Shown here piece after piece: positions 1 to 64,000 of a stretch of DNA of 64,000 nucleotides; position 1 is the first letter of the stretch, and every line of letters begins with the position of its first letter. A program made the position numbers and the translations under genes. The stretch comes from Adineta vaga. Taxonomy: Eukaryota > Animalia > Rotifera. Location of the stretch: the NCBI GenBank assembly GCA_021613535.1, contig CP075493.1, forward strand, positions 13,268,001-13,332,000, read 5' to 3'. A model generated the notes under the pieces. The model was not told the origin of the DNA. It saw only the letters and a list, made by a program, of their open reading frames with translations, and did not search any database.

Positions 1-125
1 ATAGTAACAGTGATGCAACATCGTGTCGAACAGTTCATTTTGGTGAGTACTGTTATTTAGAAAATTATTAATATTGTCTAAATAAATAATCTAAATAATA
101 GATGAAACAGAATTGCCACAAATAG

Positions 126-1017
126 ATTTCAACTATTCTGAACTTATGCGTCGTCTTGAAGAGACGAACAAAAAATATGATGAAGTTCGAGAAAAAAATA
201 GAATATTGGAAAAAGAAAATGAAAGATTATTTAAAGATAACCAAATGTTAAAAAGAAATACAATTCGTAAGTGAATTGAATTTATTTTTCTATAAAACAT
301 GTAGATAATGTAATAAAAAAGAAATACGGAAAACTTTCCATTCAATTGATAATTCTATCTTTAAAATCAATCCACTATTGTCTTCTCTCATAAACGTAAT
401 ATAAATAAGAATTTTAATTTATATTTTAGCAATACCTGATTCAGCAGCTCGACAATGGTTAATCGATACTGGAAAGAGTCTTGATGTCAAGTATTCTACG
501 AATATACACACACATGCCAAAGCCTTGAATGTTGATGTTCAAGAACTTATTAGATGCCTCGATAATACAACAACAAGTACAGCTCGTCAAGTAGTCAAAT
601 TATTATATCCATTACCTGAGCGACTCAGTCAATCAAAAGAAATTGTTCCAGAAGATCAACGAAAAGCGATTCGAGGTAGTTCATTTTTCTTTTTGAATGA
701 AAAAATAATCCTGACTTTAATTTTAAATAGCTTTTGCCGAATCCCATCGAGGTCCAGTTATTGATCGTGCAATGAATGAAGCTATCAATGGTGTATTTCG
801 ATCAACAAAATCAACCGATAAAAAGGTTCAAGAGAATGAAAATACGTCAGTCTTGAACAAAAATCCAAATGGTTCAAATCAAAACATGAATAAAGGACAA
901 AAAACCTTGACACAAATGATGAAAACAAAAAAACAATTACATTTGAATTCAAGTGGTACCATTCTTGACAAAGAAAATAAGCTTGATAAAACAGTTGATG
1001 AAGAAAATGATGAATAG
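126..1017 (+). CDS. Transposon accessory protein (coiled coil + BEN-like helical domain), 3' exons
   Basis: Exons ~126-266, ~430-676 and 731-1017 with GT-AG introns. Coiled coil ELMRRLEETNKKYDEVREKNRILEKENE, then TSTARQVVKLLYP...MNEAINGVFR. Confidence 0.55.
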
Positions 1018-1135
1018 TTTTATGTAATAATGATTATTTTTACTTGATTTTCTACTTATATAGATGATTAATAGAATAGATTATATGTTAATTAGTTATA
1101 GAAATAACTCTAATTAAAAACATATCTTCTTGTAG

Positions 1136-3489
1136 ATGGCTTCTAGAGCTACTCTATGGCGTCATCATAAGCAGTACAAAGAATATCTATCGAAATCTCT
1201 GATTACTACTACTTCATTGTCTAATGAAAAGTAAAATTTGACAACTGTTATGTATTTGTATAGGTTTGTTTGTATGATTTAGTTGGATTGATTCAGCATC
1301 AACATCAGCATCGTTACATATATCAAACGACAAAGCTGGTGTTGAATTATTGACTGAAGCACCAATGATCGATGATGCTGAAATCGAGTCCAATGTATTT
1401 GCATCTATTATCGATGATGATGGAGAATTTGAAGATGAACCACTAACAACTACAGATACAACATGGTTTGAAGAAGATGTAGGTGACGTGGATCCATGGA
1501 AAAATGTCGAACTGGAATCTACATTTCAATATCGAACAGAAGATGATGAATCTTTATTTGATCAACTTGATGCGTAAGTATTATCTAAATATTGTCTATT
1601 CGTTTAAAATAAGTTTCAATGGTAAATTAGGAACCCAACGGAGAAAGAAATTGGTGCAGCACTTGTCTTGTTAAAGGTATGGTTTTATTTGTTCAGGAGT
1701 TTTATTAATTTCCATACATCTTTGTGAATAATGTAACTCATTTTTAAAGAAAAGAAATAATTTCTATTTCTATTATAGAATCGTCACGGAATGTCAAACA
1801 AATGTATGGACGATATTTGCAAATTTATAAAACATTTAAAAACTCCAAATTGTCCTATCAATTTTTCAAGAGTTAAAGATCTTATTTTACCTGAAGATTC
1901 TGAATTACCATCGTCAATGATTACTTATCTTTGTCCAGTTTGTTGTGAAGTATGTTTATCATCGAATAATTGCAATAATACTCTTTGTACACAGAACTCA
2001 TCTTTTACTAAATCTCCATTTCAATATTTACGTTTACCAATTCTTCCTCAATTACGTGAAATTCTTTGTAATACATGTTCAATGAACTTTGAACAACAAC
2101 AAAAATTATCGTCCAGAATTGATATATTAAATGATATATACGACGGCGAAGTATATCAAAATATAATTATGACTGAACAAGGAAAAGAATTTTTAACCTT
2201 TTTAATGAACGTTGATGGTATTCAAATATCCAATAAATCCACAACATCTTTATGGATTTTTACTTTGGTAATTAATGAAATAAAAAGAACTGAACGTTTT
2301 AAATTAAAAAATGTAATTATTGGTGGGATTGTATCTACACCATCAAAACCTAATCATATTCAAATGCAATCTTTATTAGCACCAATGGTTTATGAACTTG
2401 CATCTTTGGAAAAAGGTTTATTTCTCGAAATAAAAACTTCGGATTACTATGTTACTAAGTATTTGAAATGCTATTTGATAGCGTCGTGCTGTGATAAACC
2501 GGCACAAAGTTTAGTTCAAGGTATTAGTGGTCCGACAGGAGCATTTGGGTGTGGTGCTTGCGAGATAAAAGGTATAAGTATATGAATTTAATTTATGATA
2601 GAAATTGTTTTTGTTTTCTTTGTTCTATGCTTTCTTTATTGTAGGTATCACTGTGAACATCAACTCCAAATCACGAAAAAAAATACGAGTTTTTCCTCTT
2701 GTACCTAAAGATCAAGAACAACCTCGTTTACGAACCAACGAAACGTACGATAGTCTTATAAAAAGACTCATGAAAAATAATTCTTTAAATTACAATGAAC
2801 TACGTGATCGATGTCGAGGTCATGTTAGTCCGTGTGTTCTTCGTGAACTTACTTATTTCGATGTTGGTATTGGATTTCTTTCTGATTCTCTCCATAATGT
2901 TTATCATGGTGTAATGGTACGTATTTTGTCTTTTTTATTCTATATTAAAAGATTTATACATAATAATTGGATATTAAGAATGAAAGATCGTTAATTGATT
3001 CTTAAAGGGAAATTCAATTACAAATCTATGTGAAATAATGAGAAAAATTCTCTATTATTGTAGTACATAAATTCTTTATATGTGGAGAATCTCTATTATC
3101 TCGAATTAAGAAATTTTCTTAGATTTTTCTAATACAATACCAACAGAGTTTCGTTTAAAATATTTTTTTCATTTAGAAGCGTCTTCTTCGATTATGGTTT
3201 GATAAGAAGTATCGTAAAGAACCGTGGAGTATTTGTGGTAAAGAAAGTATCGTCAATCGATATCTTTCTTCAATTAAATATCCATCAACAACAGTTCGTT
3301 TACCTCGTTGTTTATCAAAATATGAACAATACAAAGCGAATGAATCTCGAGCGATTCTGTTATTCGGTTTTTCTGGTTTTTGCTCTGTTTTACCAGTTAA
3401 ATATACAAAGCATTTTCTTCTATTGGTTGTGGCTGTGCATATTGCCGAATCTCGTCGTATTCATCAAACACAGATTTTTTCTTCCTAAG
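1136..3489 (+). pseudogene. EnSpm/CACTA-like transposase, C-terminally truncated
   Basis: Spliced exons containing CPVC, DIYDGEVY, LMNVDG..SLW, CCDKPAQ..GAFGCGAC, DSLHNVYHGV and RLPRCLSKYEQYKANESRAILL. The frame ends at TAA (~3487-3489) before the C-terminal catalytic Glu region. Confidence 0.8.
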
Positions 3490-3635
3490 GAAATTAATGT
3501 CAAATCAAACAGGTTTCTGTATGGTGTAAAACGTTCTGCGATTAGGATTTCAAAAATCTAGCATATAGATTAATCAGAAATATGGAATGTATCGAAATAG
3601 CTCGAGAAAGTTTAATATAAACTTATTGTTTATAG

Positions 3636-4066
3636 AACGCGTTTGAACGCGTTAATATAAATTCGAGCAAATCAGACGCGTACGAACGCGTTTTCTAACG
3701 AAATCGCCCAAAACTGCGTTTAACAGGTTAAATAATTCAAACGCGTTTGTGTTCGAAACGCGTCTGAACGCGTTTTCTGATGAAATCGGTCAAAACTACG
3801 TTTGACGCGTTAGAGAGTTGAGACGCGTTTGTCTTTGAAATGCGTTTGAACGCGTTTTCCAATGAAATCGTTCAAAACTGCGTTTAATGCGTTAGAAAAT
3901 TCAGACGCGTTTGTGTTTGAAACGCGCCCAAGTATATTTCCTACTACAGATGCGTTTCAACGCGTCCATCGGATGCGTTTAGACGCGGTACAGTACCATC
4001 TGAAACACCAAACGCGTCCAAACGCAGATTAAACGCGTTTAAACGCGTTTAGCCTGCGTTTCAGTG
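3636..4066. repeat. Subterminal repeat array of palindromic (A)ACGCGT(T) motifs
   Basis: More than 15 ACGCGT/ACGCGTTT motifs arranged in ~60-bp higher-order units (e.g. gaacgcgttttct..gaaatcg..caaaactgcgttt occurs three times). Confidence 0.85.
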
Positions 4067-5249
4067 TTACATGGGGATGTTGTAACGAGCATTCGCCGAA
4101 GCAACATAAAATATATAGAAACGGACCTTACAAAACCATGCTGCGACAGAGTTGACAGGAACACCATAACCATACTGAATCATTCGAATGATAACAATAA
4201 CAAGTTGAGTAGTGGTTATTGTAGAGTTACTCATCGTTTTGCTAGCCTATGAAGAAAAAAAAATGAACATATACTTATCGCGGAATAAGGATGGAGATCA
4301 AAATTCGTGATAGAGTATTAAAAGAAGATATTACTACTCGTTTTGTTTTACCTATTTGCTTGAAGACATTGTTACGATTTACCTACACTTAATATATATT
4401 TTTTAAAGAGCCAGATTCGATTCTTGATTGGATTATTAATTAAAAGGAAACTGTTACGAGAATGCTGAAGAGTGAACAAATGACATGATTATCTAGAAAA
4501 ACTGATTCTATTTAAAATAGACAAAAGAACAATATTTTTGTGTTAAAAAAATGAAGCGAGAAAAAGATACCCTTCGAATTTCAAATACAGAATGAAGGTA
4601 AAGGTGACCAGAATGAGAAAAGAAAACGATATTTTCTGCTGGTAGAAATCTATGATATAACAAGACACTAACTACAGTAGTCTATTCTTTTTTGAACGAT
4701 ATTTTTCTTAAATCTCTCAAATAATGGCATTAGAGATTGTTAGTCAAAAATATATGTTCAGTTCACTTTTTTTTGTCTATAGGTACTTATCATCTTGTCA
4801 ATAATAAATTGGTTTGAGGTATGTCTAAATCCTTCTTAATTATAAGACAAAGACTATATAATTTTAATGATTTATTCCAGGCTCTCACGCCTTCATCTAC
4901 ACTCCATACCAACAAGATTCACACATTAGTTCAGGATGTTTTCTTCAACATTCATGAATCATTGCGATTCTACGAAATACGAAAGAATACCTTCATCTGA
5001 TTCAAACGTTTAATTGCACAGCAAGCGAAAATTGTTTCGACATTGCTTCCATCACTTAGTAAATAAATGAGTAATACATACGTTAAGAGTGAACAGTTAT
5101 ATATATATATATATGTCTGTGAATTCACACTAAATGTAATTATCATCACTTTCTTAGTAGAAACATGAGAAATAAAGTATAGAATTTCAATCGGAAGCAA
5201 TATACCAATATATATATATACTATCATGAACAATGTACTGAAATAATCG

Positions 5250-5791
5250 ATGACACTTGTTTCGACTAAACATTTGGATACTGCTGCAATTCTAAGACTA
5301 ACTGAAGGAGTTGATTTCCGAGTTATCAGTCAAAGTTCCGGAACAACAATGAAAGATTTTATATGTCATTTTTTCAAACAATCAATTTTTACAAATCCGG
5401 ATAAAATTTCATTAGAAGGCGAATACGTTCTATCTACACTTCATGCAACGAAAATGCATCCAGATAGTTATCATCTTATGTATTTCAAAGGTAAACGAAT
5501 CTATCAATTTTAACTGAAAATAAAATTCCACTTGTTCAAATTGTTTTTCCTGGCAATAGTTATACACAGTTACGTTTTGCAGCTGGAATGATACATGGAT
5601 TTAAAGGTAAAGAATTTGCAGCTATTTCTACACATTATACTGATGCGCAAGAAGCAACACAAATTACTTCATCATAAAACGATGCTATGGGAAACCATAT
5701 AATGGATAAATTAATAACTATTATTGATTCTGGACCTGTCGACTATTCTACTCTTGAACAATTACGAAAATCGTTGCAATCGTGCAATTAG
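5250..5791 (+). pseudogene. Degenerate gene, possibly cupin-like
   Basis: Exon 5250-5490, a GT-AG intron, then YTQLRFAAGMIHGFKG...; an internal stop lies near 5675. Confidence 0.3.
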
Positions 5792-5986
5792 TAAAAACTT
5801 TCATAGATCAATTCAGTTTGTTATATCTGTTTGGAGTATGAATTCTCACATTCACATTCGAATACATTTTAATCGTTTTTTTTTGTAATGAATAATATTG
5901 AAGAAATTTATTTATGATGTGTAAAAAGAGAAAAAGAAAATAATTATGAAGCACTTAAGATTCATTTTCAGATGTTCTTTAGTTGA

Positions 5987-6512
5987 CTAATATTTACTTC
6001 TAGGCAAAAGTAAGTGAAATGTAAGAACTGTCAACGTAAGCAGAATACTTGTAGATTTTATCCAAGCTCCATTACAGTAATCTGTAGTACAACAATGAAC
6101 AGTAAATCCATCTTCAATAGTGCCTGTCGTGCTAGGCGTTACAGTAATAGTTCCTGCTGCACACGCTACTGCTGATGATCCATCTCGACTAATTGCGTTG
6201 TTGTTACTAGCATACACTTTTTTCTAGAACAGTAATGATACATTGTTTGAAAATAATGCAAATAAGAGACAAACTTACCACACAATATGAATACGTGCCG
6301 GAGGTGAGCTGTATAACGCCAGAAGCTTTCGAATTAAATGATGAACCACAACCATCTCTACCAAATTCGCAATGATGACAAGATAGAGCGAATGTTTTGT
6401 ATTGAACAACTAAATAAATATATTTGGTTAAAATATTAATTGACAGTCAGAAGAGAATTGATCTACCGATAAGAATAACAACAATGAGAATAAAATTCAT
6501 ATTTGTAATCAT
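5987..6512 (-). CDS. Ly6/uPAR (three-finger, quiver-like) GPI-anchored protein
   Basis: Three exons. Signal peptide, LSCHHC, CCTTDYCN terminal motif, hydrophobic C-terminal tail. Confidence 0.75.
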
Positions 6513-7174
6513 GTTTGAAGCGATTGCGTAGAAAGTCGTATACAACCTATTGATCGTAAGTGAACAATAATGGAAAATGGCAGTTGTTCCTTTCTTTTTA
6601 TATGTAAACTGTTGTGAAGGCCTTGTTTGAGATTTATATGCGTGGAGAAAAGAGAATAGAATTTGTTCTCTCGGAACATTCAGCAATACTTACTTTGAAG
6701 ACTTTTCTTTTGAATTGAAGTGTAAAATTACTCTAGATTCTTTTTTGGTCGTTTTTACGAACCTTATGTTGACGTCAACGGCAATATGCAAAACACACTA
6801 ACCATCACCAAAAGAGGAGAGTAATATGATGATTACTAAAATTTTTTTGTTCTTTGAATAAACATCATCCAAAATTATGTGAGACTGTACGAATAAGAAA
6901 AATAACAATTATTTAATGGAACGTTATAAAAAAGTACGTAAGAGAACGTTGAAGTATTTTAAAAACGCACTTTTTTCCAGTATTTTTCAGTACGTATAAG
7001 TACGATAGTGTGAGTTATAAAGTAAGTTGACATATTTCAACTGTGAAAAAGCAAATCAAATAAATACATAGAAACAAAAAAGTTGCAAGTTTAAAAAGTA
7101 AAGTATCGATATTTTAATTGTAAATCAAATCAAAATGTTTATTTCGTATTATTATGAGTGAATGAAACTACATG

Positions 7175-7804
7175 TTAGATCATGAAAACAAGAGAGAAAA
7201 GAGGGATAACACATATGATGAAACTTGAAAAAGACACGGATGAAAGTGAGTTATGTTTTTGTAACGATTGATCATATGATGGACTCGGTTGGTTTGTATA
7301 TGGTGCATTTCGATAAGCCGAATTGTCATTTCGTTGTATTTGCATATTTGAATTAATAATTTTTGTAGTTTTTCCTGGTTGATCATTACATCGATCTGTA
7401 GCACAACAGGTTAAATCGAGATATGCTTGAGGTTGTCGACGCATTTCTTCACATTTTTTCAATGATGTTAAACCACGATGCCATTTAACTACTCGACTTT
7501 GTCGATCTGTTTCTGTACATTGTGAATAATGATTGGATTCATAGGATGAATGTGAACATGCACTTCTATAACTAAAACAAGCACAACCAACACTAGAACA
7601 TTGTTCACCTTCAGGAGTTGTATATTGAGTCATTTCTGCTTGTGAATATGCATAATTTAGTAGATCATTTGTTGCTTGATTTCGTGTTTCTTCATGCTCA
7701 TATTTAGTATAACATGTTAGCGGTGTTTGATAATAATTTTGAGTTGAAACTTGACATATGATGAAAAGTAAGAAAAAAACTGCAAGTTGATTACAGAGAA
7801 CCAT
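7175..7804 (-). CDS. Secreted Cys-rich Ly6/three-finger-like protein with GPI-like tail
   Basis: 209-aa single-exon ORF. Signal peptide, LTCY...CCATDRCN, hydrophobic C-terminus; TATA-like sequence upstream. Confidence 0.7.
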   Translation of the reverse strand: MVLCNQLAVFFLLFIICQVSTQNYYQTPLTCYTKYEHEETRNQATNDLLNYAYSQAEMTQYTTPEGEQCSSVGCACFSYRSACSHSSYESNHYSQCTETDRQSRVVKWHRGLTSLKKCEEMRRQPQAYLDLTCCATDRCNDQPGKTTKIINSNMQIQRNDNSAYRNAPYTNQPSPSYDQSLQKHNSLSSVSFSSFIICVIPLFSLVFMI

Positions 7805-8740
7805 ATTTCTGATTTAGTCTTATTTGTAAATAGTAGAAAGAATATAACTACTACGAAGCATTATAATCCGTTTATTTATATATGGTATACTCAACGCTTC
7901 TCTCTCTCTCTCTTCTTTTTTCTGCTATTTCTATCTAAATATCCATAGAAAAAGATTTCTACATGTACTAGAGGAGGCGAAAGAAAAAATATATATAAGA
8001 ACTGTCGATCATTGTATTTTCTACGCCTTCGCTTATATATGTTTTTGCTATATTACACAAACGTCATTTTCTTCCCATAAATAAAATAGACGCTTGCGGT
8101 TCTGTGTAACAATATACGATAGAAACGTTATTCTGTCTTGTACAAACTAATGAATACGATCTATAGAAAATATTTTCTGTATACAGAAATGCCTACGACT
8201 TAAATCCTATCTAGAGTGAATGAAAGAATATATCTTTTGATCTGGATCATCTTATTAAGAACAATTTATAAACAATCAACGCGGTTTGATGTTCCTTGTT
8301 CGAATGTAATAGCAATTGTTGTTGCAATCGCCTTAAAATGCAAATATATATATATATATATATCAATTTTTTTAATGCTTGATTCACATATGATTGTATT
8401 CTTGAAGACGAATGTGTTTAAGGAGTCATTTGGTTTTGTACGGTAAAAATAGAACAGAACGAACGAGAATTCATTTTTTGTATTGATTTAACATTTCCAT
8501 AATCTGTTGTGTATCAGATACGTCGAATTTGCTTAGACAACAATTCAATAGACACGTGTCCAATAAATTTATGAGTCATATTTATCAAAATGAATCATCA
8601 AAACATATACACTTACTCTAAAATGAGATAAGAATGAGTGTTATTTTTCATTACACGTGCATGTAGTTAATAGATAAACTGAGTAAGAATCGACAATTTT
8701 CATTTGAAAGTTTAGTTGTTTGATCTCATTTTTAGATTAA

Positions 8741-9658
8741 ATGTTGATTATATTATTATTCATCATAGTATCTATTGTGATTACTTTGGTGTTATTATTC
8801 GTATCGATTATTGTTTATTTACAATATATTTCTAAAGATCGTTTTCGTTTTCGTTATTTATCTAAAATATCAGCTTTAACTTCAATTAAATTTTCTCTAC
8901 TTGAACAATATCGTCAAACATATAATCCAGCAAATCTACAATGTCAATGTCATCCGCAACATGCTACAATTATTGAACCACGACAGGATTGTTGTCATAG
9001 ATCAGAGACATTATTTATTAGTTTTGCTGGTGCTGCTCTACTCGTCGGAGGATTTACATTTACCGAATGGAAATCAACATTTAAAGAATTTGATTTACAA
9101 GCTGATACATTATTTTTAACTGATCCTGCTCAATCATTCTATTTACAAGATTCAACTTATTCATGGCAAGGATTGAAATATTATCGTACATTAGTTGAAA
9201 AGTATTCGAAACTATATAAACATGTCATATTAATTGGAGCTTCTATGGGAGCAAGTATGGTTTGTATGTGTAGTGATCTTGCTGCACTTTCAATTGCATT
9301 TAATCCAATATTAGATCCATCGATAGTACCGCGTGCCTATCTTTTCTACAGAACATTACGAAAATATCCAAAAAGATTTATTTTAAAACAAGTACAAATG
9401 AATATTGATAAAATTATGAAAGAAAATCAACAAAATATATTCCATGTTCATTGGAGTGAAAAATCACCAGATGATATTTTTCAAATGAAATTACTTTCAA
9501 ATCGAAATGAAGTACAGTTCACAGATGTAAATCAATGTAATAAGCATAGAGGAATATATTTTTGGCTTCATCAGTGTAATAATCATAAATTACCGCAAGA
9601 TTTGAAATATCGAGGAATTTTAAATCAAATTTTACAACAGCATTTGAATGCATTATGA
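8741..9658 (+). CDS. Membrane-anchored alpha/beta-hydrolase-fold protein
   Basis: 305-aa intronless ORF. N-terminal signal anchor, LFISFAG strand, ILIGASMGA nucleophile elbow (GxSxG), C-terminal His. Confidence 0.65.
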   Translation: MLIILLFIIVSIVITLVLLFVSIIVYLQYISKDRFRFRYLSKISALTSIKFSLLEQYRQTYNPANLQCQCHPQHATIIEPRQDCCHRSETLFISFAGAALLVGGFTFTEWKSTFKEFDLQADTLFLTDPAQSFYLQDSTYSWQGLKYYRTLVEKYSKLYKHVILIGASMGASMVCMCSDLAALSIAFNPILDPSIVPRAYLFYRTLRKYPKRFILKQVQMNIDKIMKENQQNIFHVHWSEKSPDDIFQMKLLSNRNEVQFTDVNQCNKHRGIYFWLHQCNNHKLPQDLKYRGILNQILQQHLNAL

Positions 9659-9929
9659 ACGACTTATTACTATAACGCATGAAGTTAAGACTTGTCATTT
9701 CGTCAAGTATTTTTTTAAGTTCATTTTTTTTCAAATAGATTCTATATCGTTTGATTTGCTTTACTAATGATATTCTTTTACCTTCAATTTGTTTACTTGT
9801 ATACAAGAGAAATATTTCTTTAAATATTTTTTGCGTCTCGTGCATTTCATTTCTTGAATACGGATCAGTTCTTAGTTTTAAAATATTTTCCTGTATAACT
9901 TACTATCATTTGTTCATCTGAAATTCAAC

Positions 9930-11225
9930 GATGAGCAAAAGTCAGACAAAATCGTCATTGGAGTAAGTATTCGGATAAATCCTGAAACATATTTCACTTT
10001 GTAATTTCGCTTTATCCACTGATATAAATTTGCTATTCAATAATAGAACAGTGGATCTTTACTATCTATTTACTATCTTGATAATACGTTTTTTTTACTC
10101 TGATTATGTAATAATTATTAAACTATTGTGTGTTTTAGGTTTGTTTTACTTGTTATTTTCCGTTATCGAAGGACGTAATGTAATTACTAGATCAGGATCG
10201 GGTGCGGGTAAAAAAAACTATACTAAACTTTTATTTTCATTGACGATTTGTTATTTAGATTCAAAATGTCACATTGAGTATTGGTTGTCGAATGAATGTC
10301 ACTATCACATTTGTGTTGGTGGTACAAGTGTTCGTGATGATATAAGTCGACTTGAAAAAGGTGTGCAAATTGTCCTTGGAACACATGGTCGAGTTCATGA
10401 TATGCTTAATCAATCAGCTCTTCGTATGGTTTTTTACTTTTCATAGGATATTCAGAAATATATTTTTTTCTTCTATTTATTTAGGTACCAAGAATATCAA
10501 GACGGTGATACTGAATGAAGCTGATTCGCTGTTGTCTCATGACTTCGAAACACAAATCAATGGTATATTCACAAAAATATCAGAGAGTATTCAAGTCATT
10601 CTCCTCATGTCTTTCACGTCCAGTGATATACTCAAAGTAGCAACTAAACATACGACGAACCCAGTTAAAATTTGCATGAAGGAAAAAGAATTAACATTTA
10701 ACGTACATCAATTCTATGTTGCCGATGAACATAATGTACAAAACGAAACGAGAATAATTTTTTTCTATATCAAATTAAATTTTTATGTACGATATATTAT
10801 TTAGAAAGACAAATCACACACACTCTGTGATCTAATCGACAACATAACAATGAGCAATTCTATCATTTTCTGTAATTCACGTCGAACAGTTATTTGGTTG
10901 GCAGAAAAAATGGGTGAACGTGATTTCAAAGTTAGCTTTAGTAAGTGATGAATTTGAATATCTGTTGTTATATATGTGTACAGTTAATATTACCAAACAT
11001 TTAACTGTGCTTCTAGCATGGTGACATGAATAGAATGTAACAATTATGTTACACGAGATTTTCATTTTTAAGTCTTACTTATGTTGGTGGATTTTTTCGA
11101 AAAGATGTAGTAATTAGTTTTGTAACTGATAATGATCGACGAACATTACGTGATATTGAAGAACATTATAATATCTAAATACAAGAAATGCCAATGAACG
11201 TTGCCGATTTAATTTCAAAGAAAAA
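9930..11225 (+). pseudogene. eIF4A: eIF4A DEAD-box helicase, unprocessed pseudogene
   Basis: [25 protein letters not shown] (DEAD to NEAD), IIFCNSRRTV and C-terminal QEMPMNVADLI. Deletions and stops present; introns retained. Confidence 0.8.
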
Positions 11226-12014
11226 CATCTAATTTATTCATCTCCTTTTATAAATATTATCGGCGTCAACAAACTTTACTAACTTCTTTAAAAATTAATT
11301 CTGATGATAATCAATAAACTTTTATTAAACACGTATACTTTCCTTTCCTATGCTTGTCTTCATACTATTTTGTATTTCTAGATACATGATATGATATTTT
11401 GTTTATTTACTGTAATACAGTATTTCAATATAAGATGAATGTAGATTACATACTGATCCGTCTTTCACCTTCTGGAGCATATCTGAGATGTGAATATGAA
11501 TGTGTTTGCTTGCTCTCATATCTGTACCCACACCCTCAACAATATGATAAAAATAAGTCTAACATATTTTGTAATACATAGAAACTCTGTTGATAAAATA
11601 TCGAGACTCACTATGAAAACGTCGAAAGAAAAATGTCAAATATAAGGCACAGAATATGGTTTTAGTAAAATATCAAAATTCTCACTCATGTTCTCATTTA
11701 AGAACGCACTATATCATCTTTACATCCACATCCTAGGATAAAACTTCTGAGAATTCAGCTTTATATCCTTCATGCTTACAATTCTTAAGAATACAAAAAA
11801 TTAATAATAGCTCATTTATATAAAAATGTATGTGCACTTTTGAGTAATCAATCCTTATCGATAATTATTTAAATTCAATATTATATTCGAAGATTTATAA
11901 GCAATGCAAAAAAAGTTTAAAAGCATGAATGACTAAATAGCTAGTGAGAAATTATAAGCATTTTTAAGTCAAAAATAAGTAATTATGTACTTCATCTAAT
12001 GGTTATGAAGTCGT

Positions 12015-15000
12015 TTAACATTGACATGTATTCAATAGGATAAATATTACACCACCTGTATCATCTGAAGCAAGTATATCTTGACAATTATCATTATTAA
12101 AATCAGCAGTAACAACCCACGTATAACCACCATTCATTCCTGTAGAAAATATCATTTGTACATCAAAATTTCCATCTCCATATCCAATTAGAACATAGAT
12201 AACAGATCTTGAAGTTGGATTAACAACGATATCTGAAATACCATCGTTATTGAAATCCCCAGAAGTAATTCGAGTATAATATGTTTTATTTCCTACAATA
12301 TACTTTTCTACTGCACTCATCGTTCCATTACCATACCCCAGAAGAACACCAATTCTCTTGCCACCACTATAAGAAACAGCAACATCCATTCGATGATCAC
12401 CATTATAATCACCAATACTAATATATGATGGATAATAATTTCCACCAACAAATGAAGTTTTCTGTTCTTCAAAAGTTCCATCACCTCGTCCAAGTAAAAT
12501 ACCAAGACCTCGCGTCATAATATTATTATAACTAATATCTTGATAACCGTCACCATTAAAATCAGCCATATCAACTGATGATGGATTTGCATTACGTCCA
12601 GTATAATAAGTTGTTTTATTCGAGAATGATCCATTACCATCACCTTGTAATACAATAATCATATTAAATGATGGAGCAGAAACAGCAATATCTGTATTAT
12701 TATCTCCATTAAAATCATAAGCAATAATACCTCTCAAATTCGTACTATTTCCCATATAAAATGTAACTAATGATCGAAATGTTCCATTACCATTTCCAAA
12801 CATCATATGAACAAAAGCACGATTTTCACTCGTAAAGACAATATCAAGTAGTCTATCGTTATTAAAATCAGCAACAGCTATACTAAAATACCAAGTTGTA
12901 AATGATTGTACAAAAGTCTTTCTTTCTGCTGTATAATGTCCTTTACCATCTCCAATCAACACATGAATACTACTAGTATTATAGTTAAAAAATAGAATAT
13001 CGAGTAAATTATCATGATTCAAATCGACAACAACAGGTGATTTCAAACCAGCACTAGAACTACTGTTATATGTAGTGGTTCTTTGAAACTTTAACTGACA
13101 AATGGGTACTGTAAAAAAAGAGAAACAAAATCATGAGAATCAGATTTGTACATCAAAAATTCTAGATTTACCATGTGTAGTTGAAGTTGTTGTTGACGTC
13201 ATTGTATTTTGCATATTTGTACTTTGACTAATACTGATTGTCATAGTTGACGAAGATGCTAACGAAAAAAAAAATCATTCAAATATACGTAGCGATGATG
13301 ACATAGAAATTTAGAAAATCAATATCCTACTGTTTAAACCAATATTCGTCTTTTCCAATCGGGGCATATAAATTGAAAAAAGAATCACAACCATGATTAC
13401 AATCAAGCATATGAGACATGCTAAAATAACCTTGATATACGATCGATTTGATGGTTGAGTATTGATTCTAAAGTAATAACAGATAGAGCTGATTCATAGC
13501 AAGAAACGAAAAGATGATACTCAGAAGAAATATTCATTGAAGTCGTCTGTACATCGGTAGTATGATCTACATCGAGATAACTGATTTTGGCAGTTGTAGT
13601 TCCAATTATATTCAAGCGATTCTTTCGATTTTTATGTAAATTCGCAATAATTTGTACTAATTTCGGACAGATCCATTTCAGAACAATTGTCAAGCCACCT
13701 TGAAGACCAAGAATAAGTGTGATTGTATAAAGCACATTGAATTTTTGAATATTTGTATACGAACATAATAGAGGTAAACATTGTTCGAAATATGATGAAT
13801 AATTTATAGTTGTTGCCCATTGTTCAACAAATAGATTATCGTTCAGTTCAGCTACCGTCGTATTTATTAAATATCGACTTCCTTCTATAGAAAGATGAAT
13901 TGAAGAATTTATCTTGTGTGTTGAATTTGTATATTTTTGAATTAAATTCAAACATAATGGATCATAGAAACATTCCAACGTCGAAGAGCGAAGCGATTCA
14001 CTTGGTAAACAACCCATTTTCAATCCTTTAATTGGAATCAGGATTGAAGAATTCATACTTTCTCCAATAAAGTTAGCTTGAGTAGTACAATTTGACTGTA
14101 ATCCACATGAACAATTTCTATCATAAATTATTGCTCGATTAGGAATGTATGGAACATACACATTCGCCGAAAACCAAGTCGAACTATATTCATAATTAGT
14201 ACCATAACTTGATACAAAAGCATTTTCATGATTGATACTTCGCATCAAAAAGAATAAACGTATTAATGTTTTCGATGCAGTGGATTTCTTCTGTTCAATC
14301 GATGAATTCAAACGTTGATGAAAATCATAATCGGATAAAAGTTCCGTTGTTATAAATAATGAATTAAGAAATTGTTCAATTGAATTATTAATCGATTGAA
14401 TCGATAGTTGACATAAACCTTGAAGATACTGTAAATGAGCAGAAAGAAAACGACGATAATCTCGTTGTTCATAGATAGATAGATTAGAAATAAGACCATC
14501 GGTAATTTTATTTCGCCATTGATCTGATGTAAATGAACTTGTACAAATCTATACAATTCAATATGTGAGAAACACGAAAATCGAATAAGATCTCTTACTT
14601 GATGAAATTCTGCTTCAATATCAACAAATTCAGCGTATTGTGATGCAATTACCGAACATGTACATTTGAATTTATCTCCATACGCTTCTTTCAATTGATT
14701 GTAGAAGTCAAATGATGGTTTATCAAATATTTTTGTTACAGTTTGAGGTTGAATAATACTGTATAATGTAAGAATAGTCAAACCAAGAGCAAATAAAATC
14801 AGATAAAGACGTGTTGTCCATTTTCCAAGATATTTCGCCGTCATTTGATCAACATGACTGCCAAAATCTCGTCTCGAGAATATATTCAGATGAATTATAC
14901 TGTTATACAAAAATATGAGAAAACTTTTTACCATTCTCTTCAATTGATTGTATGTCAGTCGACAGACTGTATAGAACGAAGATCAAAGGTTTTTGTTTTT

Positions 15001-18000
15001 CAAATACAAATCATAGAGTATTACCTGATTGCTGTTGTCGTCGTCGTCGTCGTCGTCTTCGAAAGATAATTTCAAGTAACTGACGGATATTGTTCGTGAA
15101 TACTGATGTAATGAAACGCAATGCAAATGTCAACCCACCAATCATTGAAATATATGTAATAATAACTTCGAAAAGAGATTTTAGACGAACACGTTGAGAA
15201 TAAGTGCAATAATTTGGTGAACATAAGTCATAGAAATGATTATACGAATATGATGGATTCCATTTCTCAATCATAATTTGTTCGACGATGGTTGATATTA
15301 GAGTATTCGGAGGATATCGACTTAGATTTGCATGATAGACAAGTGGTTGTACTTCGAACCATGATGGAAATTCAGCATTTTGATAATAACTATCTTTCAC
15401 ATAATTCTTAAGAATTGAATAACAATCTGTATCTGAATAGAAACAGAAAAGTTGAGAAAGTAATACAGATTGAAATGTCGAACAGCTTGCGATAGAACCG
15501 GGAACTATATAACTAATATAGGCATAGATACGTGAATTCCAAATACTATCCATTTGATAAACAGCTATGGGAGTTTGACAATCAGGATTAGTTGCACAAA
15601 TACAATTAATCGATGATAAATTAACATAACGAGTTCCAGGTAAGTTAAAGATAAGCTAAAAAATAAATGAATAGGATATAATGTAAAAAAGCGAAGAAAA
15701 TACATACTTGTAATGTTGATTCATTTGTGATATTATTTACTCGAATATTTGGTGTTAGAGAATTATCTTGAATTGTATCCCAATTGTTTTTTCGTGATAC
15801 CATATAAAATTGATCGATTTGCGTAAAAAGTCGTGCAATATTAACAAGAGAACCGAATGAATTGATCGTCGATTGAAAGAATTGATTGAGTATTGCATCT
15901 AACTGTGTAGAAAATTCAATTTGAGAAAGAACAGTCGAAGCAATTAAAGATTGAAGAAGAAAATGATGAACAGCATCATCGATCGTATTCTTAGCTAATT
16001 CACAAAGATTTGATAATAATTGAAATTGTAAATAAGCACGATTACGCCAATCTTCAGCATTGTAGTCAGTAATTTTTTGCATAAGTGAAAGCCAACGATC
16101 TGAAACAAAATCACTTGAACATACTTGATGTAAAATTGGAGATAATGTAAGAAATTTTTCATAAGGTAATATGGTTGTTGAACAAGGACATCGTAATGTA
16201 TTTGAATGTAAAACTTGTAAGTTGTTATAAGTTGTTAGAGATGGATTGGACTCTGTTATTGTAACAATATCAGTACTGAGAGAAGTAAAAATGAGAATAA
16301 CGGTAAATGAACCTACAGAGAAATTCCTGATTGAAAAGAAAAGTATTCAGTCGTGAGGAATAATGCTACCTGCTAAAAGAATTAAATAGATTCGAGTTAT
16401 GATCCTCTGCTGTTTGATATTATCTTCTGTGCGTTGTTCAATATGCTTGAATAAATTAAGCTTTTTCATGGCTTGAAAAAATCTTTTCGGATGTATATTT
16501 CGATATAATAGATGAACATTATGATCTGTGTAAGCATGTTTCAGTTTTGAAAAGCTTTGAATTAGAATAGGTGCAATTAAACGAAGTATAATAATCAGAC
16601 CACCGTATAAACTGATGAACATAGTCACGGCGTATGAGAAATTTGTTTGATCTATTGTTGTATATGAACATGAAGATGGAGCACATTCATTAAAATACTT
16701 TGGATAATTCACCTTTGTTGACCGTTCTTCAATGAATAAATCAAGTAAATAATCATAGACGGTAGAATTCTTTTGTTTTGGTGGTAAAATTGAATTGGTC
16801 CAATTTAAATCAAACTAAATGAAATGAATAAAAACATAACGATAAAGTATCAATTGAAACAAACTTGAGTCAGTGAAGGAAAGTAGTTGATTAATAATTG
16901 AATACATGCAATATCATACAAACAATCAAGTGTGCTTGGTAGAAGAGCTTCGAGAGGAGTACATCCTGTAAAAAATCCTTTGACATATGTTGAATTTGTT
17001 ATAGGTTTTGACCAGCCAGCAAAGATAAAGATTCCTAAAACACCTGATCTTGAGAGAAAACTTGCAGGAGTGATTGGATTTTGAATACCACACTTTAATG
17101 TTTCGGGCGTTGTAACGAATATAGTCGTATCTTCTGTGTATTGTGTTTCTAATTGATGAATAGTATATTGATTGATATCATAATAACTTCCAAGAATGAG
17201 ATTTGTATTCAGAGCTGATACCATATAATTTCCACGAACATAAACTCGTATATAATTCAGAAATGATATAATCTGAGTCGAGATACTATTCTTAATCAGA
17301 TTAATAGTTGCATTTAATTCCATTCGAAGTCGTTCTTCAGGAAGTAGATGAATTGTAAGAAATTCATCATTATCAAAATCGATTTGATTTTGAGAAACTG
17401 TATCATTAGAAATTGAACAGAGATCAGCCAAAAGTTGAAACTATTTTATACCTTTTTGTTTCTTCAAATATATTCATAAAATAATTGACTTACTTGAGAT
17501 TTAGCTGTTGTTCGAAAATCTGATACACTATATTCACTGGCATTTATAAAGTATAATGCTTCTATCCATGATTTATTGATAAAAATACTTGAACAAAGCG
17601 AATGAAATGCAATTGTATTTGAAACGAAATTTTTATGAGGTATAGTTATTGTTGAACATGGACAGGACAGAGTTTCAATATGATCATCATAAAGTTGATG
17701 GAAAATATTTGGAGTTATATGATAAATAGTGACAATTTGAGAATTTGGCTGCATTAAAGTAATGTAGAAAAGAATGTAGAGTGATACTGGAAATAAAGAA
17801 AGACAAATATGTACAGAATAGTATTGTTGAGATATAACTTACCCATAAGAAGAAGAACGTATAACCAAGTTGTGTATTTTTGATGTTTAAGAACAATTGT
17901 TGAATCTTTAGTTTCATTATCATCATCATAATCATCTTCTTCAAGCATAAAAAGATTATAATTCTTTCCTCGATCATGCAACCAGTAGAAAAGAACTTTT

Positions 18001-18008
18001 AATTGCAT
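12015..18008 (-). CDS. Large multi-exon membrane protein: three tandem 2-TM Cys-rich units + TM + Thr stalk + FG-GAP beta-propeller
   Basis: Each unit reads TM-(CxCS..FHxxCxSxF..W..D[FWY]R..QxL..LC)...(C.P..CxY)-TM(GGL). The C-terminal exon carries multiple DFNxDxxxD FG-GAP repeats. Adjacent ORFs are bounded by GT-AG sites. Confidence 0.8.
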
Positions 18009-18556
18009 TGTTAAGAACAGTAAATAACTACAAAAAAAAGTACAATTACTAAAAATATGCTATATCGGTTGAAATGAAATATTGCTTTCTTCTTTAATGA
18101 AATTAATTTTTTTTCTCTTTCAAGTATCCTGAACAAGAATAGGACAGATATACCAGATGTTATTATTTTCTTTCAAAAAATAGAACATTAATACTATTCT
18201 TTATCTTAATGTGAAGTACATTTTCTTAATTTCATTAATAAAAAGAAAGAAAGAACTGTGCAGCCCTTCTGCTGTTTTTATTATTAGTTTCATAAATGAA
18301 AGAAAGTGAACATCAAATGTTGTATAAAATCTTTTCGTTTCTATTTACATTTCATTGTGTTATAGTTGAATAAATACTCGTGATTGCCATTTTTTACTAT
18401 AACAGACACGAGGAAGATTTCTTTCCAATTCAAATATTTACTGTTGTGCTTTTTTTCTGAGAATTGTGCACTTCACTTGAAAGAGTGAAGAAAGAATCGA
18501 GCAGTTTCATTCACTATAATTTTTGTTGGAAACCGGCGACTTGTTTAGAAGCATTG

Positions 18557-20326
18557 ATGGAGAATTCAAGACGTGTAAAATCTGCAGATTATTCAGCAAA
18601 AATTCAACAATTGAATCGTGATATTCGTGAATGTCGTCAAGGTGCTTTATTTATGGCTCAAAAGGAACAAGAACGAGGTTATAGAATTAACGAAACTGAT
18701 AGTAAAAACGTCGAAAAAATTCGAATACGAATGATTAGATTACGTGTAGTTCGACATGATGACATGATAAGAAGTTATTCTGGTGCTGTGGTTAAACGAG
18801 AAATACCGAAAATACCAGAATTCCCCAACATTGGCATGGTACTGGAAGAGGAATCCCATAAACCCACAAAGAAGAATTCCTCACCACCAAAACATGTCAG
18901 AACACAATCGAAACACAAGTCAGCTAATAACCGCCCATCATCACCACCTCCTGTACTCAAAGTCGCGGCTGTTGTTCTCGACAAAAATCGAGCTATTATC
19001 GATATGAAAATTGAAGAAAAGCAATCGAATGATCGTATTGATGATAATAAGAACAACAACAACAACAACGATAGCGATATTGTTTATCCGGCAGGTGTGA
19101 AAGATCATCATCCATATAAGATTGTTGCTCAATATCGTCGATTGTTGGGAAAATCAACTGATTTTAATGCCGAACCGCTTTGTATAGGTGAAGATGAAAC
19201 AGAAACTACTATTCTTGGTTTAAGTAATTTTGCTGGACAGCACGGTTGTGATTTGATCTTCACCGATGAAGAACATCGCTTCGACAATAGTATGTATCGT
19301 GCTGCTTGTGGCGTAGCTGATTTAGGAAGTATTCATCTTCTGGCTACGGATGCTGTTCAAACAGCGACTTTTTGTTTCGTTATGGATTTTGATTTTAATA
19401 ATGAATTCGAAGAATCGACAGAGAGAGTCGAGTCATTTGTCACGGACTTTTGTCAGGCAATCGCAACTATTCTGGTATGTGATGCAAATAATATTCGTAT
19501 GTTTTCAATTAGCAAAATGGATAAAGACAAGAAGAAAAGTGAAGTAAAGTTTGGAGTCACAACAGCAGAAGTCAGCAAGACCGAACAACTTGCAGAGAAA
19601 TTAAAGGTAAACTTTTTAGATCTCATCATAGTCTTGCTGACGAATATTTTTCTTATTAAAATTTTATTTTAGAGTCGTGCTCGTTCAGGCTTTAGTGGTA
19701 ATAAAGTACTTGAGCGTGTTGTCGCTCGTAATTATGATTATACATGGAAACCAGCATTACAAGCTTTGAGATTACAAATAAGTGATCTTGCTCCTCAGTT
19801 TAATTTCGATTATAGACCAGACTATGTACCTAGCGAAGACAATCGCGGAGGCCATGTCTATTTTTTACCTCGTGGTTGGTATCGTCATGGTCTTCGTGTT
19901 CTGCATAAGTATGAAAAGGATTCGATATGGTTAGAAAGTACGAATGCAAAAGGTGTATGGCCAGTTGCCTTTCATGGAACAAAATCTTGGGCAGTACTAG
20001 ATATTGCTCAACACGGTTTAAAAACGAGTGCCGTTAAAGTTGATGCAATGCGACAAGATGCCATTGAACAAATGGGAAATGAGGCGGATGGTCCTGGCCT
20101 ATATGTAGCTACACATTGTGATGGTGGAGCAAATATCTATACTGAACCATTCACAGTTACATCATCTTCAAATCAGACTGAAAGTTTTCGTATAGTATTT
20201 CAATGCCGTGTTAAGCCCGAAAAATTTACAATTCACGAAAGTCCTGTAAATAACGGTAAAGCATGGCGTTATGTCGATCCAAGTTGCATACGTCCATATG
20301 GTATTTTATTGAAGAAAGAAAATTAA
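18557..20326 (+). CDS. ADP-ribosyltransferase (PARP/NEURL4-like fold) domain protein
   Basis: Two exons (intron 19607-19672, in frame). C-terminal motifs PRGWYRHGL, WPVAFHGT, GPGLYVA, FRIVFQCRVKP, IRPYGILLK. Confidence 0.75.
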
Positions 20327-21045
20327 ATAGTTTCAATCTGATTTATGAACTGAATATCAAAATAGTCTGTCGATCTGTTTTTCTAATAAATGTTTTCCTT
20401 TCCTAAGACATTGACAAGTGTGTAATATAGTTAGCATAGTGAGAAATGAATTCTGTCAACAATCATTTTAGAATCAAATGTATTGTTACTGACTAGTTCA
20501 ATGATGACGTAATCGCTTACATGTTTTTTTAAACTTTTATCTACAGTATGTAAAATGGAAAACTGAGGGTGAGCATTTGACTTTAATTGAGATATATTGT
20601 CCATATCCACACTAAATTAAAAAATTAAAATGAATATAGAAGAACTATATGAATATTTAATCGACGTTAAATGTGTTGGTAAGAAATATCTATACCAAAA
20701 TGGCAGGTATTAATTTTCACACTACACAATTTGATATGGATACACCCCCGGTAAACACATGAATCCTTACGAATTCACCAATCCTTTCCTTCCTATTAAC
20801 AAGACGGGGGTCTGTCTTTAGAATACTAAAGACAGATGGAAAGAATTGGATTATCGAATTTCTAATATAATAATTAGACTTTCAACAAATACATCATAGT
20901 ATTAACAATTAAATCAATTGCAGTATTCTAAAATTTTGAATTTGAGGTAAGTAGTAGAGATATAGCTGATCAATTAATTGTAATATTCTGAATTCTGAGT
21001 TGAGAATTTAATTAACCGAATTAATTTGGGAGTATCTAGTCAAGA

Positions 21046-21468
21046 TTATATCGGCTTAAATCTTGACCATACGATATTTTCCCGCTTTGGTGGTGCCGGT
21101 ACTTTCTCCTTCGGATGGGTACCTGCGCCATAGATATGGACGCGTCTTTCCTCCGAATATACTTGTAGATATATCCGTTTTTTTAGTTTCATTCGATACT
21201 CCCACGCATAGTACTGTTGCATCGGAAAATATTTTCCGCCTATGCGTTCAAAAGGTCTTTTTGACAGATGTTCTTTCAATTCTTCCAATAAATCTGGAAC
21301 TTCGAACTGAAGCTCTAGTAAGTTGTCGTAGACGTCCATATCGCAGGTGCCCACTTCATATATTACATCTGTTTCTTCTACACATGCCCATACGAAAAAA
21401 AAATAGCAAAATAAGACATGTTAAAACTTACTTTTTTCTTGATTCACGTTTTTCCGTTTTCCCCCCAT
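21046..21468 (-). CDS. RelE/ParE-like toxin-fold protein (spliced)
   Basis: ATG at 21468, 54-bp GT-AG intron 21378-21431 joining in frame. Motif LSKRP..WEYR..RIYLQV..ERRVHIYGAGTHPK. Confidence 0.6.
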
Positions 21469-21501
21469 GTGTTTCAAAATTTAATGTTGATACGCATGCC
21501 T

Positions 21502-21508
21502 TTTATAG
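21502..21508 (-). promoter_or_regulatory. TATA box of the RelE-like gene
   Basis: TATAAAA on the minus strand ~35 bp upstream of the ATG. Confidence 0.5.
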
Positions 21509-22383
21509 GCTCAGAGATCGCGTGTCATGAGTCACTGGGAATTTTGTGTTTATTAGTCATAAAAACGACGCAGTTTAATTTTTGTTACATATTCCAACAA
21601 CAATTCATATGAAGGAAAGAAAAGAATTTTTTTTCCAACATAAAGGAGTCATAGTTGGAAAGAGAAATATTGTAATTTGTAAATAGGATGTGGGTATGGA
21701 TGTAGAGAGACAATACCTACAGCCACTGAATTTTAAAACTGTATGGCGAGAATTTCCACCCAAATAAAGTTTTATAGATGAGATGATATGTAGAAACACA
21801 GTGTGTATGAACTTGGATTATTCATAGAGCCGATCAATATAATATATATTGTAGATATATTCATAGTATAGAACAGCTGTTTAAAAACTTTTAAAATGTA
21901 CTGAGATTGTTAGGAACAATACCAAACATGTCTATTGCGGCGCGGCAGTAGTAAGTATTTTTCTCCGAAAAATACACAATACACATAAATTCGACACACA
22001 AATTCAGTGTTACATTGGCGTGGCAGCGGTCAGTTTTTAACCGCGATGGACATATCTGTTAAGGAGAAAAAAAGTGAGACTTTCGTACTCCGTCATACTT
22101 TCGTCTTCTAGATAATTTTTCTTCTAATATTTTATATTTATGTTTTATTAGAAATATTTTTATAATATAAAAATAATCTATAAAATGAACCAATGGCTCT
22201 ATCTACTTTAGCTTTTCTTTTACATGAAGAGTGAAACAACTTCACTCGGGATGATTGTAGTAACAATTTAAGCAGATGAAAATTCGATGGAAAAGTGAAT
22301 GAATAAAACCAATTTTATTCGATTAAATAAAAGTACTTGAATATTGAATAAAAAATGTCAATTAAGTGAATTTCATTTTCAAA

Positions 22384-25085
22384 TCAAAAATATCCAAAAA
22401 TTTGTGCCTCGGAATATTGAACGCCACTACCATTCCCTCGTTGTGCTGTAATAAGAAGTCGATAACTCGTATAAGCAATTGTATTTGGAAATGTTTGTGG
22501 AGAACAAAAAACTTGTCTTCCGGGATCAATTGTTGAACTAATACCTGTTGGACCATTGTAAATCAATGTCCAACTCGAACCATTACTAAGAGCACTACCC
22601 GTAGCATTTGTACCTTCGAGTGTAATAGATATTGGATCACGAATTGGATAATCATTTGCAGTTGCAAAAAGAATTGTAGTAGCAACAGAAGAACTATTAA
22701 TACTCGGTGTGATATAGAAACCTGTGCTTACTCCAGGTTGATCATAGGTGCTATTAGGAGGAGTCGAAGTACCTCGATATCCAAAATTTAAATATTTCGT
22801 TGATGTCGAATTATCAATTGCTTTCGAAGCGTCTTCGCTTGAGAGACTGTTTCCATATCCACCGGTAGATAAACCTGCTGTTGTATTGTATATACCAACA
22901 ATAAAATCACCTGCTCGTGTTATTGCTACTAATGGTCGAGCTGTAGTTGTCGTTGTTGTCGACGTAGTTACTAAAAATTAATAAATCAAAAAGGAATTTT
23001 ATCACATTAACAAATTTAGCACGGTTCAACTTTCTTGAGGGGGAGTGTGTCAGTAGAGATGAACAGGACCCGTGTTTTTTAGTCTTGACTGAGGTCGCAG
23101 TCAGAAAATATTTTAGTCACAGGGTCACGACCATCATGTCTATCTCTAGGTATCAGACAAGATGGATCCTAACATTCAAACTCACACTGGCATCCTCTAG
23201 TCAACAATCAATAAGTTGTTTAAAGAGAAAACTCGCTAAGTATATACTCGAAGAAAAAGACAGATCTATTCGGAATATACGAAGAATCTGTTCTCGTTAT
23301 TAGGAGAAAAATTGACAACAGCGATCAAGAAAAGTCACTCATTCAGCTACAAAGTAAAAAATGTTTTATCTCTGATTGTGGAAAAATTTGTTGTGTTGAT
23401 TGTTTTAATGAGAAACATCGCACTATGTATTAAATGATTAAATAATATTAGAAGAAGAATTCTCTACCAATAGGCTACGTTCTTTAGTATTCAAAGAATC
23501 ACATTTATGTTTCGTCACCTTTGAATTATTTCTCATTCTTATTATAGACAGATGAAGAGTCATTCGAGTGTTAGCGAATCATCTTATAGTTTGATTAGAG
23601 TCAGATTGAATTAGTGTTACGTAGGAGTAAAATGCTTGAGTACAACCACAAAGACATGATCAGATGAAAGATTAATTGTATTAATGCTATGACCATCGTA
23701 CGTAATGAATCTATGAATGTTCTTATCTCTTTTTCTTCTCTCTCTTCTCTCTCTTGTGTGCGTATATGAATCACGTGTTTTCTGTTATAAGACAGAATTG
23801 GAAAAATTTAGCGGTGTGGTTAACATCTCTCTTTATACTGAGGATAGTGATAACGCTACTCTTCCAGTTTCGCTTTATGATCACAAATAAAATGAAGACT
23901 ACAGCCAGTAACAAAAATTCTATCCATATTATAAAATAACTAATATTCTCATTGAAAATTTATGACAGATTCAAAACAAATAGTGTGAAACCTTTACTCA
24001 TGAAAAACAAAAATATGGGTTCCATCGTACCGAATGTTTTAATTATAAATAAGACGAAAGATACAATTTCTAAATTTTGTTCAGATTATGAAGAATCTGT
24101 AGAAAAATAAATATAGATATATAAATTACCTGTAGTATTGATGATTGTTTTCTTTGGAAATAAAAATCCTAAAAGAATTGATGCGAGTGCAACTAACAAA
24201 ATAGCTAAAGTAAGTAAAGAAAGAAATAGACAAAGAGGTGAACAAGGACAGCATCCATAAGCAGCACATAATCTAATAAAATATCTCTGTTTAATCAACA
24301 GAAAAAATATGCAAAAGAATATTTACCGTTTTTGACGTTGTTTTTTTCTTTTCTCATAGTGTTGATCATCAAAATTTGATCGATTAGAGGGTTTTTTCTA
24401 TTTTTAACAAAATAACAAAATATAAAATAACTCACATGTCTTACATTGGTCTTATTTTCAAAATTAGAACAAAAATTAAGTATATCGGTATCGATGAAAG
24501 TTGATGTCTTATGAGACCTATTTGATTTTGTTCGTTTATGATTCCGATAATAATCAGTTAATTTACCATCATATGACTAAAATTATCAAAGAAAAATAAA
24601 ATCATTATTCATTAATATTTACTAATGTGAATGATTGATTATGACTATTAAGATCAAAATTAGATGGACTTTGATTTGATTGTTTTATTGAATATTGTTT
24701 ATTCGATAAATTTGGCTCATTGATTGTATTTTGAAGATATTCATTAGATGATTTGGTAATTTTCGTATTTTTTCGCTTATGGTGAATGGGTTTAGAACGA
24801 ATATTATTTGATAAACTCTGATGATTCTATAAAGAGTATTTTGCTTAATAAAAATAAGATTTTCCATGAGAAAAATATTACTGGTTTAATTAATGATGAA
24901 TGAGAGATTTTTGACATTTTTTATTCGAAAAATTTCAATGATTGCCGTTGATTATTGTTTATTGGAAATTATGTTTAGACTTGTAACGATAAGATTCGAG
25001 AATAAAATGAAGTTTGAAACATCTTGTTGAATTATTCTTTTTATTTGTTTATCGACAGAAATTCAATTAATGATGTTCTTTTACA
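22384..25085 (-). CDS. Type II membrane protein with C-terminal discoidin/galactose-binding-like domain
   Basis: Last exon 22384-~22971 (AIDNSTSTKYLNF, TANDYPIRDP, YTSYRLLIT, VQYSEAQ). TM exon ~24130-24287 with CCPC. The 5' exons and start are uncertain. Confidence 0.55.
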
Positions 25086-26779
25086 TGAAAGTTTCAATAC
25101 AATTGATTGAGTACATTTTTAATAAGAATATAAAAAAGGTTTCGCAAACATAATCAGCACAATACATCAAATGAATAAATTGTTAACATTTTTTCAATCG
25201 ATAATAACCGGTGTCTCAGAATAAAGATGACAGGCAAAATTCTTTTAGGATTTCGATAGAACTTCATCTGTTTCAGCAAAATTACGTACTTTCATATCAC
25301 CCCAAAGTGTTTTAGAAGAAAGTGTTCTCACAAAATAAAAATAGCATATTCAAATTCAGTGTGATCAATTAGCCTCGTCTTCGTCGAGATCTCGAATGGG
25401 TACGTCTGGCGATAAGGAAAAAATATGTAAATAATTATCAATGCAACAATACATTGATAGAACGGAAAAAAAAGACTTCTCTTCGCACACAGAATTCGAA
25501 TTCGTCGTGTCATATATGCAATTCATTCTCTTTCCTTTTCTCTCTATTATCATTCATAAAACTCATTAAATAGTTCAATTTTATCTAGATATTCAAAAAA
25601 TAATATCATCTAAATTTGTTAATTTTTAACGAGAAAATTCTCCTTTTTTTTCTTATGTTCTTATGATAATTTTCAAGTGATTTCAATTGATAATCGTCAT
25701 GTTTATTTGTAACTGACTTCGTGATCTTTTCTGTTCTAAAATATCGATCAATAACTTAACTATCAATAGCTGTTAGATATTTTATTCGTTTATCATCAAC
25801 ATTCAGATCTGTTCAACATTCGTGTTCGTTTTTTTTCGCGCTCTATGTGTGAAAAAGAAGTAGACGAGAAACAAGCTAGACACGTCTTCTTTGAAGAAAA
25901 CAATCAAAATCTTCCATTGATCGTATGAAGTGAAAAATCAATCATTTCTTAATGCCAAAATTTATAAGTATAATCGTAAAGCGTATTTACAAATTGTTGA
26001 AAAAGTCCGAATCTCTTCTTCCTATAAAACCTACCATTTTCAAAAATAATTTATCAATAGAAATAAATTCTTTTAATTTGAATGTTTCGAAAGATTTCCG
26101 TTTCAACTCGACTGACTCTCAAAGTCAATTGGATCATCAAAAATTAAATCGAGATACATCTTGAGGACGTGGATGAGAGTGAGTGTATATCTTCTTCGCT
26201 CACATCCACACCCTCATCCATCATATGAGATGATTTTAATTCATGTGTTTAAGAATAGATCTTTATCTTATATACATTTGATGCTCAATCAATATATAAT
26301 CTTCTGATTTAATAATATTTTCTTTTAATTCACAGATTGAAAATCAATAGAAAATGTATGATATTCATGAAGATTTATGTATCGTTATACAAAACGGTTA
26401 AATATCGTTGTAACAATACTTTAAAATCACAGACTGCCATTTTCTCAAATAGGAAATTAAATGCAAAAACGAAATGACGTTCGTGTTTTGAACGCGTTTG
26501 ATCGCATTCGAACTGCATTTCAATTTCACATGGGTTCTTCCACTACGAATATCAGCGCTTCGAGATTCATCTTTTGTAACTTTGTAATCATTAGATTTAA
26601 TATTTATGACATAAAAAAAACTTAACTCAAAATTATCTACAACGATTGCATGGATATATCTTATGTATGTTAATAATATGTAACTTTTCAATTAGAAAGT
26701 TGACATATCGTGATGCATGTATTTCTGATAAGAAGATCAAAACACGAAATAATCTCAGTTTACATCAGATATCATCTTC

Positions 26780-27370
26780 ATTATTCTTATTGTCATTCGT
26801 AGTAGCATTAAAGACGAAAAAATTGAACAAAAAAAATTTTTGAACATGAAAAGGATATTGACATAATTCAGGTGAAAAAATATCTCTCAATATTTTGTTT
26901 TTAATAACAGGGATAACACTGATAAGGTTCAGCAAATATCAGTGTGGAAATAAAATAGAAAAAACCAATAAACATTAATCAACTGATTTATCAATAAGCT
27001 AAGCATCGATTACTACGTTGTTATGTTAAGACATTCCGAAGTGCAAATAGCGCTCGATCCAATGAAGCTAATATTAGATAGTAATACATTTTGCAATCAA
27101 TCGTTTTGTTAATTGTTGAATTGTACGAAAAAAAGCTGTTAACAGTGACGTAAATAAAATGGTTTACAAATAGAGTATATTGATAATACTGAATGTAATG
27201 AAATAAACAGAACTTGGATTTTTTCTCATTGTTTTTTGAGTAAATATAATACAATTTATCGCGCCACCAAGTGTACCTGCGAATAATAGAATGGGCTCGA
27301 TTGCATCACATAAATAGTTTACAATTTTCATGCAATAACTCATGATTTCAGCTGCTGCAAATGATGACAT
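26780..27370 (-). pseudogene. Rhodopsin-class GPCR pseudogene
   Basis: GTLGGAINCIIFTQKTMRKNPSSVYF (TM1-TM2) and LILASLDR (TM3 DRY-like) lie in different frames. Confidence 0.7.
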
Positions 27371-28096
27371 ATCAACGACTCGAAAAATTATATTTGAATA
27401 AAATTATAATATCCCATGCAATGAATTTATCTTTTCTCTCTCTCTCTCTCTTTTATATTTATATTACAACCAATCAGCAATTAAATCAATTCTATTATCG
27501 GTGTATAGCTTTGCTAAATTCATCTAAATGACATAATAAATTCGCATTGGTACACATATAAATTAATAGTTATCTATCTTAAAATCGAAAGAAAAGCTCT
27601 TAAACTTTATTCTTCTTCTAATATTTGAATACAAAAAGCTTATGAAAACGAAAAGAATTTTTATTCTTTTTTCCAAAGAAAGGAGTGTACGATAAGATAA
27701 TTTATTTACTCAATAACCTCTTTCTCTTGGATTTTATTTCATTAAGACCATAAAAAGTTCTTTGTAATAAACTAAATTTACAATTTTCTAGATCATTTCT
27801 CAAAGATATCTAGATGCGCATGTTGTTGAAATAAAATTTCCGTAGATACGCAAATCTATCTTATTTGCTCTGAACTTTTTCCAATTTACTAGTATAAAAA
27901 ACCTCTCATTATGCACGTAGAAATGTTTTAAAATAAATGTGTTGCAAAGGTATGAAGTATTCTTTTAAAAAAAAGTTTTTTATCGAGTTGTAAAGAATTG
28001 ACGTCAGATGGAAATACTTTATTCCAAGCAAAAAAAGGAAAGAAAAGAGACCGAGAAAGTTTTGAAGATCTTGAATAAATATAATAGTTAAAATGT

Positions 28097-28528
28097 TCAA
28101 TTCTTCATCGGCAGAACAATGGATGATAATAAATCAGCAGCATGTTTCAATTCTTCTCTTTTGAATGTGAGAAATTCAAAACCAAATGCACCTTTAACTT
28201 CAAGCGATTTTGGTCGATCACCACAACACTCTTTGCAGAGGAGTAAAGGCCATGTACAAGTCAAAATCATAAATGTAACAGTTAGACAGGAATTCATTGT
28301 TTGACCATTTGATTCTTTCATTAATTCACTATCACGCATAAAGATAGCTGTATCAATATGAGGACCTTCGCCACAACAACATGCACTTGGTTGTTGATTT
28401 CGAGCAATCACTCGTTTATCCGTAAATATAATAGTCGATTTTGGTCCACAACAGGAAGAACATCCTTCATTACATTGATATGCTCGAATAAAACGTTCGT
28501 TATCAAGTGTAGAGAATGTATTTCTCAA
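28097..28528 (-). CDS. Cys-cluster PH-like (GRAM/bPH-type) small protein, 5' end unclear
   Basis: ERFIRAY..IIFTDKRVI..; CC/CCC clusters; central hydrophobic segment. Confidence 0.45.
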   Translation of the reverse strand: MRNTFSTLDNERFIRAYQCNEGCSSCCGPKSTIIFTDKRVIARNQQPSACCCGEGPHIDTAIFMRDSELMKESNGQTMNSCLTVTFMILTCTWPLLLCKECCGDRPKSLEVKGAFGFEFLTFKREELKHAADLLSSIVLPMKN

Positions 28529-28827
28529 AATTTATTGTATCGACCGGTTGTACTGTCACTGGCCTAATTGATTCTTATATTTATAAAATGAATAACTTCC
28601 GATTTTACTTACATTTTCTGAATAAATAGTTATGTTAGGGGAAAAAAAACAAAAGAAATTGAATAAAAAATTGAGTTTTCTTTGTCGCCGTTTCCTACTC
28701 AGCCAAAAATGAAGTGACTGAATAGACAATTGAATACTTCTAAATATATTAGAAAAAACTCTTTCTCTCTTTCCTTTCTGAGAGAAAAATTTCAAATTCT
28801 GAATTTTCTGTTAACCTATCCCTTTAT

Positions 28828-29684
28828 CGTGTGTTCTGTTTTGTGGACATTTTTCCTTAATTGGTGAAAAAAAGTTTCCGCAAAGTAGAAACGGGGGGAG
28901 AAAAACTAAATTGTCCGCATAAGAGAAAGTGTCTGCAATGTGGAATCAAAGGAGAGAGATAGAGAAACAACATGATAACATTATAAAGCAAAAGAAAGTT
29001 TATTTTACCAAAAATTAAGAAAATTTTTTTATAACAGATAATTGGGTGACTAATTGTCCTTTGATTCATAATCAAGATCGTCTTTTTCATTAGCATCAAA
29101 CACCTGGATATATGGATAAGGTTCTTTATCGATTCTTTGTTTGATAGATTGAATACATTCATATACATTGAAAGACATTTTTGGTGGATGTTGATAATCA
29201 TGGGTTCCGTCTGGGTTAATATATTTCATCTTGATAATAGAAGATTTCTGTGTTTTGATCGAAGCTTTGCATAATTTCTTTGTACAAGCCCACATTTTGC
29301 TCCCATCCATGCTTTTTCGTTTCAATCCAAAATGATAATCTTTGAAAATAATGCCTTCCTTTTCACGTTGCGTGGTAATCACAAAAAAGTTATCCGAATT
29401 CATGCTTGATGTTAATTATTATTCGATATGCTTTCTTGTCTGTGGCTTTAAATAGATGCAAGGGTGGTGTTTCTCCTTTGTTATGGTTACCCTGGTTACA
29501 TATCATGCGATATGTTCACTTTATTCGATAATGTAATCATCATTGTTTCTCTATCGCTTTCCCTGGATTCCATATTGCGGACACTTACTCTTATGCGGCC
29601 ATTTTAGTTTCTCTCTCCCCGTTTCTACTTTGTGGTCATTTTCTGTTAATTGGTAAAAAAAATGTCCGCAAAGTAGAATTAGCC
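28828..29684 (-). mobile_element. Non-autonomous Mutator(MULE)-like element with FLYWCH remnant
   Basis: ~120-bp imperfect TIRs (ccgcaaagtagaaacgggg...ccgcataagag...ggaatc). Flanked by the direct repeat CCCTTTAT (28820-28827 and 29685-29692). Internal FLYWCH ORF. Confidence 0.8.
29050..29403 (-). pseudogene. FLYWCH zinc-finger N-terminus of a MULE transposase (DDE domain deleted)
   Basis: IFKDYHF..WACTKKLCKASI..HDYQH pattern. Confidence 0.7.
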
Positions 29685-30547
29685 CCCTTTATACGAATGA
29701 GTTGATTGTGCTGATTAATTCTTCGAATTGTACATGACTATTAATTAGTGCGTTCATTAATTTCCCAGTAATTAATACACATAAACCTGCCTTCACAGTT
29801 TCTCTTTTTCTCTTTTTTTTTTGCAAAAATTTAAACATCACCATATATAAGTCTTAACAAATGCGAAGTAATAATACCAACAAGAAAATTTAAAATACAA
29901 TCAAAGAAAAGAAGAAAGAAAAAAAGAGAAGAAGTGGAATGCCAGACATAGACCATATAGAAAATGAACTGGGTAAAAAAATAATCATGAAGTTTATAAC
30001 TATCGATAATAGTTAATTTTAAGTACTATGATACAGTGATGATTTGTTTTCTGAAAGTATATAAAAAATCAACATTTGGCTCTCTTTCTGATATTCAATA
30101 TCATCTGCCATGAAAACTTGTTAAATTATACTACATATTATTACTTTCCAAGTTTTATTTCATTGCGATGTTTTCACCATAATATTTCATCTGTATTGTT
30201 TCTTAATACGAACGGTTGAAATTTCAATTATTTCTTATACATGTATATGCCTTTCTAGAGTTACATGCATTGAATTATGACGTATTTCAATGACATTTCA
30301 ATGAAAAATCATTCCCATCTCCTATCTTCGTTTTAAGAACGATCTTTTTCTCATTAAATTTGATATTTTAGTATTAAATGTTTCTTTTTATTCTCTGTGA
30401 TGAAAATGCTATTGTTTTGTTGGAAGATGAAAAGTGATATGGGAAAAATAGATAACCTTTTTTCAGTTTTAAATATATTGTACCCTCAGAAAAGCTTTTT
30501 AATTCATACTACGAGTGAATCTAATAGAAAAAAGGCAGTATATTATA

Positions 30548-31370
30548 ATGGATCATCTTCGTTTACGTTCAATTCTTTTGAATCTTCAAGATCGTCTTAG
30601 TAAATGATGATCGACAACGTCTTCATTTTTATCTTGGTCCTGATGTTCCACGACGAATTCGAGATGATTCAACACTTGTTGGTACTCTCAAACTAATGGA
30701 ATCTCTTTTTGATCAGAATATAATTAACGATAAAGATTTCAATTATCTTATCAATGCATTTGAAGACATTCATTGTTCTGATGCTGCGCAACTATTGATA
30801 GGTATAGGCCTACTATTTTTTGTGTGGGACATTATTTTCCTATTGTTATATGTAGAACATCGGAATCGAAATCGTGCAAATGATGTAAATCAATCGATAC
30901 AAAGCTTGTCAGAAATCATGCCACCTATTGTAAATCAAATTCTTGAAGATCAAGTTGACGACGATGATGAAAATAAAAGCACTTTCGATTCTTGTAAGTA
31001 ATTTCTGGTCTTTAGCGATCGAATATGTTACTTCAATCAAACTTTCATTTAGTTTTACGTCGAAACTCGAATACCTATGATGAAAATGAGATAATAGTTA
31101 ACAACAATGATACAGATATAAAAAAAGAAGCTTCTAGAAACGTATCATCATCAAAGGTGAAAAGAAAGAAGCGGTTGAAGAAAGGTCTATCACTACTTGG
31201 TTTATTATTTTTTATTACAAGTATCGGATTGATAATTCTCTATATCTCGCAAAAAAAAACAATTAAAATCTCGAATGAAAGTATGTTAAACAGTCTTTTT
31301 GAAAATAGATTTTACTATGAACTCAATATTTAAATGTAACAGTTAATCAGAAAATGAACAATTTAAGGAT
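30548..31370 (+). pseudogene. Death-effector-domain + TM protein with a +1 frameshift
   Basis: LRSILLNLQDRLS / NDDRQRLHFYLG..LMESLFDQNII..YLINAF. One extra A near 30603 breaks the frame. TM (GLSLLGLLFFITSIGLIILYI) in a later exon. Confidence 0.65.
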
Positions 31371-32337
31371 GTGAGTTCATACGATCTATTGACTTTTATT
31401 GAAGGAAGTATGATTGTTCTCTTTTAAAATCTATCTATATTATTCGAATCTAGTATACTCTGCACATTTCAGCAATTAAAAATACTTTCACTTTGAGATA
31501 CTATGATGCCAAATAAATAGCATCATTTTTTTAAGAATAGAAGGGACTCTTGAAAATTTTCCATGTCGAAATAAAGATTATCCTTACGACTGAAATCATT
31601 GGTGTCTCACAAAGCCTGGCAAGAATTTTTATAAGTGCTGATGTTTTGAGCATATAGAACAACTTGTCAAGAGTAAATACAGGTACTTGAGAATATTGTC
31701 ATATACAAGTAATACCACATAGGATCAGAAATCTTCTTTTACTCTCATCGACTTTGACCTATCAATGGTGAAATATTTCATTGTTATACAATTATAACGA
31801 CTGTTCATCAAAAATGGAAGTGGAGAAAGGAATAACTACTTTTTTTTCTAAATATCACTATTATGAATAGTGTAACCCTGTCTAACGTAAGTCGTAAATA
31901 TAAATATTCAACAACCTAATATAATAGCTATACGTAATTCGTTGAAATCGTAATCGTTTTTACATGTTGGCCAATTGATAAGTTAGAAAGCACTACAATA
32001 TATATATAACTCAAGGACGTTCTCACGATCATTCAATGTATCATAGTTGTAGTTCAAAACTTTGCTTAGTTGATTATTTCCCATACTTCATGCGTCTTTC
32101 GAGGGTATATGTGAACCTACTTCTCTGTATATATGTATATCGATTCCTATAATCACAGTAGCACCATTCTCACCAATCTAAACATTGATCTTAACAGTCT
32201 GCATATCTAAAAAGAAGTCGAAAGAATAGACGCTGGAGTTAATCAATGAGTCTCTAAACATAGGTAAATAACAGTAAATTCATGAAACTTCTCTAATCAC
32301 TTCATACAATTTAGGTTCATCATTTTCCAGCCCGCAA

Positions 32338-33441
32338 ATGATTTCAGTAGCGACTCAAGACCTCAACAACTCTAACAGCAAAACAACTAACTCTTCTCCT
32401 ACCATTCAGATCACCTTTAATATAGATACCGTTTACATCAAATTTCCTCACTCAATACAACCTAACAACTATAATGGAACGCGGGAAACTCAACAAAACT
32501 GGTCACATTCGAATTATACTGATTTATCTAGAAATTTATTTAGCATTGCTGTGCTCTATGCCAAGATAGAAGAGCGCTCAAGAACTTTGGAAAACTATAC
32601 TTATATTGCGCAAAGAATTGAAAACGATTCTTTTCATGCAGACCAAACGGACAAAGTCGCCAGTTACAACAAAATTGCCGCACAATGTTTCAAAACCGGA
32701 AACTATTCCAGAGCCCTCGAATACTACAACAAGATTCAGCAAATATTACAGAATTCTTCTTCAGTTCATCCAAACTTAGCTGCTACATATATCAACATCG
32801 GTCTAGTGTATTCCCAAACGGAAGAGTACACGAAAGCTGTCACAATGTATGAGAAGGTACTAGAAATTCAAAACAGATCACTTCCGACCAATCACTCAGA
32901 TCTAGCCAGAAGTTACAATAGAATCGGTGCGACATATTACAAGATGTAGGAATTCTCCAAAGCTCTTGAGAACTATCACAAGGCTTTAACAATTCAATTA
33001 ATACCTATTGCTGCAACACAATCAGATTTACCCACGACTTACAATAACATTGGTTTAGTGTATTATAAGATGGAAGATCATTTGAGAGCTCTCGAAAACT
33101 ATAACAAGGCCCTGGAAATCCAACTGAAATCTCTTCCTTCCGATCATCATGACTTATCTGTAACTCACAACAACATCGGCATAGTATATTCCAAAACGAA
33201 CGAACCCTCAAAAGCTCTCGAAAACTATAACAAAGCTCTGGAAATTCAACAAAATTCTTTACCTTTAGACCATCCTGACTTATTTGTGACTTACAACAAT
33301 ATTGGTGCAATTTATTCCAGTATTGGAGAGTATACAAGAGCTCTTGAATATTTTAGCAAAGCGCTAGAAATCAAAAAGAAGAATTCACAGAAAACGGACG
33401 CTACTGTAACAGGTGATTTGAAGGATATGGTTCTGAGGTGA
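32338..33441 (+). pseudogene. TPR-repeat (kinesin-light-chain/nephrocystin-3-type 42-aa) protein with one in-frame TAG
   Basis: Repeats HPxLAxxYNNIG..Y..ALE.Y.KALEI continue in the same frame across the TAG at 32947-32949. Confidence 0.75.
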
Positions 33442-35436
33442 AGATTCACGCTGGGATATCTAAAATATCAATGAATGGATTATTTTCTACTTTTAGATTG
33501 TAAGGTGTTTTGTCGTGATGAATTCAAAATAATAGTTATTACTCTTTGAGCTAGTATTTAAAAATAAATTCTAATTTTGCTTCGTATCATGCAGTTCTAT
33601 ATATTTAATCGTGAGAGAAAAGTCAATTGAAAAGCTAGATTGAACAAGGTAATTACATCAGATAGAAAACTAAGAAGACAGATAGGGAAGTGAGGAAAAT
33701 CTTAATTGAAAATATTCGGGAAAAGTGTCTCGACTATATACGTAAGAATTGTTTGTTCGTTAAAAGAAATTGAAACATTCAGTAAGCATTCACTGTGTCG
33801 TTTTAAACAGAGCACGCCTTATTCGGTTTTAAATATGATTCCGTTTTTATCACAGTATTTAAATGACTATAGTTGATGAGCATACACGATTTACGAATCT
33901 AAATTAAGGAATTAAATTGTATGAATTGTTCAGAATATAGTGCAGCCTATAATCTAACTATATGATCAGTAATGATTCATTAGTGACTCTCTGTGTTCGG
34001 TTTACTCCTGAGATTTTACTTGTTGCACAAGGTGAGTTACAACGGTATGAAAGATCAATAAAAATATCTTCATTTTATTCGATAATGATTCAGAATGGTT
34101 TATATTTGATATAATATGCAAGATCAATTGAAAGCCTTGTATTATATTGGCAGTCAACTTCTATAGCGATCCAGGATCAAATCCCATTGTACAGCCCGAC
34201 TTTATCATGGCATTGTCAGTCGTTTGAATAAGAAATATAGGAATATTTCATTACATTAGGTGATTTACAACATGATTACAAGCTGGAATGAGTATTGATC
34301 ACTGTGAGGGAAAATGTTGGTCTCCTGTTGCTTGATCACGAAGTTGAAGTCTTTCACATCCTCTCACGCTATCTTGAATGTGCAAATATACACGGGTAAC
34401 AAGTGATACTCTATGTTAGCATTTAGTCATAAAAACTGCAAGAACATCAAACATTCAGTTATATTTTGCTATCAATTTTATTAATATTAAATTAAAGGAT
34501 GAATTCGATGTGTCGTTTGTTTACAGATTATTAGCATGCAGAGTTTTTCTTTCAATCCAGACAATGTTAGAGATTTGAATAAGAGAATTTCTGAATAGTA
34601 AGACTTGCTCTGATATTTATTGATTTGCATTATGAAGTCCGTATCTTTATATAGTTTAATATATTGTATCTGCACGCAAAGGTGTGATGTTCAGGGAAGA
34701 CGAAAACTGTTACTTTTTATTTTCTTTTGCTTGGATACTTAATATAAAATGATATACTCAAGCATGTAATAAATTCTCTGTATGCCGTATCGAATTATAT
34801 TTGGCACTTTATACTACATAGAGATCATATTCGTTCCGTATTTTTGTGACGATTTTTTCATGGAGTCTTTATGAATATAATTCAAAGAAACGACGTATTA
34901 ATCATTCAAGGATGACTAATGTATGATAAAATCGGATGTCGCAAAAATCAGCAATGTAATATGTAGAAAAAGAGAGTGTTTTCAAGTTGTTTTTTACAGC
35001 CAAAAGCATGCATGTCGTATAGATGAAATTGTTTATATTATACATAAAAATCGTTGAGAAGCACTTTGGAAAAAAAACATACCTCTACTCTTGCTTACAT
35101 TCTAGAAGATTTTGCTTTTTTAGTATTACCACGTGGATGCAATGGCAAGTGAACGACCAGCATTGTATTTTTCTATTTACATTTTTTTTTCAGTTAGTAG
35201 ATGTGAGTATCTATGCACCCAGAGTAATTTATATTGTATCCGTGTTTGAAATTACAATACTATGTTAACTGAATTATTAATTTGTATGTCAGAATAATTA
35301 CGAGACTAGACAGGATTGGAGATAAACACAGAATCCAGACATATAACCCATCCTTTGCGTTCGTCATTGATCATGTTCGACTAAATATATATGTTCAAAA
35401 AGAAAATATATAGCTTTTGAATTCTTCTTTAGATCG

Positions 35437-35874
35437 ATGGCTAATTTACTTATAATTCCTTTTCGTTTACCAGATCTTCCATTGAATGAACTACCGAATC
35501 GGATAGTTTATTGTTCAACCTTTGAAGAAATTCGTGTTGCACTGGCAAGTAATAACACGTCGAATACAGTCATCATATGTACACCTGATGAACTTTATGA
35601 ATTGAGTTTTTTGAATAATGGTAACTGGATTAATATGGTGTATGTCCTTCACACCGTTGAAGATACCCACTGGGAAGCCAGCAACAATTGGAACTGGGAC
35701 AAAACTAAAATTGTGCATAGTGATAACGAAATGATGCGCGAATTATTAATGAAGAACGTTGTCTTCTTGTTGGAAAGAGGTGCAGAATATCTAAACAATG
35801 GAGATAATGATACCGCTTCTGTATTTTTCAATGACTCACTTAAAAACTTGCAGAATACATCCAACTATGAGTGA
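35437..35874 (+). CDS. Unknown 145-aa protein (paralog A)
   Basis: Intact ORF; aligns by eye with 37051-37506. Confidence 0.65.
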   Translation: MANLLIIPFRLPDLPLNELPNRIVYCSTFEEIRVALASNNTSNTVIICTPDELYELSFLNNGNWINMVYVLHTVEDTHWEASNNWNWDKTKIVHSDNEMMRELLMKNVVFLLERGAEYLNNGDNDTASVFFNDSLKNLQNTSNYE

Positions 35875-37050
35875 TTGCTATGTTATTGATCTTGTTCGAC
35901 GAATTACAAATAATTAACCTTACCATTTAAGCAGACAAATTTTCTGTATAGATATATTTATAAAGTTATTTATGCCAGAAAAACTTAATAAAAAATAAAT
36001 CTTTTTATTAACATTACAGTTATTTCGTTTGTTTCTTACATTTTCCGCATTATAATAATTCGTGCTGTTAATACTTTATGACGAATAGTAATTTTTTTAT
36101 TTATTGCTTCTAAATTACAACTTCGAAGGATTACTGATCTCCAATTTGAGTCGATTAAAGAATATTTCTTTTCAATAGCCGACTAACTAATGAACATATT
36201 TATAAATAGTAAATATCAACCAAAAGTGTTGTCTAGAAAATAATTTAATAGCTTATAGAATTATTTAAAGTTTTCAGAAAGACACAAAGAGGACTTACAC
36301 GCGAGCCTTGCAATTAATATATCCTCCAAGTTGATCAATAATATACAGAGAAGACAGACCTGCCTTTAAATGACAATTGCAGCAATACATAATCACGGAT
36401 TGTAATATGAACATACTACAGGTTTTCTGAATTTCATGAATTTCTAGTGATGTACTTTTTCAGCGACGGCATTTAGCTTTAAGAAGCGAAATAAGCGCAA
36501 TGAATCAGTCAGAAAAAATGACATTCGAATACAAAAAAAAACGTTTTCTACCTGAAACGATAATATTTGTTCGCGGAAAATAATGCAGTTTCATCAAATA
36601 TTTCAAGAACAAAAAAGAAACAACATTGTTTGCCTACTGTTTTCTTTCCAACAACCGTCGCCATTTTAATGTTTAGAGCTATAATTACCAGTCTTCAAAA
36701 AATTTCGACAAAAATAGTCTATTTGCTTAGCATTATTCATATAAAAGAGAGCCAAATGCGGTAACAAAAAGTAGTGCCGATTATGTCAATGTCTGGTAAG
36801 TAATTCTACATTTACTTTTGTGTAATTTCTAACTCATTTTCTACCATTCATATCTCATTATGCTTTTAAAGTCAGTAACTTAAGGGGATAGCAACATATG
36901 ATAACCATTAAGATATGTGTTTCATAAAATAATTTGTAGGGCTGTTCAGCACATTTAAAACAGTATTTTTACTAGGTCTTGTTTCTAGAAACTTTTAAAT
37001 AAATTATTATTACTTTAATTTTATCAGAAACAAAAACTAATTCTGAAACG

Positions 37051-37506
37051 ATGTGCAATTCAGGTTGCCTGTCCGAAATTGTTTCAATAATTATTTATCA
37101 ACTTTCACATCTTGCAACTACAGGCTTAACCAATCCAGTAATTCACTGTTCGACTTTAATTGAATTTCAAGCAGCATTAACGGCAGCTTGTTCACCACCT
37201 CCTATTGTTGTTTCTCTATCGGATCAGTGCGCTGAGTTGGATATACTGACTAATGGTATTCCTATGACTGAAGTGTATATTCTTTGTACCGAAGCAAACT
37301 TTACTTTGAAAAAAAATACTTCCCGCCGGACAGATATCAAAATTGTTTACAGTGAAAAAGAATTGATGCGCCATCTATGTATGAAAAGTATGCTAAGTTT
37401 CTATCAACATGCCATCAAATATAAAAACAGCGGAGATATGGCTACTGGTAATTTGTTCGCAAGATATGCTCTGAACTCATTGAAATATACGGCGGAATTT
37501 GAATGA
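37051..37506 (+). CDS. Unknown 151-aa protein (paralog B)
   Basis: Shares CST..E...AL, VY[VI]L, KIV.S..E.MR.L.MK and Y.N.GD..T...F....L..L with paralog A. Confidence 0.65.
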   Translation: MCNSGCLSEIVSIIIYQLSHLATTGLTNPVIHCSTLIEFQAALTAACSPPPIVVSLSDQCAELDILTNGIPMTEVYILCTEANFTLKKNTSRRTDIKIVYSEKELMRHLCMKSMLSFYQHAIKYKNSGDMATGNLFARYALNSLKYTAEFE

Positions 37507-38121
37507 TTATCACAATAATGTCTTGCTTCAAAAATAGTAAATGACGCTTGACTCACTTTTCTATTTTATTCAGACTTCATAAATGTTGTTTTTAATGAGA
37601 TACAGAGAGTTTCCTTGAACACATCAAATAATTATAATTTTTGTGCAAAATACGTCTTGAATAAAACACGAAAGAATAATGGTTATATACATGGCTCTCA
37701 CTCTTCATATGTTCATTTTCTTTTAAATAAAGTTAAGAAGTTGTTATAACGTTGATTCTTTAAAATATTTTTCAATCGCATTGTTGTAAGTATGTAAAGA
37801 ATATATAATTTTATTTTTCACTTCAAAACGGCATAGATATGTTTTCTTTTTCTATTCTTCGAAAAGTTCGGCGATATACTTAGATATTGTGCTGATGATG
37901 TATTCGTTTTTCTAAGAAATCAAAATGAAATATCGCGATATAAAAGCTTTTCGTTACAAATTAAATGTAATTTCATTATGAATATTAATATTAATTTTAT
38001 TTCAATGCATTTATTTACATTTTTTCGACGAATTTGATACTTCCGATCGCATGACAGATCTCTCCATATAAATATGTGAACTATCATATTTAATTCATAT
38101 GAAGTTTTACATTAGATTTCT

Positions 38122-38307
38122 ATGTCTGCAACGAATACGCCATCTACTGAATCCGTGACACAAGTTCAAGATCTGATCGATCAAAGTTTGATTGCGAGTG
38201 TGGAAGGTCGGTGTATAGCAGCCGCTGAAATAAGAGCACAGATTGAAACTATTATATTGGCATCTTTTCCTGAATGTCAAAAATCTGGTGAAGCTGGAGA
38301 TACTTAG
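38122..38307 (+). CDS. Small 61-aa hypothetical protein
   Basis: ATG ORF with higher GC than its flanks, acceptor-like ttag directly upstream, AATAAA downstream. Confidence 0.4.
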   Translation: MSATNTPSTESVTQVQDLIDQSLIASVEGRCIAAAEIRAQIETIILASFPECQKSGEAGDT

Positions 38308-38913
38308 TACTAAGATATTGTCTGAAGTTAAATAAATGGTACAATGAACGTAAATATTGACAATTATGACTCATCTAATTATTTGTATCGATTTTAGAAG
38401 TAGTTTTATACTTTTTTTCTGAAAAAAACCCGATAAATTACTATAAGAAGAACAAAGTTTTCTTTGATTTGAAATCATTGAATTCAACTTCAGAGTGAAA
38501 CTTATCGATATTTTTGAGAAAAAACATCGAATGCATATAAAGCATTAAAGTATATATCTTTTAATTTCAACAACTTTGATAAGAATGTATGTGTACAATT
38601 TGATCGACCAAACCGGTTGATTTGGTTGTAATACAAAAAGAGAATATATTAACTTGAAAGTCTATGTCTCAATATGAATTAATCATAAAACTGACGCTTC
38701 TTAAAGATGTCTTATTTCTACACATTTCTTCTACTTAATCGTTTTCTGTTGAGTCCTAGAAAAATTTTGAGTAGAAATAGTACTAATTGCTATCACACTG
38801 TGGTTTAGATGATAAAATGAATGAAAAACATCAGTTCTAGTTTATTTGTTTATTTATATAATAACACCAGAAAAATCCTTTTTTCCCTTCCTTGAAAATA
38901 AATCATGTTCGAT

Positions 38914-39553
38914 TTATTTATTTCGACAAAGTGTTGTTCCATCACCAAGACGTAAGAAACTAATATCAATACATTGATCATCTAGTACAAAATAATTAAT
39001 TTGTCGAATAGCAACTGTACTTTCACTTGTATCTGATTCAACACCAGGTCCAACTTTTAATGTAATTTTCTTGTCTACACCTGTTTTTTTCCATAAATCT
39101 TGTAGAATATATTCATCACTTATATCACATGCGATCAGTTGACCATCCGATGGAAGTGCTAATGCAATGGTTAATGCTGTATAACCAGTAAATGTTCCAA
39201 CTTCGACTACAAAAGAAGAAAACAAAGATTCGATTTTTAATTATTGAATAAAAGTCGAAAGAAACTTACTGCAACGTTTAAATCCCATTAATTGAATGAT
39301 AACTTGAAAGAATTGTGCTTCATCAAGAGATCCAAGCATTCGTGATAAGTAACCTAGATGAAAACAAGACGTATGTTGAATAAATTTCTACGATTGTCAA
39401 GAAAAAAATTCTTTTATCTGACAAAGATTTCGTATATTCAATGATTTCTTTTTGTTCAGGTGTTAAACGAAGAGAATGATCCATAACATAACGATCAATT
39501 GGGTCTGAAGACTCTTGTGATTTGTTTCCGGATGTATTGTTGTGTTCAGGCAT
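38914..39553 (-). pseudogene. Class I SAM O-methyltransferase (CCoAOMT/COMTD1-like), internally deleted
   Basis: VEVGTFTGYTAL..ALPSDGQLIACD..GDGTTLC. The DADK/DN core between GVES and DTSE is missing, and the first donor appears to be AT instead of GT. Confidence 0.75.
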
Positions 39554-39752
39554 GGCTTGACGATAAATATTGCTATTTGAATGAAGTAACAGCGCGCTTT
39601 ATATAGGCAGTTACAAGTGACCTATGACTCACACTTTTTCAAAGGAAAAGAAATTGTGTTTCACGATTCAAAATTTTAATACTGATTATTATATAAATAA
39701 TAAGGAAAGAAGAAATCAACAAAAGATCAGTATCATATCTTTAATAAGTATA

Positions 39753-40934
39753 CTATGGCCATGAATGCATTCTAATTCCAAGTTCTCGAATCTTTCGAAA
39801 TAGTGTATACGAATCTTTTAAACTTCCTCCAGGACGTTGCCAATAAGGTATCATTTCATTAACTGTAATATGATGTTCAAAACAAAGTTCATCAACTAAT
39901 GAATGTATCTTTGAATCATTTAATAACTGATTGATTAAGGCATTCTCGAGAATTGGTGTATCAATATCTAATTTAACGATTACATGATCCTGTGGTTGAG
40001 CAATAGTTTCCAGCATTGTCCATGGATTGAATTTACCATCTGATGCAACACCAACATTAATAAGAGTATAAATAGGGAAGACATCATCAGGTAATTGGTT
40101 CCATGCGTTTTTTGGATCTAATGAAGAATATTCGAAAGCAATAATACGATCGAATTTGACATTGAAACGCTTGTAATATGCATACAACCATAAACTAGAA
40201 GCAGCAGTCATATCACCTCCCCATGCACCAAAATAAGAACTACCTAAATCGAATAAAATAACCTTTGGATGCTCAATATCTGTTGTACGTAGATAAATCC
40301 AAGGAAATGCATTACTATTTTTATTATTCTGACTATTTGGAAAGTTTTTAAATTGATTAGACGATGAATCTATGAAAGATGGCGCTGCAATTGATAGTAG
40401 AATGAATCGTTTTGATTGCACAACAGCTCCTTCATACATGGCATTTGGAATTGACGAGGAATTAATACGAGAACAAATACTAAATGGATCACGTAATAAT
40501 CCAATCAAAGGCTCAATCAAATATGAAGCATCTACACTTTTTAACGATATATTTGGATGAGGACTTTGACATTCTTCACGATAAAACATACGAGAAAAGA
40601 GATTGTCAGATGTTTGCAATTCACTATTCGTTTTATTTCTTCCAAAACGTTGTAATTCGATCATTCGCTGCATCATTTGAATCGTTTTGTTTAAATTTTC
40701 ATTGTTAGATAATCTTTCACAAACATTATTTTGATATTCGTTAATATTTTTGTACCACATCTCTTCCCATTGGCTAGGTGTGTAATTTAGAAAATATCGT
40801 CGACAATTCATCGTTGAATTTACCAGTACGCATTGTGACACTACTGGATTGAGAAATTTGTTGTGTAAAATAAAATATAATATACCAATGAATAAAATGA
40901 TCGACAAAACTGCATTTCGATTGAATTTTCCCAT
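39753..40934 (-). CDS. Type II membrane FkbM-like SAM methyltransferase
   Basis: 393-aa intronless ORF. Signal anchor, LFDLGS, IIAFE, VIVKLDID, VDELCFEHH, RELGIRMHSWP. Confidence 0.7.
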   Translation of the reverse strand: MGKFNRNAVLSIILFIGILYFILHNKFLNPVVSQCVLVNSTMNCRRYFLNYTPSQWEEMWYKNINEYQNNVCERLSNNENLNKTIQMMQRMIELQRFGRNKTNSELQTSDNLFSRMFYREECQSPHPNISLKSVDASYLIEPLIGLLRDPFSICSRINSSSIPNAMYEGAVVQSKRFILLSIAAPSFIDSSSNQFKNFPNSQNNKNSNAFPWIYLRTTDIEHPKVILFDLGSSYFGAWGGDMTAASSLWLYAYYKRFNVKFDRIIAFEYSSLDPKNAWNQLPDDVFPIYTLINVGVASDGKFNPWTMLETIAQPQDHVIVKLDIDTPILENALINQLLNDSKIHSLVDELCFEHHITVNEMIPYWQRPGGSLKDSYTLFRKIRELGIRMHSWP

Positions 40935-42789
40935 ATACTATAAGTGTGATATCTGATTAACAGAAAACGACTATTGAAGGAATTGACTAAGTCTATAATC
41001 TACAACGAAACATTATTTGTATTATGCATCGTGTGTACATGTAAGGATTTATTTTATCAAGTTTATTTTGTATAAATATAAATACTATTGAAATATATAC
41101 GACCAGTATTAATAAAATACAACCAAGTGCATTTTGTTGAAGGAATAAAAAAAACTACATGGAAAGAAAAAAACTCCTTCCACTCATTCTCAAGAACGAA
41201 AAGGTATATGATCGATATTGAGTATAGTTCTATTTGTAATATTCTTTTCAAAAGCAGCTAACGACTGTTTAATCTCAAATAGAAATATGTGCAGTCTTTC
41301 GTTTTGATTTACGAAGATATCGATATTTATACCTACTTGTATCAGACGACAAATAAGATGTTCATAAAAAAAGCATCTTATTAATCGAGAAAGATTTGCT
41401 TTCTACTCTGTAATTTTTCTCGGAGATAGAAGAAACTGTAAAAAGGAAACTAACAATTTTCTTTTCTCTTCTTTTTTCTTCCTGTTCTGTTGTCTGTTTT
41501 AGATTTACTTCTTCATTTTTATTTCGTTCTAACAAGCATGATTTATTTAAGAACGCTCGACAAACATTCATCGCAACAGATCAAAACACGGCAGAAAACA
41601 GTAAAAGAAAAAATTTCTAGAAAAAACAAACATGTTTAATACTTATAATTTACAACCATAGACTAATGTCTCAATTGAGATAGTTATTTACTTGATTTTT
41701 CTATCAATTCTATTTAAATTATACACGAAGATAGGGAAGTATTCTATTTTTATTCATAGTGACAAAGAAGATGAATATACTAATTAGAATTATTTTGAAG
41801 TTATATTTACATTGAAACGTATATTCTTAAGAGTTATTAACGACATGATGTTGTGACCTTTCAGTTGTTATTCGGTGGATAAAAAAAACTTCATCTTTCT
41901 TTTTTTTTCTATGCCATTTTATTGATTTAATGTCATGTTTATTTATCGGGGTATGTTGAATCTCCCGTTTTATTCACACACAAGAAAATAAGTTTTTTTT
42001 ATATGATTTCTCCGGATATGCAGAAAAAATTGTTTTTAATGAAATAATTTTTGATCGCAAATATTATTTACATCGGCAACGTTAACATATGTATATTGAC
42101 ATATAATCACTCGTTCGAATGATTAATTTCGAATCGATTTTATTGGATTTTAATGCATAGTGGAGATATTGTGTAATTAAATCAACGATGGCTACAGTTT
42201 TTACAGCCATTGCAGTATATCACATTTAATGGATTAGATCTAAAAGTATAATAAATAGTTACTTACTTAATATACTCACGTCTTGATTTAGAAAGTGTTC
42301 TTCTAAATAGTTTTACTATAGAGTCCTTCTAATCATATGACAATATTAGCATTGGCATCAGTACGATATTCGGTGAATTATTTCAATATGCAAATATTGG
42401 TCTACTACTAGATCCTCTTGAAGCATGACCATCTTGAGGGTGTGCGTGAAAACGATAAAAAAGATACACTAACCCTCATCCTTTCAAACAGAATTCATCG
42501 ACTTGTCCTCTTTTTTTGCCGATTATTGTTTGCAATGATTCCATTGATGCAAGTGATAATGATGATATGACAATCAATCTTATACATTCGTAACATCTCA
42601 ATCGATTTGAGATACACATACAATCTATTTCAGATAAATGTTTGTTTAATTTTCGTTTTACCTATTTATTAAAAATATAAGATGTCCTAAAAATGAAACA
42701 ATGTAAACTTCTGATGTAGTATTTATATCTCATTCAATTGATTCTTTTCAGGATTTGAAATCTTTGAAGTTTTTTCATTTGGATGTTTA

Positions 42790-43240
42790 CTCAGGTACTA
42801 TTTCTGCAAACAAGGAATCGGCAATAGTATGAGATCACTGAAAATCATACATCCTCCAAAGATACAATAGGGCCAAAGAAAAGGACGAGCAAAATGTGAA
42901 AATATATCTCGCATTGCGCCTAAAAGCAAACATAATCGTTTAAAAAAGATTTGTAAGTATGAATATAATTCTTACCAACGAATGGTTCCTATTGCAATAC
43001 CATTAAAAAGACATAAAAGACCAAGAGCATCAGATTTTTTCTCATCTCCAACAATATCAATAGAAAGAACATATGATAAATTTACATAGCCACCTGAGAA
43101 GAGACCAAAAACCGTCGCATAAGCAATATGTTGAATGATCGAAGAACACATAAATTCATATTGAAAAATTTCTATCAATTACAAAGCATTTCTCCTTCAC
43201 CAATGCATAAGAAATTTACGATTGTACATTTTGAAATCGA
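42790..43240 (-). pseudogene. MFS monocarboxylate-transporter (SLC16-like) C-terminal remnant
   Basis: YATVFGLFSGGYV..DIVG..SDALG..GAMRD..; only the last TMs remain. Confidence 0.65.
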
Positions 43241-44290
43241 AGAGTCAGCACCAATATATATATATATATACATTGAGAAGACAGGATATTTAAAAAACTA
43301 TGCTTAGATATTGTAAAAAATGCAAGAACATCGTTTAGATTCTGCCGAGTATTCTAATATCTAAGAAAATAGTTTTTAGTCGATTCTTTTTCATGTTGTT
43401 CTTTGTATCTGCTTTTTTTTACAATAAAATATATTTCAATTCGCTGCCAGCTTGCGTATTTGCAAGTTTATATAATTATAATATCGTTCTAATTTATTCG
43501 TTTCTGTGTCACAACTTGTAATCAATGTTTTGTTTAATAGATACTTCGTCGTTTGTTCAAGCATATGCTCTCAAACACGTGGTAACTCAAACTGCAAGGG
43601 TGTGGGTTGAATATTTCGATGATTTACCTTCGAAAGACTCTGTTTTGTATTCAAATCATTAAAGTATAGAATAATGTATTATTAGTTTATGCTCTATGCA
43701 ATCGAACGAAATACTTTTCGTTTACAAGAAGAATCACGTTTATATACCTTGTTTCATAATAATTGAATGTGAAGTTAACCGATGTTTTCTTTTCATATGT
43801 AATAAATTGAGATGTTCACCATCATCTTTCAATGATAAACCCAACGTGTTATCTGAGATATAATATTTATTTTTTTTATATGCAAAACAAAAATTTATGA
43901 CTTTTAACTGAACAGAACACTTCCAGACGTTATCACGACTTGATAATGTGCAAATACTTTTATAGTATTCAATAGAAAAACTATACTAATATTGAAGTAT
44001 AAAACTAACTTGGTCTTCAAATATTGTATTCGTGAATATTTGATTTTCATTTCAATAAGTCATGTGAATTTATTCATGTTGATATGTTGTTTGGATTTTA
44101 CACACGTTCGAACGTCATACACAACTTGTATGATGTTATTTCTACGTTTTTTGTTGAAGAAAATAATAATATGTCAGAATGTTGTTTGATTGTTAAATAT
44201 CAGGTATGTATGCTAATAATTAAAAAAAAGGAGTGATATAAGTATTGAATTCTCCATATACTTCATATTGAATAAGAAATGTTATTTAGT

Positions 44291-47153
44291 ATGTCGATCA
44301 GCAAGAATTGCCATGTTATTATCATTCTTTTTGTGGTTTTAATAGAGAGAATATCAAGTAATTCAGTTTTTCTTATTTCGTATCCACCATTCAGATATAT
44401 CTATAACAAGAGGAGACTAGACAATCAAAAAAAACAATGAGAAAGATCTGATCTAAACTTGCGCTAATCAAATAATTGTATTTTTTTTTACATATCTTGT
44501 TAAAGTTTCTTCTTTTCATCATAGGTTATGCTGTCAATCAACCAAAATTCTGTCCGACAGTAAAATGGCATTCGAATGCATCCACTTTTGCTAATGCAAC
44601 ATTGATTGGAGTTCGACCTTCAGTTGTATTCATTGACACTAACAATACAGTTTATGTTTCAGCTAGAAATACAAGTCAACTTCTAGTATGGCATGATGAT
44701 GTTACTACTAATCCTATAAAAATTAAGTTTGCTGTTTCTAAAAATCCACAATCCATATTTGTTTCTAGCATTCGTGATATTTATATCGCTACATTAGACA
44801 ATCGAATTGAGAAATACACATCAACCACGGGTAGCTTTGTTAGTGTAATGAATGTTGATTCACAATGTTTTGGTCTCTCTATCAATATCAATAATACTAT
44901 ATATTGTTCAATGATTTATAAGCATCAAGTTATGAAAGGATCATTGGATGATAATGAGACTAACATGGTAGTTGTAGCTGGTACAGGTGAACAAGGTGCT
45001 GGTTGTAATGAATTAGATACTCCGAATGGAATCTTTGTCGATACGAATTTTAATTTATATGTGGCAGATCGTTCCAATCATCGAATTCAACTGTTTCCGT
45101 TGGAACAATTAATTGGGAAAACAGTAGCAGGAGAAAGTTCACCAGATATTACAATTACACTACATTCTCCAGTTGCAGTTGTGTTAGATGCTGAGAAATA
45201 TCTCTTTGTTGTGGATACTCAGTATAATCGTATAATTGGATCAGGACCAAATGGTTTTCGATGTTTAGTCGGATGTGAAGGAAGAGGCATGTTATCCAAT
45301 CAATTATCATCTCCAAGCGCTTTTAGTTTTGATAGCTATGGAAACATGCTTGTTTGCGATACAGAAAATGATCGAATTCAAAAATTTGATCGAGAGCAAG
45401 ATTCTTGTAGTAAGTGTGAAGTAGTTTAATAACATAGACAACTTGGATAATCCTTGCTTCTCATTTCATTTAGGAAATACTCCATCAATCATTCAGGCGA
45501 TTTATTTATCGATATTCACAACAAATCATACAGTATTCTCTCGAGTTAAATCTAATGATTCGAACTATTATTATGAAGCTATTCAGATAAAAGTGAATGC
45601 GAATGACTTTTATGTTGTTGATTGCAACGGTAGTATTGATACATATGGTCATCTTTATAAAAACTATTTTGATCCTCTCAATTCAACTAACAACTTAATC
45701 GCTTGGGGTGGTAAATGTTGTAATAGAGATCAGTTCAAGTTTACACTTCAACTTCTCGCTAACACTACATATATATTGATTGTCACAACGTATAGGCCAA
45801 ATGTAACAGGATCATTCTCGATTATTGTATCTGGTCTAGAAAATGTTACTCTTAAACGTATTGGTAAGTAGCTATATATATATATATATATATAGAAATA
45901 ACGAATAGATCCGATTTACACTTTGGAAATCGAGACAATATCCAGTTTCATTTAAATCCCTTAAGAGATACATGTAGCTATATGAGCAGCATTGTAGATG
46001 ATATTTTATTACTGCACTATAGTTTGTTTTTTACATAAGAAATCTTAAATGTTCTACGATCTATTTAGTCCAAAATCCTATTGAACATAACATCAATGAT
46101 CCATGTTATATGCGTGCTAAAAGTATTGATTTAACTCTCGACAATATTTTACGTCATAAAATTAAGCCAAATAAAACAATCAATGATCAAACTTTATTCA
46201 TCAAAATCAGTGCTGTTGTAATAATGCTTATGTTTTTTGTGGGTCTAATCAACAGTATTTGTTATCTCATAACTTTTAAAAATGAAAGTGTACGGAAAGT
46301 TGGAGGTGGTCTGTATCTATTTGCATCATCAGGCGTTTCACTTATGACCATTTCAATGTTAACAATCAAGTTTTGGTTTGTTGTTCTCACACAAATGAAC
46401 ATATCTACTCATCGGTCTATTCTGAAAGGAGGCTGTAAGTCACTTGAGTATCTTCTTAAAATTTTCTTTTACTGGAATTCTTGGCTGTATGCATGTGTGG
46501 CCATCGAACGTGCATTATACGTTTATAAAAACACAAGTTTTGATAGAAAGAAAAGCAGACATCTTGCCCGCTGGGTAATATTTATCTTACCATTTGTCAT
46601 CGCAACGACGATAATTCATGAGCCTATATGTCGTCAGATCATGGATCATAATACAAACGAGGAAAAGTTTATAAGAAAAACGTTAGGTGATACACGCGAT
46701 GCAAACGTCTATGGCACAGATCAACATACTTGGTGTGCACTTGATTATTCTCGTTCCGCTCAAGATTATAATACAGCCATTCTATTTATTCACCTTCTTA
46801 GTCCATGCATTGCAAATATCTGCTCTGCTTTATACGTCATCTTTGGAACTGCTTATTATCGAGCAGTAGCCCATGATAGGCAAGCTTATAAACAACATAT
46901 TCGTAGACAATGGGATAAACTTAAAGAAATTGTCATCGGTCCTATAATAATAATTCTTTTATCAATACCACATTTGATCATCTCTGCGTTATCTGGATGT
47001 GTAAATGTGTCTCGTCATCCATGGTTTTTTCTATTTGCTTATTTTATTTCATTTGCGCCATCGGTTCTTCTTTCCGTTATATTTATCATTCCTTCGAATT
47101 TGTATCGAAAAACATTTAAAGACGCCTTCATTCAAATTTGTTGGAAAAACTGA
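44291..47153 (+). CDS. Signal peptide - NHL beta-propeller - beta-sandwich - rhodopsin-class 7TM receptor
   Basis: Exons 44291-44357, 44525-45409, 45474-45863 and 46069-47153 join in frame through phase-1 GT-AG introns. NHL repeats (LYVADRSNHRIQ); TM3 VAIER. Confidence 0.8.
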
Positions 47154-47840
47154 TCATAGACATATTCATCAATATAAAGACTATCTCTTGATTTATTAAA
47201 CTTATTAAAAAAATGCTTCTATAACATTTGCAGAACATTATTACTGAGGATATTTTTTCATCGTGTAAGAAGGAAAGTAAACTATACTTCGTTGATATTC
47301 ACAACTATTATTATGTGATAAACTAGAATGATAATGGAAAGTACATTATATCCCAGATTGATGTGTTCAAGTTCTTCCATATCAATGCTGCTCTTTGATT
47401 GCCATTATTTTCGCTAGAGTTCTCGATAAGATAAGGTATTCTCTCTCCGACGAAATAAAAGAATACTATACAATTGATCTTCCCGAGGGTGTGGGTTTGC
47501 AAAGGTAAAAATGTCAATATAAGCATTGAAGTCTTTTTGATTCATTATTTACACGAATCCACTCGACTTCCAAGTTAGTTGGATTTAGTTTCTTTCATAA
47601 TTTATTTTTCGACTATGTGATGTGATTTTTAACAAGTTCTGGAATACGTTCGAAATGTGACGTAATGATATCGCGCAGCAAACGAGAAAAAAACAGAAAA
47701 AAGAGATGGATGAAGGAAAGAAAAAAACCGACAATATTGAATTATTTGAGTGTCGTATAGATGTAATATAAAAGTAGAAACAAGACGGGCACATCCACAT
47801 TATATTAATATCTATAAACATTTATAAAACACGTTCAACA

Positions 47841-49125
47841 TTGCTCGACAATTTTCCAGTTGAAATCTTCTTACAAATTTCTTCTTTTCTGACATTGAAA
47901 CAGCTTCTTACATCCTTTTCGGGTCTCAATTCTAACATCAATGCATTTATTCGATATGATGATATCGACGCTATCAACATTTTACAACTATTTCCTACTG
48001 CATTTGGTCGTCTGAAAATTACGAATGCTGAACTAGTTGACTTAAAACAGTTAACCAATTTGCGTAATATACTTATAGTAGAATACGGTACTCAGACACA
48101 GCTCAACAGCATTCGTCCGGAATATTTGCCTATGCTTGAAAGTCTTCATATTAAAGGTAATAAATCAAAATAAAAAGACAGTAACGTCAATCTTATCTAA
48201 TATGTAGGACTCCATACGAATTTACGTGGGCAGGAAGTAACAATATGTACTTTATTTGAAATCATTTTATCTAATGGCTTTTCACGACTTCGAATATGTA
48301 TAGCATTAGATATTGGAACTCTACCATATATAATGACGCATGCACAGGAACACCAACTCTCCTCATTCTTAATCTGAAAATGGTGACAAACGAGGATGAG
48401 AAAAAACTTCGATCGAAATTTTCATATGTAAATCAAATCACAAATTACGAACATTCATTATTGGATTCAGGTATAAGTTATCTAATTTTTTACAACTTTA
48501 AAGTCATCGTGATCACGACAATGAAAAATATTGAATGTTGTTTCATTGATTTTCTTGTAGGTTCTCCGCTCAGTCACAAGAGATGCCTGCGTATTGAAAT
48601 TCAAAACCTTCAATCATTCGAATTAGAAAACAAATTCATACTTGATGTTTCTCCTTCAACGCTCTTCAGCGATGGTTATAATCTACCACCTCGTTTTAAT
48701 AATTCAAAAATTACTCGACGACGTTCTCAACCAGGCGTCACAATCATCTTAGATCGAATTTTGCCGCAAATTGATCCATACTGTCATGCATCATTCTTGA
48801 TTGAAATTGCACTACCACAAGAATATCCATTCAAGGTTCCCGAAATAACATGTTTGGATCGTCTCTATCATTCACAAGTTAAAACTTCGGGTAAATTATG
48901 CGCCTGTGAAAACGGTTTTCGCTATACCAAGAGGGGAGATTTCAATCCAACTACAAAGCTAACGTAAGTAGTATCATAACGACTATTATTGAAATAATTG
49001 ACAGCCCTTGCACAGATGAGACATCTCACAATCCAGAATGTTTTGTAAAGTATCGTAATGACTATTCATCATTTTACAAGAAGGCTTTAGAATACACACT
49101 TACATATGGACGCCCACGTTACTAA
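47841..49125 (+). pseudogene. F-box-like + ubiquitin-conjugating (E2/UBC) domain fusion, disrupted
   Basis: LDNFPVEIFLQI F-box; FLIEIALPQEYPFKVP..YHSQV..GKLC; C-terminal KALEYTLTYGRPRY. Start is TTG and there are frameshifts/stops. Confidence 0.65.
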
Positions 49126-49220
49126 TCCAGCTACGGACAACAATACTCGAACTTCAACTATAAGATTAAAATGAATCAATAGGTCATGTTTTATTTTTTT
49201 TCGTCTTAATAAAAACATTT

Positions 49221-51460
49221 TTATGAACATGTGTTTAAAAGAACAATAGCATCTCCGGTTTTGTTGTTAGCAGTAACCACATCTAATCGACCATCATTAT
49301 TAAAATCTCCAGCAACAGCACCATATGGATCGCTGTCAGAACCAAGTGAATATGTTTGTATTTTTTTAAAAGTACCATCACCTTTACCGAGAAATACACC
49401 CAAACGATCTGGGCCATAAAGAGGAACATAGATATCTAAAATCTTATCATTATTAAGATCAGCAGCTTGAATATCAAATGGAAAGGTATTATTGCCCGTA
49501 GAATAAGTTTTATATGGATTGAATGTTCCATCACTCTTTCCAAAATAAAGACTTATGGTATGAAGTTGATCGTTATTTGTACCAAGATCTAATATACCAT
49601 CATAATTGAAATCGGCAACAGTTGCACCATATTGATGAGAAGGAGCTGGATACGTGACTTGTTCTAAAAAGTTTCCATTACCTTCACCAATGAAAACCGA
49701 AATAAAAGAATCATGAAAATGAGTAACAAAAAAATCAATCTTTCCATCTTTATTAAAATCACCAATTCTTGATGTAATCGGTCCAGAATTTTCACCAGTT
49801 GAATAGGTCTCATGATGATAAAAAGATCCATCACCTTTGCCAAGAAAAATTTGTACATTATCTCCAAATTGACATGTTACGATTACATCAAGATGATCAT
49901 CACGATTAACATCATAAAGAAGAATTCCAGCTGGTGTAGAATTTCTACCAGTTGAATATTCTTTCAAACTGCGAAAATTTCCATTACCATCTCCCAAGTA
50001 GACGCCGAATTTATCTCCACCAAAAAATGCCACAACAGCATCAATATTCTTATCTTTATTTAAATCACTAGTAGCCATTGCAATCGGATAATAATCAGGA
50101 TCAAAGAATAAAGAAATGGGTTCTTCGAATGTTCCATCACCTTTTCCTAGTAAAATATCCATTGTACTTCCGAGATAATGAAGAACGGCAATATCTTTAT
50201 TTTTATCATTATTGAAATTAGCAACATGAACAAATCGCACACCATCAGCAGAAGCATAAGAAACTGGTTTTCCAAATGTCAAACTGCACTTTGATGGGTC
50301 TAAATTGACAGTGAAAATTTATCATATCTCGTAAAATCTTGAAGATGATTATACATACTGGTAGAATATGAATGCTTAGATGGACGAGGTCTTCGCCACG
50401 TTTCTTCTCGATAATCATCTTCCTCGTCTGTCTCATCAGAAGTTTCTCTGTCGATATATGATCTGTGATGTTCAGGAATGTCGAATTCATAATCCATTTG
50501 AACTCCACCAACAAAAGAACCTGTCGATCGACTGATTCTTGGTATACCAGGACCGTACACTAAATAGATCAGAGAAGAATGAGAAAAAATAAACGAATGA
50601 AAATAATAACATACACGGAAGTGGTTGAAAATAAGGCATCATATTGATCGGGCCACTTAATGAAGCCCCACTACTTACCAAACTAGCATATCCAGATGCA
50701 ATAAGTTCTCCTACTGAATACATTTTACCATAGAAGCTGATTACTGGTGGAAGAATGTAGCCTGTATAAACACTTATTTATGAAGAAATATTGATGCAGA
50801 AATATCATTACTTACAGCCACCTGTTGGCGCAAATATAATTGTTTGTCGACTCAAACGATCGACGAAAATTGGAAGCCAAGGCGTAAAACTCATTAATGG
50901 TCCAGAGAAAGCTTAAAAGAAAAACAGAGACAAAGATGCATGAGAAAATTTTACAATATGTACGATATCCTTGACCAGGATATCGAGCTACAGGAAAACG
51001 AAATCGTTCATTTCGTTGCCGAGCACTATTTGAATTCGGTTTACGAATATAGATATTCATCTGACCAAGATTTCTAGTTGATTTGGCTCGATGCTAAATT
51101 CAGAAAGAATAAATATCCCATTTCATCAACAAACATAAAATACTCACTCTCATCGGAGAAAATCGCAGGCGAAGAAGCGAATTGCTCTCTCCATTCTCGA
51201 TATCTTCATTACTGAATTTTTCTAAAGAAGCATCATAAGAGAAACATTATTGCATCAAATATGATATACAGTTACAATTAAATATTTATGTTACCCTGAT
51301 TGTCATCACGGATAATATTCTTCGTATATGTTTTGTAGAGAGGAACGATCACAAAGATGATACCAGTAACAATAACAACTAACAACAGTAGAGTATAAAA
51401 TATTTTACGATGCGTCGGAAAAGAAGTCATTGAAGATTGTGATCTAAGAAATATTTTCAT
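49221..51460 (-). CDS. Membrane protein with C-terminal FG-GAP repeat propeller
   Basis: Last exon has ~7 DFNxDGxxD repeats; upstream exons carry hydrophobic segments. Confidence 0.7.
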
Positions 51461-52204
51461 ATTTTCTATGAGAAATAATAAAATAAAATGCTCACGATAA
51501 TTTCAATTGTTGTTTCTTCCGATGTTTATTCACGAGACTTTCATGTGGCTCATTATTGTGCGAGAAATCTTGAAATTCAATTTCATTTTCCATTGTCTGG
51601 CACTTCGACATGATTGTGAAGCTGAATATCGCAATGTATACTTTTCTCTATTTTACCAGTTATTATATAGTGTAAGGATAAAGAGAGAGAGAGAAAAAAG
51701 AATTTCTGTACTTTGTGATGGGAGATAAGCTATCATATGATGTTTTCACGTGCGAACAAAATGTATATTTTTCCCCATGCGCTTGTTGGTTATTTAAGAT
51801 GCATGATCATTAAATGCAAATGATATGCTTTGATGTTTGGTGACGTATACAATAGATAAGATATCAAATTTTCTGGTTAAATGACGAAAAGTTTAGTTAT
51901 TTTTCTTTTCATGATGAACATTTACATCCTTGGAAAAAAGTCTATGTATAAAAGAAAAACTTATAGACATAAAAATAAATAAATAACAAGTTGATAACAC
52001 ACAATATCAAATCATGATAGAAATCAGTCATTCAAGAAACTGATGTATGATCAACTTCCTAATTTTAAGAATATGAATAATTTGAAGATCACAAACGAAA
52101 TATCTTACGCTTTATTATCTTAACGGTTTTTCAGAAAATATTTTTAATTGCTTCCTTTTCTGTTATCAATATACATATTCATATAGTTACTACAAAGAAG
52201 ACAA

Positions 52205-53400
52205 ATGGCACAATTCCTCTTCCCAAAGTTATTATACACGAAAATCATTCATCATTCACTACTTCATCTAAACAAGTTTCATCAACGGGTACACTTGCAT
52301 TTCGTAATATAAAATATGTATTAGGTGATACACTCATTAATCATGATCAGAATATTTTTGTATTGTTTAGATCTAACTAGGTGTAGAAAATCTTCATTTA
52401 AACATATGACTGTTATCTATGGTACTCTTACTATAAGAGAAAATATTATGTTCGCTGCTAATACTCGTCATGGAACGAATGTTTCATTAGAAGAACGTAC
52501 ATATCGTGTCAGACAACTCATTGAACAACTTGGACTAACAAATCGTGCTGATACAAAAATAGGTATGGAATTTTCTGGATGAAACCACAACAGGTTTTTA
52601 TCACATTCAATGGAGATAAATGTATTTTGTATTTAGTTCTTATTTTATATTTGCTTAGGACTTGATGTATCAATAGCACGAAATGTTATGGAACTATTTC
52701 TTTTAGATATAATAGTATTCTCAATCCATCAACCGCGTTATTCAATCTTTTAACTATTCGATTGAGTAGTTTTAACATGTCAAAGAAAAGTGTTTGCGAT
52801 TATTCATTCCTCAACAAGGTTAAAAACGTGATCAACACGATAATCCAGATAATTATACTTTAAATATTCTTATTGAAGCAAATCAAAAGAATACCTTTCG
52901 ACATTGATGAAATAGTTGTGGCAATTTTTATTGATTAAGAATTAGTCTTGTCTTTTTCGACACGGATAGAACACTTGACCCTGGAGTACAAAATCGATTT
53001 GGAGTAATCTTCATGATTGTATCAAGTTAAATATTAGCAATAGTAACAACTATTGAACCATTATAGTAAAAAGCACGTGCTCTATTTATTCATGTAAATT
53101 ATTAGCGGATATTATCAAGTTCCAATATTTTTTTATAACCAAACTTATATATGATAGGCATCTATTACGAATTGTTTATTTTATTACTGGACTCGAGAGT
53201 AATACAAATCAATTTTTTATTCTTTTTCGCACGGTTCTCGTGTATAGTTTATTTGGATCAGCATCAATATGTTTCTTCTTTTCAGCACTACTCTAATTGT
53301 TGATTTAGCTAGTTTATATAGTTGCATTGCTTGGATAAAATGTTCGAGTGTCTTTCAAATCACATCAAATATGTTAATAATCCAAGATCGAAAATATTTT
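52205..53400 (+). pseudogene. ABCG (White/BCRP-like) transporter remnant
   Basis: GTLTIRENIMFAA, LGLTNRADTKIG, GLD, SIHQPRYSIF, GVQNRFG fragments with many stops. Confidence 0.75.
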
Positions 53401-53732
53401 ATCATTGATAACAATGTCCGTCTGTTTCTTTCTATTAGCTTTCATTCAATTGATGCTAATGAAAAGGACAAAACAAAATATATAGATTGTTTTCTTTTTC
53501 TCTCTTCAATTATTTACGTCGATAGGTCATCATGAATATTGAAAAGAGAAAAATACTATCGGTCAAATTGACATCTTTTTCAGTTTGCCCGATGACTGAT
53601 ATTTTATCTTCTTCTTCTCCCTCTCTCTCACGCTCTTTGTGATTCGATGAACGAATAGAATATTAGCAAGAGAATGATAGTATAAAAGGGTATCACTTTT
53701 TACATACAATATTCATATTTCAAACGGTTACA

Positions 53733-53957
53733 ATGAATTCCAAGACGATTCTCTTTATTACAATTGTATGCTTACTTTTATTCAATTCAATATCATCATA
53801 TGACAATGGTACGGATGTGCATGTAGTGGAAAAACGACGTAGCCGTGGCAAATGTGTACGATGCAGCTTAGGTGTCTTTAAATGTTGTGAACCAGATATT
53901 TGTGTTAAACATCGGCTCGGTCGAGATAAATGTAAACGAATTAAGGTTCCACATTAA
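53733..53957 (+). CDS. Secreted cationic Cys-rich (knottin-like) peptide precursor
   Basis: Signal peptide, short propeptide, KR site, C-C-CC-C-C mature peptide; TATAAAA at ~53681. Confidence 0.75.
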   Translation: MNSKTILFITIVCLLLFNSISSYDNGTDVHVVEKRRSRGKCVRCSLGVFKCCEPDICVKHRLGRDKCKRIKVPH

Positions 53958-54061
53958 TCGATTTCGAACGCAATGTAATACTCTTCATATTTCTGTTTTC
54001 TTTGTGTTATCATGTTAATCTAGCTAAATAAATTTTGGTCTTATCTATTACAATAAAATAT

Positions 54062-54562
54062 TTATTGTAACTGTGGAAACATGACCGTAAACATAACAAA
54101 ATCTCCATTTTCAAGACCATATTCACCTAATCGTAAATGATCAATACTACCACCTAAATAGCGTTCGTTGATCTTTAACTGATCTTTGTTTTTAGTCTTC
54201 GGTGCTTCATCACGTAGTAGATTCGGTTTATTCCAAACCGTTATTATTTTAGATTGTCCATCTTTTGTTGGAAACGGTATTCCCATATGTTCAATTAAAT
54301 GTTGTTTTAAAATAGATATTGTATGTTCTTGATGTGCTTCGACTGTCGCTGGAAAGTCAGTCGCTGCATGTCGTACTCTGAATGTAAGTCGTTTATCTAA
54401 AGTTTGATTCATATTTGAATCGAATGGAATATGAATAATCGGTTCAGAACCCATTGATGATGGAAATTGAATTCGAGTTGGATCAGGTGGGTCATTATCA
54501 GTCACATTATTCATATTCTGACTAGTAGTTTTACTTGAGATATTTTTGAAGATGTTACCCAT
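54062..54562 (-). CDS. Ubiquitin-like (beta-grasp) domain protein with MGN N-terminus
   Basis: TISILKQHL..LGEYGLENGDFV pattern; no C-terminal GG. Confidence 0.55.
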   Translation of the reverse strand: MGNIFKNISSKTTSQNMNNVTDNDPPDPTRIQFPSSMGSEPIIHIPFDSNMNQTLDKRLTFRVRHAATDFPATVEAHQEHTISILKQHLIEHMGIPFPTKDGQSKIITVWNKPNLLRDEAPKTKNKDQLKINERYLGGSIDHLRLGEYGLENGDFVMFTVMFPQLQ

Positions 54563-54847
54563 GTTAAAGTTAAAAAATGATTATGTCGTGTAAGAAACAA
54601 GAAAACGACGATGCATGCGTGGCACATGAGTCATGTTTTTCTTTCCTTCGAAGCGATGCCTGCAATTTATTGTATTTAAGTTTTTTAAAAACATTATTTA
54701 GCGTTATTGCACAACTCATTCTTCCCTTATTGGTAAAAGAAATATCACATGTTAATGGCTTATTTTGCATAATATTTTTTTGTACGAGAGCAAACAACAT
54801 ACATTGTTTTCTCTATCGATCAACTCTTGCTACTATATATTGACTAA

Positions 54848-55363
54848 ATGATTTCTTCGATCGAATTTTTACCAGATGAATTGATACTCATAATTTTTTG
54901 TTATTTACACAAATTTGATTTCATTTATGGATTCATAGATCTTGATCAACGATTTCAAGATATTATTTTACCTTATCTATCTCATATTGGTTTGACAGAG
55001 AAAAACCTTCCTTCGTATAAATATTTTCGGTTATTCAATGACTATATACTTTCCGGTAATGTACATTACATTCAATCACTCACACTTGTTGGTCACCATC
55101 AACTTCAATTCTTTCAACAACATATACTTCAGTTCGTCAATTTAAAATTACTTACGATAAAAAGTGCGAATAATAGTTCACAAAATGAGTTTCTCACTGA
55201 AGCTTTGACTATACCATCCTTATCTGATCTTTCAGTTTCTTTCGCATACAAAGACATACTCAAAACAATATCTTCTTATACATCACCTAATTTACACAAA
55301 TTGACTTTAAATTCTGTCAATATGCTCATTGATTTTTTTACGTTGTTCGATATTGCGTTTTAG
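54848..55363 (+). CDS. F-box/LRR-like protein (possibly truncated)
   Basis: IEFLPDELILIIFCYL F-box motif followed by LxxLxL repeats. Confidence 0.6.
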   Translation: MISSIEFLPDELILIIFCYLHKFDFIYGFIDLDQRFQDIILPYLSHIGLTEKNLPSYKYFRLFNDYILSGNVHYIQSLTLVGHHQLQFFQQHILQFVNLKLLTIKSANNSSQNEFLTEALTIPSLSDLSVSFAYKDILKTISSYTSPNLHKLTLNSVNMLIDFFTLFDIAF

Positions 55364-55698
55364 ATCCAAAAATTCGATATTGTATTATCGGTTTAACTCT
55401 AGATGATATTTTACATGGAGAACTTTAAAAAAAATCAACGTTAAGTCAACAAATCTTTTCCGTAAGATTCAGTACCGCCTTGACGATTGTTATGTTTATT
55501 GGAGGTTTGATTAATAATATTCTTTCTTTTATTACATTTCGACATAAAGATGCACAACAAGTTGGATGTAGATTGTATCTTTTTGCATCGTCGATTACTT
55601 CTTTTCTGACGATTGGTATGTTTTCTATTAAGTTTTGGGCTGTTGTACTTAACCGTCTAGTTGCATTATCATTTACTATTAATACAACCAAACATTAA
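55364..55698 (+). pseudogene. GPCR fragment paralogous to the 7TM exon at 46069-47153
   Basis: GLTLDDIL..MFIGGLINNILSFITF..VGCRLYLFASS..KFW; stops and truncation after TM2. Confidence 0.7.
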
Positions 55699-56018
55699 TC
55701 TACAGCCATCTGTTTTTATTCTCAACAAAGAAAATCATCTATCCACGCTAACAGAATTTTTAACCTTTTCCGGTACCGAAAATAGATCCGTAGGTGTAGA
55801 AAAACATGACAAAAAATTGTCAATAAGGCGCAGGCAAACACAGTTTTCTTATCAAACACAGACAAATGCCTCTATTCCCATAATAGATAGATTATGTTTC
55901 AATACGGCTGCCATATTTCTACTATACGAAATACTGTATAAATTCATGTAGATTCACTAATTTTCTCATTCATACTCATCATATTTCGATATCCTCTTCG
56001 AATAACAAGCTAACGATA

Positions 56019-56823
56019 ATGAAAGCTGCCCTCGCTCTCATCTTCTTCGCATGCATTACTGGCTCAATGGCTACTAATGCCCGTCTCGAAATTGTCGACC
56101 AACTCCTTGCTCAAAGTCAAGGTATTGCTCAAACAATCTTCGCTCAACTTCAACAAACCATCCTCGCTACACTCCAAAGCGCTGTTACCCAAATCTCAGC
56201 TGCCGTTGGTGGACGATTCGACTTATTCAATGACATCATCGTCAACTTCAAACCCATCCTTGAACAACTCGCTGGTCAAGCTCTCAGCCAAGTTCTCGGA
56301 AGCCTCTCAGGCATTCTCGGTATGTCATCACTTCTTTTCGTGTCTCTCACAATGACAAATCATCTGTGATATATGTAGGTGGTGCTCGTGTCGATTTTGG
56401 TGCTATCTTTGGCGAGTTCTGGAACGGAATCTCTACTCAAGTCACCGAACTCGGTCAACACTTCCTCAACCAAGGTTTAGCTGCTGTTCTCGGTGGACTC
56501 GGCAGTCTCGGATCACGTGGTATTAGTGATATCTTTAGCTGTAAGTTGATCGATGTTGTTGTAAAGAAAAGTGATCTTGATTGTAAATATTTGTGTATTT
56601 TGTAGCAATCTCAGCAAACATTGCCACCGCCGTTGCTGGTGCTCAATCCGCTCTCTCTGGTGCTCTTGGTGGATTACAAACCCTCGGTAGTCAAATCCTC
56701 AATGCTTCCAAACCACACTTGGAACAACTTCAAGAACAACTCCTTGGTCATGGCCTCAGCGTTCTCGGATCACTCTCTGAAACCATCAACAACGTTCATG
56801 GAACAATCGTCGGCGGTCGTTAA
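56019..56823 (+). CDS. Secreted Gly/Leu/Ala/Gln-rich amphipathic polyprotein
   Basis: Exons 56019-56319, 56379-56540 and 56606-56823 join in frame. Signal peptide; strong C-ending codon bias. Confidence 0.85.
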
Positions 56824-57812
56824 GTGGTGAATCGGAAATGATGATTTTTCTCTTTTAATTCAAAGTATTTCTTTTTTTCGGTTGTAAGCAATGACTTTAA
56901 TTGAGCTTCAATAAAAAGTTCTGGAATCATTGTTGGCGCTTGAAAGAAAAAAAGCGAAATTTCGATGTTTATCGATATTCTGATCACATTTTTAATGATT
57001 TTATCTAATCTATTCGAAAGGATTCCGTGTACCAGTGTCGATCTTATTCGATACCATGCACATCTATGTCAATGCGATGAAATTATTATTGACGAAGATC
57101 TTGCACGAACACTGTATTGTTATTTTGTTTTTATGAATACTGAAGAACGTCAAAATACAAATGTTGTGCTATCAGTATAATATTCGTTGAGACGTATTGA
57201 AACTGCATATGAAACAGCATATTTAACTTCGGATAACGAAACGAAAAATCCTTCCTTGCTATTTAGTGGATTCAGATGGTGGAAATCAATATTTGAAACT
57301 TAGTTGTCTTTTAACCGTATAATACCTATCAAGCAAAAGGTATTATTATGAATTATTTTTTATTTTCATAAACTAAAAAAAATTCTTCTTCTTCACATAC
57401 ATAAATATTTCATTTTATTCTATTTCATTTTTTCTTGATAGGAATTGATCGAAAATGAGAAGTTTTCTTCAATAATAGTATAAATCACTGCTTTCATTTT
57501 ATTATCAATGAAAAAAAACATTAGAGTCTTAACTAAAATAATACATCTTTCCTAGATAGATCCGATTCGATGCAGTAACAACTAAGAAATAATTGAACTT
57601 TTATAAAATCTCTGATTTAAACATCAAGTCATTACAATTCACATTTCCATGCAATAAACGATTAACCAAACAAAGGTTAGTGTAAATCCATTGATTATAA
57701 CAATTCTCAGACCTATTTATTGAATATTCATTAATAAGTTTGATAAGTGTATCAAAACTCGATATTCCTAATTATATAGTGATGGAAGCTTTGAAAGAAC
57801 CAGAATCTATAA

Positions 57813-58463
57813 CAGGGCTCCACGTGGGATGGGATAGGACGAAAAATTTTCGTCCCATACCATCCCATCCCATAATTTAAAAAAAACTTCAAATAGAGTT
57901 TTAAAAACGAGTTCTTCGGATCATTATCAATTTTATCGATAACATTGAGTTTTTTTAGGATTTCGTATTATATTTCTTAGCTTTATTATAAAAAAGTTCA
58001 TCACATTTTTTACCTTCCTTAAAAATACCTATCAACATTTTTATAAATACAAAAAATAAACAATGCAGTAAGTTAGAATTATAAATGAATACCCCCTCCT
58101 CATCTCCCTCAGGAACAAAAGGCCATGAGCCTTATATTATGTCGTGACACATTCGGTTCGAAAACTGACTAAGTTTCCGCTAAAATACGCACAGTTCTTC
58201 CGAAAATTTCCTATGTGGCTTTATAAGTATGATGAATGAGTTATATTAGTTCAAATTTAGAACATCTTTACTTTGATCGAGGTCACCATCTAATTATTAT
58301 GCCTCGGAATCACTCAAAGAGTCTTTTGAAAAACATATTTCCAAGTTGATTTTTGAATGAGTTAGACAAATACCTATGATTTTGTTCGATAAACTGAAAA
58401 TTTTTATAGAAATAGTTGTCCCATGGAATGGGATGGGATCGTCCCATCCCACGCGGAGCCCTG
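57813..58463. mobile_element. MITE, hAT-like (CAGGG termini)
   Basis: TIR CAGGGCTCC(A/G)CGTGGGATGGGA at both ends, subterminal GGGAT/ATCCC repeats, non-coding interior. No TSD visible. Confidence 0.75.
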
Positions 58464-58630
58464 GTACCTTCTTTATGCTTTCAATGTTTTTATTTTGCTC
58501 AAAACGTTGAAATAAAAGTGCGCTATTGAAGAGAAATCAAGTTATGTCGATCGTGAGCAAAATAGAGTGAATGAGAGTATGAATACTATCTCTATCTTTC
58601 ATTTCGATGCAAATTGAGCAAGATATTTTC

Positions 58631-59165
58631 TTATTTTATTGTTTCCTCTGGCGCAAATTTCTGATCCATCCTTATCGTCTTTGGTTGTAATACAACTACA
58701 CCTAGAATAATGATAAAAAATACTCATTATTATATAGCGTTTGTCGAAGTATACACACTTGATGATGAATTTGAATGAAACCGAAGTTCACGTGCTTCTT
58801 GACATACAACACATGAAGAACAAAATGTTGTTACCAAACAATCATCACCATCTTCTCGAAGACCAAAACGTTGACGTAGAGCTTGTCGCTTACTCATATG
58901 TACTAGACAGCATAAACCACATTCTGACAATAACCAATATATAAAACATGAACCAAAACAACTACTTCCATCGATGCGTTTAGCATTTCGACCATAAAGA
59001 CAAATGTCGCCGGCATCGAAACAATCGAAAAGACTACCTAATAAATTTTGTTATTTGTAATTCGGATTCAATTTAATTAACTTATTACTCCACACTGATT
59101 CATCTTCAGATTTGTTTAATAAATAAAAGGAAAGTATTACTTCGAGTTGAAGTTACTGGTGCCAT
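58631..59165 (-). CDS. PLAC8/cornifelin family Cys-rich protein
   Basis: WSSLFDCF..RQALRQRFGL..DDCL..FC..CVVCQEAREL; multi-exon; the CxxC helix looks shortened. Confidence 0.7.
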
Positions 59166-59730
59166 ATGATTGTATATATGTAGCATTTATTTAAATAGAT
59201 AGATTTTTTATCTTTTCTTCAATTTCTTTAATGTTACACATATATCGTGAGAAAATTGGGCATGCCCCAAACTATTAAAGGTTCTAATATTAATAAAATG
59301 ATATTTTTGTGTGATAAGAAATAAATAAATAAATAAAAACGAACTTCGAGTCATTCTCATTGTTTGACGATGTCCATGTTCTACCATCTTCAACATATAT
59401 ATATTCAACACGTGCCAAAAAAAACATTAAAAAAATGCACTTTTATTTTCTCTCTTGTCAGAAAGGCGAAAAGAGAACGAGAAAGGATGTGATACATGTG
59501 TACATGTATGGACGTATACATGGGAGAAAGAAAAAAAAACCCATAAGTCAAATGCATACTTTTTTAGAAAGATTTTTTTCATCTTATCTCTGCTTATATG
59601 CAAATACTGAAACGGGAAAAAACCCACTCTAGTAGAATGAAACTATAACCATGGATTTTTTCAATATTAGTATTTATATGCAATCTCTCTTTCACTTGTT
59701 ATCATCTTATTCAAAATATTTTGAGCAACA

Positions 59731-60513
59731 ATGGAACAATTGCCCCCACTTCGTATTCTTGTACAACCCAGAGCAATGTATCGAGTGCGGTATAGAACTG
59801 ATATGGTTAATCAACCAATTCGAGCATTTCGTTTTATACTAGGCGAAGAAAATATCAATGGCTTAGCGTATCCAACAATTGAAGTAAAATCAATTCCGAA
59901 TTGTTTTTCTCTTGAACTAGTTGTCTTTTTCGAATAGATTCCAAACGAATGGAAGGATAAAATGCAAGAAAATTTCTATATTCGTTTAACACATGTTACT
60001 GTGCCAAACGATCAGGTGCCTGAAAGATGCATACATCCTTATAACATTGATGTGAATGAAGATAATGTAATTAAAGATCCAAAAACAAATTCTCTATACT
60101 TTCCTGTGTCAGCAATCGATTTGGAAAATGGTCAAAAAAGGTACTTTATTATTTAGACTTAATTTGGTTATAGAGATTTGTTTTCTACATAGTTTTCGTT
60201 TTTGTTTATCAAAACTGGTTCAAAGTGAATTAAGAAATTATGGACCATTGAAACTCTTGGATTCTTGTAAGAGATACAAATTGTTCAGTTCATTATATTT
60301 TATAATTTTTCTTGCTGAATAGATGAAATTCATGAACAATCTTTAGTAGATCCATCAAATACAAAAAGAATTATTGAACTTTATCAATTAACACATTCAC
60401 AGATACGTTTTTCAATAGCTGCCATCTCTGATCATAACAATCAGTTACCAATAACATATGCTTGTTCATCTGTATATTCACATGTTATGAGTGGCGCACA
60501 AGTAGAAAACTAG
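59731..60513 (+). CDS. Rel-homology (RHD N-terminal DNA-binding) domain-only protein
   Basis: Four exons join in frame. LRILVQPRAMYRVRY, YPTIEI, IRLTHVT..CIHPY, SQIRFS..VYSHVM. Confidence 0.65.
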
Positions 60514-61373
60514 GTGTCTTTTTCTTTTATTTCGTAATCAAGAAAACAAAAATTCAACTTAATTGATCCCATAGACGGATTCATTCTCAAAATCATAATC
60601 CAACGGTTCATATTTATTTATAAATAAACATGTCGGAAGTTCTGCTGTATGTTCTTGTAATCGATCGAGTACATAATTAGGTCTACTTGTTTCAGATTAT
60701 ATCTAACTCCGATCTTTTCAATGCACAGCAAAATTCTTGAATATTTGACATGTATTCGGGAGTGAAGCATGCATCATGTTAAGAAGCTGTAATTTTGAGA
60801 CTCTATCGTTTTAAAGTTTTGATAATAGTTGACTCTTTAAATTCACAATGTTTCTAAGATAAATTCTGGATTAGGTGTATATAAATCTATGCGTAAATCA
60901 AATGATTTCACATTTGGAATATAATACTCGAATATAGGAAGAGATATACTGAATTGCTATTACATGTCGACGATAAGGTGTTTCGTAAGATGGATTGATT
61001 AAAACAAAACTATAATATTAAACGTATGAAGCTGTAAATAAAATTGCGGAGTTTCAATAAATGATTCATATAGAACTATACGTCATCTTGAATCTTTCAG
61101 TACAAATTTGTTTTGATTGTGAGTTATAATCAAGAATCGCAAGCGATCAAATAATTTATATCTTTATGGGATTTTTAGTTTCATCTAAGTATTCTTCGTG
61201 CACTTAAAATGTGCCTTTGATAACATATCGATGTTTCGAATCATGTTTTCACCGATGCTTATACCTTATATCTTTTTTTTTCTCTCACATCTGATCAAAG
61301 TCACATACATTCATTACTGATTCTATCATCCTCTTCATTTATTCATTTTCTTCTTTCATACACTCTTTTCAAT

Positions 61374-61643
61374 ATGCGTTTCATCGTTACAATTATTTCC
61401 ATCATCATGCTTGTTGTTGCATTATCAACAGCATTTCCTCAACATCAACGTATGCGTCGTGGTCCAATTGATCTCAGTGGTTTGACTGCTCCTGGTGGAA
61501 TGTCACTTATATGCATATTTCCACCATGTCCAGTACAACCCATTGTTTTTCCAACAAACATTGATTGGGATGCTCTTCATGCTAGCATTGCTCAATGGAA
61601 TAAAGAACAGGAACAACTAGCATTATTACAAGCAAATAATTGA
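61374..61643 (+). CDS. Small secreted protein / peptide precursor
   Basis: Signal peptide, RMRR furin-like site, CIFPPC. Confidence 0.65.
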   Translation: MRFIVTIISIIMLVVALSTAFPQHQRMRRGPIDLSGLTAPGGMSLICIFPPCPVQPIVFPTNIDWDALHASIAQWNKEQEQLALLQANN

Positions 61644-61859
61644 AAAGAAAACAAAAAAATAAATCTTTTTTTTTCAAACAATAAGTCTTCTATGAATGCT
61701 TTACTGTAATAACATTCTACTTTTATTATTATTATTATTAATAAACAATACTGCGAGAAGACATACTACAATGTGACAAATATAGTTCCATATCTTACGT
61801 AGTAGATGTATTATAATGAGGATATAACTGTAAATATAAGTTAATCTTGTTGTTTGTTG

Positions 61860-63467
61860 TCAAGCACTAAAAGTAGTTACAACAAGAAGTAATTGTAAAT
61901 ACCAGTCGACACATTGTACACAAAACGATGTGCTCAATGCATGCAAATAGTCTTGTTCTAATTCAATTAAAAGCCAATACCACCAACGAAGTGGTGTCAT
62001 TATGATATGCATCAACCAATGAGGATATGTTGCGTAACATGAAGCAATAATATTGTTCGTTACAATTCTTCCCTCAAATGTCAATGGAGCATAAGCATAA
62101 TCATCAACATTCGTACTTTCTCGTATTTCAATCACCTTAACCATTTGATGAAGTAAAGTGGAATAAACAAAGTCTCCTGCTGAAACGTCACGAGCAAAAC
62201 GATACTGTTCGCTTTCGTCATGAGATCTACGCACAAGTATGGAATGTGTTGGTGTTAGACGAAGTGGATGGCTTCGATTTTCATTACAATGTATTTCCAT
62301 AAATGATATCGATGAACGATAATGACGAAAAATTGCTAATACAGCACTTGATTTGTGAGAATCGATACGAACTTGTTCTCCTACTCGTAGATTGTGCAAA
62401 GGAACTTGAATCCCACTTTCAAGTGTGACCATCGTTTTTGAAGAGAAACATGGTGTAGTTGTAGTTCTAGCTGTTGTTGTAGTAGTAGTAGTAGTAGTTG
62501 TTGTTGTAGTTGTTGTGCTAAAGACGGATTTGATCATATTAAACACTAGACCAAATAGCGTTATTAGCAAAATTGATAGTAACACAATACACAAAAGACG
62601 TCTTATGAAGATCTTCGATCTTTCAGATTGTTCACGCTGTTGTATGTTTTGTGGATAAATGCCGACGGTTGTATTGGCATATTCTGTTTGAGGATGATTA
62701 TCAGATATACAATCGTTTCGAATTAAAGGTGTGTATTCCTCTTTTTGTCGGATATTCGGTAATCGACGAATATTCTGAAAAAAGAATGATTTCATATAAC
62801 ACATTGGTGGAAAACGCCCAAAGTCATCTTTTCAGGATTATGGAATTTTGAAAAGAATAGTGATGATGGAGATTACTACTGTTTATCTTTAGTCCCTTAT
62901 GTGTCAGTTCTTGCTTTCATGCAAAGATATTTTTCGGTGCGATAAAAACATTCTTATACAAAACACAATACTTACAGTTGTGAAAATCATGTCATCCTCA
63001 CTATCATCATCGCTGAATGGACGATTCAATGATGTTTTTAATCCATTGTTTTCAATTTAACGACAAGGTCGTCCCAAATCACGACACTTCTGACACAAAC
63101 TTTCATTATGTGTTCCATTTGGATTCATAGCATTCAATACATTCTTATATTGTGATTTGTGCCTGTCAATACATTTTTGATCTTCCCAGTCACCAGGATC
63201 TCGTGGGTGAATTAACACCGATGAATTGCAGTTTTCGCACGATAACCCTAAATCGGAATGACATGAATGCCACATCATGTGACAATCGTCACAAATATAG
63301 ACGAAATTCTTGGAAAGATTCGTTGGATAAACTAATGTATTACATTGTTTACAATTTTGACCATGATTGTCCCATGCTTTGGTACTCTTCCATCGTCGTC
63401 CACAATGAGAACATTGGAAATTTCCATACTGTGGACGAGTTTTAAGAAGTGTATCATTCGTAAGCAT
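61860..63467 (-). CDS. zf-3CxxC - TM - Thr stalk - Hedgehog Hint/SRR (Hog) protein with an in-frame TAA at 63057-63059
   Basis: YGNFQCSHC..W.S..AW..CKQC..HNESLCQKC. The frame stays open after TAA to a phase-0 intron (62775-62975). TM, poly-Thr, P|CFS, LTPTH, YAPLT.EG.IV.N...ASCYA, then SRR-like helices. Confidence 0.75.
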
Positions 63468-64000
63468 TGCTTGTTGTTTTTCTTTCAAACGCGTGGTTGT
63501 ACTTACCGTTCACGATGTGAGCACAAGTTAGACTGCGTGACAAACGAAGAACATTTTCGTAAGCTGTACGGTTCGATAAAGAAAAAAGAAAAGCAAAATA
63601 TTGGAGAAAACATGGTAGAATGGGAAAAGAAAGAAAAAAAAGTGTTAACAGAACGTGAGACAAAATATAGAAAGAAAGATTGTCAGAATAGATGACACAT
63701 GTACTATTATACACGAAGTATTTTTCATCTGTAAAATCATCAGATGAATAAATATCAAAAATTTGATTCCACCTCAAACTATGTATTTGGATAATAATAC
63801 GAATAAAACTCTTTTTCTTTTTTCCTATTTGTGAGTTACAGATAGATTAATCTTTCCATCCGTACTTTTCTCTACCATTCAACCACAAAAAAGGAATGAA
63901 AAGAAAAAACAGAACGTCGACACATTTTTATACAGATTTATATTTTACTAGATTCATATGAATCTATTGATATTCTAGCATCGAGTAAACAGTATTAAGA

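What the first reader, a model, noticed from the sequence alone, without database searches (positions are those of the whole stretch)
61860..63467. RTP/ZAR1-like 3CxxC zinc finger fused through a TM to an autoprocessing Hedgehog Hog module
Seen: the 3CxxC ORF (63057-63467) continues in frame past one TAA (IENNGLK...MIFTT) to a GTAAGT donor at 62975. This splices in phase 0 to the CAG acceptor at 62775 of the TM-poly-Thr-Hint exon. The Hint domain keeps the catalytic Cys (62448-62450), TxxH, YAPLT/ASCYA and SRR-like HWLMH..PLRW and DWYLQLL. Known: 3CxxC + C-terminal TM is the receptor-transporting protein (RTP4, antiviral RNA-binding) layout, and Hog domains self-cleave and attach sterol. Inference: a type II membrane protein with a cytosolic zinc/RNA-binding domain whose luminal stalk is self-cleaved and possibly lipidated. 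I do not know this architecture from hedgehog-related families. The residue matching the sterol-activating Asp appears replaced (AIFRH vs Hh TFLDR), so the nucleophile may differ.
Basis: partly seen in the sequence, partly recalled or inferred. Interest (0 to 1): 0.85.

Follow-up and report, generated by a model that had tools for sequence, protein, structure and literature searches.

The report
Rotifer zinc-finger–membrane–Hog fusion gene
Bdelloid rotifers carry a conserved gene joining a ZAR1/RTP-like zinc domain, through a membrane anchor and a threonine stalk, to a hedgehog-type self-cleaving module; I found no paper describing this, and the copy in this window carries a stop codon seen only in the reference assembly.

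Summary

- **Domains:** Pfam places Zn_ribbon_3CxxC_2 on the first exon (2e-10) and Hint on the second (1.3e-26).
- **Splice:** RNA-like contigs from two samples join 62976 to 62774 exactly, removing a 201-base GT..AG intron.
- **Conservation:** the same collinear layout occurs in a 2.7 kb inverted duplicate 48 kb away, in Adineta ricciae, in Rotaria magnacalcarata and on two unnamed contigs. The linked Hint domains form one well-supported clade.
- **The stop codon:** It replaces a conserved Glu codon. Every public contig laid over it, RNA-like or DNA, reads GAA. All expressed contigs are of the duplicate's sequence type.

As assembled, the window copy therefore encodes only the annotated 136-residue zinc protein. 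The fusion is real for the gene family.

Self-cleavage is inferred, not shown. The catalytic Cys, TxxH and SCY motifs are kept. Two features depart from hedgehog: the residue before the Cys is a conserved Pro rather than Gly, and the general-base Asp is replaced by an invariant F-x-H-x-R.

Verdict: a new variant of the known Hog-protein kind.

The parts
63468..63527 (-). 5' untranslated region (minimum extent); no ATG upstream of 63467 within it
   Evidence: The RNA-like contig X17 record 18 covers 63370-63527 and X15 record 7 covers 63268-63488. Sequence read.
63060..63467 (-). Exon 1, part 1: the 136-codon 3CxxC zinc domain, with five CxxC pairs plus one Cys and one His. All 12 family-invariant ligands are present.
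   Evidence: PF17180 2e-10, 41 bits. Invariant C19 C22 C39 C42 C59 C62 C77 C80 H120 C125 C128 C135 in alignment A1. AlphaFold2 mean pLDDT 84.7. ZAR1 RNA-binding domain 9JKO Z 7.6, rmsd 3.7, 85 of 98 residues aligned.
63057..63059 (-). In-frame TAA that splits the gene in the reference assembly. It sits at a conserved Glu codon (family consensus PCRE).
   Evidence: The duplicate has GAA. At 63059 the contigs of X15, X16 and DNA run X2 all read C on the plus strand, which is GAA. Consensus from A1.
62976..63056 (-). Exon 1, part 2: a 27-codon acidic linker in frame with the zinc domain. It holds an ATG at 62990-62988.
   Evidence: The linker is open in the duplicate and in A. ricciae.
62775..62975 (-). 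201-base phase-0 GT..AG intron
   Evidence: Joint 62774|62976 in X15 record 3 (228 letters on the shorter side) and X16 record 12. No RNA-like depth falls inside the intron. The DNA run covers it without a joint.
62598..62774 (-). Exon 2, cytosolic spacer (59 codons), ending in the basic flank SKIFIRR
   Evidence: Translation. dN/dS about 0.8-0.9, so weakly constrained.
62532..62597 (-). Predicted signal-anchor transmembrane helix (about 22 hydrophobic residues). Basic residues lie on the N-terminal side, which implies N-in, C-out.
   Evidence: Read from the sequence. Equivalent helices preceded by basic residues occur in Rotaria L020, L023 and L035. The topology is inferred from the positive-inside rule.
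62454..62516 (-). Thr stalk: 15 Thr, then Ala-Arg, then 4 Thr
   Evidence: The stalk is present and variable in length in all relatives.
62448..62453 (-). Predicted scissile Pro-Cys pair: Pro 62453-62451 and catalytic Cys 62450-62448
   Evidence: the Cys aligns to Cys1 of 1AT0. Pro at -1 occurs in every row of the 3CxxC-linked clade whose sequence reaches the cleavage site (window, P0001, P0004, P0038), against mostly Gly in other bdelloid Hints, and again in L035.
62031..62450 (-). Hint module. It includes F-R-H-Y-R (62330-62316) where hedgehog has D-R-N, TPTH (62255-62244) and SCY.
   Evidence: PF01079 1.3e-26. phmmer to 6TD6, 6TYY and 1AT0. AlphaFold2 mean pLDDT 90.1. Foldseek best matches are 1AT0 and 6TYY, TM-score by target 0.83 and 0.82. 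Invariant columns.
61863..62030 (-). SRR/ARR-like C-terminal tail, predicted as two long helices
   Evidence: The PF01079 match runs to profile position 208 of 213. The alignment to full-length hedgehog 6TD6 extends to its residue 427. Helices at model residues 153-172 and 176-204.
61093..63808 (.). Extent of the 2.7 kb inverted segmental duplication shared with G000:C1:13379215-13381933 (95.35% identity)
   Evidence: blastn of the window against the 90 kb to its right.

Best explanation
This locus is one of two inverted, 95%-identical copies of a bdelloid-specific two-exon gene in Adineta vaga.

**The intact product** has five parts: an N-terminal cytosolic ZAR1/RTP-like 3CxxC zinc domain with three predicted Zn sites, an acidic linker, a signal-anchor transmembrane helix, a Thr-rich stalk that is presumably O-glycosylated, and a luminal hedgehog-type Hog module (Hint plus a helical SRR-like tail).

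**Most likely mechanism (inferred).** The helix inserts the protein N-in, C-out in the ER. The Hint Cys then attacks the Pro-Cys bond in an N-to-S acyl shift assisted by TxxH. The thioester is resolved by a nucleophile that need not be cholesterol, because the Asp general base is replaced by Phe, with an invariant His two residues further on. This releases the Hog module. What remains is a membrane-anchored zinc domain facing the cytosol, with a short glycosylated stalk whose end may carry an adduct.

**The window copy.** As it stands in the reference it carries a G-to-T nonsense change (GAA to TAA) directly after the zinc domain. This haplotype therefore encodes only the annotated 136-residue protein, and its mRNA should be a target of nonsense-mediated decay. 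The expressed, apparently intact transcripts come from duplicate-type sequence. The TAA is a minority allele or an assembly error.
For: **Shown**
- Domains.
- The exact splice in RNA-like contigs, which bridge both domains and read GAA.
- The duplicate's open linker.
- The same collinear order in other lineages: A. ricciae; the Rotaria magnacalcarata model CAM4836164.1, which has both Pfam domains and whose genomic DNA encodes a TM just upstream of the model's acceptor; the metagenome scaffold L035, with a 52-base phase-0 GT..AG intron giving one open frame; and the Logan contig L023.
- The 3CxxC-linked Hints fall in one clade of 9 rows with support 100/99.
- dN/dS is 0.23 for the Hint domain and 0.26 for the zinc domain between the two A. 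vaga copies.
- Fold matches to hedgehog 1AT0 and ZAR1.
- X17 record 17 (62522-62653) has exactly the duplicate's 6 substitutions and no gap. The reference duplicate's 2-base deletion is therefore absent from the expressed sequence.

**From the literature**
- The D303H swap keeps hedgehog autoprocessing active (PMC9163320).
- D303A blocks only the transesterification step (PMC4695875).
Against: - No transcript of window-type sequence was seen, so there is no direct evidence that this copy is expressed.
- All three assembled Adineta copies carry a lesion: TAA here, a 2-base deletion in the duplicate, and a CAA-to-TAA change at codon 18 in both A. ricciae assemblies.
- dN/dS of the zinc domain between species is 0.5-0.6.
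- Pro at -1 is, from my recollection of intein work, very unfavourable for the acyl shift.
- No acidic general base is present.
- The runs are only guessed to be RNA, and they are contigs, which drop minority variants.
- Topology, glycosylation, cleavage and adduct are all inferred.
Confidence: 0.7

Rival explanations
1. The window locus is a genuinely split or decaying copy. The TAA is real and fixed at this locus. The locus then yields only a soluble 136-residue 3CxxC protein. The Hog exon is either untranslated or made at a low level from the ATG at 62990 (MIFTT, then exon 2).
For: - The TAA is in the chromosome-level reference, and the public annotation calls a 136-residue protein here (P0034).
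- An in-frame ATG lies 22 codons downstream.
- Redundancy after the duplication permits loss.
- Lesions occur in all three assembled Adineta copies.
- No window-type RNA contig was seen.
Against: - Every public contig laid over 63059 reads GAA, including the DNA contig X2 record 22, which is 98.2% identical to the window.
- All 12 zinc ligands and all Hint motifs are intact here.
- dN/dS between the copies is about 0.25 in both domains.
Confidence: 0.3
2. The fusion protein is made, but its Hog module does not cleave. With Pro at -1 and no Asp general base it would serve as a permanent luminal or extracellular binding or sensing domain, for example for sterols, on a type II membrane protein.
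For: - Pro at -1 is conserved in the whole 3CxxC-linked subfamily, while sister bdelloid Hints mostly keep Gly.
- The Asp is replaced by an invariant Phe.
- The SRR-like helices are conserved.
Against: - The nucleophilic Cys, TxxH and SCY are invariant under purifying selection, which is hard to explain without catalysis.
- The same F-x-H-x-R motif is shared with the Gly-Cys-Phe paralogues.
- His can replace the Asp in Drosophila hedgehog (PMC9163320).
Confidence: 0.25
3. There are two independent neighbouring genes, a 3CxxC gene and a TM-Thr-Hog gene. The joined contigs would then be read-through or assembly artefacts.
For: - Public annotations of A. vaga call only the zinc-domain ORFs (P0034; P0184 is unspliced).
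- Stand-alone TM-Thr-Hog genes are common in this genome.
- Tail-anchored 3CxxC proteins without a Hint domain exist (P0042, P0060, P0079).
Against: - The splice joins the two reading frames in phase 0 at canonical GT..AG sites.
- The linker has no stop in the duplicate, A. ricciae, Rotaria or L035.
- The order and strand are conserved across two bdelloid families.
- Exon 2 has no start of its own ahead of the acceptor in most copies.
Confidence: 0.05

Closest known systems
Hedgehog and hedgehog-related Hog proteins: Hh, nematode Warthog, Groundhog and Quahog, Xiphinema Thog, choanoflagellate Hoglet (Burglin 2008, PMC2362128)
   Same: A C-terminal Hint module of the hedgehog type followed by an SRR/ARR-like tail. 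It keeps the N-terminal Cys, TxxH and SCY. The upstream cargo is variable. A poly-Thr stretch directly before the Hog domain occurs in Thog and Hoglet too.
   Different: - There is no Hedge, Wart or Ground domain and no signal peptide.
- The cargo is a type II membrane protein with a cytosolic zinc domain.
- Pro replaces Gly at -1.
- Phe replaces the Asp general base, with an invariant His two residues on.
- No HH_signal match was found anywhere in this genome in six frames. That search's controls did not ring either, so the negative is weak.
Receptor-transporting proteins RTP1-4, and ZAR1/ZAR1L (3CxxC zinc-domain proteins)
   Same: A 3CxxC-type zinc domain (PF17180 here; PF13695 reached by relatives). 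The fold is nearest to the ZAR1 RNA-binding domain (Z 7.6). As in RTPs, the domain sits N-terminal to a single TM helix with a cytosolic orientation. Relatives P0042, P0060 and P0079 end right after the TM, as RTPs do.
   Different: - The family has five CxxC pairs and its own invariant pattern.
- PF13695 is below its cut-off in the window protein (15.2 against 23 bits).
- The TM is not C-terminal: about 220 luminal residues follow it.
- Nothing supports orthology to the vertebrate RTPs, and RNA binding is untested.
Bdelloid membrane-anchor / Thr-stalk / Hog family (for example A. vaga I4U23_017614, P0026; scan note s1-484552)
   Same: The same TM, poly-Thr and Hog layout, with the same F-x-H-x-R, PLRLTPxHS, LTFEG and SCY motifs.
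   Different: Those proteins have only a short cytosolic N-terminus and Gly-Cys-Phe at the cleavage site. The 3CxxC-linked genes form a separate clade with a long stem branch (0.69) and Pro-Cys-Phe.

Membership tests
Hedgehog-type Hog domain (Hint PF01079 plus SRR/ARR) | Sequence match to the Hint module above the curated cut-off | tested here: met
   94 bits against a cut-off of 29.7, profile positions 8-208 of 213.
Hedgehog-type Hog domain (Hint PF01079 plus SRR/ARR) | Hint fold, nearest to hedgehog rather than to inteins | tested here: met
   AlphaFold2 mean pLDDT 90.1. The top Foldseek hits are 1AT0 and 6TYY (TM-score by target 0.83 and 0.82, 26% identity), ahead of BIL domains and inteins.
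Hedgehog-type Hog domain (Hint PF01079 plus SRR/ARR) | Nucleophilic Cys as the first residue of the module, plus the TxxH motif | tested here: met
   The Cys at 62450-62448 aligns to Cys1 of 1AT0, and TPTH aligns to TPAH. T75 and H78 are invariant in A2.
Hedgehog-type Hog domain (Hint PF01079 plus SRR/ARR) | Gly at position -1 (Gly-Cys-Phe cleavage site) | tested here: not met
   The site is Pro-Cys-Phe here, in P0001, P0004, P0038 and L035. Most other bdelloid Hints have Gly-Cys-Phe.
Hedgehog-type Hog domain (Hint PF01079 plus SRR/ARR) | Asp general base (D303 in Drosophila Hh, D46 in Hint numbering) for sterol transfer | tested here: not met
   A gap-free phmmer alignment puts Phe at this position, and no acidic residue is nearby. 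F50, H52 and R54 are invariant in 35 bellloid-type sequences.
Hedgehog-type Hog domain (Hint PF01079 plus SRR/ARR) | C-terminal sterol/adduct recognition region | tested here: inconclusive
   About 56 residues follow SCY. They align to the first part of the hedgehog SRR (6TD6, up to residue 427) and are predicted as two helices. Ligand binding cannot be tested here.
Hedgehog-type Hog domain (Hint PF01079 plus SRR/ARR) | Autoproteolysis with covalent adduct transfer | not testable with these tools
   This needs biochemistry.
Hedgehog proper | N-terminal Hedge signalling domain (PF01085) | tested here: not met
   Exon 1 matches 3CxxC families only. There is no PF01085 match in the genome, but the control genomes gave none either.
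3CxxC zinc-binding domains (PF17180 / PF13695; RTP and ZAR1 group) | Profile match above the curated cut-off | tested here: met
   PF17180 scores 41 bits against 27. PF13695 is below its cut-off in the window protein (15.2 against 23). It is above the cut-off, over nearly the full profile, in relatives P0038, P0041, P0042, P0058 and P0060.
3CxxC zinc-binding domains (PF17180 / PF13695; RTP and ZAR1 group) | Conserved CxxC zinc ligands | tested here: met
   Eleven Cys and one His are invariant across 13 sequences, and all are present in the window copy.
3CxxC zinc-binding domains (PF17180 / PF13695; RTP and ZAR1 group) | Fold like a solved 3CxxC domain | tested here: met
   ZAR1 RNA-binding domain 9JKO_A: Z 7.6, rmsd 3.7, 85 of 98 residues. 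It stands clear of the next hit, Shiftless at Z 4.4. The Foldseek E-value is only 0.03.
RTP family (receptor-transporting proteins) | 3CxxC domain followed by a C-terminal tail-anchor TM | tested here: not met
   A TM is present, but 223 residues follow it. The shorter relatives P0042, P0060 and P0079 do end at the TM. Orthology to the vertebrate RTPs was not tested.
RTP family (receptor-transporting proteins) | RNA binding or receptor chaperoning | not testable with these tools
   This needs experiments.

The most novel reading that the evidence does not exclude
The intact protein would be an ER-membrane RNA-binding factor in the manner of RTP4 or ZAR1, whose maturation depends on a natural variant of hedgehog chemistry. 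That variant has a Pro-Cys scissile bond and a Phe/His active site in place of Gly-Cys and Asp. It would attach a non-cholesterol adduct to the luminal end of a transmembrane cargo, giving a doubly anchored product. This would be the first Hog protein whose cargo spans the membrane and acts in the cytosol.
Probability: 0.15. Interest if true: 0.8.

Novelty: new variant of a known kind. Interest (0 to 1): 0.55.

Why it matters
Hog modules are known to process secreted cargo: hedgehog ligands, nematode cuticle proteins and Thr-rich Hoglet. Here the cargo is a membrane protein whose functional domain, a ZAR1/RTP-like zinc domain, faces the cytosol. Luminal self-cleavage would therefore control or mark a cytosolic factor from the other side of the membrane.

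The subfamily also offers natural experiments on Hint chemistry. One is a conserved Pro at -1. The other is a Phe/His replacement of the Asp general base, which recalls the engineered D303H swap.

In practice, the public annotations of A. vaga miss the fusion. One copy is called as a 136-residue protein. The other is called unspliced. No protein model covering the Hint exon turned up in the 167-532-residue range searched.

The finding also shows 3CxxC-plus-TM proteins outside vertebrates. Papers describe the RTP family as present in jawed vertebrates (PMC8172065).

Tried and rejected
- **An intron that removes the TAA.** I considered a donor AA|GTGTCG near 63085 and an acceptor TTCAG|C near 63013, both phase 2. 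It is rejected: X15 record 3 and X16 record 12 run unbroken over 62976-63203.
- **Stop-codon readthrough.** This is unlikely. The codon is TAA followed by A, and other copies simply have GAA.
- **The duplicate as an uncollapsed haplotig or large palindrome.** Rejected. Homology covers only 2.7 kb inside 90 kb of otherwise unrelated flank.
- **A homoeologous copy on another chromosome.** Only a decayed fragment exists, on C5.
- **Word-based searches for further fused proteins.** Searches with P0001 residues 1-100 and 1-200 returned only P0001 itself and the window's own 136-residue protein.
- **Literature searches.** None found this fusion: Hog domain + rotifer, Adineta + Hint domain, 3CxxC + Hint, and bdelloid + hedgehog + Hint.
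- **Support for the effect of Pro at -1.** That paper search gave nothing usable, so the point rests on my recollection.
- **A PDB sequence search with the zinc domain.** It found nothing significant. Only the fold comparison did.
Full report
**1. What is in the sequence**

On the minus strand an ATG at 63467 opens a 136-codon frame that ends at TAA 63059-63057. The same frame continues for 27 codons to a GTAAGT donor at 62975. An acceptor cag at 62777-62775 then opens a 304-codon exon, 62774-61863, with its stop at 61862-61860.

Pfam places Zn_ribbon_3CxxC_2 (PF17180, 2e-10, 41 bits against a cut-off of 27) on the first piece. It places Hint (PF01079, 1.3e-26, 94 bits against 29.7, profile positions 8-208 of 213) on the last piece. 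The 27-residue linker matches nothing.

Exon 2 reads as follows:
- a 59-residue spacer;
- a hydrophobic helix of about 22 residues preceded by SKIFIRR;
- fifteen Thr, then Ala-Arg, then four Thr;
- Pro-Cys-Phe, followed by the Hint module and a 56-residue tail.

**2. Organism and copies**

The genome has 6 contigs and 100.8 Mb. The nearest named proteins are from Adineta vaga. An earlier scan note names the same species.

A six-frame search of the genome finds just one other full copy, inverted, at C1:13379555-13381158. The duplicated block is only 2.7 kb, window 61093-63808, at 95.35% identity. It lies in otherwise unrelated sequence, so it is a small inverted segmental duplication and not an uncollapsed haplotype.

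In the duplicate the codon at the TAA position is GAA, and the frame is open from the ATG to the same GTAAGT donor. The reference sequence of the duplicate, however, lacks 2 bases opposite window 62612-62611, which shifts the frame before the TM helix. A fragment on contig 5 has lost a zinc-ligand Cys and is decayed.

**3. Transcripts**

Only contigs of public runs could be laid, in the one call allowed. Two RNA-like runs from one study but different samples (X15, X16) hold contigs that join 62774 to 62976. The join skips exactly 201 bases, with GT..AG ends on the minus strand.
- X15 record 3 (518 letters) spans 62522-62774 plus 62976-63203. It therefore runs from the TM region across the splice and the stop position into the zinc domain.
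- These runs have no depth in the intron or upstream of about 63530.
- The DNA run X2 covers everything and shows no joint.

I compared the other letters in these contigs with the differences between the window and the duplicate. The expressed contigs carry the duplicate's variants almost everywhere, including C at 63059 on the plus strand, which is GAA.

None of the contigs shows the duplicate's 2-base deletion, although the same table does report the duplicate's other indels, at 61796-61820. X17 record 17 (62522-62653) has exactly six other letters and no gap. That matches the duplicate's six substitutions without the deletion.

The expressed sequence is therefore duplicate-type, open at the stop position and without the frameshift. 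No window-type transcript contig was seen. That fits nonsense-mediated decay of a TAA allele, because the stop lies 81 bases upstream of the exon junction. This last point is inference.

The only X2 DNA contig over 63059 (record 22) is 98.2% identical to the window and a mosaic of both types. It also reads GAA. Because such contigs keep majority variants, the TAA is at most a minority state among the four haplotype copies, or it is an assembly error.

**4. Conservation of the layout**

- **A. ricciae.** The NCBI model P0001 (410 residues, 85% identical) runs from inside the zinc domain through an open linker, the same splice, the TM helix, the Thr stalk and Pro-Cys-Phe to the Hint domain. The genomic DNA holds the whole zinc exon in frame, but with CAA changed to TAA at codon 18. 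That explains why the model starts at an internal Met. Both assemblies share this stop.
- **Profile-free search.** A search with the zinc exon over 1.84 billion representatives gave 167 hits.
- **Rotaria magnacalcarata.** P0038 (543 residues, CAM4836164.1) carries PF17180, PF13695 and PF01079 in one model. Its locus encodes a basic-flanked TM helix in frame just upstream of the acceptor the model chose. The true product therefore probably has the same five parts.
- **Metagenome scaffold L035.** It has the zinc exon followed, after a 52-base phase-0 GT..AG intron, by a spacer, a TM helix, about 45 Thr, a short amphipathic segment, Pro-Pro-Cys-Phe and the Hint domain.
- **Logan contig L023.** It has the zinc exon and, downstream on the same strand, a TM plus poly-Thr exon that runs off the contig end.
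- **Tree.** In a maximum-likelihood tree of 35 bdelloid-type Hint domains, the four rows with proven linkage fall in one clade of nine with support 100/99 and a stem length of 0.69. The other five rows are fragments whose upstream sequence is unknown. This points to one origin of the fusion before the split of Adinetidae and Philodinidae.
- **Unfused relatives.** Other relatives of the zinc domain (P0042, P0060, P0079) end directly after a TM helix, as tail-anchored proteins do. Stand-alone TM-Thr-Hog genes are numerous in this genome, with 27 Hint matches.

**5. Selection**

The figures below are Nei-Gojobori estimates made per exon, with gapped and stop codons dropped and nothing repaired.

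| Region | Window vs duplicate | Window vs A. ricciae |
|---|---|---|
| Hint domain | 0.24 | 0.23 |
| Zinc domain | 0.26 | 0.59 |
| Cytosolic spacer | not computable (no synonymous changes) | about 0.9 |

Counts are small. The Hint domain is clearly constrained. The zinc domain is constrained within A. vaga and more relaxed toward A. ricciae, whose copy is interrupted.

All three assembled Adineta copies carry a different lesion. Two of those lesions are not seen in public read-derived contigs. I read this as redundancy-tolerated or spurious lesions in a gene that still has at least one intact expressed copy. Decay of the window copy cannot be excluded.

**6. The zinc domain**

Thirteen family members share invariant C19, C22, C39, C42, C59, C62, C77, C80, H120, C125, C128 and C135. 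That is enough for three tetrahedral zinc sites, and all are intact in the window. The consensus after the last Cys is Arg-Glu, so the TAA replaces a conserved Glu.

The AlphaFold2 model (mean pLDDT 84.7) has weak Foldseek matches. The top two are human Shiftless and the ZAR1 RNA-binding domain. On re-alignment ZAR1 stands out: 9JKO, Z 7.6, rmsd 3.7 Å, 85 of 98 residues. Shiftless follows at Z 4.4, and the next hits are at 3.0 or below. 'ZAR1/RTP-like 3CxxC' is therefore supported as a domain class. Orthology to the RTPs is not supported.

**7. The Hog module**

The model has mean pLDDT 90.1. Its best structural matches are the Drosophila hedgehog C-terminal fragment 1AT0 and its D46H mutant 6TYY (TM-score by target 0.83 and 0.82), ahead of BIL domains and inteins.

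phmmer aligns several features to hedgehog:
- the Cys aligns to Cys1;
- TPTH aligns to TPAH;
- ASCYA aligns to ASCYA;
- the start of the tail aligns to the start of the hedgehog SRR.

Two features differ.
- **The general base.** D303 (D46 in Hint numbering) coordinates both catalytic steps. D303A blocks sterol transfer but not thioester formation (PMC9163320; PMC4695875). In a gap-free stretch anchored on both sides, that Asp aligns to Phe. All 35 bdelloid-type sequences have F-x-H-x-R at this place. On a beta-strand, residues i and i+2 face the same way. The invariant His could therefore take the base role, much as the engineered D303H does. This is inference.
- **The residue before the Cys.** It is Pro in every 3CxxC-linked gene whose sequence reaches the cleavage site (window, duplicate, P0001, P0004, P0038, L035). 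It is mostly Gly in the other bdelloid Hints. From memory of intein studies, Pro at -1 strongly slows the acyl shift. Its conservation argues that it is functional, perhaps as a brake or switch, rather than a defect.

**8. Comparison with what is known**

Burglin's survey of Hog proteins lists many N-terminal cargos, including poly-Thr stretches in Xiphinema Thog and choanoflagellate Hoglet. It lists no zinc finger, and the only transmembrane region it mentions is in a cadherin-repeat protein of the cnidarian section, not in the cargo of a Hog protein (PMC2362128).

Full-text searches found no paper on Hog or Hint proteins of rotifers, nor on a 3CxxC-Hint combination. Within this scan the duplicate had been noted but not followed up. 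The plain TM-Thr-Hog family had been described.

I therefore class the gene as a new variant of a known kind. The Hog part is a member of the hedgehog-type Hint family by sequence and fold, although it fails two hedgehog-specific catalytic-site features. The zinc part is a 3CxxC domain. The combination across a membrane appears to be undescribed.

**9. Verdict**

It is right about the family architecture and about the missing Asp. It overlooks that the window copy is interrupted and that the expressed sequence is of the duplicate's type. Cleavage and lipidation are unproven.
All searches used the exons separately.

Noticed in passing
window 61374-61643 (+): An 89-residue ORF with a signal-peptide-like start (MRFIVTIISIIMLVVALS...) lies convergent to the gene and was copied with it in the 2.7 kb duplication. 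RNA-like contigs over it have very high depth (333-554), against about 5-15 for the fusion gene.
   Followed up: no
G000:C1:13379215-13381933 (L017 positions 1056-2668): The duplicate copy is publicly annotated as an unspliced 187-residue protein (I4U23_004394, P0184) that reads into the intron. Its reference sequence has a 2-base deletion in exon 2 that no public contig laid here shows.
   Followed up: partly
G000:C5:2355124-2355528 (L015, L016): A decayed fragment of the same zinc domain on another chromosome. The first CxxC reads CSHG, it is split into two pieces, and no Hint domain lies nearby. It is probably the remnant of the homoeologous copy.
   Followed up: partly
L020 3262-3420 (Rotaria magnacalcarata CBCPNK020002492.1): The NCBI model CAM4836164.1 seems to use an acceptor inside the TM-coding stretch. 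A CATAG|GTAATA donor and a ttcag acceptor about 68 bases apart would keep the frame and include the basic-flanked TM helix.
   Followed up: partly
P0042, P0060, P0079 (unnamed ENA and Logan contigs): These proteins have the same 3CxxC domain, a long disordered linker and a C-terminal TM helix, with nothing after it. That is an RTP-like tail-anchored layout, in sequences that are probably from invertebrates. Their organisms were not identified.
   Followed up: no
P0012 and P0025 (Rotaria sp. Silwood1): Other bdelloid Hint domains sit in models behind a NOX-type FAD/NAD-binding region (PF08022, PF08030) or behind a seven-helix membrane region. These may be real fusions or merged gene models.
   Followed up: no
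whole genome G000: The six-frame search found no HH_signal (PF01085) match in the genome, while at least 27 Hint-type matches exist. The control genomes gave no signal either, so the negative is weak.
   Followed up: partly
L018 and L019 3851-3873 (A. ricciae): Both A. ricciae assemblies share a CAA-to-TAA stop at codon 18 of the zinc exon, while the rest of the gene, including all the Cys ligands, is intact.
   Followed up: partly
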